Origin: a bacterium BMS3Bbin13
GTDB lineage: Bacteria > Pseudomonadota > Gammaproteobacteria > 21-64-14
DNA length: 64,000 nucleotides
Reading direction: 5' to 3'
Assembly: GCA_002897735.1 (NCBI GenBank)
Contig: BDTW01000024.1
Span: 25,598 to 89,597 of the forward strand
This document shows, one piece after another, positions 1 to 64,000 of this stretch. Made by a program: the position numbers and the translations under genes. How positions within the stretch are numbered: position 1 is the stretch's first letter; every line of letters starts with the position of its first letter. The notes beneath the pieces are model-generated. The model had not been told where the DNA came from. It saw nothing but the letters and a program-made list of their open reading frames with translations, and ran no database searches.

Positions 1-28
1 CGGTTTTCCGACGGACCCGTGGCTTGGT

Positions 29-2110
29 ATGGACATCATCGATCTGAAACAGCCGGAGTTGTATTTCAACCGTGAGTTGAGTCTGCTGGAATTCAACCGC
101 CGCGTCCTGGCGCAGGCCCGGGACGAGGCTACGCCGCTCCTCGAACGGCTGCGCTTTCTGTGCATCGCCAGCACCAATCTGGATGAGTTTTTCGAGATCC
201 GGGTCGCGGGGCTGAAACAGCGCGTCGAACTGGGCGCCGTGCAGCCCTCGGGACCCGACAACCGCACCCCGCAGGAGATCCTCAAGGCCGTCAGCGGGCA
301 GGCCCACGATCTGATGGACGAGCAGTACCGCGTTCTCAACGAGGTGCTGATCCCGCGCCTCGCCGAACGGGAGATCCGTTTGATCCGGCGTACCGAGTGG
401 ACCGAGGCCCAGGAGGCCTGGGTGCACAAGTACTTCGAGGAGAGTCTCCTGCCGGTGCTCTCGCCGCTCGGTTTGGACCCCGCGCACCCGTTTCCGAGGA
501 TCCTCAATAAGAGTCTGAACTTCATCGTCTCGCTGGAGGGCCTGGATGCCTTCGGGCGCAGTGCCGAGGTGGCCGTCGCGCCGGCGCCGCGGGCGTTGCC
601 GCGCATCATCCAGTTGCCGATGGAGGAGAGCGGGAGCGGACCTTTCGACTTCGTTTTCCTCTCGTCCGTCATCCACGCCTATATCGATCAGCAATTCCCG
701 GGCATGCAGGTGACCGGTTGTTACCAGTTCCGCGTGACCCGCAACAGCGACCTGTTCGTGGACGAGGAGGAGATCGACGACCTGCTGCGGGCGGTGGAGG
801 GCGAACTCGCCTCGCGCCGTTACGGTGCCGCCGTGCGCCTGGAGGTGGCCCACGACTGCCCGGAGGACATAGTCGAATACCTGCTCCACAAGTTCCAACT
901 CGGGCGCGACGATCTCTACCAAGTCAACGGCCCGGTGAATCTCAACCGGCTGGCCGCGGTGTGCGACCTCGTGGATCGCCCGGATGTGAAGTACCCCGGC
1001 TTCACATCCGGCCTCCCCGCCCGCCTCATCGGGAGTCCGGACCTGTTCGAAGTCCTGCGCAAACAGGACCTGCTGCTGCATCATCCCTTCGAGTCGTTTC
1101 TCCCGGTGGTGGATCTCCTGCGCCAGGCGGCCGCCGATCCCGAGGTGCTGGCCATCAAGCAGACCCTGTACCGGACCGGCCCCGATTCTGCGATCGTCGA
1201 CGCCCTGGTGACGGCGGCGCAGGCCGGCAAGGAGGTGACCGTCGTCATCGAGCTGCGTGCGCGCTTCGACGAGGCGGCCAACATCGGGCTGGCCGAGCGC
1301 CTGCAGGAGGCGGGGGCGCATGTGGTCTACGGGATCGTCGGCTACAAGATGCACGCCAAGTTGATCCTGATCGTGCGCCGCGAGGGGCGTACGCTGCGCC
1401 GCTATACCCACCTCGGGACCGGCAACTACCATCCGCGCACGGCACGACTGTATACGGACTACGGCCTGTTCACCTCCGACCCCGTGATCGGCGACGACAT
1501 CCACCGCATCTTTCTGCAGTTGACCGGCGTAGGGCGCGCGCCGAAGATCCGCAAGGTGCTGGCCTCGCCGTTTGCGCTGCACGGGGCGATGTTGGAGCGG
1601 ATCGACCGCGAGGCGCGTCACGCCGCCGAGGGGCGGGCGTCGCGCATCATCGTCAAGGTCAACGCCCTGGTCGAGCCGCAGGTGATCCAGGCCCTGTACC
1701 GGGCGTCCATGGCGGGCGTGCGCGTGGACTTGATCGTGCGCGGGATCTGCTGTCTGCGCCCGGGGGTGCCGGGGGTGTCGGAGCGCATCCGCGTGCGCTC
1801 GGTGGTGGGTCGCTTCCTGGAGCATACCCGCGTCTACTATTTCCTGAACGGCGGTGAGAGCGAAGTGTTCTGCGCCAGCGCCGACTGGATGGATCGCAAC
1901 TTCTTCCGCCGCGTCGAGGCGTGTTTTCCCATCGAGTCGCGCGCGCTGCGCGAGCGGGTGATCAAGGAACTGAAGTTCTATTTGAAAGACAACACCCAGG
2001 CCTGGGTGTTGCAGAACGACGGCACTTACCATCGCCGCGCGCCGCGCTCCGGCGCCTCGGCATTCTCCGCGCAGCAGCGGCTGCTGGAGTTGCTGGCCTC
2101 CCCGGGATAG
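29..2110 (+). CDS. ppk: polyphosphate kinase 1
   Basis: 693-aa ORF. N-terminus MDIIDLKQPELYFNRELSLLEFNRRVL and the HAKLILIVRRE region are typical of PPK1. Length fits the family. Confidence 0.95.
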   Translation: MDIIDLKQPELYFNRELSLLEFNRRVLAQARDEATPLLERLRFLCIASTNLDEFFEIRVAGLKQRVELGAVQPSGPDNRTPQEILKAVSGQAHDLMDEQYRVLNEVLIPRLAEREIRLIRRTEWTEAQEAWVHKYFEESLLPVLSPLGLDPAHPFPRILNKSLNFIVSLEGLDAFGRSAEVAVAPAPRALPRIIQLPMEESGSGPFDFVFLSSVIHAYIDQQFPGMQVTGCYQFRVTRNSDLFVDEEEIDDLLRAVEGELASRRYGAAVRLEVAHDCPEDIVEYLLHKFQLGRDDLYQVNGPVNLNRLAAVCDLVDRPDVKYPGFTSGLPARLIGSPDLFEVLRKQDLLLHHPFESFLPVVDLLRQAAADPEVLAIKQTLYRTGPDSAIVDALVTAAQAGKEVTVVIELRARFDEAANIGLAERLQEAGAHVVYGIVGYKMHAKLILIVRREGRTLRRYTHLGTGNYHPRTARLYTDYGLFTSDPVIGDDIHRIFLQLTGVGRAPKIRKVLASPFALHGAMLERIDREARHAAEGRASRIIVKVNALVEPQVIQALYRASMAGVRVDLIVRGICCLRPGVPGVSERIRVRSVVGRFLEHTRVYYFLNGGESEVFCASADWMDRNFFRRVEACFPIESRALRERVIKELKFYLKDNTQAWVLQNDGTYHRRAPRSGASAFSAQQRLLELLASPG

Positions 2111-2175
2111 GGTTTCAGGGGGCCGCGCGACGCGCCCTCCGTTTCCTGCTCCCACTCGCCTCGCTACGAGCCCTT

Positions 2176-3834
2176 CTAGGAACAGTGCAGTTCGTACCCT
2201 GCGGCCTTGAGGTAGGCGGCCTCCTGTCCCAGATCCGCCTGGGTGAGGGGGTGTTGTTCCAGCCAGTCGTCGGGGAAAACCAGGGCGAGGGATTTTCCGG
2301 CGGCGATCAGACGCAGCGGCGGCGGGGGATGGGGGCTGCGGCTGCGATGCAGCACCACGGACAGGCGCAGCAGGATCGACAGCCGCGTGGCGTCGCGGAT
2401 CCACGAGGCGGGCAGTTGCGCGAGCGCCGCTGTGGGGAACCTGCGGCGGTGGGCGCGGACCACGGTCGCGAGCAGTATCTGATCGCGTCGCGAGAAGCCC
2501 GCCAGGTCCGCATTGGCCAGCACATAGGCGGCATGTTTGTGATGGCCGCTGTGGGCGATGCCCAGCCCGATCTCGTGCAGTCCGGCGGCCCACTCCAGGA
2601 GTCGCTCCGAGGTCTCTTCGTCCAGCGCCCAGGGCCCGGCCGTTTGCGCAATCAATTCCAGGGCCGTGCGGCGCACACGCTCCGCCTGGGCGGTGTCGAC
2701 GTTGTAGCGCGCCGCGAGGTTGGCTATGGTCCGGGCGCGCAGGCCGTCGTGCTCGTGGATGCGGCCGATCAGGTCGTAGAGCAGACCCTCGCGCAGCGCG
2801 CTGTCGGATATGCGCATGCGCTCGATGTCCAGGGCCTCGAAGGCGGCGGTCACCACGGCGACCCCGCCCGGGAAGACCGGCGCGCGCGTCGCGCTTACTC
2901 CGGGCAGCCGGATCCGGTCGACGCGGCCCGCCTTGAGCAGGGCATCACGCAGGCGCCGCAGCGCCTCCAGGGTGATCCCCGCATCGCTCCAGCCGGATTC
3001 GGTCACGGTTCGATAGACGGCACGCAGCGTGCCGGAGGCGCCGATGGCGTCGGCCCAGCCGAGCCTGCGGAAGATGGCCCTGTGGGGTTCGAGTTCACTG
3101 CGCGCGGCCAGGACCGCCCGCCGCCAGCGTTTGGCGCCGATCTGTCCGTCCGCGAAGTGCGCGCGGCTCATGTTCACGCAGCCCATGTACAGGCTTTCCA
3201 TGTGCAGCGGTTCGCTGCTCTCGCCGACGATCAGTTCCGTGCTGCCGCCGCCGATGTCCATGACCAGCCGTCGCCGCCCGTCGCCGGCGATACCGTGCGC
3301 GACGCCGGCATAGATCAGCCGCGCCTCCTCCACACCGGAGATGATCTCGATCGGATGCCCCAAGGCGCGCTCGGCGGCGTCGAGGAACTCCTTGGCATTG
3401 CGGGCGCTACGCAGGGTGTTGGTGCCGACCGCCCGCACGCTGCCCGGGGGCATGTGCCGCAGGCGCTGCCCGAAGCGTTCCAGGCAGCCGATGGCGCGTG
3501 TGGCCGCCTCGGGGGTGATCCGGCGGTCCTTGCCCAGGCCTCCGGCGAGCCGGACCATGTCGTGCAGGCGGTCGAGTACGTTGAGTTGCCCGTCGAGCAG
3601 GCGGGCGACCAGCATGTGGAAGCTGTTCGATCCGAGATCGACGGCGGCCACCGTTTCAGGCGGGGATTTCGGGGTGCGCGGCACGGTGTGGCGGCGGGTC
3701 GTGTGGTTCGTTGGATTCGGCGCCCATTCTGGGCGTTCCCGGGTCTTCGGGCAAGCGGTCGGGTCGGCCTGCATCCGGTGCGGCGGTACCGGCGGATCGA
3801 TCCGTATCGCCGATCGCCGGGTCCGCGCGCTCAA
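2176..3834 (-). CDS. ppx: exopolyphosphatase (Ppx/GppA family)
   Basis: ASKHA-fold motifs AAVDLGSNSFHMLVA and DIGGGSTE. HD-type C-terminal half. The TTG at 3834 overlaps the CHAD gene stop (TTGA). Alternative ATG at 3774, so the start is uncertain. Confidence 0.85.
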   Translation of the reverse strand: MSARTRRSAIRIDPPVPPHRMQADPTACPKTRERPEWAPNPTNHTTRRHTVPRTPKSPPETVAAVDLGSNSFHMLVARLLDGQLNVLDRLHDMVRLAGGLGKDRRITPEAATRAIGCLERFGQRLRHMPPGSVRAVGTNTLRSARNAKEFLDAAERALGHPIEIISGVEEARLIYAGVAHGIAGDGRRRLVMDIGGGSTELIVGESSEPLHMESLYMGCVNMSRAHFADGQIGAKRWRRAVLAARSELEPHRAIFRRLGWADAIGASGTLRAVYRTVTESGWSDAGITLEALRRLRDALLKAGRVDRIRLPGVSATRAPVFPGGVAVVTAAFEALDIERMRISDSALREGLLYDLIGRIHEHDGLRARTIANLAARYNVDTAQAERVRRTALELIAQTAGPWALDEETSERLLEWAAGLHEIGLGIAHSGHHKHAAYVLANADLAGFSRRDQILLATVVRAHRRRFPTAALAQLPASWIRDATRLSILLRLSVVLHRSRSPHPPPPLRLIAAGKSLALVFPDDWLEQHPLTQADLGQEAAYLKAAGYELHCS

Positions 3835-4853
3835 TCGTTTCGGGAGACCGCGCGCAACGCGGGCGCGGTATCGAAGGTGGTGAGCCGCGCCGCGACCCCG
3901 CGTGCCGCGTCGATCAGGTCTCGGTGGGTGCCGTGCGCGCGCAACGCGGCACGGCGCTCCGCTCGCCGCGCCGCGGCGGCTCGTGCCAGGGCGAGCAATC
4001 CGGGCAGCGGGTCGTCGTGACGCGCCAGGCGCAGTTGCGTCTCGGTGCCGGCGCCGAGCGCGATTTCCACCACACGCCGGCCGTAGGCCGCGGCGGCGTC
4101 CGGCGTCGCCGTGCGCAGCATATCCAACAACGTGCGGGTGTCCTGAAGGTCGCCCAGTTCATCTTGGAGCGATTTCAGCGCCGCGACCGTTTCGGCGGCG
4201 CCGGGTACCCCGGCCGGGATACCACCCGGCATCCGGGCGCAGAACGGTTCCAGCAGATAGCGCAAGCGCTTGCCTCGGATTCGCGCGCGGTGCGCCTGTC
4301 GGTCGTGGGCACCGGCATCGCGCATGACCAGGGCGCGTTCCAGGGCGTCGGCGTGGCTCAGGATCAACGCTCCGCTGACCGCCGCGAGCGATTCGACGCA
4401 GGTCCTCGTCGCACCCGCGGCCAGGCGCTCTCGCAGCCGGGCCTCGAGGCGTGGCCAGCAATGCCGGATACGCGTGCGTGCGCGCCGGTAGCCTCGGCTG
4501 CGTCGTGCCTCCAGGTACGCGGCCAGCCACCGTGCGCCGGGTTGTTCGCGGGGTTCGAGCGTCGGCAACCGCTCGCGCACCCATTCGAGACCGACCTCGG
4601 CGTCGCGTGCCGCATTGGTCGTCCGTGCCAAGCGACGCAGGCGTCGCATGAGCTTGCGGCCGGGTTCCAGCCATGGTGCGTAGGCCCGCAGGCATCCGCG
4701 CAGCCGCCGCAGGGCGACCCGGAAATCGTGCAGTGCCTCGGTGTCGGTCCCGCGCCGCAGCCGTTGCGCCGCGTCATGGACCTCTCCGGTGAGGGCGAGG
4801 GCGCGACGGCGTGCGCCCTCGATCGCGCACCGGCGCGGTCGATCGGGGTTCAT
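3831..4853 (-). CDS. CHAD domain-containing protein
   Basis: Helical, Arg/His-rich ORF with HDFRVALRRLRGCLRAY and KRLRYLLE motifs typical of CHAD. Sits between sixA-like and ppx with 4-nt overlaps. Confidence 0.75.
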   Translation of the reverse strand: MNPDRPRRCAIEGARRRALALTGEVHDAAQRLRRGTDTEALHDFRVALRRLRGCLRAYAPWLEPGRKLMRRLRRLARTTNAARDAEVGLEWVRERLPTLEPREQPGARWLAAYLEARRSRGYRRARTRIRHCWPRLEARLRERLAAGATRTCVESLAAVSGALILSHADALERALVMRDAGAHDRQAHRARIRGKRLRYLLEPFCARMPGGIPAGVPGAAETVAALKSLQDELGDLQDTRTLLDMLRTATPDAAAAYGRRVVEIALGAGTETQLRLARHDDPLPGLLALARAAAARRAERRAALRAHGTHRDLIDAARGVAARLTTFDTAPALRAVSRND

Positions 4854-5374
4854 CCGGCCTCTCCCAACCGGCGCAACAGGCGCGGCGTGAGGGCCCAGTG
4901 CAACTGCGCCTCACCCGGCCCCGCGGCTGCGGGAAACTCGAGCAGGCAGGCCGCCCCCTTTTTGAACTCCAGCGGTGCCGAGCCGGCACAGCCCATGCAC
5001 CATGCCACCCAACGCCCGAGATCCGGCTCGTGGCCCACGAGCACTACGGGGGCGGTGCCGGCGGCGTGGTGCCGCGTCCACTCGAGCAGCGCCCGAGGTT
5101 CGAATCCGGGCGCGAGGGTTTCGGTCTGCACCGGTCCCGGGGTCCCGGTCCCGTAAACGTGGGTGATGATCTGCGCCGTCTCGCGTGCCCGGACCAGGGG
5201 ACTGCAGGCCACGAGGCCCGGCTGCGGCAGGATCCGCCGCAGGCCGGCGGCGGCGAGTTCCATCTTGCGGCGCCCGTCGGGAGTCAACGCGCGTTGCGCG
5301 TCCGGATGCCGGGCGTGCAACGCCGCGTTGCGATCCTCGGCGATGGCATGGCGAACGACGGCAATGCGCAGCAT
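4850..5374 (-). CDS. sixA: SixA-type phosphohistidine phosphatase
   Basis: MLRIAVVRHAIAE (RH motif) and VVLVGHEPDLG (GHEP motif). Internal ATG at 5374 chosen because homology starts there. About 174 aa. Confidence 0.7.
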   Translation of the reverse strand: MLRIAVVRHAIAEDRNAALHARHPDAQRALTPDGRRKMELAAAGLRRILPQPGLVACSPLVRARETAQIITHVYGTGTPGPVQTETLAPGFEPRALLEWTRHHAAGTAPVVLVGHEPDLGRWVAWCMGCAGSAPLEFKKGAACLLEFPAAAGPGEAQLHWALTPRLLRRLGEAG

Positions 5375-5498
5375 GGAAGACGCCTCGTGATGCGGCCCCG
5401 GCCCCGGGGTGTATGCACCCCGGGCCGAGTGCCTCAGCATAGACGGCGCGGCGAGCGTCGGTCAATGCGCCCCGGCGGCCTGTCGGACCCGGCGCGGA

Positions 5499-6476
5499 TC
5501 AACCGATGCAGCACTCACGGATCGCCGGCATCGACTGTTCGACCGCTTGGATGCCGGCCGCGATCGCCTCGTCGGCCCGGTCGAATTCCATCAGCCCCAG
5601 GTGGCCCAGGCGCGGGCTGATCATCAGGTCGGGCGGGTCCCCGGCCATACGACTGCGGGTGATGCGATCCTGCATGATGTTCAGGGAACCGGACAGTACG
5701 TCGAACAGGCCGAGGGTCGGTACCCCGGGCGCATCGGACGGACCGATGAGCGCGGCGGTCCCGGCGCGCAGCGAGCCGGTGAACTGTGCGGCTAGTTGCG
5801 CGAGGAGGCCTTCTTCGATCGCGTCGGCGCCGGGATCGTGCGGCATCCGGGGGTTGCCTGCGCCGTCCGCACGCCGGGTGCGTCGCCCGACCAGATCACC
5901 GTTGAGATTGACCGCGATGACCACTTCCGCACCGAGCGCCCGGCATACCGATATCGGAACCGGATTGACCAGCCCGCCGTCCACCAGCCAGCGCCCGTCC
6001 CGGCGCACGGGGGCGAACAGCCCCGGCAGGGCGAACGAGGCGCGTACCGCATCGAGCAACGGGCCGCGCCCGAGCCAGACTTCCCGGCCGGTCCCGAGGT
6101 CCGTGGCGACCGCCGAGAACACCTTGGGCAGGGCCTCGATCGGGCTGTCGTAGGAGCGGCCGCGGAAGAAGCGCATCAGGCGCTCGCCCTGGATCAGACC
6201 ACCGCCCGTGAGGCGGACGTCGAGCAGCCGCACCACGTCGCGCCGGGTAAGGCTGCGCACCCAGCCCCCGAGTGCGTCGAGATCGCCCAGCGCATAGGCG
6301 CCGCCGATCAGCGCACCGATCGAGGTGCCGCAGACCACGCCGGGCTCCACCCCCGCACGGCGCAGGGCCTGGAGGACCCCGATATGCGCCCAGCCCCGCG
6401 CCGAACCGCTGCCGAGCGCGATGCCGACACGTGATCGCGTTCGCCCGTCCGGGGGCATGGTCGCGAAACCGCTCAT
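5499..6476 (-). CDS. patatin-like phospholipase (RssA-like)
   Basis: GSGSARGW oxyanion motif, GTSIG (GxSxG) nucleophile elbow and VDGG catalytic Asp motif. Confidence 0.85.
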   Translation of the reverse strand: MSGFATMPPDGRTRSRVGIALGSGSARGWAHIGVLQALRRAGVEPGVVCGTSIGALIGGAYALGDLDALGGWVRSLTRRDVVRLLDVRLTGGGLIQGERLMRFFRGRSYDSPIEALPKVFSAVATDLGTGREVWLGRGPLLDAVRASFALPGLFAPVRRDGRWLVDGGLVNPVPISVCRALGAEVVIAVNLNGDLVGRRTRRADGAGNPRMPHDPGADAIEEGLLAQLAAQFTGSLRAGTAALIGPSDAPGVPTLGLFDVLSGSLNIMQDRITRSRMAGDPPDLMISPRLGHLGLMEFDRADEAIAAGIQAVEQSMPAIRECCIG

Positions 6477-7267
6477 GTGGGATCTTCCCGGGCTCCGGTG
6501 CGCCGCGTCGCCGGATCCTGCCGATAAAATGTCTGGAATTGCCGGTACACCCCCGGGTGGGAACGCAGCAGCCGCGCGGGTGCGTCGAAGAACACTTCGC
6601 TGGCGATGGCGAAGAACTCCGCGGGGTTCTCGGCGCCGTAGGGATCGAGCGAGGGTGTGATCCCCGAGGCGATCTCGCCGCGCAGCGCGTCATAGGCCTG
6701 CATCAGGGTCTCGCTCCATGCCCCGGGATCCATCCCCCGGTGCAACGGCGGATGCCCGTTGGCGGAGCCGTCGAGCATGTCGAGTTTATGCGCGCACTCG
6801 TGGACGACCACGTTGCTCCCGGACCCGAACGGGCGGTCGCCGGGGCGGGCGTTTTCCCACGACAGGACCAGCGGTCCGCCATCCCAGGCCTCCCCCATCA
6901 GCGCGTGGCGCGTACGGTGCACGACGCCCGCCTCATCGCGTTCCTCGCGCCGCGCCACGAACGCCCCCGGATAGACGATCACCGAAGACCACCCCCGGTA
7001 CCAGTCGGAATCGAGGCCCAGGATCGGAACGGCGGCCTGAATCGCAATAGATAACGTCATCTGCGCGGTGACCTCGAGGCCCGCGCCGCCGTAGAAGCGT
7101 TTCCCACCCAGAAACAGGGTGGTGAGGTCGCGCAACCGGGCGATTTCTGCGGGGGTGAGGCCCTTGGCGAGGGTGCACGCCTGCACGGCGGCGCGCCACA
7201 CCGGATCCCGGACCGCGTAGCGGCGCAGGATACGCCGCCGTCGCCACTCCCCGAACACGTGCAGCAC
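6473..7267 (-). CDS. mtfA: MtfA-like zinc peptidase (M90 family)
   Basis: HECAHKLD zinc motif, and the YPGAFV...VVH...GEAW...GPLVLSW pattern resembles MtfA. GTG at 7267 gives 264 aa, close to E. coli MtfA length as I remember it. The ORF could extend to 7438. Confidence 0.7.
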   Translation of the reverse strand: MLHVFGEWRRRRILRRYAVRDPVWRAAVQACTLAKGLTPAEIARLRDLTTLFLGGKRFYGGAGLEVTAQMTLSIAIQAAVPILGLDSDWYRGWSSVIVYPGAFVARREERDEAGVVHRTRHALMGEAWDGGPLVLSWENARPGDRPFGSGSNVVVHECAHKLDMLDGSANGHPPLHRGMDPGAWSETLMQAYDALRGEIASGITPSLDPYGAENPAEFFAIASEVFFDAPARLLRSHPGVYRQFQTFYRQDPATRRTGAREDPT

Positions 7268-7475
7268 CTGATCCCCGCAAGCCCGTTCCTGCCGAATCCC
7301 GCCGCGACCGCCGGACCCCGTCCTCGACCGGTGTTGTGAAGCCGGCCTTCGCAAGACGGAGTCCGGGGATCGATCCCGAACGCTCCGGTATACCGGGCAG
7401 TATACCGGACGCGGGTCCGGGGCGGCCGCCGAGAGCATCGTCGTCGCGGACGCCGACAGGGGGAGGGAGGGGGGC

Positions 7476-7613
7476 CGAGCGGTATTCCTGCGTCATGGCT
7501 ACAGCCACTGGGACCTGGAGAATCGGCTCACCGGCTGGAGTGATGGGGATCTCTCGGTCCGGGGAGTACAGGAAGCCCTCGAGACCGGCCGGCTGCTACG
7601 GGAGGCGGGGGTG
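7476..7613 (+). pseudogene. remnant of the 5' end of a dPGM-type phosphoglycerate mutase (GpmA-like)
   Basis: Hand translation in frame 3 gives [46 protein letters not shown]. This matches the RHGESxWNxxNxFTGWxDxxLSxxG N-terminus of GpmA. No start codon lies upstream, and similarity stops after about 46 codons. Confidence 0.55.
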
Positions 7614-7779
7614 CGAACCCGCCTCGAGGGGGAGGCTGTCAGGCTGCCGGGAATTCCACTCATTCTAATATTCGGATATTCTGTTGACTCCGCAAGCGCG
7701 GGGCGCCATTCTTGGGCGCCGTCCCGCGGACCCGAATCGGGCGCCCGGCCCTTTCACCTTCCTGCAAAGCGAGTGCACC

Positions 7780-9066
7780 GTGACTCTCAATCGCCTGTTC
7801 TCCGTCGTCGCCCCGGTTTTCTGCTGGATCCTGGTGTTGCCGTCCTTGGCGTATGCCACCAACGGGTACCAACTGATGGGGATCGGCAGTTACCAGAAGA
7901 GTCTCGGCGGGGCGGTCACGGCGAATCCGGGTTCGGCGATGACGGCGATCACCAACCCGGCCGGGATGGCGCGTATCGGTACGCGCGCGGATTTCAGCAT
8001 GGAGGCGTTCCTGCCCTCGCGCAGTGTGGATTTCCGGGCCCAGGGCGGCGCGAAGGCGGACAGCGACACGCGCCTCTATGGCATTCCCTCCCTGGGGTGG
8101 ACCGCGCCGATCTCGCCGTCGCACCCGAACGTTTACTTCGGCGGGGGGATGTACGGTACCTCGGGCATGGGTGTGGATTATCCGGTCACGAATCTGAATT
8201 CGACCACCAGGGGGGGCACCTTCGTCGGCTACAGCAACGTGATGTTCTGGCAGATGGCGCCGACGCTGGCCTGGAACGTCAACCGCCGCCTGAGCGTCGG
8301 CGCGGCCCTCAATCTCGACTACCAGTCGGTCTCGCTGTTCCAGGAGATCCGTCAGCCGGGGGTGGGAACCTACCAGGTGGATCTCAGCCGCGGGGCCTCG
8401 GCGTTCGGAGTCGGAGTGGGTGTCGGCGTCCTCTATGATCTCACGCCGCATGTCACGCTCGGCCTGGCCTACAAGAGCAAGCAGTTCTTTCCGCGGTTCA
8501 AGTACCAGCTCCGCAATGGCGATGTGAATACGACGCTTGCCGGCGGCGAACCCGAGCAGCGCGGCACCTACACGCTCGGCCTGAACTACCCGCAACAGGT
8601 CGCCGTCGGCATGGCGGTGCGCCCGACCGGGCGCCTGACGTTGTCGGCGGACGTCAAGTGGATCAACTGGGCCGATACGATGAACCGCCTGGAGATCCAC
8701 GGCCCGGGCGGATTCCGCTTCGCCATCGACTCCGGCTGGTCCAACCAGACCGTGTTCGCGCTCGGTGCGGCCTACCGCGTGAACGATCGCCTGACCCTGC
8801 GCGCGGGCTACAATCATGGCAGTTCACCGATCGACGACGCGCACGCGAGCAGCAACCTGATTCTCCCGGCGGTGGTCGAGAACCATTTCGCGGTGGGTGG
8901 GAGCTACGCGCTCAATGCGCGCTGGGTGCTGAGCTTCCATTTCATGTACGCGCCGCGCGTGACCGTCACCGTACCGGCCGATGATCCGTTCGCGGCCCTG
9001 ATAGGTGGGGCGAAGACCTCGCTGAAGGAGTCTTCCGCGGGGCTCGATATCGGCTACCGCTTCTGA
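7780..9066 (+). CDS. outer-membrane transport protein, FadL/TodX (OMPP1) family
   Basis: Signal peptide [26 protein letters not shown], then a beta-strand-rich sequence with a C-terminal GLDIGYRF (terminal aromatic). GTG start at 7780 is inferred and no clear SD is present. Confidence 0.8.
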
Positions 9067-9121
9067 CCCGGGGGTGACGCCCCGGCGCGTGCGCCGGGCC
9101 GTGCGCCTGCGCCGGCGGCGG

Positions 9122-10144
9122 TTACTCTCCGCCGCCGGGCTTTTCCTGATGACCGCCGAACTCGGCGCGCATCGCCGAGAGGACCTGCGCCGCAAAGCGG
9201 CCCTCGCCGCGTGAGGCGAAACGCTCGTAGAGCGCGGTGGTGAGCACCGGCGCGGGCGTTCCGGACTCGACCGCCGCGAGCACGGTCCAGCGTCCCTCCC
9301 CCGAGTCGGAGACGCGCCCGGAGTAGCCCTCGAGGGCCGGGTCGCGGGCCAGGGCGTCGGCGGTGAGGTCGAGCAGCCACGAGGCGATCACGGTGCCGCG
9401 TCGCCAGACCTCGGCGATCTCCGCCAGATCGAAGTCGTAGCGGTAGGCCTCGGGGTGCCGCAAGGGGGAGGTCTCGGCGTCGCGCTCGAAGTCGCGCTTG
9501 CCGACGTTGGCGTGCTTGAGTACGTCCAGGCCCTCGGCGAGCGCGGCCATCATTCCGTACTCGATGCCGTTGTGGACCATCTTCACGAAGTGGCCGGCAC
9601 CCGACGGACCGCAATGCAGGTAGCCCTCGGTCGCGGGACCGGCCTTGTCGCCGCGTCCCGGGGTCGGGGGCGCGGTCGCCACACCCGGTGCCAGCGCCGA
9701 GAAGGCCGGCTCGAGGTGTTTCACGGCGTCGTCGCCGCCGCCGATCATCAGACCGTAGCCGCGCTCCAGGCCCCAGACGCCGCCGCTCACTCCCACATCG
9801 AGATAGTGCAGGCCTCGTTCGGCGAGGCTCGCGCCGCGCTTGAGGTCGTCGCGGTAGTAGGAATTGCCTCCGTCGATCAGGATATCGCCCGGTTCCAGCA
9901 ACGGCGTAAGCTCGTCGATGAGCCCGTCCACCACTGCCACCGGCACCATCATCCAGAGGGCGCGCGGTTTTTGCAGCGCCGCGACCAGTTCCTGCAATGA
10001 ACCGGCGCCGCGCGCGCCCTCCTTCTCCAGGGTTCGGACCGCCTCGGGGCCGTGGTCGTAGACCACGCACTCGTGGCCCGCGTGCAGCAGCCTGCGCACC
10101 ATGTTGGCGCCCATGCGCCCCAAGCCGATCATGGCAATCTGCAT
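9122..10144 (-). CDS. gnd: 6-phosphogluconate dehydrogenase, decarboxylating (short Gnd/YqeC-like form)
   Basis: N-terminal Rossmann MQIAMIGLGRMGANMVRRL. GNSYYRDD and GxGHFVKMVHNGIEYG motifs. Confidence 0.85.
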   Translation of the reverse strand: MQIAMIGLGRMGANMVRRLLHAGHECVVYDHGPEAVRTLEKEGARGAGSLQELVAALQKPRALWMMVPVAVVDGLIDELTPLLEPGDILIDGGNSYYRDDLKRGASLAERGLHYLDVGVSGGVWGLERGYGLMIGGGDDAVKHLEPAFSALAPGVATAPPTPGRGDKAGPATEGYLHCGPSGAGHFVKMVHNGIEYGMMAALAEGLDVLKHANVGKRDFERDAETSPLRHPEAYRYDFDLAEIAEVWRRGTVIASWLLDLTADALARDPALEGYSGRVSDSGEGRWTVLAAVESGTPAPVLTTALYERFASRGEGRFAAQVLSAMRAEFGGHQEKPGGGE

Positions 10145-10436
10145 CGTGTCCTCCTCCTGTCGTGAATGCGTGTCGACGGGGATCGTGCATCACCCGCCGC
10201 GCCCTGACCTGACGCTTTGGGGGATCTCCGGATCGGCCCCCAAGCGTGCAACACTACACCGGTTAGACCCGACGAGGGCGATTGGTGCCGTAGCCATGGG
10301 TGCCGGGCGTCGCAGATCGGGACTCGGGCGGCGACGCCCGTGAGGGCGGCGCGCGTCCGTCGCCGGGTAGTTCGGAAACCTGCTCGAGCGCATCTCCGTT
10401 GCCGGTGGGTCCGCACCTGCCGAGGGGTGTGCGGGA

Positions 10437-13400
10437 TCACAGCAGTACCCGTTCGATCCCGCCGTCCCCGGTGCGCTCGAGGAAGCGTCGTTGCCAGTCG
10501 GCGCCGAGCAGCCGGTTGGCCATCTCCACGACGATGTAGTCGGTTTCCAGTCCGGTGTCCTCGGCGTAGCGCATCAGCCCCTGCTGGCAGGCGGGGCACG
10601 AGGTGAGCAGTTTCACGTCTCCGTGCGCCTTCGGGGTGCCGGTGAGCGCGCGGATGCCTTCGAGCAGTTCTTCCTGTTTGCGGAACCGGACCTGGGTGGC
10701 GATGTCCGGGCGCGCGATCGCGAAGGTCCCGGCCTCGCCGCAGCAGCGGTCCGAAAGCCGCACTTCACGGCCCATGAGCCGCGCGGCGACCTCGACGCCG
10801 TTGTAGGTCTTCATCGGCGTGTGGCAGGGCTCGTGGTAGAGGTAGTGCACCCCTTGCAGGCCGTCGAGCCGCAACCCCTTCTCCATGAGGTACTCGTGGA
10901 TGTCGAGCAGCCGGCAGCCGGGGAAGATCTTTTCGAACTCGTACTTGAGGAGCTGATCCATGCAGGTCCCGCAGGAGACGATCACGGTCTTGATGTCCAG
11001 GTAGTTCAGGGTGTTCGCGACACGGTGGAACAGCACGCGGTTGTCGGTGGTGATCCGGTGGCCGCGCTCGCGGTCTCCGCCGGCGGTCTGCGGATAGCCG
11101 CAGCACAAGTATCCCGGGGGCAGCACGGTCTGCGCGCCCGTCTCGTAGAGCATGGCGAGGGTCGCCAGGCCGACCTGACTGAACAGCCGTTCCGAGCCGC
11201 AGCCGGGGAAGTAGAACACCGTCTCGGCGTCCTCGCCGGTGCGCGAGGGGCCGCGCAGGATCGGTACCATCTTGGCGTCCTCCACTCCGAGCAGGGCGCG
11301 CATGGTTTGTGCCGGCAGCCCCGCCGGCATCGGCTTCTTCACAAAGTTGACGACCTGGACGCGCATCGACATGGGTCCGGTGCTGGCGGCGGGCGCCGAG
11401 GAATTGCCCTTGCGCCCGAACCGCCCGACCGCGCGGTAGGCCAGGCGCTGACCGCGGTAGCCCCACTCGATCATGATCTTGCGCATCAGCTTGATGGTGC
11501 GCGGGTCGGTCGCGTTCAGGAACGCCATCGCCGCCCGGGCCGCGGAGTTGGGGCGCTTGTGGCCGCGTCGGCGCAGAATGTGGCGCATGCGGATGGAGAC
11601 GTCGCCGAAATCGATGTCCACCGGGCAGGGGTTGAGGCACTTGTGGCACACGGTGCAGTGGTCGGCCACGTCGTTCATCTCGGCGAAGTGGTGGGTGGAG
11701 ATGCCCCGGCGCGTCTGCTCCTCGTACAGGAACGCCTCGAGGATCAGCCCGGTCGCCAGGATCTTGTTGCGCGGGGAATAGGACAGGTTGGCACGCGGGA
11801 TATGGGTGGCGCAGACCGGTTTGCACTTCCCGCAGCGCAGGCAGTGGCGGATGTCGTCGTTGAGCGCGCCGAGTTCGCTTTCCTCGAGCAGCAGCGCCTC
11901 CTGCTGCACCAGACGCAACGAGGGGGTATAGGCCCGTTCCAGGCCGGCGCCGGGCAGGAGTTTGCCGCGGTTGAAGCGCCCCTGCGGGTCCACCCGGCGC
12001 TTGTAGGCGGCGAACGCCTCCAGGACCTCGGGCTCCAGGTAGCGGAGCTTGGTCAGGCCGATGCCGTGTTCCCCGGAAATGACGCCGCCCAGGGACTTGG
12101 TCAGTTCCATCACGCGGTCGACGATCCGCTCCGCCTCGTGCAGCATCCGGTAGTCGTTGGAATTGACCGGGATGTTCGTATGCACGTTGCCGTCCCCGGC
12201 GTGCATGTGCGTGGCGACGAACAGGCGTCCCGCGCGCAGTTCCCGGTGGATCGCATCCAGGCGCAGGCGCACCGGCTCCAGTTCGCGCCCGGCGAAGATC
12301 CCCTTGATCGGGTGCTCCACCTCGCGCCGGTAGGATATGCGCAGCTCCCGGCGCAACAGCAGGTCGAGGAGGCGGTCGCCGGGCCGCAGCAGGGCGCGGC
12401 GCGCGGCGTCGAGGAGTTCGTCGTGCTCGCTCGCCGGCTCGTCGAGACGATCCAGGAGGGCGCACCAGCGGGCGCGCACGCGGATCAGGTGCCCGCGCGC
12501 GGCGTCGCGTTTGGCGGCCAGGATCGCGCGGTTCTCCTCGCTGTCCTCGAAGTCCGCAACCCCGCGCAGCTCCGCGAGCTCTCCGGAAAGGTATTCGAGG
12601 ACCGCCTCGACCATGTCCAGCTTGTTGCGGGTGGAGTACTCGACGTTGATGCGCTCGATGCCGGCACTGTACTCGGCGAGCCGCTCCAGCGGGATGACCA
12701 CGTCCTCGTTGATCTTGAAGGCGTTGGTGTGGGCGGCGATCGCCGCGGTGCGCGCTCGCGGCGCCCAGAAGCGGCGCCGCGCCTCGGCGCTCGCGGCGAT
12801 GAATCCCTCGGCGCCGCGCGCGTTGGCCATGTGCACCACGCGCGCGGCGGCGTCGGCGACGGCGTTCTCGTCGTCGCCCGAGATATCGGCCAGCAGCACC
12901 ATCTTGGGCAATCCGCGCCGCGGGGCCATGGTGCTGTAGTTCACGGCGCGCACGTAGCGCTCGTCGAGGTGTTCCAGGCCGCTCAACAATACGTCGGGGC
13001 GCCGGTCGAGATACGCCTTGGTCTCGGCGATGGCGGGCACCGCCCGCTCGAGGTCGGAGCCGAAGAACTCCAGGCACACCGTGCGCGCGTGGCGCGGCAT
13101 CCGGTGCAGGATGAAGACCGCGGAGGTGATCAGGCCGTCGCAGCCCTCCTTTTGTACGCCGGGCAGACCGCCGAGGAACTTGTTGGTTACGTCCTTGCCG
13201 AGCCCGGCCCTGCGCAACGTATGTCCGGGTATGCGCAGCGCCTCGGGTTCACCCGCCGGGGTGCGCCCGTCGGCGGCGAGGCGCGTCAGGCGGAACTCGA
13301 CCGTCTCCTGGACGTGGATCCGACCGAGGTTGTGGTTGACGCGCTCGACCTCGAGCCAGGTTCCGTCCGCCAGCACCATGCGCCAGGAGGCCAGGTTGTC

Positions 13401-14285
13401 GAGCGTCGTGCCCCACAACACCGCCTTCTTGCCGCCGGCGTTCATGGCGACGTTGCCGCCGATGGTCGAGGCGTCCTGGGAGGTCGGGTCGACCGCGAAG
13501 ACGCACTCGGCGGCCTCGGCACGCTCGGCGACCCGGCGCGTGACCACGCCGGCCTCGGCGCGGATCGTCGGCGCTTCGGCGGCGAGACCGGGCAGGGTGC
13601 GCATCTCGACGGGGCCGAGCCCTTCGAGTTTCTCCAGGTTGATGACCGCCGAGCGGCTGTCCAGCGGTACGGCGCCGCCGGTATAGCCGGTGCCGCCGCC
13701 GCGCGGGATGATGGTCAGGTCCAGGTCTGAACACGCCGCCACCACCTCTCGCACCTGCGCCTCGCGGTCGGGGCTGATCACCACGAACGGCATCTCGACC
13801 CGCCAGTCGGTGGCGTCGGTGGCGTGCGAGACGCGTGCCAGGCCGCTGAAGTCGATATTGTCCGCGCGTGTGACCCGCGCCAGGCGCCGGCGCACCCGGG
13901 CGCGCAGGCGGCGCGTCTCCGGGAACCAGTCCTCGAATCGCCGTACGGCGCCGCGCGCGTGCTCCGCGAGATCGAGGGCGAGGTGGTTGCCGTTGGCGCG
14001 CGCCACGATCTGGTCGAGGCGGTGGTGCAGGGCGTGCACCAGGGACGCGAAGCGCTTGCGGTTCTCGAGCAGGTCGTCCTGGATGTAGGGATTGCGTTCC
14101 ACCACCCAAAGGTCGCCCAGCACTTCGAAGAGCATGCGCGCCGAGATCCCGGTGCGCCGCGCGCCGCGCAGCTCGTTGATGACGTCCCAGGCCGGCGCTC
14201 CGAGATAGCGCAGCACGATCTCCCGGTCGGAGAACGACGTATAGTTGTAAGGGATCTCGCGGATCCGGGCGGCGGACGCGGTCAT
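10437..14285 (-). CDS. DUF3683-FAD-binding-(Fe-S) oxidoreductase fusion (GlcD/GlcF or YdiJ-like)
   Basis: 1282 aa. N-terminal [21 protein letters not shown] domain [16 protein letters not shown], ferredoxin motifs [11 protein letters not shown] and [12 protein letters not shown], and C-terminal CCG cysteine-rich repeats ([14 protein letters not shown]). Confidence 0.85.
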
Positions 14286-14629
14286 GGAGGCCTGTGCAGG
14301 AGAGATGCGTGAGTGGCGGCGGCATTATACCAAGAGGGGACGGGGAAACATCGGGAATCACCCCGATCCGTCGGGTTGTCCGCGAGCCGGTCCGGGGGAC
14401 GGCCGCCCATCCCCCCCCGCATCCCCAAGCGCCGGCGGATCCCGCGGCGGTCCGGGTGGCCTGAAGGTGCGCCACGGTCGGGCCGCTTGAATTCCGCCGC
14501 CTGCGCCCCATGTAGTATAGAGAGGCCTGTATCGCTCGATTCCCACGGAGGGGTCGGCGCGGGCCGGAATACCGAAGGCGGGCGGCAGAGGGTGGCTACG
14601 TGATGTCCCGTGAAGGGGAGGAGGTCGAA

Positions 14630-14911
14630 ATGGATCTTGAGCAACAGTTGCAGACACAGGCGGCCGCCGCACATGCAGCCATCGATCGTGCGCTCGACGT
14701 GGCGCGTAGCGAGGCCGATCATGCGTCGCACGGCGCGCGTCGGGCGCAGGCGCGTATGCAGCGCTCGGTGCGGCGGATCGTGCGGCGTTCCGGGGAGTTG
14801 GGTTCGGAGGCGGGCGAATGCATGCGCGGGCACCCCTACGCGAGTACCGGTGTCGTGTTCGGCCTGCTGGCCGTCCTGGCCGGCGTCCTGTTCGCGAAGC
14901 GCCGGTGGTGA
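14630..14911 (+). CDS. DUF883 (ElaB/YqjD-like) membrane-anchored protein
   Basis: Helical N-terminal part and a C-terminal HPYASTGVVFGLLAVLAGVLFAKRRW anchor. ATG at 14630 is preceded by GGGGAGGAGG. The track ORF starts at 14600. Confidence 0.65.
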   Translation: MDLEQQLQTQAAAAHAAIDRALDVARSEADHASHGARRAQARMQRSVRRIVRRSGELGSEAGECMRGHPYASTGVVFGLLAVLAGVLFAKRRW

Positions 14912-15099
14912 GCCGTCCCTCCGGGACGTTGTGCGCCCGGCGTTGCGACCCTTGCGCATTCGGGGTTCTCGCGTATCCGGGCCGATAATGCCGGCGGCGG
15001 GGGCGCGGAGGGCGGGCGCACTTCGGTGAACGGTGGGGATCCGGGCGTCGGCGCACCGCGCACGAACACTCGCCGCCGCCCGTCGGGGCGCCGCGGGCG

Positions 15100-17334
15100 A
15101 TGACGGGCGCGTTGCGCTTTTTCGCCACGGCGCCGCGCGGCGTCGCGGGGCTGCTGGTAGCGGAGCTGCGTGCGATGGGCGCGGCCGACGTGGCGGAGCG
15201 GCCGGCCGGGGCGGTGTTCTCCGGTACGCTGGAGCTTGCCTACCGCGCGTGCCTGTGGTCCCGTACCGCCAACCGGGTGCTCCTCCCGCTCGCGGAGTTC
15301 GCCGCGCCCGATCCGGACGCCCTGTACGAGGCGGTGAAGGCGCTGGCGTGGGAGGATCATCTGGCGCTCGAGGGATCGCTGGCCGTGGAATGCGCCCTGG
15401 CGGCGAGCGCCGCGATCACCCACAGCCGGTTCGCCGCGCAGCGGGTGAAGGACGCCGTGGTCGATCGCTTCCGCGAGTTGCGCGGCGCACGACCCTCGGT
15501 GGACTTGGTGCATCCGGATCTGCGGATCCATCTTCACGTGCGCGGCGGGCGTGCCACGGTGTCGGTGGATCTGTCCGGCGCGAGCCTGCACCTGCGCGGC
15601 TATCGCAGCGCCGGTGTCGCGGCGCCGCTCAAGGAGAATCTCGCGGCGGCGATCCTGCTGCGCGCCGGCTGGCCGGAGGTGGCGGAGAGCGGCGGGGCAT
15701 TGCTGGACCCGATGTGCGGTTCCGGAACGCTGCTCGTGGAGGGCGCGATGATCGCCGCGGACATCGCGCCGGGATTGTTGCGCACGTACTTCGGGTTTTC
15801 CGGTTGGCTCGGTCACGACGCCGGTTCGTGGGAACGGCTGCTCGCCGAGGCGCGTGAGCGGCGCGCCGACGGTCTCGTACGGGCGCCGACGGTGGTCGGC
15901 TACGACAGCGATGTGGTGGCGGTGCGCGCGGCGCTGGCCAACGTGGAGCAGGCCGGACTGCACGGGTGCGTGCACGTCGAGCGGCGCGGACTGTCGGCCT
16001 GCGAACCGCCGCGTGCCACCGGTGCGCCGGGTCTGGTGGTGGTCAATCCGCCCTACGGTCGGCGGCTCGGCACCCCGGCACAGCTCACCGCCCTGTATGT
16101 GGAGTTGGGGTCGCTGTTGCGGCGTCGTTTTCCGGAGTGGCGGGCGGCGGTGTTCACGGCGAACCCGGAACTCGGCCGACGGATCGGGCTGCGGGCGCAC
16201 CGTACCCATGTCCTCTACAACGGCGCGATCGAGTGCCGCCTGTTGCACTTCGCGCCGCAGGCGGCGGCGACGACGACGGCGGGTGCGGCGGGTGCGGAGA
16301 TGTTCGCCAACCGCCTGCGCAAGAACCTAAAGACCCTCGGGCGCTGGGCGCGGCGCGAAGGCGTGGACTGCTATCGCCTGTACGACGCGGACCTGCCGGA
16401 ATACGCAGTGGCGGTGGACCTCTATTCGGGCGGCACCGGGACGGGCGAGGGCGGACCCTGGGTCCACGTGCAGGAATACGAGGCGCCGCCCACGGTCGAT
16501 CCCGCGAAGGCCGGCATGCGCCTGCAGGACGCGCTCGCGGCGGTCCGCGAGGTACTCGAAGTGCCCGACGGGCGGGTGTTCCTAAAGGTGCGCCGTCGCC
16601 GGAAGGGGCGCGACCAGTACACCAAGCTGGCTGCCGCCGGGCGTTTCCACGAAGTACGGGAGGGAGGGCTGCGCTTCCTCGTGAACTTCACCGACTACCT
16701 GGATACCGGTCTGTTCCTCGATCACCGTCCGACCCGGTCCCTGATCCGGGGCCTCGCGTCCGGCCGGCGTTTTCTGAACCTGTTCGGATATACGGGCACC
16801 GCAAGCGTATACGCCGCCGCGGGCGGCGCCTCGAGCACCCTCACGGTCGATCTCTCGCGCACCTATCTCGACTGGGCGCGGCGCAACCTGGCATTGAACG
16901 GCTACGCCGGTCCGCGTCATTCGCTGGTGCAGGCGGACTGCCTCGAATGGTTGAGGGACCCCGGCACGCGCGGGGCCTTCGACCTGATCTTTCTGGACCC
17001 GCCGACCTTTTCCACCTCCAAGCGCATGCGCGGGACCTTCGACGTGCAGCGCGACCATGTCGCGCTGATCCGGGATGCCCTGCGACTGCTCGCGCCGGGC
17101 GGCGTGCTGTGGTTCTCGAACAACCTCCGGCGGTTCCGGTTGGACACCGAGGCCTTGGAGGATCTGCGGGTCGAGGACGTCACCCGCCGGACGATCCCCC
17201 GCGATTTTGCGCGCAGCCCGCGGATACACAAGTGCTACCGGATCAGAGGAACAGAAAAGGGGACGGAGGGAATATTTATTGACCATCCTGCGACCGCTTC
17301 CTCGGCCGCCCCCGATGCATCTGTCCCGCTTTGA
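15100..17334 (+). CDS. rlmL: 23S rRNA m2G2445/m7G2069 methyltransferase RlmKL
   Basis: THUMP plus two class I methyltransferase domains and VVVNPPYGRRLG (NPPY). The last about 27 codons run into the inverted repeat and the 3' end of the neighbouring transposase gene. Confidence 0.9.
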   Translation: MTGALRFFATAPRGVAGLLVAELRAMGAADVAERPAGAVFSGTLELAYRACLWSRTANRVLLPLAEFAAPDPDALYEAVKALAWEDHLALEGSLAVECALAASAAITHSRFAAQRVKDAVVDRFRELRGARPSVDLVHPDLRIHLHVRGGRATVSVDLSGASLHLRGYRSAGVAAPLKENLAAAILLRAGWPEVAESGGALLDPMCGSGTLLVEGAMIAADIAPGLLRTYFGFSGWLGHDAGSWERLLAEARERRADGLVRAPTVVGYDSDVVAVRAALANVEQAGLHGCVHVERRGLSACEPPRATGAPGLVVVNPPYGRRLGTPAQLTALYVELGSLLRRRFPEWRAAVFTANPELGRRIGLRAHRTHVLYNGAIECRLLHFAPQAAATTTAGAAGAEMFANRLRKNLKTLGRWARREGVDCYRLYDADLPEYAVAVDLYSGGTGTGEGGPWVHVQEYEAPPTVDPAKAGMRLQDALAAVREVLEVPDGRVFLKVRRRRKGRDQYTKLAAAGRFHEVREGGLRFLVNFTDYLDTGLFLDHRPTRSLIRGLASGRRFLNLFGYTGTASVYAAAGGASSTLTVDLSRTYLDWARRNLALNGYAGPRHSLVQADCLEWLRDPGTRGAFDLIFLDPPTFSTSKRMRGTFDVQRDHVALIRDALRLLAPGGVLWFSNNLRRFRLDTEALEDLRVEDVTRRTIPRDFARSPRIHKCYRIRGTEKGTEGIFIDHPATASSAAPDASVPL
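17255..17277. repeat. left 23-bp terminal inverted repeat of the RAYT unit
   Basis: Read directly from the sequence. Perfect reverse complement of 18065-18087. Confidence 0.85.
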
Positions 17335-17974
17335 TGCCGCATCTCTCCGCAATCTGCCGCCGGAACCGATCGTCCCCGACGGGTTGGCAGTAATGGGCCG
17401 CCTTCCGGATCCGATGCAGATCCTCCCCGCCTAGCGGACGAGCGAAGAGGGCTTGGTACGCATGGAATCGCGCCTCGGCCGTCTTACCCAACCGCCGGTA
17501 TTCCTCGTGCGGCTCCAACCAGCCTCCCTCACCCCGGGCGTTGAATCCATAGCTCGACCAGCGATATTCGTCCGGACGCCCGACCATGCCGGCGCGCACC
17601 GGGTTGAGCTCGATGTACCGGTAGCAACAAAGCAAATAGCGTTCTGACTGAACCAGGCTGGCGCGATGTCGCCCTTCCCACAGGGTCCCCGTGCGCCGGT
17701 AGCGGAGATTGATGTAACGGGCATAGCGACTACCCACGACCTTCATTGTGCGTGACACCGCATCTTGCTTTGCCGGCGTGACGAGAAAATGCACATGATT
17801 GGTCATCAGGCAATAGGCGTGGACCGAGACGTCGTAGCGTCGTGCTATCTGACACCACAACTCCAGGTAAAACCGGTAGTTGTCCGCCTCGATAAAACAC
17901 GCTTCCCGGTTGTTTCCGCGCTGCACGACATGATAGGGCAGCCCGGCGAGGTACATCCGTGCACGTCGCGGCAT
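17276..17974 (-). CDS. REP-associated tyrosine transposase (Y1 HUH, IS200-like family)
   Basis: MPRRARMYLAGLPYHVVQRGNNREACF, HUH motif in CLMTNHVHFLVTP, and a catalytic Tyr region YRYIELNPVRAGMV. ATG at 17974 chosen. Confidence 0.85.
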   Translation of the reverse strand: MPRRARMYLAGLPYHVVQRGNNREACFIEADNYRFYLELWCQIARRYDVSVHAYCLMTNHVHFLVTPAKQDAVSRTMKVVGSRYARYINLRYRRTGTLWEGRHRASLVQSERYLLCCYRYIELNPVRAGMVGRPDEYRWSSYGFNARGEGGWLEPHEEYRRLGKTAEARFHAYQALFARPLGGEDLHRIRKAAHYCQPVGDDRFRRQIAERCGIKAGQMHRGRPRKRSQDGQ

Positions 17975-18064
17975 TGCAGTTCCTTTGCTCTGCCAGATCA
18001 AAACGGGATGGTTACAGACCTATCGATCTCCGGTCAAATTCGGGCGCCCGGGGCGCTGGGTAAA

Positions 18065-18087
18065 AAATATTCCCTCCGTCCCCTTTT
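18065..18087. repeat. right 23-bp terminal inverted repeat of the RAYT unit
   Basis: AAATATTCCCTCCGTCCCCTTTT, 17 nt from the typA stop codon. Confidence 0.85.
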
Positions 18088-18103
18088 TCCTGCTTTTCCC
18101 CGG

Positions 18104-19954
18104 TCAGACCGCCGCGCGGGCGGCGCGCTTGCGCGCGTGCTCGAGCAGCAGTTTCTTGCGCAGCCGGATCGCGCGCGGGGTGACTTCCACGAGTTCGTCG
18201 TCGTCGATGAACTCCAGCGCCTGCTCCAGGCTCATGCGTATCGGTGGGGTGAGCACAATGTTCTCGTCGGTGCCCGAGGCGCGCATGTTGGTGAGCTGCT
18301 TGGCCTTGAGGGGGTTGACCACCAGGTCATTGTCGCGCGAGTGCATGCCCACGATCATGCCCTCGTAGACCTCCTCGCCCGGCGCGACGAACAGCCGGCC
18401 GCGATCCTGGAGGTTGAACAGTGCGAAGCCGAGCACCTTGCCGACCCCGTTGGCGATCAACACGCCGTTCTTGCGCCGGCCGAAGCCCCCGGATTTGAGC
18501 GGCCCGTAGCGGTCGAATACGTGGTGCATGAGGCCGGTCCCCGAGGTGGCGGTGAGGAATTCGGTGCGAAAGCCGATCAGACCCCGGGACGGGACGGTGT
18601 AGTCCAGGCGTACCCGGCCCTTGCTGTCCGGCACCATGTCCTGCAGTTCGCCGCCGCGCTCGCCGAGTTTTTCCATGACTGCGCCCTGGCAGGCGCTCTC
18701 CACGTCCACGGTGACCTGTTCGTAGGGCTCCTGGGTGGCGCCGTCGACCTCGCGGAGGATTACTTCGGGGCGCGAGACGCCGAGTTCATAGCCCTCGCGG
18801 CGCATGTTCTCGATGAGGATCGACAAGTGCAGTTCGCCGCGGCCCGAGACCTTGAACTTGTCCGGATCACCGGTGTCCTCGACGCGCAGGGCGACATTGT
18901 GTTGCAGTTCCCGCTCCAGTCGCCCGCGGATCTGGCGCGAAGTGACGAACTTCCCCTCCCGCCCCGCGAACGGCGAGTTGTTGACCTGGAAGGTCATGCT
19001 CACGGTGGGCTCGTCCACGGTGAGCGGTGCCAGCGCCTCGACCGCGTCGGGTGCGCACAGGGTATCGGAGATATGGAGCCCCTCGATGCCGGTGAAGGCG
19101 ATGATGTCGCCGGCACGCGCCTCCGGCACTTCGGTCCGCTCCAGGCCCATGAATCCGAGAATCTGCAACACGCGCCCGTTGCGACGGGCGCCGTGGGGGT
19201 CGATGATCGTGACCGGCGTGTTGGTGGTGATGTTTCCGCGGGTGATACGCCCGATGCCGATCACGCCGACGTAGCTGCTGTAGTCGAGAGAACTGACCTG
19301 CATCTGGAAGGGGCCGTCGAGATCGACGTCGGGCGCGCTCACCTTTTCCACAATGGTCTCGAGCAGCGCCGTCATGTCGCCGTCGTGCACATCGGCGTCG
19401 AGTCCGGCGTAGCCCTGCAGCGCGGACGCGTAGACCACCGGAAAGTCGAGCTGCTCGTCGCTCGCGCCGAGCCGGTCGAACAGGTCGAAGGTCTGGTCGA
19501 GCACCCAGTGCGGGCGGCTTCCGGACCGGTCGATCTTGTTGATAACCACGATCGGGCGCAGGCCGCGCGCCAGCGCCTTCTGGGTCACGAAACGCGTCTG
19601 CGGCATCGGACCGTCCACCGCATCGACCAGCAGCAGTACCGAGTCCACCATGGAGAGCACGCGCTCGACCTCGCCGCCGAAGTCCGCGTGGCCCGGTGTA
19701 TCCACGATGTTGATGCGGTAGCCGTTCCAACGGATGGCGGTGTTCTTGGCGAGGATCGTGATGCCGCGCTCACGCTCCAGGTCGTTGGAGTCCATGACCC
19801 GTTCCTGCACGACGGCACGCGGGTCCAGGGTCCCGGATTGCTGGAGCAGGCGATCGACCAGCGTGGTCTTGCCGTGATCGACGTGGGCGATGATGGCGAT
19901 GTTGCGTAGCTTCTGCAGCACGATGATATCCGCATTGTCTGGAAAGCCGGCCAT
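18104..19954 (-). CDS. typA: translational GTPase TypA/BipA
   Basis: [17 protein letters not shown] (G1) and [12 protein letters not shown] (G3). The ATG at 19954 gives about 616 aa, whereas the track ORF extends implausibly to 20149. Confidence 0.95.
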
Positions 19955-20207
19955 TATAGTCGGAAACGCCGGATTGTGCACTGTGCCGGTTCGGTTCAAC
20001 GACCGGCGGCGCGGGTGTGGCGATATACCGCTGTATCGGTACGGTTTTTGAGCCGTCCGCAAGCCCGGCCTTCGTGCGGGTCGCGCGCGAAGCCGCCGGA
20101 GGACGCGGTGGCCGCCGCCGGCCACCGCCCGGCCCGGGTGGCGTATCATTGGGTGGGGAACGGGCCTGCGCCGCGTCGGTTGCGGGCGCGCTCGCAGAGG
20201 AGAATAT

Positions 20208-20534
20208 ATGGCTGCTCAGGACCCGCGCGACGACGATACCCCGCCCTGGGACGTGGCCCTCGAGGCCGTCGCGGCGCAGGAGAGCCGGCGCCTGCGACGG
20301 GCTTTGGCGATCGCCGATTTCCACCGCTTGGCGGCGGATCTCGATTTTCGCACCCACGACTTTCTCGCCACGATCCGCCAACTGGTGGCGCACGGTGTGT
20401 GGCGCCATCATCTGGGCGAGGCCCCGGAAGGCCACCCGATGTCTGAGGCCGAGCTCGAGCGGCTCTATGTCCACGGGCGCATCGACGAGGACCTGGCGGA
20501 GAAGTTCGCGGTCACCTGGGAACCGCGCGGCTGA
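20208..20534 (+). CDS. hypothetical protein (108 aa)
   Basis: ATG preceded by GAGGAG with suitable spacing. No recognisable motif, and coding status rests on the SD and ORF length only. Confidence 0.4.
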
Positions 20535-20614
20535 TCGGGCGCGTCGGTGACGGGCCGGGCACGCGTGGCGGACGATTCAATCGGATTCACCCGAGTATGG
20601 GAGGAGGATTCCCC

Positions 20615-21679
20615 ATGAGCCGGCTGTTCACACCACTGCAACTACGCGGGCTGCGACTGCGCAACCGCGTGTTCGTCTCGCCCATGGACCAGTACTCGAG
20701 CCGCGAGGGCCTGGCCACCGACTGGCACTTCGTGCATCTCGGCAGCCGCGCGGTGGGCGGCGCCGGTATGGTGATGGTGGAGGCCAGCGCGGTGGTCCCG
20801 GAGGGGCGGATCTCGCCGTTGGATTCGGGGATCTGGTCGCAGGATCACGCGCGCGCCTTCCGGCGCATCACCGCTTTCATGCGTGAGCAGGGCGCGGTGG
20901 CGGGGATCCAGCTCGCCCACGCCGGGCGCAAGGCATCCACCGCCGCGCCATGGCGCGGCGGTGGACCGCTGGCCCCGGAAGACGGCGGATGGGTGCCGCA
21001 GGGACCCAGCGCACTGGCCTTCGGGGAGGGTTATCCGGTGCCGCGCGAGTTGGGTGCCGCCGACATCGATGCGGTGGTGGAACGCTTCGCGGCCGCGGCC
21101 GGGTACGCCCGGGAGGCGGGCTTCGAGATCGTCGAGGTGCACATGGCGCACGGCTACCTGTTGCACTCCTTCCTCTCGCCGCTGTCGAATCATCGTACGG
21201 ACGAATACGGCGGCGGCCTCGAGAACCGGATGCGGTTGCCGTTGCGGGTGGCGCGGGCGGTGCGCGAGGCATGGCCCGACGAGTTGCCGGTGCTGGTGCG
21301 GATCTCGGCCACCGACTGGGTGGAGGGCGGCTGGGATCTGGAGCAGTCGGTGTCGCTCTCCGGCCGGCTGCGCGAATTGGGCGTCGACCTCGTGGATTGC
21401 TCGAGCGGCGGTCTCGTGCCGGACGCCGTGATCCCGACGGAACCCGGGTTCCAGACGCCCTTTGCCCGGGCGATCCGCGAGCGGGTCGGAATCGCCACGG
21501 CCGCGGTCGGCCTGATTACCGAACCGGTGCAGGCCGAGCATGTGCTGTGCACCGGCCAGGCCGACGCGGTGTTCCTGGGCCGCGTATTGCTGCGCGATCC
21601 GTACTGGCCGTTGCGGGCCGCCGCCGTCCTGGGCGCCGAGATCCGGTGGCCCGTCCAGTACGACCGCGCCCGGGTGTGA
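20615..21679 (+). CDS. namA: NADH:flavin oxidoreductase / NADPH dehydrogenase (Old Yellow Enzyme, YqjM/NamA type)
   Basis: [24 protein letters not shown] and [34 protein letters not shown] lies upstream of the ATG at 20615. Confidence 0.85.
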
Positions 21680-21880
21680 GCGCCCCGAATACCCATATGT
21701 CAAGCCTGACCCCGGGGCGGTCGTGATGGCTTTCGCCGGCGGGTTCTGTTACACTGACGCCCAAGTGCAGTTGTCGGTTTACTCGGTCGTTTCCGGTAGT
21801 TCCCGTAGGGTCCCTCCCGCAAGGTCCGTTCACGTCGCTGCACGAAAACCCATCCGTAATTGTTTTGAGGTCTTGAATGT

Positions 21881-22087
21881 ATGCGTAACGGAACTGTCAA
21901 GTGGTTCAATGAATCTAAAGGCTTTGGCTTTATCTCTCCGGTGGACGGCGGAGAAGACGTCTTCGTCCACTACTCCGCCATCCAGAGTTCCGGTTTCCGG
22001 TCTCTGACCGAAGGCCAGAGCGTCACCTTCGAGGTCCAGCGTGGACCCAAGGGACTGCAGGCTACCGATGTCAACGTAGCCGCCTGA
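21881..22087 (+). CDS. cspA: cold-shock protein, CspA family
   Basis: [15 protein letters not shown] (RNP1) and DVFVHYS (RNP2). 68 aa, preceded by about 180 nt of non-coding leader. Confidence 0.95.
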
Positions 22088-22116
22088 ACCCGCCACGAGT
22101 TGTATCGTGGATCCGG

Positions 22117-22141
22117 CCCCGCCGCAAGGCGGGGTTTTTTA
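22117..22141 (+). terminator. rho-independent terminator of cspA
   Basis: CCCCGCC-GCAA-GGCGGGG stem-loop followed by TTTTTTA. Confidence 0.8.
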
Positions 22142-22226
22142 TGTGTACCGGGCGTAGTCGCTATAATTTCGCACCTACCCGGGCATTTCCCACCAGAGCG
22201 GCCGCGCGCACCGCGGCCGGTACACC

Positions 22227-23816
22227 ATGACCGATCTTTGCGACGAAACTGCGAGGCGACGGACCTTCGCGATCATCTCACACCCGGACGCGGGCAAGAC
22301 CACGCTTACCGAGAAACTGCTGCTGTTCGGCGGGGCGATCCAGTTCGCCGGCACCGTGAAGGGGCGCAAGTCGGCGCGTCACGCCACCTCCGACTGGATG
22401 GAGTTGGAGAAGCAGCGCGGCATCTCCGTGACCTCTTCGGTGATGCAGTTTCCCTACGGCGGGCGCATCGTAAACCTGCTGGATACGCCGGGGCATGAGG
22501 ACTTCTCGGAAGACACCTACCGCACCCTGACGGCGGTGGATTCGGCGCTGATGGTGATCGACGCGGCGCGCGGCGTGGAGAAGCGCACCATCAAGCTGAT
22601 GGAGGTGTGCCGGCTGCGCGAGATGCCGATCATGACGTTCATCAACAAGCTCGATCGCGAGGGCCGTGATCCGATCGAGCTGATGGACGAGATCGAGACG
22701 GTGCTGGGGATCCGTTGTGCTCCGGTGACCTGGCCGATCGGCAGCGGGCGCCGCTTCCGCGGCGTCTATCATCTGGTGGAGGATACGGTGCGTCTCCTCG
22801 GCCCTGATCGCTCCGGGCGCTCCGGTCGGGCCGTCGAAGGTCGGATCGTGCGCGGCCTCGACAATCCGCTGCTCGACGAGGCCCTGGGCGGGCAGGTCGC
22901 CGAGCTGCGCGCCGAGGTCGAACTGGTGCGCGGGGCGAGCCACGCGTTCTCGGTGGAGCCGTACCTCGCCGGGGAACTCACGCCGGTGTTCTTCGGTTCG
23001 GCGATCAATGCGTTCGGTGTGCGCGAACTGCTCGAGGGCTTCGTCGAGTACGCCCCGTCGCCGCTGCCGCGCGCGACCCGCGGCCGGTTGGTCGAACCGA
23101 CGGAGGAGGCGTTCAGCGGTTTCGTCTTCAAGATCCAGGCGAACATGGATCCTCAGCACCGGGACCGCATCGCGTTTCTGCGCATCACCTCGGGCGTGTA
23201 CGGGAAGGGGATGAAGATGCGCCAGGTGCGGATCGGGCGCGATGTGCAGATCGCCAATGCGCTGACGTTCATGGCGCGCGAACGCGAGCATGTGGACAAG
23301 GCCTACCCCGGCGATATCATCGGTCTCTACAACCATGGGACGATCCGGATCGGGGATACCTTCACCGCCGGCGAGGACCTGCAGTTCGTCGGCATTCCCG
23401 ACTTTGCGCCGGAACTGTTCCGCCGGGTGGTGCTGCGGGACCCGATGCGGATGAAGGCGGTGCAGAAGGGGCTCGACCAGTTGAGCGAGGAGGGGGCGAC
23501 GCAGGTGTTTCGCCCGCTCGTCGGCAACGATCTGATCCTGGGGGCGGTGGGCGCGCTGCAGTTCGATGTGGTCGCCTACCGGCTGCGCCACGAGTACGGA
23601 GTCGACTGCGTCTATGAGCCGGTCAACGTCGCCGTCGCCCGTTGGGTGGACTGCGCCGATGCCAAGCGGTTTGCGGATTTCCGCGACAAGGCCGGACCCC
23701 ACCTCGCCCTGGACGGCGCCGGCAACCTCACCTATCTGGCGCCGACGCGGATCAATCTCGAACTGACCATGGAACGCTGGCCGGAAATCCGCTTCCACGC
23801 CACACGCGAACACTGA
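22227..23816 (+). CDS. prfC: peptide chain release factor 3
   Basis: [29 protein letters not shown] and NKLDR. 529 aa. Confidence 0.95.
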
Positions 23817-23831
23817 GCCGCGGCGCGGGTC

Positions 23832-25049
23832 TCAGCCGGCGTAGCGCTGGAGCACCAGGCAGGCATTGGTGCCTCCGAATCCGAAGCTGTTGGACATCAC
23901 GGTGTTGAGTTCGGCGTTGTCGCGGCGCTCGCGCACGATCGGCAGTCCCTCGGCGATCGGATCGAGTTCGGTGATGTTCGCCGAGGCCGATACGAACCCC
24001 GTCTCCATCATCAGCAGGCAATAGATGGCCTCGTTCACGCCGGCCGCACCGAGGGCGTGGCCGGTCAGGGATTTCGTGGAACTGATGAGGGGCGCGCGCT
24101 CCCCGAAGATCTCGCGGATCGCCTCCAACTCGCGCGCGTCGCCTACCGGCGTACTGGTCCCGTGGGCGTTGATGTAGTCGGGCGCGCCTTCCACGCCCTT
24201 GAGCGCCTGACGCATGCAGCGCACGGCGCCCTCGCCGGAGGGGGCGACCATGTCGTGACCGTCGGAGGTGGCGCCGTAGCCCACGACCTCGGCGTAGATC
24301 TTGGCCCCGCGCGCGCGCGCGTGCTCGAGTTCTTCCAACACCACGAGACCCCCGCCGCCGGAGATGACGAACCCGTCGCGTGCCGTGTCGTACGGGCGCG
24401 AGGCGCTCTGCGGGGTGTCGTTGAACTTGGAGGAGAGCGCTCCCATGGCGTCGAACAACAGCGTCATGGTCCAGTGGACCTCCTCGCCGCCGCCGGCGAA
24501 GACGATATCCTGTTTGCCCATCTGGATCAGTTCGCAGCCGTTACCGATGCAGTGGGCACTGGTGGCGCAGGCGGAGCTGATGGAATAGCTCACGCCTTTG
24601 ATCCGGAACAGGGTGGAGAGATTCGCCGAGGTGGTGCTCCCCATGGTGCGCGGCACCATGAAGGGTCCGACCTTGCGGGCGCCCTTGCTGCGCAGCAGGT
24701 CGACGGCCGCCAGATTGTTGGCCGTCGACGCGCCGCCGGAGCCGGTGATCAGGCCGGTGAGCGGGTGGGAGACGTCGCGCTCCTCCAATCCCGCGTCCTC
24801 GATCGCCTCACGCATCGCCAGATAGCTGTACGCGGCGGCATCGCCCATCATGCGCCGCGCACGGCGCTCGATGCGTTCGGCGATGTCCACGCGGGGCGGT
24901 CCGTGGATATGGCTGCGGAACCCGAGTTCCGCGTACTCCGGGCAGAACTCGATCCCGGAACGACCTTCGCGCAGGGAGTTACGCACCTCTTCGCGATTGT
25001 TTCCGATGCTGGAGATCACCCCCAGCCCTGTGACGACCACGCGCCTCAC
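23832..25049 (-). CDS. fabB: beta-ketoacyl-ACP synthase I
   Basis: [13 protein letters not shown] (active Cys), NAHGTSTP and [12 protein letters not shown] at 25049 is preceded by GGGAGGAG and gives 405 aa. It follows fabA. Confidence 0.9.
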
Positions 25050-25069
25050 GACCACTCCTCCCGAACCGT

Positions 25070-25585
25070 CTAGAAATTTTCCGTGCTGGTGAACAGGCCC
25101 ACACGCAGGCCCGCGGCCGTGTAGATCTCGCGCCCGTCCACCTCGACGGCACCGTCTGCAATACCCATGTACAGCCTGCGCATGATGAGCCGTTTCATGT
25201 CCACCCGGTAGCGGATCCGCCGGCAGTCGGGTGTGATCTGCCCGGAGAACTTGACGTCCCCAACGCCCAGCGCCCGCCCGCGACCCGGTCCTCCCATCCA
25301 GCCGAGGAAGAAGCCCAGCAACTGCCACAGGGCATCGAGTCCCAGGCATCCGGGCATGACCGGGTCACCCTGGAAATGGCAGTCGAAGAACCACAGCTCG
25401 GGGCGGATATCCAGTTCCGCGATCACCAGCCCCTTCCCATGGGCGCCGCCTTCGGAGCTGATCCGGGTGATCCGGTCGAACATGAGCATCGGCGGCAGCG
25501 GCAACTGCGCATTGCCCGGTCCGAACAACTCGCCACGGGCGCATTGGAGCAACTCCTCATAGGCGTACGCGTTCTTCTGTGTCAA
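25070..25585 (-). CDS. fabA: 3-hydroxydecanoyl-ACP dehydratase/isomerase
   Basis: [22 protein letters not shown] and [20 protein letters not shown]. The only family-length start is the TTG at 25585 (171 aa), so the start is uncertain. Confidence 0.85.
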
Positions 25586-25928
25586 ACGTGCGGTTCCCGT
25601 GATGTGGGCGGCGCCGGCCGCGCTCCGCCGGACGAGGGCGAAAGCGTACCACAAGGCGGCGTCGGAGTGCGGCACCGTGTGGCGTCCGGTACCGGGACCG
25701 ACCCATGCCGCCCGCCCGGGAGGTCGGCGGTCCGCCCCGGACCGGTCGCGACCGCACCGCCCGGAGGGAGGAGTGTAACCTATTGTTTTTCCGCGGTTTT
25801 GACTCGGGCCGCCGACGCGAGGTTTTATTTCGTTGAAAATTGGATAGAATCTGCGAACCTTGGTATTTTCGCACACATCCCTGTCCGGCGGGCAGGGCGT
25901 GCCCATCCGATCGGCAGGAGAGGCGCCG

Positions 25929-26567
25929 GTGAACATCGATTCGATCAAGAGTGCTTACCGTCGCTACGCCCGCGTGTACGACGCCCTGTTCGGCCCCATC
26001 TTCCACCCCGCCCGCAAGCTCATCGTCCAGTCCCTGAACGCCAGGCCCGGCGACCGCGTATTGGAGGTCGGCGTGGGAACGGGACTGTCCCTGCCGCTGT
26101 ATCGCGACGATGCGCGGGTGGTCGGGATCGATATCTCCACCGAGATGCTGGACAAGGCCCGCCAGCGCGTGCGCGAACGCAGTTTGTCGCAGGTCGAAGC
26201 GGTGCTGGAGATGGACGCGGAGCACATGGATTTTCCTGACAACAGCTTCGACAAGGTCGTCGCGATGTACGTGGTCTCGGTCGTGCCCGATCCCGCGCGT
26301 CTGGTGGACGAGATGCGCCGTGTGTGCAAACCGAGCGGTGAAATCTACATCGTGAACCACTTCCGCTCGCGGAATCCGCTCATAGGGGCGTCGGAGGGAT
26401 TGATGTCGCCGCTGTCGAAGTTGGCGGGGTTTCGCCCCGACATGGATCTGGACCAGTTTCTGGAATCGACGCAATTGAACGTCGTGGAAGCGTGTCGCGC
26501 CAACCTGTTCGGCTACTGGAAGGTGCTGCGTTGCCGCAACGGCGTCAAGGAGTCGATGGTCGCCTGA
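25929..26567 (+). CDS. class I SAM-dependent methyltransferase (UbiE/PmtA-like)
   Basis: [12 protein letters not shown] motif I and VVGIDIS motif II. GTG at 25929 follows AGGAGA. Confidence 0.7.
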
Positions 26568-26581
26568 GGACGCACTCGCGA

Positions 26582-26603
26582 GGGCCGGCGAGTGCGCCGG
26601 CCC
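26582..26603. terminator. GC hairpin between convergent genes (possible bidirectional terminator)
   Basis: GGGCCGGCG-AGTG-CGCCGGCCC, a 9-bp perfect stem with no U-tract. Confidence 0.3.
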
Positions 26604-26612
26604 GGGGTCGGT

Positions 26613-27116
26613 TCAGCCGAACAGTCTCTGCGCGATCTCCGCGACGTGTCGGCCCTGGAAGCGGGCGATCGCCAACTCGTTCTCCGAGGGTGTGCGGCTG
26701 CCGTCGCCGCCCGCCAGGGTGGTCGCGCCGTACGGGGTGCCGCCGCTGACCGCGCTCACATCGAGCAGACCCGGGCAGGAATAGGGAACCCCGACGATCA
26801 CCATGCCGTGATGCAGCAGGGTGGTGTGGAAGGAGGTGAGGGTCGTCTCCTGCCCGCCGTGCTGACTCGCAGTGCTCGCGAACACGCCGCCCACCTTGCC
26901 GATCAGCGCCCCGGACATCCACAGGCCGCCGGTCTGATCGAGGAAGTTGCGCATCTGCGCGGACATGTTGCCGAACCGGGCGGGGGTGCCGAACAGGATC
27001 GCGTCGTAGTCGGCCAGTTCCTTGGGGTCGGCCACCGATGCGGCTTGGTCGAGCTTCGCCCCCGCCTCCCGGGCCCGCTCCTCGGGGATCAGTTCCGGCA
27101 CGCGTTTTACGGTGAC
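26613..27116 (-). pseudogene. wrbA: 5'-truncated NAD(P)H:quinone oxidoreductase WrbA
   Basis: VTVKRVPE...[34 protein letters not shown]...[20 protein letters not shown] aligns to WrbA from about residue 33 to the C-terminus. The FMN-binding N-terminus (YYSxYGH) is absent, and upstream codons are antisense to a LysR fragment. Confidence 0.7.
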
Positions 27117-27425
27117 GAGTGGCGTTTCCGCGGTGCGCGCAACGGCGAATCGGTGCGGGTATCCGGGAACCTGCGTGCGAACAACGGCGAGACGTTGCGC
27201 GAGGCGGCGGTGGCGGGGCTCGGCATCATTCACAGCCCGACCTTTCTGGTGGGCGAGGACCTCAAGGCGGGGCGGCTGAAGCGGATTCTGCCCCGCCATG
27301 CCCTGCCCGAACTCTCCATCCACGCACTCTATGCGCAACGTCGGCACTTGCCCGCGAAGGTGCGGGTGTTCATCGAATTCCTCGCGGCGCGCTTCGCCCC
27401 GGAGCCCGCCTGGGACGCGCCGTAA
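27117..27425 (+). pseudogene. C-terminal fragment (about 100 aa) of a LysR-family regulator
   Basis: [59 protein letters not shown]...[22 protein letters not shown] is a canonical LysR effector-domain C-terminus. No HTH or N-terminal two thirds are present. Confidence 0.65.
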
Positions 27426-27571
27426 TCCCCTGTCCTTGACCGCCGCCGGTGCGTAGTCCCTCTCGATGAACCGGACCGCAGATGCGAATGAGACGTATGT
27501 TCCGCCGATTTCCACTATACTGAAAAAAGGGTTGGTGCTTGCCTGCGGATACGTAGTGGGGGGGACGGGTC

Positions 27572-28000
27572 ATGAAGACGGTACGCCAGTTACTCGACGA
27601 GAAGGGATCGACGGTCTGGACGATCGCCCCGGATGCCTCGGTGTATGAAGCGATCGCACTTGTGGCCGAGAAAAACATCGGTGCACTCCTGGTGGTGCAA
27701 GACGGGAAGCCGGTCGGGTTGGTCTCGGAGCGGGACTACGCGCGCAAGGTGATTCTGAAGGGGCACACTGCCGGCACCTTGTCGGTGCGGGACATTATGA
27801 CTCGGCGCCCGGTCTGTACGGATCCGGATGAGACATTGGAGCAATGTATGGCGGTGATCACCGAGCGGCGGGTGCGGCATCTGCCGGTGCTCGAGTGCGG
27901 CGACATCATCGGGCTGATCTCGATCGGGGACTTGGTCAAGGCCATCATCGACGAGCAGCAATTCGTCATCGAGCAACTGGAACGCTATATCAGCGGATAG
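27572..28000 (+). CDS. CBS-pair domain protein
   Basis: 142 aa with two CBS repeats (IGALLVVQDGKPVGLVSERD; VRHLPVLECGDIIGLISIGD). Confidence 0.85.
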   Translation: MKTVRQLLDEKGSTVWTIAPDASVYEAIALVAEKNIGALLVVQDGKPVGLVSERDYARKVILKGHTAGTLSVRDIMTRRPVCTDPDETLEQCMAVITERRVRHLPVLECGDIIGLISIGDLVKAIIDEQQFVIEQLERYISG

Positions 28001-28197
28001 ACGCGCGGAACAGTCCGTGTTCCTCATCCGCCTCGTCGTCGGAAGGCGCGGCGATACCGCCGCCGGCGACGGGGAAAGCCCGATACGGATCCCGGGGCGC
28101 CGTTTCGCGCGCAGGGAGACCGGCGAGGCGGGGGGTCGCGCGGAACTCGAGCATGAGTTGATGCAGGGGGGCTGCACATCGTGGCCCGCGGAGAATC

Positions 28198-28539
28198 ATG
28201 GAGACGATGATGGACTTTCGAAAGATCACGGCGATCATCCAGAAGGCCGCCTTGGAGAAGGTGGAGGAGCGGCTTCGGGATCTGGGTGTGCCGGGCATCA
28301 GCGTGACGCAGGTGAAGGGCTACGGACATTACGCGAATTTTTTCTCGAAGGACTGGCTGGTGAGCCATGTGCGTGTCGAGGTCTTCATCGGGCAGGCACG
28401 CGCCGAGGAGGTCACGACGGCGATCATGAACGCCGCGCATACCGGTATGGACGGCGACGGGATCGTCGCCGTGCTCCCGGTCGAGTCCGTCTATCACATC
28501 CGGACGCTGCAGAAGTGCGGTAAGGATGTATGCGATTAG
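28198..28539 (+). CDS. P-II family signal-transduction protein (non-canonical, short T-loop)
   Basis: FRKITAIIQKAALEKVEERLRDLGVPGISVTQVKGYG...TGMDGDGIVAVLPVESVYHIRT aligns to GlnB/GlnK. The true start may be ATG at 28207 or 28210. Confidence 0.8.
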   Translation: METMMDFRKITAIIQKAALEKVEERLRDLGVPGISVTQVKGYGHYANFFSKDWLVSHVRVEVFIGQARAEEVTTAIMNAAHTGMDGDGIVAVLPVESVYHIRTLQKCGKDVCD

Positions 28540-28882
28540 GACACGGCCGGTCCGGCGCGCCGGGTAGTCCCCGGGCTGCGGTGCACCGGGGGCGGCGCGG
28601 GAAAGGGTTTCCCGCACGGCCGATCACCCAATGTGCCGGTCGCACGTCGTCTGCGTTACGCGCTCCTCACTTCGTTGTTGACCCGTTGCCGGCCCGACGG
28701 ACTTCGGGTCTTTCGATCCTCCCGCGGCGCGGCGGCATGCCGGCCGTTTCCAAGGCGGTGCCCGCCCGGGTATCCTAATCGGCGGTGTAACCGGTATCCT
28801 GTCGGCGTGACGGGCGCACCCGCGGGGCGCGGGTCGTGACGCACAACGGCGGGATCGGTCGGCCCGGGTCTGAAAAAGCAAG

Positions 28883-31593
<2,711 letters not shown>

Positions 31594-31684
31594 GCCGCCT
31601 CCTTCCCGTTCTCCCCGATGGTTGAACCACCTCCATCTTGGCGCATCACGCCGCCGAAGTGGAAGGGGAGGAAACCATCTCATC

Positions 31685-32090
31685 GGACGGAGCGAAGCGC
31701 AATCCGGAGCGTCCTGTCTCCGGGTGTGTTCCCCGGATTTCGGCCTTCGGCCTGTATCCGGGCTACATCTGAGGGTTCTCGATGTGGCCTGGACGGAGCG
31801 AAGCGCAATCCGGAGCGTCCTGTCTCCGGGTGTGTTCCCCGGATTTCGGCCTTCGGCCTGTATCCGGGCTACATCTGAGGGTTCTCGATGTGGCCTGGAT
31901 GGAGCGGAGCGCAATCCGGAGCGTCCTGTCTCCGGGTGTGTTCCCCGGATTTCGGCCTTCGGCCTGTATCCGGGCTACATCTGAGGGTTCTCGATGTGGC
32001 CTGGACGGAGCGGAGCGCAATCCGGGGACGGTGATCCGGGGTTTGTGCCGGGATCCCCGGCCTTCGGCCTGTATCCGGGCTACATTGTGG
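31685..32090. repeat. 106-bp tandem repeat: three near-identical copies plus one degenerate copy, each carrying a GTAG-type REP hairpin
   Basis: Copies start at 31685, 31791, 31897 and 32003. Copies 1 and 2 are identical, and copy 3 differs at 2 positions. The minus strand of each reads GTAGCCCGGATACAGGCCGAAGGCCGAAATCCGGG. Confidence 0.85.
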
Positions 32091-32195
32091 CCATTTGTTT
32101 GCGATGGGGTTCGTTTCCGGGTGGCGCCCTTGCACGTCCTTTGCGGCCTCGGGTATGGTGTGGGCCGGTTTTCGGAGCCCGGAGGGGGCCACGCG

Positions 32196-33128
32196 ATGTC
32201 GGCACTGATCTGTGGATCGTTCGCCTTCGACACCATCATGGTGTTCAACGATCGGTTTAAGAATCACATCCTGCCCGAGCAGGTGCACATCCTCAACGTC
32301 TCGTTTCTGGTGCCCGAGATGCGCCGCGAATTCGGCGGGTGCGCCGGCAACATCGCCTACAACCTGCGGCTGCTGGGCGGCGCCGGGCGGCCGATGGGCA
32401 CCGTCGGGACCGATTTTGCGCCGTATGCGGCCTGGATGGACGAGAACGCCGTCGAGCGGCGTTATGTGACCGAGATCGACGGGACCTATTCCGCGCAGGC
32501 CTATATCACCACCGACCTGGACGACAACCAGATCACCGCCTTCCACCCGGGGGCGATGAACCACGCGCACATCAACCGCGTCCCCACGGGAGACGGGATC
32601 ACGCTCGGCATCGTCTCGCCCGACGGGCGCCGGGGGATGATCGAGCACGCCGCGCAGTTCGCGGCCGCCGGCATCCCCTTCGTGTTCGACCCGGGGCAGG
32701 GCATGCCGATGTTCGGCGGCGAGGATTTGAAGACCTTCCTCGATCAGGCGACGTGGGTCACCGTCAACGACTACGAATTCCAACTCATGCAGGAGCGTAC
32801 CGGGCTCTCGCCCGCCGAGCTGGCCGCACGTGTGCAGGCGCTGATCGTAACGCGCGGTGCGGAGGGTTCCACGATCCATACCGGCGGGCGTGCCATCGGG
32901 ATTCCCGCCGCACCGGTACGTGGGGTCGCCGATCCGACCGGCTGCGGGGACGCCTACCGGGCGGGCCTGCTCTACGGGTTGATGGACGACCTGGACTGGG
33001 ATACTACGGGGCGTATCGCCGCGCTGATGGGGGCCGTCAAGGTCGAGTCCTACGGCACCCAGAATCACCGCTTCGACCGGGCGGAGTTCGCAAACCGGTT
33101 CAAGGAGGCGTTCGGTTACGACCTCTGA
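32196..33128 (+). CDS. PfkB-family carbohydrate/nucleoside kinase
   Basis: GGCAGNIAYNL and DPTGCGDAYRAG (PfkB signature 2). ATG at 32196 follows GGAGGGGG. Confidence 0.8.
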   Translation: MSALICGSFAFDTIMVFNDRFKNHILPEQVHILNVSFLVPEMRREFGGCAGNIAYNLRLLGGAGRPMGTVGTDFAPYAAWMDENAVERRYVTEIDGTYSAQAYITTDLDDNQITAFHPGAMNHAHINRVPTGDGITLGIVSPDGRRGMIEHAAQFAAAGIPFVFDPGQGMPMFGGEDLKTFLDQATWVTVNDYEFQLMQERTGLSPAELAARVQALIVTRGAEGSTIHTGGRAIGIPAAPVRGVADPTGCGDAYRAGLLYGLMDDLDWDTTGRIAALMGAVKVESYGTQNHRFDRAEFANRFKEAFGYDL

Positions 33129-33353
33129 CTCAGTGGAAGTAAGCCCCCGGCTTTGCCGGTTGTGTTTGCTATCGTGAGTGACACCAAGAACGAAGATATC
33201 ACAATACCTTTTCCCCCTCGGCTTAACCTTCGTGCCGCCTTGAGGAGGTGGAGGCCGGCAGGATATGGTTATCGAGTGTCCATAGCGAAGATTCCGGTCA
33301 ACGCGGGCAGGAGCAGACCGAAACGGTATGATTCAGAATAGAAAAATATAACC

Positions 33354-34262
33354 ATGCCCTATCCCATCATCAGACTTGCCGAAGATGCGCCTGCCCAGCT
33401 TGAGCAACTGGGCACCAAGACCAAGTTCTGGTATCGCGATGAAAATGGCCTTCGTATGATGTTTAAACAAGGCAGGCCCGGTACGGGCGAGAACTGGGCC
33501 GAAAAGGTTTGTTGCGAGATCTGCCGCCTGCTGGATATACCACATGCTGAGTATGAATTAGCAGTCTGGAAAAGAGACCAAAAGGGTGTGGTTACGCCAA
33601 CTTTCGTCCCGAAAGGCGGTCGTTTGGTGTTGGGCAACGAACTGCTGGCGCGAATTGTAGATGATTATGATCAGACCAAACCTTTCCGGGCACGCCAGCA
33701 TACAGTGCGAACTGTGATGGCGGTGGCCTCATCTAAGGCGGTCGGTTTTCCGATGGGCTGGAACCACCCGAAATCTATTGCAGATGCAGCGGGTGTTTTC
33801 GTCGGTTACTTGATGCTCGATGCGCTGGTCGGCAATCAGGATCGCCACCACGAAAACTGGGGTGTAATATTTTTGCCCGAAGAAGGTGTATTCTTTGCCC
33901 CCACATTTGACCATGCCTCCAGCCTGGGTCGTAATGAGGCCGATGCTGCTTGCACCGACAGATTGACGACCAAAGACAAAGGCCGAAGTGTTGAGACCTT
34001 TGTCGCACGTGCCAAGTCGGCCTTTTATAGTACACATTCGAGTACTAAGTCCATAACAACCTTGGATGCATTTCGGGAAGCGGCTAAAATCAGGCCTGAA
34101 GCGGCCAATCACTGGGTAGGCCAATTGGCCGGTGTTAGTATGAAAAGTTGCAGGAAGATTCTCGCTGAAATCCCTAATACTGAGATTTCGACGCCTGCCC
34201 GTGATTTTGCCGGTAGAATGTTAGAAATTAACGCTAACAGGATTTCTCAAATATCATTATGA
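33354..34262 (+). CDS. HipA-family Ser/Thr kinase core (HipT-like, no N-terminal subdomain)
   Basis: Gly-rich/Lys loop LGTKTKFWY at residues 19-27, catalytic loop LDALVGNQDRHHENWG (about residues 155-170), and Mg-binding PTFDHASSLG (about residues 183-192). 302 aa, low GC. Confidence 0.75.
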   Translation: MPYPIIRLAEDAPAQLEQLGTKTKFWYRDENGLRMMFKQGRPGTGENWAEKVCCEICRLLDIPHAEYELAVWKRDQKGVVTPTFVPKGGRLVLGNELLARIVDDYDQTKPFRARQHTVRTVMAVASSKAVGFPMGWNHPKSIADAAGVFVGYLMLDALVGNQDRHHENWGVIFLPEEGVFFAPTFDHASSLGRNEADAACTDRLTTKDKGRSVETFVARAKSAFYSTHSSTKSITTLDAFREAAKIRPEAANHWVGQLAGVSMKSCRKILAEIPNTEISTPARDFAGRMLEINANRISQISL

Positions 34263-34269
34263 GAAGGCT

Positions 34270-34998
34270 GTGAAAGCCCTGTTTGTTGCATGGCAAGATG
34301 CTCAAAGCCGTCGCTGGGCGCCGGTGGGCCGACTCACGCGTGAAAATGGTATCTACCAGTTTGTTTACACGCGCGGTGCGGAAGAGATGCCGAACTTCCG
34401 CCCCTTCGGCCGCATGCGGGACCTGCACAAGACGTACAAATCGGAAGAACTTTTCCCGATGTTTGCGAACCGCATTCTGGCGAAGAACCGTCCCGAATAT
34501 GGAGACTATTTGCGCTGGCTCGGTTTATCCGATTCCGAATACGACGCGCTGGAGGAGCTGGCGCGTACCGGCGGACTGCGTGCAACCGATTCCCTGGAGC
34601 TGTTTCCTTGTCCGGAACCAACGGCGGACAAGAACTATCAAGTCTATTTCTTCTGCCGGGGGCTGCGGCACCTACATACGGAAAACCGGGAGCGCACGCG
34701 TCATCTGGGACCTGGTGAACGCCTTTATTTGATGCAGGACCTCCAGAATCCTTACGATGGTATGGCGCTACTATTGCGCACAGGCGATCCGATTACACTG
34801 GTCGGCTATGCGCCACGCTACTATTCCGGTGAATTCACGCAGGTGATTAACGCAACCTCACCGAATCAAGTCAAGGTGACGGTCGAGCAGGTCAACCGGG
34901 ATGCTCCTATTCAATACCGTGTTCTTTGTCGGTTGGTCAGCCCGTGGCCGGCGAGTTTTTCACCTTGTGCGCGAGATGAGTTTAGGGTGCTTGCTTAG
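34270..34998 (+). CDS. HipA-N/HipS-like domain fused to a HIRAN domain
   Basis: Residues 1-112 (PVGRLTRENGIYQFVYT ... LFPMFANRIL ... LRWLGLSDSEYDALEELARTGGLRATDSLEL) resemble the HipA N-terminal coupling domain. Residues about 123-225 (YFFCRGLRHL...LGPGERLYLMQDLQNPYDGMALLL...LVGYAPRY) fit the HIRAN pattern. The GTG start lies 7 nt after the kinase stop. Confidence 0.65.
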   Translation: MKALFVAWQDAQSRRWAPVGRLTRENGIYQFVYTRGAEEMPNFRPFGRMRDLHKTYKSEELFPMFANRILAKNRPEYGDYLRWLGLSDSEYDALEELARTGGLRATDSLELFPCPEPTADKNYQVYFFCRGLRHLHTENRERTRHLGPGERLYLMQDLQNPYDGMALLLRTGDPITLVGYAPRYYSGEFTQVINATSPNQVKVTVEQVNRDAPIQYRVLCRLVSPWPASFSPCARDEFRVLA

Positions 34999-35126
34999 GT
35001 TCATGGAGCATAAAAAGCCACGGGCTTGCGCCACGACGGCGGCTACACTTGGTAGGGCCATCCCGGCACGGGCTACCTTTGCCGCCGGCCGGTGAGTTAC
35101 GGAACGCACGATCGGCACTGAGATCA

Positions 35127-35414
35127 TTAGTCGCGTGCTGCCTCGGCGGGCGTGTAGGCGCGGATGCTCAGTGCGTGCACGTCGCGGTGCATGGCGTCGC
35201 CGAGCGCCCCGTAGACCAGGCGGTGGCGCTCTATCGGGCTCTTGCCTTCGAACGCCTTCGAAACGATGCGCATGTTGAAGTGCCCGCCGCCGGATTCGGC
35301 GCCCTTGTGGCCTGCGTGCCGGGCGCTGTCGTCGACGATCTCCAACTCCACGGGGGCGAGCGCCGCGCCGATGCGCCCGCGCAGCCGTTCCACGCGGTTC
35401 GAGGGATCGATCAT
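35127..35414 (-). CDS. BolA family protein
   Basis: [15 protein letters not shown]...[24 protein letters not shown]...VHALSI. Confidence 0.85.
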
Positions 35415-35710
35415 GGCAGCACCTTCAGAAAGGGTTTGACGTCCACCCGGGCGTAGACGCCGGCCGCGACGTAGGGGTCCTCGTCGGCCCAGGTACGGCA
35501 CTCCTGCAGCGATTCGAACTCGGCCACGATCAGGCTGCCGGAGAATCCGGCGGGCCCCGGGTCCTCGCCGTCGATGGCCGGGTGCGGGCCGGCCAGCACC
35601 AGCCGTCCGGTCTCGCGCAGGGCCTCGAGCCGCGCGAGGTGCGCGGCTCGCGCGCCTCGCCGCGCCCCGAGGCTGTCTGCGGTGTCCTCGGCGAGGATCG
35701 CGTAGAGCAT
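35411..35710 (-). CDS. yciI: YciI family protein
   Basis: [28 protein letters not shown]...[13 protein letters not shown] overlap with bolA and 1-nt overlap with yciB. Confidence 0.85.
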
Positions 35711-36264
35711 CAGCCGCTCTCCCCGGGTTCCTCGGCGGGTTGTTGCACGTGGCGCGCGAGGTACAGGGCCTGCAGGAATACGAACACCAGCGTCAGCCCG
35801 AGGGACCCGAAAAGCTTGAAGTCGACCCAGATGTCGGTGGAGAAGCGATAGGCCACGAACAGGTTCAGCGCGCCCATGGCGGTCATGAACAGGACCCAGG
35901 CGAAGTTCAGCCGCGACCAGACCGGTGTCGGGAGGGTGAGCGCATGGCCCATGGTGTGTTCGACGAGACTCTTCCCGGTCAGCGCGCGGCTGCCGAGGAA
36001 GGCGGCGGCGAACAGCCAGTCGATTACGGTAGGTTTCCATTTGATATAAGTGGGATCATGCAGGAGCAGCGTCGCGCCGCCGAAGAACACGATGACGCCC
36101 AGGGTCACGAGCTGCATCTTCTCGACGCGCCGGTGACGGATCCAGATGAAACTCACCTGCGCGAAGGTGGCGACGATGGCCACGGCGGTGGCCACATACA
36201 TGCCCGCCCATTTGTAGGCCGCGAAGAAGAGCAGGATAGGCAGGAAGTCGAAGAACATCTTCAT
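35710..36264 (-). CDS. yciB: septation protein A (IspZ/YciB)
   Basis: [19 protein letters not shown]... with five TM segments and the conserved yciB-yciI order. Confidence 0.9.
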
Positions 36265-36288
36265 GATCGATCGTCACCTTTCCGGGAA

Positions 36289-37050
36289 TCAGTGCAGCGT
36301 GTGCTGCAGACACCATTTCCGATAGTACCGCTCCATCACCTCACGTACCTGCGGCGGCTGGTTCGGGGACTCCATCCGGCCCAGGCCTTCGCGGAAGAAC
36401 GCCGGGGCATCCTCCGGCAGGTTCTGCACCAGGGTCTCGAACGCCTCCTCCATGACCCACGGATTGCGCGTGCGGGCGGCGACGATCGCACGGTTCAGGT
36501 TGAGCACCCGCCAGGGACGTCCGGGATCGTCCCTTTCCAGGTCCTGGCGGATGGTCAGGGCGGCGGCCTCCATCACTTCCCCGGTCGCCGCATACAGCTC
36601 CTCCAGTTCGCGCGGCTCGTGCGTGTGGTTCGCAACCGCGGCCGCCGCGTTCACCACCGACTCCAGGTTGCGCAGTTCGCCGCCGCGCCGCGCCAGCCAG
36701 AGCGCCAGGGGCAGGGCGAGCACCTCCAGTTCTTGCCGGCGCCCCTCCAGGCCCAGGCGCGCCGCCCATGCCGCCAGTTCGTCGAGCAGGCCGAGGCCGT
36801 AGTCACCCAGTTGCGTGACGTCGTCGGGAGTCGCGCTACGCACGTCGCCGTCCGACTCCGTTTCCGCAGACTGATCGGCATCGATGCACTTGAACACATC
36901 GATCAATTGCCCGGCCGCCTCCGCCAGGAGGTCCGGCGCGACCTCGCCGGCGATGGTCGGTGCGTCGGCCTCATAGGCCTCCACTATGTCCGCGGCGGCG
37001 TCACGCAGCGCGTCGGCGAGCACGTGAATGTCGGCCGGTAGCAATCGCAT
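36289..37050 (-). CDS. hypothetical acidic protein (253 aa)
   Basis: Long ORF with GC-rich third positions on visual inspection. No motif recognised. Confidence 0.5.
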   Translation of the reverse strand: MRLLPADIHVLADALRDAAADIVEAYEADAPTIAGEVAPDLLAEAAGQLIDVFKCIDADQSAETESDGDVRSATPDDVTQLGDYGLGLLDELAAWAARLGLEGRRQELEVLALPLALWLARRGGELRNLESVVNAAAAVANHTHEPRELEELYAATGEVMEAAALTIRQDLERDDPGRPWRVLNLNRAIVAARTRNPWVMEEAFETLVQNLPEDAPAFFREGLGRMESPNQPPQVREVMERYYRKWCLQHTLH

Positions 37051-37179
37051 GATACACTCGCCCGGTTGCCGGAGCCGCCTATTCTACTGGAAATCGGTCG
37101 GGAAATCGGCCGGGGGCGGGGGCGGGGACCGGGGTTTCGGCGCCGGCGCGGGCGGTGTTCCTCCGGATGGCCGGGGTCG

Positions 37180-37803
37180 ATGAGCCAATTCTTCCAGATT
37201 CACCCGCAGAATCCGCAGTTGCGGCTGATCCGCCGCAGCGCCGATATCGTGCGCGCCGGTGGGATCATCGCCTATCCCACGGACTCCTGTTATGCCCTCG
37301 GTTGCCGTATCGGCGACAAGGATGCCTTGAACCGCATCGTGCGCATCCGGCGACTCGATGCGAAGCACGAGTTTGCCCTGGTATGCCGCGACCTCTCCGA
37401 AATCTCCGTCTATGCGCGTCTCGGGGACTCGGCCTACCGCCTGATCCGCAGCCACACCCCGGGCCCGTACACCTTCGTGTTGCCCGCCACGCGGGAGGTC
37501 CCGCGACGCCTGCAGAATCCCAAGCGCAAGACGATCGGGATCCGAGTGCCCGAGGGGGCGATCGCGCAGGTGCTCCTGGCGGAACTCGGCGAACCGCTGA
37601 TGAGCACCTCGCTCATCCTCCCCGGGGAGGACCGCCCGCTCACGGATCCCGAGGAGATCCGCGGCCGCCTCGAGCATCAGGTCGACGCGGTGCTCGACGG
37701 AGGGTCCGGGGGGCTGGAGCCGACCACCGTCCTGGAATGGGTGGAGGGGGTCCCGGTGCTGCGCCGGCAAGGCAGGGGCGCCGTCGATTTCCTGAAGGGC
37801 TGA
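37180..37803 (+). CDS. yciO: L-threonylcarbamoyladenylate synthase-like protein (YrdC/YciO family)
   Basis: GGIIAYPTDSCYALGC, KRKTIGIRVP and LMSTSL motifs. ATG at 37180. Confidence 0.85.
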   Translation: MSQFFQIHPQNPQLRLIRRSADIVRAGGIIAYPTDSCYALGCRIGDKDALNRIVRIRRLDAKHEFALVCRDLSEISVYARLGDSAYRLIRSHTPGPYTFVLPATREVPRRLQNPKRKTIGIRVPEGAIAQVLLAELGEPLMSTSLILPGEDRPLTDPEEIRGRLEHQVDAVLDGGSGGLEPTTVLEWVEGVPVLRRQGRGAVDFLKG

Positions 37804-37854
37804 TGCCTTGTCAAGACTTATGCTGCATGGCGCAAACCCGCTATACTTGCCCGA

Positions 37855-38511
37855 ATGCCTGGAATGACCCTCGTTCAGACCGTCGCCGTCCTGGCGCTTC
37901 CGCTGCTGTTCGCCGTCACGGTGCACGAGGTGGCGCACGGCTGGGTGGCGCGCCGTCTCGGCGACCCCACCGCCATGATGCTCGGCCGGCTCACTCTCAA
38001 CCCGATCAAGCACATCGACCCCCTCGGCACGTTGCTGATCCCGGCGTTGCTGCTGATTATGCACGCGCCGTTCCTGTTCGGTTGGGCGAAGCCGGTACCC
38101 GTGACCTGGCAGAACCTGCGCAACCCCAAGCGCGACATGGCCCTGGTGGCGGTGGCCGGGCCGGGCGCCAATCTGGCGATGGCGTTGCTGTGGGCGCTGG
38201 TGGCGAAGCTGGGGCTCGTGCTCGCCCCCACTATAGGCGGGCTCGCCCTGCCCATGGTGCTCATGGGCAAGGTCGGCATCACCTTCAATCTGGTCCTGAT
38301 GGTGCTCAATCTGTTGCCGCTCCCGCCGCTCGACGGCGGTCGCATACTGGTCGGCCTGCTGCCCGGGCCGCTCGCCTGGAAGGTGAGCCGCATCGAGCCC
38401 TACGGCTTTCCGATCCTGTTGGTGTTGCTCGTGACCGGCGGCCTGGCCTACCTGATCGTGCCGCCGATCGGTTGGTTCGAGCACATCATCTACCTGACCA
38501 CGGGACTGTAG
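37855..38511 (+). CDS. site-2 protease family (M50) membrane metalloprotease
   Basis: HEVAHG zinc motif in TM1, a polytopic sequence, and LNLLPLPPLDGG (NxxPxxxLDG). Confidence 0.8.
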   Translation: MPGMTLVQTVAVLALPLLFAVTVHEVAHGWVARRLGDPTAMMLGRLTLNPIKHIDPLGTLLIPALLLIMHAPFLFGWAKPVPVTWQNLRNPKRDMALVAVAGPGANLAMALLWALVAKLGLVLAPTIGGLALPMVLMGKVGITFNLVLMVLNLLPLPPLDGGRILVGLLPGPLAWKVSRIEPYGFPILLVLLVTGGLAYLIVPPIGWFEHIIYLTTGL

Positions 38512-38521
38512 GCGGGCGCCC

Positions 38522-39739
38522 GTGAATTCGGTACCCGCGACCGATCCGCGCGTGTTGTCCGGCATGCGGCCGACCGGACGGCTGCACCTGGGGCACTACC
38601 ACGGCGTGCTCAAGAACTGGGTGCGCCTGCAGAACCGGTACGAGTGCTTTTTCTGCGTCGCCGACCTGCATGCACTGACCACCCAGTACGAAGAGCCCGA
38701 CGTGATCCGCGAGAGCGTCTGGGAGATGGTCATCGACTGGCTGGCGGCGGGCGTCGATCCCAAGGCCGCGCGGCTGTTCATCCAGTCGCGGATCGCGGAA
38801 CACTCCGAACTGCACCTGCTGCTGTCGATGATCACGCCGCTCGGCTGGCTGGAGCGCATGCCCACCTACAAGGATCAGCAGGAACGCCTGAAAGAGAAGG
38901 ATCTTGCGACCTACGGGTTCCTCGGCTACCCGGTGCTGCAGACGGCGGACATCCTGGTCTACAAGGCGACCCTGGTGCCGGTGGGCGAGGATCAGGTCCC
39001 GCACGTGGAGATGTCGCGCGAACTCGCGCGGCGTTTCAACCACCTCTACGGGCGGGAGCCGGGTTTCGAGGAGAAGGCCGAGGCGGCGGTGCGCACCCTC
39101 GGCAAGAAGAACGCCCGCCTCTACCGCGAACTGCGCCGTCGCTTCCAGGAGCGGGGCGACCGGCAGGCCCTGGAGGAGGCGCGGGCGCTGTTGGATGCCC
39201 GGCAGAACCTGACACTCGGCGACCGGGAACGCCTCTACGGCTACCTCGAGGGCCGCTCCCGGATCCTGCTTCCGGAACCCCGGGCGCTGCTCACGCCGGC
39301 CGCGCGCGTGCCGGGCCTGGATGGGCGGAAGATGTCCAAGTCGTATCACAACACCATCGGCTTGCGCGATGAACCCGAGACGGTCGCGCAGCGCATCCGC
39401 ACCATGCCCACGGACCCGGCGCGCGTGCGTCGCACGGATCCGGGCGATCCGGACAAATGCCCGGTCTGGCGCTTCCACGAGGTCTATTCCGACGACAAGA
39501 TCCGCGAATGGGTGCGGCACGGCTGCCGCTCCGCGGCGATCGGCTGCCTCGACTGCAAGCAGCCGGTGATCGACGCCGTGGTCGCCGAGGTCAAGGGCTT
39601 CCGCGAGCGGGCCAAGCCCTTCCAGGACGACCTCGGCCTGGTCCGTGGTATCATCGCCGAGGGGACCGAGTCGGCCCGCGACGTCGCCCGGCAGACGCTC
39701 GAGGAGGTGCGCGAAGCCATGGGACTGGTGTACCGGTGA
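38522..39739 (+). CDS. trpS: tryptophan--tRNA ligase (long form)
   Basis: SGMRPTGRLHLGHYHG and KMSKS. GTG start. Confidence 0.9.
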   Translation: MNSVPATDPRVLSGMRPTGRLHLGHYHGVLKNWVRLQNRYECFFCVADLHALTTQYEEPDVIRESVWEMVIDWLAAGVDPKAARLFIQSRIAEHSELHLLLSMITPLGWLERMPTYKDQQERLKEKDLATYGFLGYPVLQTADILVYKATLVPVGEDQVPHVEMSRELARRFNHLYGREPGFEEKAEAAVRTLGKKNARLYRELRRRFQERGDRQALEEARALLDARQNLTLGDRERLYGYLEGRSRILLPEPRALLTPAARVPGLDGRKMSKSYHNTIGLRDEPETVAQRIRTMPTDPARVRRTDPGDPDKCPVWRFHEVYSDDKIREWVRHGCRSAAIGCLDCKQPVIDAVVAEVKGFRERAKPFQDDLGLVRGIIAEGTESARDVARQTLEEVREAMGLVYR

Positions 39740-40632
39740 GCGAAGCCGCATCGGAGCGCAATCCCGGGGATCTTGCGCCGCCCCCGCTCCCCGGGCCGGT
39801 GCAGGGTGAACTGCCCGTGGCGGTGGTGCGTGGCGAGCCGGTCACCGCCTTCCCGCAGGATCTCTACATCCCACCCCACGCGCTGGAGGTGTTCCTGGAG
39901 GCCTTCGAAGGCCCCCTGGATCTGCTGCTGTACCTGATCCGGCGCCAGAACCTGGACGTCCTCGACATCCCGGTAGCGGAGATCACCCGCCAGTACGTGC
40001 AGTACGTGGAGCTGATGAAGGAACTGCGCCTGGATCTCGCGGCCGAGTATTTGGTGATGGCGGCGATACTGACGGAGATCAAGTCGCGACTGTTGCTGCC
40101 GCGCCCCGCGGACACCGAGGAAGAGGAGGACCCGCGCGCAGAGCTGGTGCGCAGGCTCCAGGAATACGAGCGCTTCAAACAGGCGGCGCAGGAACTCGAT
40201 GCCCTGCCGCGCGTCGGGCGCGATATCTACCCGGCGTGCGCGCAGGTCCCGGAAGTGGCACGTCCGCGGCCGTTGCCGAAGGTCACGCTCCAGGAACTCC
40301 TGGCGGCCTTCCAGGAGGTGCTCTCTCGCGCGGAGATGTTTACCCATCACCGCGTGGAGCGCGAAGCGCTGTCGGTGCGCGAGCGCATGTCGCAGGTCCT
40401 GGCCGGTGTGCAGACGGGCGGATTCGTGGAGTTCACGCGCCTGTTCGATGCGCGCGAGGGGCGCATGGGTGTGGTGGTGACGCTGCTCGCCGTGCTGGAG
40501 TTGATCCGCGAGTCGTTGCTGGAACTGGTGCAGGCCGAACCCTTCGGTCCCATACACGTGAAGGCGGCGGGTGCCGAAGAGCGCGCGGTCGTCGAAGACG
40601 GGGCATCGCGCAGTGGAACCACCGTTGCTTAG
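39736..40632 (+). CDS. scpA: segregation and condensation protein A
   Basis: FEGPLDLLLYLIRRQNLDVLDIPVAEITRQY. GTGA overlap with the trpS stop. Confidence 0.85.
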   Translation: MSEAASERNPGDLAPPPLPGPVQGELPVAVVRGEPVTAFPQDLYIPPHALEVFLEAFEGPLDLLLYLIRRQNLDVLDIPVAEITRQYVQYVELMKELRLDLAAEYLVMAAILTEIKSRLLLPRPADTEEEEDPRAELVRRLQEYERFKQAAQELDALPRVGRDIYPACAQVPEVARPRPLPKVTLQELLAAFQEVLSRAEMFTHHRVEREALSVRERMSQVLAGVQTGGFVEFTRLFDAREGRMGVVVTLLAVLELIRESLLELVQAEPFGPIHVKAAGAEERAVVEDGASRSGTTVA

Positions 40633-41455
40633 CCGCATTCTCGAGGCCGCGTTGCTCGCGGCCGATCAGCCGCTCGGTGCGGACCGGCTGCTGGCGCTGT
40701 TCGCCGACGCGGAGCGTCCCACCCGTGACGAGGTGCACGCGGCGCTGGAGGCCTTGCGCGGGGATTGCGCGCAGCGGGCGATCGAACTGGTCGAAGTCGC
40801 CGGGGGATTCCGCTTCCAGGTCCGGCGCGAGTTCGCCGAGCGGGTCTCGCGGCTCTGGGAGGAACGCCCGCCGCGCTATTCGCGCGCCCTGCTCGAGACC
40901 CTGGCGCTGATCGTCTACCGCCAGCCGATCACCCGCGGCGAGATCGAGGACATCCGCGGGGTGGGCGTGAGTTCCTCGATCACCAAGACACTGCAGGAGC
41001 GGGAATGGATCCGCATTGTGGGGCATCGCGAGGTCCCCGGCCGCCCGGCGATGTACGGGACCACGCGGCGCTTTCTCGACGACTTCAATCTCAAGGGGCT
41101 GGACGAACTGCCCACGCTTGCCGAACTGCGCGACCTCTTGCAAATCAATGCCGAGCTGCCGCTGGGAGATGCACCGGATCCGGGGGGCGATGCCGCGGCG
41201 GTGCGCGGCGAGTCCCCCGAGGATGAGTCCCCCGAGGATGAGTCCCCCGAGGATGAGTCCCCCGAGGATGAGTCCCCCGAGGATGAGTCCCCCGAGGATG
41301 AGTCCCCCGAGGATGAGTCCCCCGAGGATGAGTCCCCCGAGGATGAGTCCGGGGTTGCCCCCGGACACAATCCCCCGAATGACGCGGGGGACGAATCCGG
41401 AGAAGAACCCTCGGACGTCCCGGCCCCCGCGCTCGCCGGTGCAGACCGAGGGTGA
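40571..41455 (+). CDS. scpB: SMC-Scp complex subunit ScpB with a repetitive acidic C-terminal tail
   Basis: ILEAALLAADQPL...IELVEVAGGFRFQV...LETLALIVYRQPITRGEIEDIRGV. Alternative GTG start at 40613. Confidence 0.8.
   Translation: MPKSARSSKTGHRAVEPPLLSRILEAALLAADQPLGADRLLALFADAERPTRDEVHAALEALRGDCAQRAIELVEVAGGFRFQVRREFAERVSRLWEERPPRYSRALLETLALIVYRQPITRGEIEDIRGVGVSSSITKTLQEREWIRIVGHREVPGRPAMYGTTRRFLDDFNLKGLDELPTLAELRDLLQINAELPLGDAPDPGGDAAAVRGESPEDESPEDESPEDESPEDESPEDESPEDESPEDESPEDESPEDESGVAPGHNPPNDAGDESGEEPSDVPAPALAGADRG
41210..41350 (+). repeat. perfect 15-bp tandem repeat (GAGTCCCCCGAGGAT) x9.4 inside scpB, encoding (ESPED)n
   Basis: Nine identical units at 41210-41344 plus 6 nt. In frame with ScpB. 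Confidence 0.95.
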
Positions 41456-42360
41456 GTGGGCGACGGGTCAATCGCGGCGGTCCGGCGCAGGGGCACCGGG
41501 CAGCGCCGGCGCCCGCTGAAAAGCTGCAGAAGATCCTGGCGCGGGCCGGATTCGGGTCGCGCCGCGAGATCGAGCGCTGGATCGAGGCGGGCCGGGTACA
41601 GGTCAACGGGCGTAGCGCCCGGCTCGGCGACCGCGCCCGGGCCGCAGACGTGATCCTGCTCGACGGGCGTCCGGTGGATGTCGTCGCCCCGGCGGCCGAA
41701 CCGGCCCGCGTCCTGATCTACCACAAGCCGACGGGGGAGGTGACCACCCGCCGCGACCCCGAGGGGCGCCCCACGGTGTTCCGGAGCCTGCCGCCGGTGC
41801 GCGGCGGGCGCTGGATCGTGGTCGGGCGATTGGACTTCAACACGCTCGGGCTGATGCTCTTCACCACCGACGGGGAACTGGCCCACCGCCTCATGCACCC
41901 CTCCGCGGGGCTGGATCGGGAGTACGCCGTGCGCATCCTCGGCGACCCCGACGCGCTGGTGCTCGAGCGACTGCTGCGCGGCGTGGACCTCGACGACGGT
42001 CCGGCGCGCTTCGAGGGGGTCGCCGAGGGCGGCGCCCGCGGGACCAACCATTGGTACCACGTGGTGGTCCGTGAGGGTCGCCGGCGTCTCGTGCGGCGAC
42101 TCTGGGAATCGCAGGGGTTCCCGGTGAGCCGCCTGATCCGGGTGCGCTTCGGCCCGCTGGCGCTTCCGCGGGGCTTGCCCCCCGGGCGCTGGCGCGAGAG
42201 CACACCGGCGGAGCTGCAGGCGTTGTATCGGGCGGCGGGACTCGAAACCCCCGCCGCGAGGCCGCGCGCGACCCCGGCGACCCCGGCGACCCCGAAGGGT
42301 CCGTTCGGGCGCGGCCGCCGCGGGTCGGGCACGCGGAGCGATCGGCGCGACCGTAAATAG
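41452..42360 (+). CDS. rluB: 23S rRNA pseudouridine synthase RluB
   Basis: S4 domain KLQKILARAGFGSRREIERWIEAGRVQVNG, catalytic VVGRLDFNTLGLMLFTTDG, and a basic C-terminal tail. GTGA overlap with scpB. Confidence 0.85.
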   Translation: MSGRRVNRGGPAQGHRAAPAPAEKLQKILARAGFGSRREIERWIEAGRVQVNGRSARLGDRARAADVILLDGRPVDVVAPAAEPARVLIYHKPTGEVTTRRDPEGRPTVFRSLPPVRGGRWIVVGRLDFNTLGLMLFTTDGELAHRLMHPSAGLDREYAVRILGDPDALVLERLLRGVDLDDGPARFEGVAEGGARGTNHWYHVVVREGRRRLVRRLWESQGFPVSRLIRVRFGPLALPRGLPPGRWRESTPAELQALYRAAGLETPAARPRATPATPATPKGPFGRGRRGSGTRSDRRDRK

Positions 42361-42512
42361 CCGCGGACGCGGCGGCGCGTCCTGCCTCGACCGCCTTCGC
42401 CGCGCTGCGGCGGATGTACGTTGCGGTGCGGCCGTCCCTCGGCGGGATCCCGAAGCCTCGTCGGCCGGGCGATCCCGGCCCTACGCTTCATTACCGGCCG
42501 CGCGAGATACCC

Positions 42513-42655
42513 GTAGGGCGGGCCTCGGCCCGCCGACGACGTTGTGGGGTCCCGCCGTGATTCCTGCGGGGCCGCGACGTCGGCCGGACGGGTCCGACCC
42601 GGAGGTATAGGGCTGCGCGAATTCCGGTAGGGCGGGCCTCGGCCCGCCGACGACG
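42513..42655 (+). repeat. two direct copies of a GTAG-type REP (GTAGGGCGGGCCTCGGCCCGCCGACGACG)
   Basis: Copies at 42513-42541 and 42627-42655. Each is a GC palindrome, GGCGGGCC/GGCCCGCC. Confidence 0.75.
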
Positions 42656-42700
42656 AATGATTGGAGGATACGGATAATCACGGCGTGAAGGGAGGGATTC

Positions 42701-43405
42701 GTGATGGATGAGCTGCGGCTGCCCGCGCGGCGACTGCGGTCCGTCTACCGTACGCTGCTTACAGGCCACGGGCCGCAGGACTGGTGGCCGGGCGATACGC
42801 CCTTTGAGATCATGGTCGGCGCCGTTCTGACCCAGAACACCGCGTGGAGCAACGTCGAGCGGGCGATCGCCAACCTCAAGGCGCAGCACGCGCTCGATCC
42901 CCGCGCGATCGTCGAGGCGCCGCCGCAGCGGCTGGCGCAGTGGATCCGCCCGTCCGGGTATTTCAACGTCAAGGCGCAACGCCTGCGCAGCTTCTGCCTC
43001 TGGTATCGGGAGGCGGGGGGCCTGCGCAAACTCTCGCGCCGGCCGACTGCGCGGCTGCGCGAGGCGCTCCTCGCCGTGCACGGCGTCGGACCGGAGACCG
43101 CCGACGACATCCTGCTCTATGCGTTCCGGCGCCCGGTGTTCGTCATCGACGCCTACACGCGGCGCATCTTCGCCCGGCTCGGACTGATCCGGGGACCGGA
43201 ACCCTACGAGGTCCTGCGCCTGGGGTTCGAACGGGCCCTCGGCGCGGATACGTCGTTGTTCAACGAATACCACGCGCTGCTCGTAATCCACGGCAAGGGT
43301 ATGTGCCGTCCCCGCCCGCGCTGCGGCGAATGCGCGTTGCGCCGCACCTGCCCGTCTGCACGCGCGAACCCGGGAGAAACGAGGTCTTCCGACAGCGGCC
43401 GCTGA
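42701..43405 (+). CDS. endonuclease III-like HhH-GPD DNA glycosylase family protein
   Basis: MVGAVLTQNTAWSNV, HhH LLAVHGVGPETADDILLYAF, and a four-Cys cluster CRPRPRCGECALRRTC. Confidence 0.8.
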   Translation: MMDELRLPARRLRSVYRTLLTGHGPQDWWPGDTPFEIMVGAVLTQNTAWSNVERAIANLKAQHALDPRAIVEAPPQRLAQWIRPSGYFNVKAQRLRSFCLWYREAGGLRKLSRRPTARLREALLAVHGVGPETADDILLYAFRRPVFVIDAYTRRIFARLGLIRGPEPYEVLRLGFERALGADTSLFNEYHALLVIHGKGMCRPRPRCGECALRRTCPSARANPGETRSSDSGR

Positions 43406-43437
43406 AGCGCCCGATCCACGTGCGGTGGGACGTGCAA

Positions 43438-43712
43438 CGTCGTTGGCCGGGCGAGCCCGGCCCTACAGGGAGATATGATCGCCGATGCGCGTGTAGGGCG
43501 GGCCTCGGCCCGCCGACGATGTTGGATTGCCCCGCAACGTCCCGTGCACCACGAAACAATCGTCGTTGGCCGGGCGAGCCCGGCCCTACAGGGGGATATG
43601 ATCGCCGATGCGCGTGTAGGGCGGGCCTCGGCCCGCCGACGATGTCGGATTGCCCCGCAACGCCCCACGTACCGCGAAACAACCGTCGTTGGCCGGGCGA
43701 GCCCGGCCCTAC
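43438..43712. repeat. REP cluster: five copies in alternating orientation, 123-bp period
   Basis: Minus-oriented CGTCGTTGGCCGGGCGAGCCCGGCCCTAC at 43438, 43561 and 43684. Plus-oriented GTAGGGCGGGCCTCGGCCCGCCGACGATG at 43493 and 43616. Confidence 0.8.
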
Positions 43713-43842
43713 CGGCGGTGGATGCCTGCGTAGACGGGCGGTGGTTCCACGGCATGTGACGAGGTAAAAAAACCTCCGGACGGGCGGAGGTGGAAGGGAG
43801 GGTACAACAGGGTCTTACCGTCCGGCGGCAGCCGGCGGGTGT

Positions 43843-44280
43843 TCAGGAGGCCTTGCGCAGGCCGTGTTTCACGTGTGCGCTGAGATTCTGCAACTCGGGC
43901 GGCAGGGTGATTTTCTCGTCCAGCAGCACGATCAATCGTGGTGTGCCGTCCCGGAGTTCGGCGATGCGACGCAGGCCGGCGATGCAGCGTTTGTCTTCGA
44001 GGGCCGATGCGACCCCGCGCAGCAGGTAGACGCCGTACAGGTTGTTCGAGGCGATGTAATCGAGCACGTCCGCGGGACGCCGGGTGTGGGGGATGATGAT
44101 GTGCTCGAAGCCCCCGCTCCGGAACAGGCCCTCCTCGGCGGTCCAGTGGTACACGGCCTTGCCGGTGCGCCGGCTGAAGTTGCGGAACATCTCCATGACC
44201 CGCTCCGGGGTCGTGGTCTCGATGGCGATGAGGCGAAAGTCCGCCTGCACCAGATGCTCGATCGGTTGCCGTCGCGCCAT
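43843..44280 (-). CDS. hypothetical protein (146 aa)
   Basis: ORF from ATG at 44280, with no clear motif. It lies upstream of, and co-directional with, nothing recognisable, and downstream of the GGDEF gene. Confidence 0.45.
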   Translation of the reverse strand: MARRQPIEHLVQADFRLIAIETTTPERVMEMFRNFSRRTGKAVYHWTAEEGLFRSGGFEHIIIPHTRRPADVLDYIASNNLYGVYLLRGVASALEDKRCIAGLRRIAELRDGTPRLIVLLDEKITLPPELQNLSAHVKHGLRKAS

Positions 44281-44413
44281 GGCCGTATCTCCCGCGTTGG
44301 TCCTTGCCGATTGGGCCGGGATCGGCCGCGCCGATGTCCAGCCGCCGTTCCCATGCATAAAGCCTACCGTCGCCTATGTTGCCAAAGCTGTGAATCCGGT
44401 CACTGAACGGGTC

Positions 44414-45361
44414 TTAACCCGCACCGCGATCTATGAACTGCACCCGGTTCCGGCCCTCCAGCTTGGCCTGATAGAGGGCCTCGTCGGCGCGGGCGAACAG
44501 GGCGGCGGGGTCGTCATTCGTTTCCAGCGTGCCGACGCCGAGGCTGACGGTCATGCGCAGGCGCACCTCGTTGCAGGTGCACTCCATGGCCTCGACGGCC
44601 GTGCGCAGGCGCTCGGCCAGCATCAGACCCCCGAACCACTCGGTGTTGCTGGTCAGTACCACGAACTCCTCCCCGCCGTAGCGAAACAGCATGTCGCTGC
44701 CGCGGATGCAACTCGCCGCGCAGTCCGCCACCCGGCGCAGGGCGCAGTCGCCCATGGTGTGCCCGTAGCGGTCGTTCACGGACTTGAAGTGGTCGATATC
44801 CATTACCAGCAGCGACAGTGGTGTCCCGTACCGGTGCGCGAGTTCCACTTCGCGGCGCAACGCGGTGTCCAGCGCTCCGCGGTTGTTGATGCCGGTGAGC
44901 GGGTCCTTGGAGGCCGACCACAGGGCGTAGCGGTACAGCAGGGTGTTGCGTAGCGGCTGCAGGAGCAGCGTCAGCAACTCCTCGAGTCGTGCGGTCTCCC
45001 GGCTCGAGAACCGCATGTCGCGCAGGAACTCCAACTCGCCCAGACTCTGGTTGCCCATCATCAACCGATAGGTGCAATTGTGGCGGGCTTCGTGTCCGAC
45101 CTTGTACAGGATCGCCTGTGAGGCGTTGCGGTAGACCACGCCGTCGTGTGGTACCAACGGGTGGGTCTGTATGGAGAACAGTTCAATCAGGCGCTCCACG
45201 TCCAGGGTGCTCTGCAGGGCGCGCGTGATACTCAGCGCGTTGGCGAGCCGCTGCGCGGTGCGTTGTGCCGTCGCCGGCCGGCGCCCGGTGCCTGCCGGCG
45301 GTATCGCCAGCGGCGCCGCCAGCGGCCGATCGTCCGTTACGGTCTGTAGATGGGCGGCCAT
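44414..45361 (-). CDS. diguanylate cyclase (GAF-like N-domain + GGDEF)
   Basis: DPLTGINNRGAL, DIDHFKSVNDRYGH and FRYGGEEF (intact GGEEF). Confidence 0.85.
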   Translation of the reverse strand: MAAHLQTVTDDRPLAAPLAIPPAGTGRRPATAQRTAQRLANALSITRALQSTLDVERLIELFSIQTHPLVPHDGVVYRNASQAILYKVGHEARHNCTYRLMMGNQSLGELEFLRDMRFSSRETARLEELLTLLLQPLRNTLLYRYALWSASKDPLTGINNRGALDTALRREVELAHRYGTPLSLLVMDIDHFKSVNDRYGHTMGDCALRRVADCAASCIRGSDMLFRYGGEEFVVLTSNTEWFGGLMLAERLRTAVEAMECTCNEVRLRMTVSLGVGTLETNDDPAALFARADEALYQAKLEGRNRVQFIDRGAG

Positions 45362-45700
45362 AAGCGAAAACTCCCTTTCTTATTTAAATTTCTTTGTGGC
45401 CTAAGGTTATGCGAGAAGTATGCCATCCGGCTTGAATTAGAAATTCAATTAGGAAACAAATGATTAAACGATTCCCGGAAGGTAAGGTCCGAAAATCGCC
45501 GGCATTTTGACGCCTTTTTGGCGCATTTGATGTTCCACGTACCGCCCGATGGGCGGCAAAGATCCGCCGCCCCGCAATACCGGGGAAACACGGACGATTG
45601 GGGCATGTGGGGCCCGGCGGCGGGGCGGCTGTCCCTCGGGTCCGGCTTCGTGCAGGCCCCGTCGGCGGCGGGGCGCGGCAGCGGGCGACCCCTGCCGCCC

Positions 45701-47017
45701 TCAGCCCGTGTCCGTGTCCGCGCCCGTGTCCGTCGTCGGGGATGGGGGCTTCTGCGCATCCTCCTTGCCGCCGCGCACGATCTTCTCCAAGGGATCGGGC
45801 GGGTCCAGCGTGCGCCGCGCCTCCACGCCCATCTCCGTGAAGCGCCGTGCGCCGGGCATCACGCTGCGCTCGAAGGAGCCGACGGCGCGGTTGTAGTGAT
45901 CGACGCTGGTGCCGAGACTGCGCCCGAGTTTGGTCAGGTGCTCGGTGAAAGTGCCCAGGCGCTGGTAGAGTTCCTCGCCGACCTTGCGGATCTGCTCGGC
46001 GTTTTCCGTGAGCGTCTCCTGGCGCCAGCCGTAGGCGACGGCGCGCAGCAACGCCACGAGGGTGGTGGGCGTGGCCACCACCACGCGCTGGCGCAGCGCC
46101 TCCTCGAGCAGTGAGGGGTCCTGGTCGAGGGCGGCGCTGAGGAACTGCTCGCCCGGCATGAACAGCACGACGAAGTCCGGGCTCTTCTCGAACTGGCTCC
46201 AGTACGACTTCGCCGCCAGCTCCCGGATGCGCTCGCGCACCTTGCGCGCGTGGTGCGCGAGGGCGGCCTCGCGCTCGGCGTCGTCGGACGCCTCCACGGC
46301 GCTGAGGTAGGCGTCGAGCGGGGTCTTGACGTCGATGACGATCTCACGCCCGTTGGGCAGGCGCACGATCATGTCCGGGCGCAGTACGCCATCCTCGGTG
46401 GACGTGGACTCCTGCGGGTAGAAGTCGCAGTACTCCACCATCCCGGCCAGCTCGGCGAGCCGCTTGAGGGTCATCTCGCCCCACTGGCCGCGCACCTCGG
46501 GGCGGCGCAGCGCCTTGACCAAGTTGCGCGTCTCGGTCTGGAGCTGCTGCTGGGTCTGAGTCATGCTCTCGAGGTAGCGGGTGAGCGAGCCGTAGGCCTG
46601 CTGGCGTTCCTGTTCCATTTTCCGGACCTGGTGTTCGGTCTTCTCCAGCGCCTCGCGGATGGGTCGGACCAGCCCTTCGATGCTCTTCTCCTTTTGCTCC
46701 AGGTCGGCGGCGGCCCGGACCTGGAACTGCTTGAGGTTCTCCCGCGCCAGGCGCAGGAACTCTTCGTTGTTGGTGCGCAGGGCGCGCCCGGAGAGCGCGC
46801 TGAAGGTCTCTGCGAGTTGCTCGCGCGCCTCCTGGATCGCGGCGATCTTCTCCTGCGCGGCGCGCTGCTCGAGTTCCAGGCGCGTGCCGAGCCGTGCGTT
46901 CTCCTCGCGCAGCGCGGCGTTCTTGCGCCCCTGGATCGTGAAGCCGACGAACAGTCCGAGGGCCGCCGCCGGCAGCCCGATGAGCAGCGCCCAGAGCAGG
47001 GCGTCGGCGCCGCTCAC
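45701..47017 (-). CDS. rmuC: DNA recombination protein RmuC
   Basis: N-terminal TM segment, a long coiled coil, then a C-terminal nuclease-like domain VIDVKTPLDAY...VLFMPGEQF. Confidence 0.9.
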   Translation of the reverse strand: MSGADALLWALLIGLPAAALGLFVGFTIQGRKNAALREENARLGTRLELEQRAAQEKIAAIQEAREQLAETFSALSGRALRTNNEEFLRLARENLKQFQVRAAADLEQKEKSIEGLVRPIREALEKTEHQVRKMEQERQQAYGSLTRYLESMTQTQQQLQTETRNLVKALRRPEVRGQWGEMTLKRLAELAGMVEYCDFYPQESTSTEDGVLRPDMIVRLPNGREIVIDVKTPLDAYLSAVEASDDAEREAALAHHARKVRERIRELAAKSYWSQFEKSPDFVVLFMPGEQFLSAALDQDPSLLEEALRQRVVVATPTTLVALLRAVAYGWRQETLTENAEQIRKVGEELYQRLGTFTEHLTKLGRSLGTSVDHYNRAVGSFERSVMPGARRFTEMGVEARRTLDPPDPLEKIVRGGKEDAQKPPSPTTDTGADTDTG

Positions 47018-47041
47018 GGCGTCCCCGGGACGCCGTGTTGT

Positions 47042-47755
47042 TCAGGCGGGTTCGGCATCGGCACCTGCGCGATCCCAGACGATCCAGTCCGGCAGTTCCC
47101 CCGGCCGGCGAACCATCCCGTCGGCGCCCCACGACTCGGGTGCCGGGTCGGCGCCGACGTAGCCGAACAGGGCGATGAGCGTTTTCATGCCGGCGCACCG
47201 CCCGGCCTCGATGTCGCGCCGGGCATCCCCGACGTACAGGCAGCGGTGCGGGGGACGGCCGGCCAGCCGGCAGGCGTGGTACAGGGGTTCCGGGTGCGGT
47301 TTGCGGTTCGCGGTGGTATCGCCGCTCACCACGCACGCCGCGCGTTCCCACAGGCCCAATGCCCGCACCAGCGGGTCGGTGAGCCATGCCGGCTTGTTGG
47401 TGACCACGCCCCAGCGGATGTCCGCCGCCTCGAGCCGCGCCAGCACCGGCTCCATTCCGGGAAACACCCGGGTCTCGCGCACGAGGTGGGTGCGGTACAG
47501 GTCCAGGAAGCGCCGGCGCAGGGCCTCGAACTCCGGCGCCTGCGGGGCGAGATCGAAGGCATAGCCGATCAGTCCGGCGCTGCCGTCGGAGACCCGCGGG
47601 CGGATGTCCTCGTACGGCAACGGTGCGCGGCCCTGCTCGGCGCGCAGCAGGTTCAGGGCATGGGCCATGTCCGGGGCGGTGTCGAGCAGCGTTCCGTCGA
47701 GGTCGAACAGCACTGCGCGTACCGCCCAGGGTGTCGGGGCGCCGGATTCCATCAC
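47042..47755 (-). CDS. gph: phosphoglycolate phosphatase (HAD)
   Basis: AVLFDLDGTLLDT, VVTNKP and YVGDARRDIEAG. Downstream of ubiG, as in many proteobacteria. Confidence 0.8.
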   Translation of the reverse strand: MMESGAPTPWAVRAVLFDLDGTLLDTAPDMAHALNLLRAEQGRAPLPYEDIRPRVSDGSAGLIGYAFDLAPQAPEFEALRRRFLDLYRTHLVRETRVFPGMEPVLARLEAADIRWGVVTNKPAWLTDPLVRALGLWERAACVVSGDTTANRKPHPEPLYHACRLAGRPPHRCLYVGDARRDIEAGRCAGMKTLIALFGYVGADPAPESWGADGMVRRPGELPDWIVWDRAGADAEPA

Positions 47756-47763
47756 GCCCCTCC

Positions 47764-48555
47764 TCAGGCCGGTTCCGCGGCGTCGTCCGGGCGCCGGCAG
47801 CAGGCCAAGTAGTTCACGTCGACGCCCGCGCCGAGGTGGTAGCCGCGGGTCAGCGGATTGTAGTGCAGCCCGGTCAGCTCCGTGAGCGAGAGCCCCGCGC
47901 GGCGCGCCCAGCGCTCGAGTTCGGAGGGCCGGATGAACTTGTGGTAGTCGTGCGTGCCTTTGGGGAGCAGGCCCAACAGATACTCCGCGCCGACCACCGC
48001 GAAGAGATAGGACTTGGGGTTGCGATTGAGGGTGGAGAAGAACACGTGGCCGCCCGGGCGCACGAGCGCGGCGCAGGCACGGATCACCGACTCCGGGTCG
48101 GGGACGTGCTCCAGCATTTCCAGGCAGGTGATCACGTCATAGGCGCCGGGCGACTCGGCCGCCAGGGCCTCCGCGGTGGTTTGACGGTAGTCGACCTCGA
48201 GGCCGGATTCCAGCAGGTGCAGACGGGCCACCGACAGCGCCGTTTCGGCCATGTCGATACCGGTCACGCGTGCGTCCTCGCGTGCCATCGCCTCGGAGAG
48301 CAGGCCGCCGCCGCAGCCCACGTCCAGCACCCGCACACCGCCGAGCGGCGCGCGGCGGCGGATGTAGTCCAGTCGCAGGGGGTTGATCTCGTGCAGGGTG
48401 CGGAATTCCCCCCGCGGGTCCCACCAGCGCGTGGCGTAGGTCTCGAAGTGGGCCAGTTCGCCGGGATCGACGTTGGGGTTTGGGTCGTTCAGCGTGGTGT
48501 CCTCATTCGGGGTCGGTGGCGGCGATGCGCGCGCGCCAGGCACGCGCGCGTTCAC
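47764..48555 (-). CDS. ubiG: 3-demethylubiquinone-9 3-O-methyltransferase
   Basis: [33 protein letters not shown] and [13 protein letters not shown]. The only canonical start (48555) overlaps the mtaD 3' end by 53 nt. Confidence 0.85.
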
Positions 48556-49840
48556 GCACCGGGATCGGATCCAGTGTCGTGAGGACGCGCTCCTCGAGCA
48601 GCGCGCGCCCGGCGACCCATACGTCGGTCACCTGGTGGCGGCCGGCGGCGTAGATCAGTTGCGAGATCGGGTGATAGACCGGCTCGGTCTCCAGTTCACC
48701 GAGATCCACCGCGACCAGGTCTGCGGCCTTGCCCGGTTCCAGACTGCCGATCTCCTCGCCGAGGCCGAGCGCGCGCGCGCCGTTGAGCGTCGCCATGCGC
48801 AGGGCGCGCGCCGCCGGCAGTGCCGCCGCATCGCCGGCGACCGCCTTGGCGAGCAGCGCCGCGCTGCGCGTCTCGCCGAGCAGGTCGAGGTCGTTGTTGC
48901 TCGCCGCGCCGTCGGTGCCGAGCGCCACGTTCACGCCGGCGCGCGCGAGACGCTCCACCGGGCAGAACCCGCTCGCGAGCTTGAGATTGGACTCCGGACA
49001 GTGGATGACCTGGGCGCCGGTCTCCGCCAGCAGCCCGATCTCGTCTTCGGTGAGCTGGGTCATATGCACCCCGAGTAGGGCGGGGGAGACCAGCCCCAGC
49101 GCGTGCAGCCGTTGCAGCGGGCGCATGCCGTGTTCTTGCTCGCTCCGGCGTACCTCGTCGGCGGTCTCGTGCACGTGCATGTGCACCGGCAGGTCGAGTT
49201 CGTCGGAGAGCGTGCGGATGCGGGCCAGCGCCGCGTCGCCGACGCTGTAGGGCGCGTGGGGTGCGAACGCGGTGCGGATCAGCGGGTCGCCGCGGTAGCG
49301 GTCGTGCAGGGCGAGTCCCTTGCTCAGGTACTCCTCCCAGTCGGCGGCCCAGGCGCTCGGAAAGTCGATGACGATGAGACCGACGCAGGCGCGCATCCCG
49401 CAGGCGGACGCCGCGCGCGCCACGACGTCCGGGAAGAAGTACATGTCGTTGAAGCAGGTCGTGCCCCCGCGCAGCATCTCGGCCATGGCGAGCTGCGTGC
49501 CGTCGCGGGTGAACTCGGCGCCCACCCAGCGCGCCTCCGCCGGCCAGATGTGCTCCTTGAGCCAGCGCATGAGCGGCAGGTCGTCGGCCAGCCCGCGCAG
49601 CAGGGTCATCGCCGCGTGGGTGTGGGCGTTGACCAGCCCGGGGATCAGCACGTGATCGGGGAGTTCCCGGATCGTGCGCGCGCGATAGCGTGCACGCGCC
49701 TCGCCCGACGGCAACAGATCGAGGATCCGCCCGTCATCGATCGCGACGGCGTGGTCCTCGTGCACCACGCCGTCCGGCTCCACCGGGATGACCCAGTGCG
49801 CCTCGATCAGCGTGTCGATCTCGCGTGGTTGCGCCTGCAT
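48503..49840 (-). CDS. mtaD: amidohydrolase, 5-methylthioadenosine/S-adenosylhomocysteine deaminase-like (TRZ/ATZ family)
   Basis: [19 protein letters not shown] (HxH) and [11 protein letters not shown] at 49840 gives 445 aa, and the track ORF is over-extended to 50311. Confidence 0.8.
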
Positions 49841-49960
49841 GAGCCTCGTCCGGTCTCCGGGTCGGCGGGTGATCCGCTCGCCCGCGGATCCGGGCAGTAT
49901 AGCAACGAGTGTATCGATAAGCCTACGTCGGGGTCCGCGCAAACAGGGGAAAATGCGCCG

Positions 49961-50038
49961 CGGAATCCACGGAATCCACGGAATCCGCGTACCAAAGAGA
50001 TCAAGGCGGAATTTCCGTGGGTCCGGTGGATTCCGTGG
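49961..50038. promoter_or_regulatory. array of CGGAATCCA-type motifs in the mtaD/mtnA divergent intergenic region
   Basis: (CGGAATCCA)x3 in tandem at 49961-49988, a CGGAATTTCCG palindrome at 50007-50017, and an inverted copy TGGATTCCG at 50027-50035. Confidence 0.3.
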
Positions 50039-50175
50039 CGCCTCCCGACGGCGCCGGGGACGGCCGCGAAGCCGAATCCCGGGTCGCCCGGTTTCCGTGC
50101 CGGTGATGCACCTTCCCGGCATCGGCGCTCGCGGTTCGTGTATCATGCGCGCGATCGGATCGCCGGGCGGGAGGG

Positions 50176-51246
50176 GTGCTGCGAGTGGAACGGGATTTCG
50201 ATACGGTGCGTGCCGTGCAATGGCGTGACGGGCGGCTGGTGCTGCTGGATCAGCGGTTGTTGCCGGCGCGGACCGAATACGTGACGATTGACGACGTGCA
50301 GGCGACCGCACGCGCGATCCGCGACATGGTGGTGCGCGGTGCGCCGGCGATCGGGGTGAGCGCCGCCTACGGCGTGGTGCTTGCGGCGCGTGCGTGTTAC
50401 GCGCGCGTCGCGGAGGGCTGGCGCGAGGCGTTGCGCGCGGATCTCGAGGTGCTGGGCGCGGCGCGTCCCACGGCCGTCAATCTCGCCTGGGCCATCGCCC
50501 GCATGGCGCGTCGCGCCGCCGTGCCGGGCACGGGCGACCCGAGCGCCGCGCTGCTCGCCGAGGCGCGCGCGATCCATGAGGAGGACATCGCCGCCAACCA
50601 CCGCATGGGCGAATTGGGTGCGGCCCTGATCGAGGGGCCGTGCGGGGTGCTCACGCACTGCAACACCGGTTCCCTGGCGACCGGCGGCTACGGTACCGCC
50701 CTGGGCGTGATCCGCAGCGCCTACCGTGCCGGCAAGCTCAGCGAGGTCTACGCGGACGAGACGCGTCCGTGGCTGCAAGGGGCGCGGCTGACCGCCTGGG
50801 AGCTGCGCGCCGACGGGATCCCGGTGCGGTTGCTGGTGGACGGTGCCGGGGCGCACCTGATGGCCGCGGGCAAGGTCGGCTGGCTGATCGTGGGCGCCGA
50901 CCGGATCGCCGCCAACGGCGACGTCGCCAACAAGATCGGCACCTACTCGGCGGCGATCGTCGCGCGCCACCACGGCGTGCGGGTGATGGTCGTGGCCCCC
51001 GGTACCACCGTGGACCTCGCCACGCCCGACGGGGCGTCGATCCCCATCGAGCAGCGCGATCCCGAAGAGGTATTGGCGTTCGGCGGGCGGCGGGTCGCGC
51101 CGGAGGGCGTGGCGGCGTGGAATCCGGCGTTCGACATCACGCCCGCCGCGCTGATCGACGTCCTGGTCACCGAGCGCGGGGTGGTGCAGGCCCCGGACCG
51201 CGCCCGCATGGTCGCCGTCTTCGCCCCTTCGACGGCCGGCGTCTGA
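50176..51246 (+). CDS. mtnA: S-methyl-5-thioribose-1-phosphate isomerase
   Basis: [41 protein letters not shown] and [17 protein letters not shown]. Start uncertain (GTG at 50176). Confidence 0.85.
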
Positions 51247-51476
51247 TCCGCCGGGGTCTTCCGGAATCCTCCGGCGACCCGGCCCCGCTTCGTTCCGGGC
51301 ACCCGGGCCGGCGGCACTGTGTGGTATCATATCCACTTTGCAGTACGGAAGTTTGCGATGGACGCGACCGTCGGCGCCATGGTCGACGGGTATTCTCGTA
51401 GCGCCGTCCTGCACGACCCCGAGCACCTGGACCCGGGTATAGATCCAGACAACCGAGACGCGTCGCCCCGCCCCGA

Positions 51477-54044
<2,568 letters not shown>

Positions 54045-54135
54045 GGGACGTCGCGCGCACCGTCGGCCGCCGACCGCGAATCCGGGAACCCTCCGCGGCG
54101 CAACTCCGGGCCCGGACAGCGCGAGGAACCAGCAG

Positions 54136-55218
54136 ATGAGTCGTGTCTACAACTTCAGCGCCGGTCCGGCGATGTTGCCGGAGGAAGTGCTCCGGCAGGC
54201 CCGCGAGGAACTCCTCGATTGGCGCGGCGGCGGCATGTCGGTCATGGAGATGAGCCACCGCGGCAAGGAATTCATGTCCATCGCCGAGGCCGCCGAGGCG
54301 GACCTGCGCGAGATCCTGGCGATCCCGGCCTCGTACAAGGTGCTGTTCCTCCAGGGCGGCGCAACCACCCAGTTCGCGGCGGTCCCGCTCAACCTGCTGC
54401 GCGGGCGCGATCGCGCCGACTACGTGCACACCGGTGCATGGTCGAAGAAGGCCATCGCCGAGGCCAAGCGCTACTGCACGGTGAACGTGGCGGCCGACGC
54501 CGAGGCGCAGCGGTTCACGACGATCCCGGCGCGGGAGTCCTGGCGCCTCGATCCGGACGCCGCCTACGTGCACTACACGCCCAACGAGACGATCGGCGGG
54601 GTGGAGTTCCATTGGGTGCCGGATACGGGCACGGTCCCGCTGGTCGCGGACATGTCCTCGACGATCCTGTCGCGGCCGATCGACGTGGGCCGCTACGGGC
54701 TGATCTACGCCGGCGCGCAGAAGAACATCGGCCCCGCCGGCCTCACGGTGGTCATCGTGCGCGAGGACCTCACGGGCGCGGCCCATCCGGCCACGCCGAC
54801 CCTGCTCGACTACCGGGTGCAGGCCGAGAACGGCTCGATGTACAACACGCCGCCGACCTATGCGTGGTATATCGCCGGGCTCGTGTTCCAGTGGATCCGG
54901 CGCGCGGGCGGGTTGGGCGTCATGGCCGAGCGCAACCGGCGCAAATCGGCGCGGCTCTATGCGGTGCTGGACGCATCCGGCTTCTACCACGGCCCGGTGG
55001 ATCCGGCGTGCCGTTCGTGGATGAACGTGCCGTTCACCCTCGCCGATCCGGCGCTGGACGCCGATTTCCTCGCCGGGGCCCGGGACGCGGGCTTGGTCGG
55101 CCTCAAGGGCCATCGTTCGGTGGGCGGGATGCGCGCGAGTCTCTACAACGCCATGTCCGAGGCCGGGGTCGAGGCACTGCTTGCGTTCATGACCGAGTTC
55201 GAGCGGCGTCACGGCTGA
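54136..55218 (+). CDS. serC: 3-phosphoserine/phosphohydroxythreonine aminotransferase
   Basis: [26 protein letters not shown] and [16 protein letters not shown]. Confidence 0.95.
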
Positions 55219-55278
55219 GCACCCGCCGCCGGCCCTGCGCGCGGGCGACCACGCTTTCAGTGACGGGACATTGCGACG

Positions 55279-56451
55279 ATGTTCAAGATCCTCACGCTCA
55301 ACAACCTCTCCGGCGCCGGTCTGGATCGGCTGCCCCGGGACCGCTATGAGGTGGCCTCCGAGATCCGCCGCCCGGACGCGATCCTCCTGCGCTCGTTCAA
55401 CATGCACGAACTGGACCTGCCCGACACGCTCAAGGCGGTCGGACGCGCCGGTGCCGGCGTCAACAACATCCCGGTGGAGCGGCTGACGCACCGCGGCGTG
55501 GCGGTGTTCAACGCGCCCGGCGCCAACGCCAACGCGGTCAAGGAACTGGTCATCGCGGGGATGCTGCTGGCGGCGCGCAACATCTGCCGGTCCTGGGCGT
55601 TCGCCCGCGGGTTGGAGGGCGACAATGCCGCCCTGCGTCGACAGGTGGAGGCCGGAAAGAAGCAGTTCGTGGGCTTCGAACTGCCGGGGCGTACGCTCGG
55701 GGTGATCGGTCTCGGCTCGATCGGCGTGCGGGTGGCCAACGCCGCGATCGCGCTCGGCATGAAGGTGATCGGCTACGATCAGGACATCACCGTGCAACGG
55801 GCCTGGCAGCTCTCCTCGCAAGTGCAGCAGGGGACGAGCGTCGACGACCTGCTGGCGCGCTCGGACTTCGTGACGTTCCATACCCCGCTGACCGAATCGA
55901 CCCGCAACATGATCAACCCGGAACGGCTGAAGATCATGAAGGATGGGGCGGTGGTGCTGAACTTCGCCCGCGAGGGGATCGTCGACAACGCGGCGATCCT
56001 CGAGGCGCTCGACACCGGGCGCGTCTACGCCTACGTCTGCGATTTCCCGCACCGTGACCTGCTGCAGCACGAGCGGGTGATCGCCCTGCCGCACATCGGG
56101 GCGTCCACCCGGGAGGCGGAGGAGAACTGCGCGGTGACGGTGGTCGATGAGGTGCGCGACTATCTGGAACACGGCATCGTGCGCAACTCCGTGAATTTTC
56201 CGGAGGTGGTCATGCCGCGCACCGAGGGTTTCCGCCTGGCGGTGGTCAACAGCAACGTCCCCAACATGGTCGGGCAGATCTCCACGGCGCTCGCCGACTC
56301 CGATCTCAACATCCTCGACATGTTGAACAAGTCGCGCGGCGAGGTGGCCTATAATCTGGTCGACGTGAATGCGTCCATCCCGGAGTCCACCCTGGCGGAG
56401 ATCCGCTCCATCGAGGGGGTGCTGGCGGTGCGGGCGCTCAACGGGGGCTGA
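55279..56451 (+). CDS. serA: D-3-phosphoglycerate dehydrogenase-like 2-hydroxyacid dehydrogenase with C-terminal ACT domain
   Basis: GVIGLGSIGVRVA NAD motif, HTPLT, LNFAREGIVD and PHIGAST. ACT-like tail VPNMVGQISTAL. Confidence 0.8.
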   Translation: MFKILTLNNLSGAGLDRLPRDRYEVASEIRRPDAILLRSFNMHELDLPDTLKAVGRAGAGVNNIPVERLTHRGVAVFNAPGANANAVKELVIAGMLLAARNICRSWAFARGLEGDNAALRRQVEAGKKQFVGFELPGRTLGVIGLGSIGVRVANAAIALGMKVIGYDQDITVQRAWQLSSQVQQGTSVDDLLARSDFVTFHTPLTESTRNMINPERLKIMKDGAVVLNFAREGIVDNAAILEALDTGRVYAYVCDFPHRDLLQHERVIALPHIGASTREAEENCAVTVVDEVRDYLEHGIVRNSVNFPEVVMPRTEGFRLAVVNSNVPNMVGQISTALADSDLNILDMLNKSRGEVAYNLVDVNASIPESTLAEIRSIEGVLAVRALNGG

Positions 56452-56485
56452 TCCGGCGCTGCAGGGCGTCCGAGGGGCGGATCGG

Positions 56486-57571
56486 GTGAGCGAAGAACAA
56501 AGACTCGGGGAGATCCGTGCGCGCATCGATGCCCTGGATGAGCACATCCAGGCGCTGATCAGCGAGCGTGCCGGGTGCGCGCGCGAGATTGCGGACATCA
56601 AGCACGCCTCGGGCGTGGACAACGGCTTCTATCGCCCGGAGCGCGAGGCGCAGGTCCTGCGCCGGGTGCAGGCGCGCAACCGCGGTCCGCTGCCCGATGA
56701 GGATCTGCTGCGCGTCTTCCGCGAGCTGATCTCGGCCTGCCTGGCACTGGAGGAGACGCTCACGGTGGCGTTCCTCGGCCCAGAGGGGACCTTCACCCAG
56801 GCGGCGGCGTTCAAGCACTTCGGCCACTGCGTGCGCACCGTGCCGCTGACCACGATCGAGGACGTCTTCCGCGAGGTCGAGGCGCAGGGCGCGCGCTACG
56901 GCGTGGTGCCGGTGGAGAATTCCACGGAGGGGGTGATCCATCACACCCTCGACCGGTTCCTCCAATCGCCGCTGCACATCTGCGGCGAGGTCGAGCTTCG
57001 CATCCACCACCACCTGCTGGCCGTCTCCGGCGAGGTGTGCGACGTGCGCCGGGTGTATTCGCATCAGCAGTCGCTCGCCCAGTGCCGGCGCTGGCTCGAT
57101 CGCACCCTCCCGAACGCCGAGTGCGTCGCGGTGAGCAGCAACGCCGAGGCCGCGCGGCGGGTGCGCGGGGAGGAGCGGGCGGCGGCCATCGCCGGCGACA
57201 GCGCCGCGGAACTCTACGGGCTCGAGGTGTTGGCGGCCAATATCGAGGACGAGCCGGACAACACCACCCGCTTCCTGGTGATCGGATCCCAGCCGGTGCC
57301 GCCCAGCGGCGACGACAAGACCTCGCTGCTGGTCTCCACGCACAACCGGCCCGGGGCGCTCGCACGGCTGCTCGAGCCGCTCTCGCGCAACGGCATCGGC
57401 ATGACCCGCATCGAGTCGCGCCCGTCGCGGCGCGGGGTCTGGGAGTACGTCTTCTTCGCGGACATCCTGGGACACGCCGAGGACGAGCCGCTCGCCCGGG
57501 CGCTCGCCGAGCTGCAGGCCGAGTGCACCCTGTTCAAGGTGCTCGGCTCCTACCCGCGCGCCGGCCTGTGA
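56486..57571 (+). CDS. pheA: bifunctional chorismate mutase / prephenate dehydratase (P-protein)
   Basis: LGEIRARIDALDEHIQALISERA (CM domain), VAFLGPEGTFTQ, VPVENSTEGV and TRFLV, plus ACT (GALARLLEPLS...GMTRIESRP). GTG at 56486. Confidence 0.9.
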   Translation: MSEEQRLGEIRARIDALDEHIQALISERAGCAREIADIKHASGVDNGFYRPEREAQVLRRVQARNRGPLPDEDLLRVFRELISACLALEETLTVAFLGPEGTFTQAAAFKHFGHCVRTVPLTTIEDVFREVEAQGARYGVVPVENSTEGVIHHTLDRFLQSPLHICGEVELRIHHHLLAVSGEVCDVRRVYSHQQSLAQCRRWLDRTLPNAECVAVSSNAEAARRVRGEERAAAIAGDSAAELYGLEVLAANIEDEPDNTTRFLVIGSQPVPPSGDDKTSLLVSTHNRPGALARLLEPLSRNGIGMTRIESRPSRRGVWEYVFFADILGHAEDEPLARALAELQAECTLFKVLGSYPRAGL

Positions 57572-57588
57572 CGCCCCGGCACCCCGGC

Positions 57589-58470
57589 ATGGATTCCGCC
57601 GAACCGTTCGAGCGCCTGTGCGTGATCGGCGTCGGCCTGATCGGCGGCTCGCTGGCGCGTGCGGCGCGCGCCGCCGGTGCCTGCCGGGAGGTGGTCGGCT
57701 GCGGGCGCGATCCGGCGCACCTGAAACGGGCGCAGGCGCTGGGCGTGATCGGACACTACGAGACCGATCCGGCGCGCGCCGCGGCGGGCGCCGACCTGGT
57801 GGTCCTGGCCGCGCCGGTCGGCGCGTGCGCGGCACTGCTGCGCCGCGTGGGTCCGGTGCTCGCCGAGGGTGCGATCGTCAGCGACGTGGGCAGCGTCAAG
57901 GGCGCGGTGGTCGAGGCCGCGCGCGCCGCGCTCGGACCCCGATTTCCGGCGTTCGTCCCGGGCCACCCGATCGCCGGCACCGAGCACAGCGGCGTGGAGG
58001 CCTCGCGCGCCGATCTCTTCCGCGGCCGCTGTACGGTCCTCACGCCGTGCGCGGAGACCGATGCGGCGGCGGTGCGCCGCGTGAGCGCGTTCTGGAAGGC
58101 CTGCGGCGCACAGGTCGTGGAGATGGACCCCGCGCATCACGACACCGTGTTCGCCGCCGTCAGCCACCTGCCGCACCTGCTCGCCTACACGCTCGTGGAC
58201 TGGATGGCGCAACGCCCCGATGCCGCCGAGCTGTTCGACTTCGCCGGCGGGGGATTCCGCGACTTCACGCGCATCGCCTCCAGCGACCCGGTGATGTGGC
58301 GCGACATCTGCGCGGCCAACGCCGAGGCGATCACCACCGTCCTCGACGGTTTCCGCGCCGCGCTCGACCGGCTCCGGGCGGCGGTGCACGGCGGGGACGG
58401 GGCGGCGCTGGAGGCGGTCTTCCGCAACGCCAAGGCGGCGCGCGAGCGTCTGACGGACGGGGAATCGTGA
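57589..58470 (+). CDS. tyrA: prephenate dehydrogenase
   Basis: LCVIGVGLIGGSLARA Rossmann, GHPIAGTE, and HDTVFAAVSHLPHLLAY. Confidence 0.85.
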   Translation: MDSAEPFERLCVIGVGLIGGSLARAARAAGACREVVGCGRDPAHLKRAQALGVIGHYETDPARAAAGADLVVLAAPVGACAALLRRVGPVLAEGAIVSDVGSVKGAVVEAARAALGPRFPAFVPGHPIAGTEHSGVEASRADLFRGRCTVLTPCAETDAAAVRRVSAFWKACGAQVVEMDPAHHDTVFAAVSHLPHLLAYTLVDWMAQRPDAAELFDFAGGGFRDFTRIASSDPVMWRDICAANAEAITTVLDGFRAALDRLRAAVHGGDGAALEAVFRNAKAARERLTDGES

Positions 58471-59783
58471 GCGGTGCGCCGGGTTACCGGGTGCACCCGG
58501 GCGGGTGCCTGACGGGGCGCCTGCGGGTGCCCGGCGACAAGTCGATCTCGCACCGTGCGCTGATCCTGGGGGCCGTGGCGGAAGGGGACACCGCGATCCG
58601 CGGCTTTCTCGAAGGGGCCGACTGCATGGCCACGTTGCGCGCGTTCCGCGCCATGGGCGTGGCGATCGAGGGTCCGCAGGCGGGCCGGGTCACGATCCGC
58701 GGGGTCGGTCTGCACGGGCTGTGCGCGCCCGCCGGTCCCCTGGATCTCGGCAACTCCGGCACCTCCATGCGGTTGCTGGCGGGGTTGCTCGCCGGCCAGC
58801 CCTTCCCGGTCGTGCTCACCGGCGACGCCTCGTTGTCGCGGCGCCCCATGCGCCGGGTCACGGATCCGCTGGCGGCGATGGGAGCGCGCGTCGAGACCGC
58901 CCCGGACGGGACTGCGCCGCTACGTCTGGCGGGCGGGGCGGCGTTGCACGGCATCGACTATCCTCTTCCTGTGGCGAGCGCGCAGGTCAAGTCCAGCGTG
59001 CTGCTCGCCGGGCTGTACGCAGAGGGGCGGACCTGCATCACCGAACCCGCGCCCACCCGCGACCACACCGAGCGTATGCTCGCGGGTTTCGGTTACCCGG
59101 TGGAGGTGGACGGCCCGCGCGTGTGCCTGGAGGGTGGGGGCCGGTTGCAGGGACGGGAGATCGACGTGCCCGCGGATCTTTCCTCGGCGGCCTTCTTCCT
59201 GGTCGGGGCGAGTATCGCCGAGGGCTCGGATCTGCTGCTCGAGCACGTGGGCGTCAATCCGACCCGCGCCGGGGTCATCGAGATTCTGCGTCGCATGGGA
59301 GCGGACATCGAGATCCTCAATCCGCGCCGGGCCGGCGGCGAGCCGCTCGCCGACCTGCGGGTGCGCGGTGCACCGTTGCGCGGGATCCGGATCCCGCCGG
59401 AGCTGGTCCCGTCGGCGATCGACGAGTTCCCGGCGCTGTTCGTGGCCGCCGCCTGCGCCGCGGGTGAGACCGTGCTCACCGGCGCCGCCGAGTTGCGCGT
59501 CAAGGAGAGCGACCGAATCCAGGTGATGGTCGACGGACTGCAGGCATTGGGGGGGGAGGCGCGGCCCACCGCGGACGGCGTCGTCATTCGCGGCGGCGCC
59601 CTGCACGGCGGGGCCGTGGACGGCCGCGGCGACCATCGCATCGCGATGGCGCTCGCGATCGCCGGCTTGCGCACCCGGGCGCCGGTGACTATATCCGACG
59701 TTCGAAACGTGGAGACTTCGTTCCCCGGATTCGTGCCGGCGGCGACCGGCGTCGGCCTGCGCATCGAGGCGATCGGCGACTGA
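58467..59783 (+). CDS. aroA: 3-phosphoshikimate 1-carboxyvinyltransferase
   Basis: [38 protein letters not shown] and DHRIAMA. GTGA overlap with tyrA. Confidence 0.93.
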
Positions 59784-59829
59784 GCCCGGACGGGCGCCCG
59801 TGGGGTGCACCGTCCGGCGGAGACAGGCA

Positions 59830-60510
59830 TTGAAGACGAACGAGGCGAGCACATCGGTTCCCGTGATCACCCTGGACGGACCCGGCGGTTCCGGCAAGGG
59901 CACCGTCGGACGGCGGCTGGCCCGGGAACTCGGCTGGCATTTCCTCGACAGCGGCGCCCTCTACCGGTTGGTAGCGCTGGCGGCGCAACGCCGCGGGGTC
60001 GCGCTCGACGACACCGACGCGTTGGCCTCGCTGGCCCGCGACCTGCCGGTCGTTTTCGAACCGGGGGAGGCGGACGAGGGCCGCATCCTGTTCGACGGGG
60101 CCGACGTGGGGGACGCGATCCGCACCGAGGAGTGGGGCGAACGGGCCTCCCGGGTGGCGATGGTGCCCGAGGTGCGCTCGGCGCTCCTCGCCCGCCAGCG
60201 GGAGTTTTGCCGGCCCCCCGGCCTGGTGGCCGACGGCCGCGACATGGGGAGCGTGGTATTTCCCGGCGCCGTCCTCAAGATCTTCCTCACCGCGAGCCCC
60301 CACGAGCGCGCCCTGCGGCGCTATAACCAGTTGAAAGAGAAAGGGCTCAGTGCTAACCTAGCGACTCTTTCGGATGAGATCGCCCGGCGCGATACGCGCG
60401 ATGCGGTGCGGGCGGTGGCGCCGTTGCGGCCGGCTCCGGATGCGCACGTGCTCGATACGACGGGCGTGGCGATCGCGGAAGTGGTGGCGCGTATCCGCGG
60501 GTTGCTGTAA
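59830..60510 (+). CDS. cmk: (d)CMP kinase
   Basis: [20 protein letters not shown] and [11 protein letters not shown] at 59830 follows GGAGA. The track ORF begins at 59800, so the start is uncertain. Confidence 0.85.
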
Positions 60511-60596
60511 CGTCCCCCGGCTTACGGTTAGGGTGGTCGGGCCGAGGCCCGGTCGGTGGGTGGAAACGTCCCAGTACGGACTTCAGAGAGATTGGA

Positions 60597-62270
60597 ATGA
60601 GCGAGAGTTTCGCGGAGTTGTTCGAGCAGAGCCTGGTACACACGCAGATGCGGCCGGGTTCGATCATCACCGGGAAGGTGGTGGACATCCGGCCCGATGC
60701 GGTGGTGGTCAGTGCCGGACTGAAGTCGGAGGGGGTCATCCCCATCGACCAGTTCTACACGGACGACGGGGCGCTCGAGGTCGCCGTGGGCGACGAGATC
60801 GAGGTCGCCCTGGACGCGGTGGAGGACGGCTTCGGTGAGACCCGACTCTCGCGTGAGAAGGCCAAGCGCGCGCGCACCTGGACCCGCCTCGAGGAGGCCT
60901 TCGAGGAGAGCGAGACGGTCACCGGGCAGATCAGCGGCAAGGTCAAGGGCGGCTTTACCGTCGACCTGGACACCGTGCGCGCCTTCCTCCCCGGCTCGCT
61001 GGTGGATATCCGCCCGGTCCGCGACACCACCTATCTCGAGGGCAAGGACCTCGAGTTCAAGGTCATCAAGATCGACCGCAAGCGCAACAACGTGGTGGTC
61101 TCGCGTCGCGCGGTGCTCGAATCCGAATACTCCGCGGAGCGCGAGGCGCTCCTCGACAAGCTCCAGGAGGGCGTCGTCCTCAAGGGCGTGGTGAAGAACC
61201 TGACCGACTACGGGGCGTTTGTCGACCTGGGCGGCATCGACGGACTGCTGCACATCACCGACATGGCCTGGAAGCGCGTCAAGCACCCCTCCGAGGTGTG
61301 CAACATCGGCGACGAACTCGAGGTCAAGGTGCTCAAGTTCGACCGCGAGCGCAATCGCGTCTCGCTCGGCCTCAAGCAACTCGGCGAGGATCCGTGGATC
61401 GACCTCTCGCGTCGCTACCCGGTCGGTACGCGGCTGTTCGGCAAGGTGACCAACGTCACCGACTACGGCTGCTTCGTGGAGATCGAGGAAGGCGTCGAAG
61501 GCCTGGTCCACGTCTCCGAGATGGACTGGACGAACAAGAACGTGAGTCCCTCCAAGGTCGTGCAGGTGGGCGACGAGGTGGGGGTGCTGGTCCTGGACAT
61601 CGACGAAGATCGCCGGCGCATCTCGCTCGGCATCAAGCAGTGCCAGTCCAATCCCTGGGAGGCCTTTGCCGCGACCCACAACAAGAACGACCGCGTCGTG
61701 GGCAACATCAAGTCGATCACCGACTTCGGCATCTTCGTCGGTCTGGAAGGAGACATCGACGGCTTGGTGCACATGTCCGATATCTCCTGGGCCGTGCCCG
61801 GCGAAGAGGCGATCCACGGCTACAAGAAGGGCGGGGAGATCGAGGCGGTGGTGCTCAGCGTCGATCCCGAGCGCGAGCGCATCTCGCTCGGCATCAAGCA
61901 GCTCGACAAGGACCCGATGTCCAATTTCCTCGCCTCCCATGAAAAGGGCTCCATCGTCAAGGGCACGGTGCGTGAAGTCGACGCCAAGGGCGCCGTCATC
62001 GAACTCGACGACGGTGTCGAGGGCTACCTGCGCGCCTCGGAACTGACCCGTGATCGGGTCGAAGATGCGCGCACCGTACTCAAGGTCGGTGACGAGACCG
62101 AGGCGAAGTTCATCGGCGTCGATCGCAGGAACCGCACCATCAGCCTCTCCATCAAGGCACGCGAGCACCAGGAAGAGACCGAGTCGTTGCAGGAATACAA
62201 CCGATCTTCGGTCTCCGGAATGACGAGCCTGGGCGACATCCTCAAGGAGCAGATGGAGAAGAACGAATAG
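60597..62270 (+). CDS. rpsA: 30S ribosomal protein S1
   Basis: [13 protein letters not shown], six S1 repeats, 557 aa. Confidence 0.97.
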
Positions 62271-62292
62271 GGATTGGAATTTAGGGAGGATC

Positions 62293-62313
62293 GCCGGCGG
62301 CACGGCCGCCGGC
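62293..62313 (+). terminator. GC hairpin between rpsA and ihfB (possible partial terminator or processing site)
   Basis: GCCGGCGGC-ACG-GCCGCCGGC, a 9-bp stem with no U-tract. Confidence 0.3.
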
Positions 62314-62355
62314 AGGCACCGGGTACCGTCGGTATGGGATAGGGGATACCGGAGA

Positions 62356-62667
62356 ATGACAAAATCCGAGCTGATCGAGGCACTGGCGCGCAAGCAGAGC
62401 CATCTCAAATACCGCGACGTTGAACTGGCCGTCAAGAGCCTGCTCGAGCAGATGAGCCAGGCACTCGCGACCGGCCAACGGATCGAGATTCGCGGCTTCG
62501 GAAGTTTCTCGCTCCACTACCGACCGCCGCGCATCGGTCGCAACCCCAAAAGCGGCGACTCGGTGCAGTTGCCCGGCAAGTACGTGCCCCACTTCAAGCC
62601 GGGCAAAGAGCTGCGCGAGCGGGTCAACGACGGCATCAACAGCACCAATCTCGCCGTCGAGTCCTGA
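62356..62667 (+). CDS. ihfB: integration host factor subunit beta
   Basis: [11 protein letters not shown]...[30 protein letters not shown]. Confidence 0.95.
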
Positions 62668-62757
62668 CCCGGTGCGCGGCAAGCCCCGCACACAGGCGCC
62701 GTCCTACGCGCCCCGGCCCCGGCCCCGGCCCCGTGCTCCGGCTCATCCCGTGCTCCT

Positions 62758-63262
62758 GTAGGGCCGGGCTCGCCCGGCCGACGACCCCGAATCCCCACCG
62801 CATCGAAATCGTCCGCCATCGTCGGCGGGGCGAGCCCCGCCCTACAGAATTCAAGATTCAAGAGGTCAGGGTGCCCCGGCTCACCCCGTGCCCCGGTAGG
62901 GCCGGGCTCGCCCGGCCGACGACCCCGAATCCCCCGCCACATCGAAATTGTCCACCATCGTCGGCGGGGCGAGCCCCGCCCTACAGAATTCAAGATTCAA
63001 GAGGTCAGGGTGCCCCGGCTCATCCCGTGCTCCTGTAGGGCCGGGCTCGCCCGGCCGACGACCCCAAATTCCCCACCACATCGAAATCGTCCGCCATCGT
63101 CGGCGGGGCGAGCCCCCGCCCTACAGAATTCAAGATTCAAGAGGTCAGGGTGCCCCGGCTCACCCCGTGCCCCGGTAGGGCCGGGCTCGCCCGGCCGACG
63201 ACCCCAAATTCCCCACCACATCGAAATCGTCCGCCATCGTCGGCGGGGCGAGCCCCGCCCCG
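62758..63262. repeat. array of four REPIN-like doublets (inverted GTAG-REP pairs), period about 139 bp
   Basis: Forward GTAGGGCCGGGCTCGCCCGGCCGACGAC at 62758, 62896, 63035 and 63175. Inverted GTCGGCGGGGCGAGCCCCGCCCTAC at 62821, 62960, 63098 and 63238 (the last lacks CTAC). Linker sequences are also conserved. Confidence 0.85.
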
Positions 63263-63330
63263 GGCCGCGTCGTTCCGGGTCCGGCAGGCTGTTAGAATGA
63301 GGGCTCCGCTACGGGTGACAGGGAGAAAGT

Positions 63331-63624
63331 ATGGCGCGGATCCTCGGTTTCGTGGTCCTCGTGCTGGTGGTGACGGCGGCGCTGAGCTTTGCGGTGCTCA
63401 ACGCCCGCCCGGTCCCGGTGAATTTCTACTTCGGCACGCGTGATCTCCCTCTGGCCCTGGCGCTCGTGCTGGCCCTGGTGGCTGGTGCGGTCCTGGGCGT
63501 CGCGGCGAGCCTTGCCGTGATCCTGCGCGCCAAGCACGGGGCGGCGCGGTTGCGGCGCCGCGCGCGCCGTGCCGAGGAGGAGTTGGAGAACCTGCGCAAG
63601 CTGCCGATCCGGCATGACTCCTGA
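63331..63624 (+). CDS. lapA: LapA family (DUF1049) inner-membrane protein
   Basis: Two TM helices followed by a basic coiled tail. Immediately precedes lapB. Confidence 0.8.
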   Translation: MARILGFVVLVLVVTAALSFAVLNARPVPVNFYFGTRDLPLALALVLALVAGAVLGVAASLAVILRAKHGAARLRRRARRAEEELENLRKLPIRHDS

Positions 63625-63625
63625 T

Positions 63626-64000
63626 ATGTTGGACCTGCTGTGGCTGTTGCTTCCCGTGGCGGCGGCCTCCGGTTGGTTTGCGGCGCGTCGCGGTTCCGTG
63701 CGTAGCGCCGCCCGGTTCGATGGGCGTTACCTGGAGGGCCTGAATCTCCTCATCAACGAGCAGCCCGACCGGGCCATCGAGGTCTTCACCCGCATGGTCG
63801 AGGTCGACAGCGAGACGGTGGAGGTACACATGGCGCTCGGCAACCTGTTCCGCCGTCGCGGCGAGGTGGACCGAGCCATTCGCATCCACCAGAATCTCAT
63901 CGCGCGCCCGTCGCTCACCCGCAGCCAGCGCGCCATGGCCTTGCTGGAACTCGGTGAGGACTACCTGCGTGCGGGGTTGCTGGATCGCGCCGAGAACCTG
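63626..64000 (+). CDS. lapB: lipopolysaccharide assembly protein LapB (YciM), 5' part; continues past the window end
   Basis: Hand translation gives MLDLLWLLLPVAAASGWFAARR...HMALGNLFRRRGEVDRAIRIHQNLI...LGEDYLRAGLLDRAENL, closely matching the LapB N-terminus as I remember it. Not in the ORF track because it is open at the window edge. Confidence 0.85.
   Translation, partial: MLDLLWLLLPVAAASGWFAARRGSVRSAARFDGRYLEGLNLLINEQPDRAIEVFTRMVEVDSETVEVHMALGNLFRRRGEVDRAIRIHQNLIARPSLTRSQRAMALLELGEDYLRAGLLDRAENL

Follow-up and report, generated by a model that had tools for sequence, protein, structure and literature searches.

What might a HipA-type kinase without its own N-terminal subdomain do when it is followed by a protein that combines a HipS-like domain with a HIRAN domain, and has such a pair been described before? 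An earlier note on the window (the whole stretch of 64,000 nucleotides that was analyzed) had recognized this arrangement and pointed to a 2021 survey of HipA homologs predicting similar operons. Every structural point of the note that we examined held up. The survey exists: Gerdes, Baerentsen & Brodersen (2021; PMC8262856) described this operon as hipIN, consisting of the kinase HipI and the antitoxin candidate HipN, and placed it in main clade XI of the Hip Tree. Based on its architecture and its matches to the PADLOC PDC-M03 HMMs, we assign the locus to this known family. DNA-end sensing leading to abortive infection had already been proposed for hipIN in the same survey (PMC8262856). Thus, the architecture and the DNA-end idea are published, the family is already present in a defense-system database, and neither is new. 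In the 2021 survey the entry for experimentally analyzed hipIN modules was "None" (PMC8262856), and the literature searched yielded no data on toxicity, interaction, DNA binding or phage resistance for any hipIN module; text matches to "HIRAN" in Millman et al. were to the surname Hirano.

The hipIN cassette of the window is carried by a low-GC island, and the features to which we refer below are the following.

33160..35010, no strand: low-GC island carrying the two-gene cassette, flanked by the terminator-like hairpins of pfkB and bolA
33147-33159, plus strand, and 35037-35015, minus strand: the terminator-like hairpins
33271..33353, plus strand: upstream leader, common only to the closest relative; promoter presumed within
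33354..34262, plus strand: hipI, ATG start, 302 aa; predicted HipA-superfamily Ser/Thr kinase core without N-subdomain-1; PDC-M03A
33408..33434, plus strand: Gly-rich (ATP-binding) loop LGTKTKFWY, HipI residues 19–27
33831..33857, plus strand: catalytic loop GNQDRHHEN, HipI residues 160–168, with catalytic Asp163
33906..33929, plus strand: Mg-binding motif FDHASSLG, HipI residues 185–192, with Asp186
34263..34269, plus strand: 7-nt spacer; a Shine-Dalgarno-like GAAGG overlaps the kinase stop codon
34270..34998, plus strand: hipN, GTG start, 242 aa; predicted HipS-like domain fused to a HIRAN domain; PDC-M03B
34270..34605, plus strand: HipS-like domain, HipN residues 1–112
34636..34944, plus strand: HIRAN domain, HipN residues 123–225
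34945..34998, plus strand: conserved C-terminal tail SPWPxxFxPC of hipN and the stop codon

The GC content of the island is 0.526 compared with 0.680 across the whole window, and the GC3 values of hipI (0.51) and hipN (0.61) contrast with those of the host genes pfkB, ligA, bolA and ispA (0.87–0.885), marking the cassette as horizontally acquired foreign DNA. DNA homology with the closest relative (locus L103; 89%) starts at 33271, and in all other relatives it starts at 33352–33396; homology from cassette to cassette is confined to hipI and hipN, which move as just two genes. A promoter scan gave a number of sites not exceeding that in shuffled sequence, no convincing palindrome was found upstream of the cassette, and a search for flanking direct or inverted repeats that would mark a transposon or an att site gave only short, chance-level matches. 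No tRNA gene was found in the window. Among 80 metagenome loci with pfkB orthologs (63–73% identity) the exact pre-insertion site was not found, none carried the cassette, and synteny with the window for ligA, bolA, YCII and ispA was absent from all 80.

A 62-aa ORF at 33153-33338 was considered as a third component and rejected, its DUF6119 C-terminal match being sub-threshold and the ORF not being kept in relatives. None of the island ORFs on either strand contains an HTH domain, and the gap upstream of the cassette measures only 16 nt in one related locus (L015) and 49 nt in another (L009). Since related loci often have no space for an upstream gene and no HTH ORF was observed in the island, the locus has no HipB, as the earlier note had surmised. 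The spacer lies exactly where that note had placed it, between a 302-aa kinase and a partner starting 7 nt downstream, and its layout, with GAAGG over the kinase stop, suggests that hipI and hipN are translationally coupled. In related pairs the spacing ranges from a 4-nt overlap up to 21 nt, and the identical pair was recovered in three independent assemblies.

HipI is predicted to be an intact Ser/Thr kinase core of the HipA superfamily that has no N-terminal lid. The PADLOC PDC-M03A model matched residues 2–300 (E = 5e-120) and 3,494 homologs were found; NCBIfam gave no match for either HipI or HipN. Alignment of 33 homologs revealed that E17, G20, K22, K24 and W26 at the Gly-rich loop are invariant and T21 nearly so, and that the stretches N161 to G170 (including D163 and N168) and D186 to E195 are likewise invariant. 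D163 aligned with the catalytic D309 of HipA and D186 with its Mg-binding D332, in agreement with the earlier reading of a core kinase with intact catalytic motifs, and all motifs quoted in that note lie where it had placed them; the HipI profile aligned with HipA only at residues 295–337. The AF2 model of HipI (pLDDT 88.2) adopted a HipA/CtkA fold, for which the best PDB matches by Foldseek were CtkA (TM 0.70–0.76) and next HipA and HipT, the latter two over the core only. Searches of PDB sequences with HipI, both single-sequence and profile, reached CtkA only.

HipN was matched by the PADLOC PDC-M03B model over residues 1–240 (E = 2e-94); it has 540 homologs, and its profile is matched by no fewer than 1,621 clusters at 50% identity. 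The best PDB matches of its AlphaFold model (pTM 0.84) were HipS and the HIRAN domains of HLTF/Rad5. For the first 112 residues, which the earlier note had likened to HipS and in which its motifs PVGRLT, YQFVYT, LFPMFANRIL and LGLS..RATD do lie within the first 107 residues, the top Foldseek matches were 7vkb_B and 7ab3_E (TM 0.70–0.71 on target), which are the HipS proteins of both solved HipBST systems. Further comparison using hhalign showed this domain to be colinear with HipA residues 5–96 at 31% identity. By the model and the profile alignment, the N-domain of HipN shares its fold with HipS and with HipA N-subdomain-1. Among 131 diverse relatives N67, R68, R74 and D107 are 98–100% conserved, and the most conserved stretch of the domain (N67, R68, R74: 98%) is the counterpart of the loop that HipS pushes into the active site. 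K72 and P75 fall at the equivalents of HipS Glu63 and Trp65, a mapping that is approximate as it was made through HipA as a bridge by a weak alignment (E = 0.028); HipA also has a Pro at the Trp65 position. The apparent lack of a counterpart for the HipS Trp65 wedge weakens the notion that HipN simply copies the HipS mechanism. Searching PDB sequences with HipN, as a single sequence or as a profile, was uninformative, and the T-cell-receptor matches obtained were due to chance. A fold search of BFVD matched small viral proteins, for which the matched HipN domain could not be distinguished.

The second half of HipN was matched by Pfam HIRAN (PF08797) at residues 125–223 with 26.7 bits, above the cut-off of 24.7, and its Foldseek matches were the HIRAN domains of HLTF (4s0n and 6kcs) and Rad5 (6l8n), which bears out the assignment of residues 123–225 in the earlier note. 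In the Pfam searches proposed there, HIRAN was recovered above its cut-off, HipA_C matched HipI with E = 4e-7 but at 30.3 bits stayed slightly below its cut-off of 30.5, and Couple_hipA matched HipN only weakly (E = 0.047). The HipA_C, HIRAN and PADLOC matches and the numbers of homologs exceed by a wide margin what chance would give. Alignments to HLTF identified N160-P-Y-D163 of HipN as the counterpart of HLTF N91-P-Y-D94, of which D94 recognizes the DNA 3'-OH (PMC5773155). Conservation among the 131 diverse relatives is 99% for N160, 91% for D163, 98% for A166 and 99% for G179, and D163 is invariant among close relatives. The C-domain of HipN is a HIRAN domain that keeps the residues used by HLTF to hold the 3'-OH end of DNA. 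Y162, equivalent to HLTF Y93, is variable across the family, and the equivalent of HLTF F142 is a Pro in HipN (mapped by eye); both observations fit the published suggestion of binding to ssDNA ends rather than duplex. Within the C-terminal tail W226 and F230 are invariant, and P225, P227, P232 and C233 nearly invariant, among close homologs.

The two genes travel together as a tight unit, by descent as well as by transfer. In all contexts examined hipN directly follows a kinase gene, and the HipI and HipN distance matrices of 36 pairs were strongly correlated (r = 0.82, Mantel 0/2000). The mean distance over these pairs was 0.26 for HipN and 0.36 for the kinase, so that HipN is the slower-evolving partner, with both of its domains equally constrained. 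Classical labile antitoxins usually show the reverse, being less conserved than their toxin. Among 13 chromosomal contexts no conserved third gene was found; five adjoin type I R-M, SIR2/ThsA-like, ApeA or PDC-S11 genes and six, the window included, have housekeeping neighbors only. The pair is located next to the integrase in two temperate phages unrelated to each other, a Vibrio Vinavirales phage and the C. difficile phage phiCDKH02, and it was also observed on a plasmid of Nostoc and next to ICE-type tra genes (a conjugative transfer region); the phage and plasmid pairs likewise match PDC-M03. The closest plasmid relatives of the kinase are cyanobacterial, and a proteobacterial/cyanobacterial subclade of HipI has been described (PMC8262856). 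In the apparently lytic Rathayibacter phage NCPPB3778, gp43 consists of the HipS-like half only and could be an anti-defense decoy or antitoxin mimic; it was the only stand-alone HipS-like phage gene found. A scan of genome contigs with a single protein as the query detected four loci, and an alignment as the query would reach further. The 2021 survey also described HipL, in which kinase, HipS-like and HIRAN domains are on one chain encoded by a single gene (PMC8262856). Because no such "Rosetta stone" fusion was present among the best 120 kinase matches or the best 150 HipN representatives, the evidence for HipL is that of the 2021 paper.

How might such a pair work? The reading we prefer, to which we give about an even chance, is that HipN holds HipI off until the HIRAN domain captures 3' DNA ends, whereupon the infection is aborted. 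In the uninfected cell the HipS-like domain would dock on HipI at the site taken by N-subdomain-1 in HipA, as argued from fold homology, and would keep the Gly-rich loop of HipI ATP-incompetent. Capture by HIRAN of free 3' ends, provided by phage genome ends or by replication and recombination intermediates, would then open or rearrange the complex, and the released HipI would phosphorylate an essential host protein, possibly an aminoacyl-tRNA synthetase by analogy with HipA and HipT, such that translation would stop and the infection abort. The solo HipS-like protein of the Rathayibacter phage is what would be expected of an antitoxin mimic, and together with the defense islands, phage integrase sites, plasmid and ICE-type tra genes among the contexts it points to a role in defense or in mobile elements. 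Against it stand the apparent lack of the Glu63/Trp65 wedge, the slow evolution of HipN, the variability of Y162 and the six contexts with housekeeping neighbors only. Further, the HipS-like domain is not inhibitory by default, since the same subdomain belongs to the active kinase in HipA, and a tRNA-synthetase target assigned by analogy is weak because CtkA, and not HipA or HipT, is the nearest solved relative of the kinase.

Two other readings give HipN a different role. HipI and HipN might form a stable holoenzyme in which HipN is not an expendable antitoxin but a permanently bound regulatory subunit gated by 3' DNA ends; end capture would flip the lid from an inhibitory to a HipA-like activating state and localize the kinase at the DNA end, and phage HipS-like decoys such as gp43 would counter it. 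We regard this as possible, although on the whole unlikely. A purely activating or targeting subunit, which would complete HipI, much as N-subdomain-1 completes active full-length HipA, and recruit it to 3' ends so as to phosphorylate host or phage proteins of replication, recombination or repair associated with them, appears distinctly improbable. The pair would then be a signaling or effector kinase localized at DNA ends and no restrained toxin. It would account for the missing Trp65-type wedge and the HipA-like Pro of HipN, for the stronger constraint on HipN than on the kinase, equal in both domains, and for the fixed inter-domain geometry suggested by the pTM of 0.84; the HipL fusions show a lid compatible with a single-chain kinase, and CtkA, the nearest relative in structure, is not a toxin-antitoxin kinase acting on tRNA synthetases. 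However, both free-standing HipS proteins studied are inhibitors, the conserved basic loop N67-R68...R74 sits at the position where HipS contacts the active site, and the solo domain of the Rathayibacter phage is best explained if that domain turns the kinase off.

Another explanation, which we consider doubtful, is that of an addiction or stabilization module: a type II toxin-antitoxin pair with HipN as the proteolytically labile partner, which by post-segregational killing would chiefly maintain the mobile element or chromosomal segment on which it resides, and a HIRAN domain that would tether DNA or serve autoregulation in place of HipB and would not sense phages. Plasmid carriage, proximity to prophage integrases and ICE-type tra genes, and the many copies that are solitary insertions amid housekeeping genes would suit such a module, and in the absence of HipB the operon might be under the control of a different DNA-binding function. 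HIRAN domains, however, recognize DNA 3' ends and not specific sequences (PMC5773155); no convincing palindrome was found upstream, and the cassettes share no operator since their upstream regions are not conserved. A HipN more conserved than the toxin is unexpected of a labile antitoxin, and in HipL the HipS-like and HIRAN domains are covalently part of the kinase chain, so that differential degradation could not take them away. The R-M, SIR2 and ApeA neighbors, together with the solo HipS-like gene of a phage that appears to be lytic, point instead to conflict with phages. Finally, the cassette could be a decaying or silent relic, recently acquired and non-functional in this host, as might be suspected from its strongly foreign codon usage (GC3 0.51/0.61 vs 0.87), the lack of a recognizable promoter and the GTG start of hipN. 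This we hold to be very improbable: neither ORF is truncated and both align colinearly with hundreds of homologs, all family-invariant catalytic and binding residues are kept, and three independent assemblies contain the identical pair.

If the preferred mechanism of phage-triggered kinase release is true, hipIN would join direct sensing of free 3' ends to a protein kinase that blocks translation, a coupling of sensor and effector for which we found no validated example in bacterial immunity within the literature searched, and the HipA family of persistence toxins would extend into phage defense. If instead the 3'-end-gated holoenzyme is true, the pair would be an immune sensor in the form of a DNA-end-gated kinase, in its logic like the end-activated kinases of eukaryotes. 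The family is large, and temperate phages, plasmids and the surroundings of ICE-type tra genes are among the places where it occurs. A clean experimental system for it would help. The locus itself contributes little besides a further intact member from an uncultured proteobacterium of high GC; the leads lie at the level of the family, namely the absence of the Trp wedge, the higher conservation of HipN than of the kinase, the integrase-proximal position in two phages and the possible HipS-like decoy.

Comparison with known systems places the locus most closely with hipIN. A 302-aa core kinase with its Gly-rich loop near the N-terminus, no N-subdomain-1 and no HipB is what was published, the size falling within the HipI range of 279–321 aa (PMC8262856), and no architectural difference was noted, the locus being bicistronic without a HipB/HTH gene. 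[quoted passage not shown] HipBST of E. coli O127:H6 and Legionella pneumophila resembles the locus in that the kinase is split from N-subdomain-1, which a HipS-fold protein supplies in trans, and in that the HipI fold matches HipT, although in sequence the two are marginally related (profile E = 0.33). Experiments have established HipS as an antitoxin, which acts by blocking the Gly-rich loop and the binding of ATP (PMC10627512, PMC9325769). HipBST, however, is a tricistronic hipB-hipS-hipT operon with a free-standing HipS of ~100 aa encoded upstream, whereas the locus has two genes, kinase first, and no HipB; its HipS-like module is fused to HIRAN and seems to lack the Trp65 equivalent, and HipI is without the N-terminal mini-domain of HipT and has a Thr-containing LGTKTK loop instead of the SxS loop. 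Canonical HipBA differs further, with a HipA of ~440 aa that contains N-subdomain-1 in cis and an upstream HipB.

HipL has the same three modules, which at the locus are split across two genes, and HipL and HipN share a single branch of HipS-like domains, separate from the HipS of hipBST (PMC8262856). The nearest solved structure and sequence to HipI is CtkA of Helicobacter pylori (PDB 3akj/3akk/3akl; profile E = 1e-8, Foldseek E = 1e-12), which unlike HipI is described as a stand-alone secreted proinflammatory kinase. With the HIRAN domains of HLTF/Rad5, HipN shares a predicted OB-like fold and equivalents of N91, D94, A97 and G109, but in those proteins HIRAN belongs to a SWI/SNF-RING protein, whereas in HipN it is fused to a putative kinase-regulatory domain. 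HipAD / DS-6 (DefensePredictor, PMC13092281) is a validated defense pair of a HipA-like kinase with a non-HipB partner and a different system, its partner carrying DUF3037 and DUF1829 and not a HipS-like::HIRAN fusion; its phage defense needs the catalytic residue of the kinase, and hence HipA-type kinases can be defense effectors. The hipIN family, represented by only 14 modules in the 2021 set (PMC8262856), now comprises no fewer than 1,621 clusters at 50% identity.

The two open reading frames were recovered exactly as the earlier note had described them, and the three kinase motifs that it quotes lie at the expected residues:

33354..34262, + strand: gene 1 (hipI), ATG start, 302 aa
HipI residues 19–27: LGTKTKFWY
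HipI residues 160–168: GNQDRHHEN
HipI residues 185–192: FDHASSLG
34270..34998, + strand: gene 2 (hipN), GTG start, 242 aa

As read from the sequence, the 7-nt spacer holds a Shine-Dalgarno-like GAAGG that overlaps the kinase stop codon, and the GTG start of hipN is supported because its homologues all start MKALF. PADLOC carries the pair as candidate system PDC-M03, and at the level of sequence its matches are decisive for family identity: PDC-M03A aligned end to end with HipI (E = 5e-120) and PDC-M03B end to end with HipN (E = 2e-94). It is almost certain that the locus is a mobile hipIN/PDC-M03 kinase module. The NCBIfam search returned a model for neither gene. Of the Pfam models that the earlier note proposed to check, HIRAN passed its cut-off on HipN (26.7 bits versus 24.7, residues 125–223), but HipA_C on HipI (E = 4e-7, 30.3 bits) fell slightly under the gathering score of 30.5, and Couple_hipA, the HipA N-terminal domain, was weak (HipN residues 18–68, E = 0.047).

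That gene 1 encodes a HipA-family kinase core with intact motifs was confirmed by the HipA_C match, by its fold and by alignment of its catalytic residues. The kinase search gave 3,494 matches. The AlphaFold2 model of HipI (pLDDT 88.2, pTM 0.89) is closest to Helicobacter pylori CtkA (E = 1e-12, TM 0.70–0.76); HipA ranks next, and after it HipT from the two HipBST systems with solved structures. The sequence profile likewise reached CtkA (E = 1e-8) and scarcely HipT (E = 0.33). Against the HipA sequence of the MG1655 record, D163 corresponds to the catalytic D309 and D186 to the Mg-binding D332. Invariant in 33 kinase homologues are E17, G20, K22, K24 and W26 of the Gly-rich loop, the catalytic loop N161–G170 and the stretch D186–E195. 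When the Gly-rich loops were aligned by eye (HipA S150-V-A-G153 with HipI E17-Q-L-G20), the invariant Glu17 (codon at 33402–33404) fell at the autophosphorylated Ser150 of HipA; E17 could be a built-in phosphomimetic, with T21 and T23 as alternative phospho-sites.

[quoted passage not shown] Its model (pLDDT 87.5, pTM 0.84) best matched HipS of Legionella (7vkb_B) and of Escherichia coli O127 (7ab3_E), with TM 0.70–0.71 on the target, and also matched DNA-bound HLTF HIRAN (4s0n, 6kcs), the bacterial HIRAN-like protein 3k2y and Rad5 (6l8n); its profile is colinear with HipA residues 5–96 at 31% identity. A word-indexed search gave 540 homologues, and an exhaustive profile search at least 1,621 clusters at 50% identity, the best 150 of which are essentially all stand-alone proteins of ~240–270 aa matched over their full length. 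A fold search of BFVD with the HipN model returned several phage proteins annotated as HIRAN, as well as small viral proteins of 109–128 aa (A0A516LHX6, Bacillus phage G Gp253 and A0A6J4EGR2); these resemble one of the two HipN domains (TM 0.57–0.69 on the target).

In HLTF, recognition of the primer 3'-OH falls to D94, and Y72 and Y93 pinch the terminal bases (PMC5773155). HipN N160-P-Y-D163 aligns with HLTF N91-P-Y-D94 (HLTF sequence checked against the PDB), as do A166 with A97, G179 with G109 and Y180 with H110. Among 131 diverse HipN relatives (32–55% identity), N160 is conserved in 99%, D163 in 91%, A166 in 98% and G179 in 99%, and the position equivalent to HLTF Y93 is variable. [quoted passage not shown] Within the N-domain of HipN, conservation is highest in the counterpart of the loop that HipS inserts into the kinase active site (N67, R68 and R74 at 98% in the same relatives, with D107 at 100%). 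Unlike HipS, HipN has K72 and P75 at about the positions of Glu63 and Trp65; the Trp wedge is absent, and any inhibition must therefore work differently.

The cassette is clearly foreign DNA: the ~1.85-kb island has a GC content of 0.526 against 0.680 for the window, is bounded by hairpins of pfkB and bolA that resemble terminators, and has GC3 values of 0.51 (hipI) and 0.61 (hipN) against 0.87–0.885 in flanking host genes. No HTH or other credible domain was found in the island's ORFs on either strand, so the description of the pair as lacking HipB holds; several related loci leave no space for a gene upstream. The identical pair occupies the same site in three assemblies, including GCA_002897835.1. 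DNA similarity among related cassettes runs from 1 nt before the kinase ATG to the hipN stop codon, and only the closest relative (89%) is similar for ~80 nt further upstream; the transferred unit is therefore hipI plus hipN alone. No flanking repeats were found around the cassette, and no tRNA gene in the window. Directly 5' of hipI, a 62-aa ORF (33153–33338, +) that is not conserved across related cassettes gave a weak, sub-cut-off DUF6119 match (E = 0.0034) at the extreme C-terminus only (profile 480–524 of 524); it may derive from a neighbouring gene in the donor genome, or the match may be due to chance. The ligA–pfkB intergenic region holds a tandem array (31685–32085) of four copies with a period of 106 nt (last 105), the first three 98–100% identical with a common 47-nt core that does not vary between them, GGGTGTGTTCCCCGGATTTCGGCCTTCGGCCTGTATCCGGGCTACAT. 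A search of the window with Rfam gave a single match that reached its gathering score, the cspA thermoregulator (RF01766, 21777–22139, +, 81.9 bits versus 78).

In all loci examined the kinase gene directly precedes hipN on the same strand; at one extreme the two genes overlap by 4 nt, at the other they are 21 nt apart. Five of 13 chromosomal contexts place the pair next to defence genes, known or candidate, and six, the window included, have housekeeping neighbours only.

Neighbours of the pair in the remaining contexts (loci from other genomes)
L001: hsdS, an unknown gene and PDC-S11
L002: hsdS and a SIR2/ThsA-like gene
L004: hsdS
L015: SIR2_2 and ApeA, between mnmE and mnmG
L016: FRG and HsdR
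L009 (one of 13): ParE toxin-antitoxin pair and a DUF3800 gene
L008 (one of 13): edge of a TraU/TraG block

In four of these the pair lies just 3' of type I restriction-modification genes (hsdS/hsdR; L001:5451-9077, L002:1411-4188, L004:764-2415, L016:723-5125), sometimes with PDC-S11 or the SIR2/ThsA-like gene between, and appears to belong to type I restriction-modification defence islands. In L009 (5742-9023) thiC looks split, a 629-aa ThiC being followed by the Unstab_antitox/ParE pair, a 128-aa ThiC_Rad_SAM fragment and then hipIN, which looks like a toxin-antitoxin insertion or a gene-calling artefact.

Complete pairs also directly adjoin the integrase of two temperate phages that are unrelated to each other, a Vinavirales phage of Vibrio cyclitrophicus (13.9 kb; L099:10953-12646) and Clostridioides difficile phage phiCDKH02 (L100:4092-5681). 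Others lie beside DUF499 and DUF1156 genes on a Nostoc plasmid and on two IMG/VR viral contigs; all match PDC-M03A/B. The integrase-side position is typical of prophage accessory ('moron') genes and suggests prophage-encoded defence or addiction. Rathayibacter phage NCPPB3778 has, among small early-type genes, a stand-alone HipS-like gene of 127 aa (L104:3486-3869 = KX911187.2 29921-30304), the single such case found. Its product matches only the HipS-like half (PDC-M03B E = 1e-29, profile positions 5–121; hhalign probability 97.8% over HipN residues 1–118) and keeps the equivalents of R68, R74, Y77 and D107. The annotation of this phage lists no integrase, repressor or kinase, and neither a kinase nor a HIRAN domain was found elsewhere in its genome. 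The protein is possibly an antitoxin-mimic anti-defence protein, to judge from its sequence.

In the mechanism we favour, the HipS-like lid of HipN would keep HipI off, capture of free 3' DNA ends by HIRAN would release or activate HipI, and the active kinase would cause growth arrest; we give this full scheme about an even chance. A plain addiction module, which the integrase-side pairs would also suit, seems unlikely. The distance matrices of HipI and HipN (36 pairs matched by contig) are correlated (r = 0.82, Mantel 0/2000), and HipN is the slower-evolving partner (mean pairwise distance 0.26 versus 0.36), its two domains being equally constrained. Classical toxin-antitoxin pairs usually show the reverse, a faster-evolving antitoxin. 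Somewhat less probable again is that HipN is an activating or targeting subunit, though the missing Trp leaves room for an activating role. The resemblance of the sensor-less phage lid to an antitoxin mimic supports an inhibitory role of the HipS-like domain, together with a function in phage defence. A silent relic is very improbable; the invariant kinase residues are all in place.

The 2021 survey mentioned in the earlier note exists, and describes the kinase plus HipS-HIRAN operon as hipIN (Gerdes, Baerentsen and Brodersen, mBio 2021; PMC8262856). It defines HipI as a small core kinase of main clade XI, for which no experimentally analysed member is listed, includes 14 hipIN modules in its data set, and proposes that HIRAN recognises the DNA ends of invading phage and that the activated kinase brings about abortive infection. 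Later literature contributes little on hipIN: a 2025 NAR paper reports HIRAN-HipA(HipI) operons adjoining diDNase genes in Actinobacteria, and no experiments on hipIN, HipL or PDC-M03 were found in the literature searched, under any name tried. The observation in the earlier note is thus sound and its interpretation right, but the locus is one instance of a family already described and catalogued, with its hypothesis already published, and it differs from DS-6/HipAD, another HipA-kinase pair, whose role in defence has been validated.
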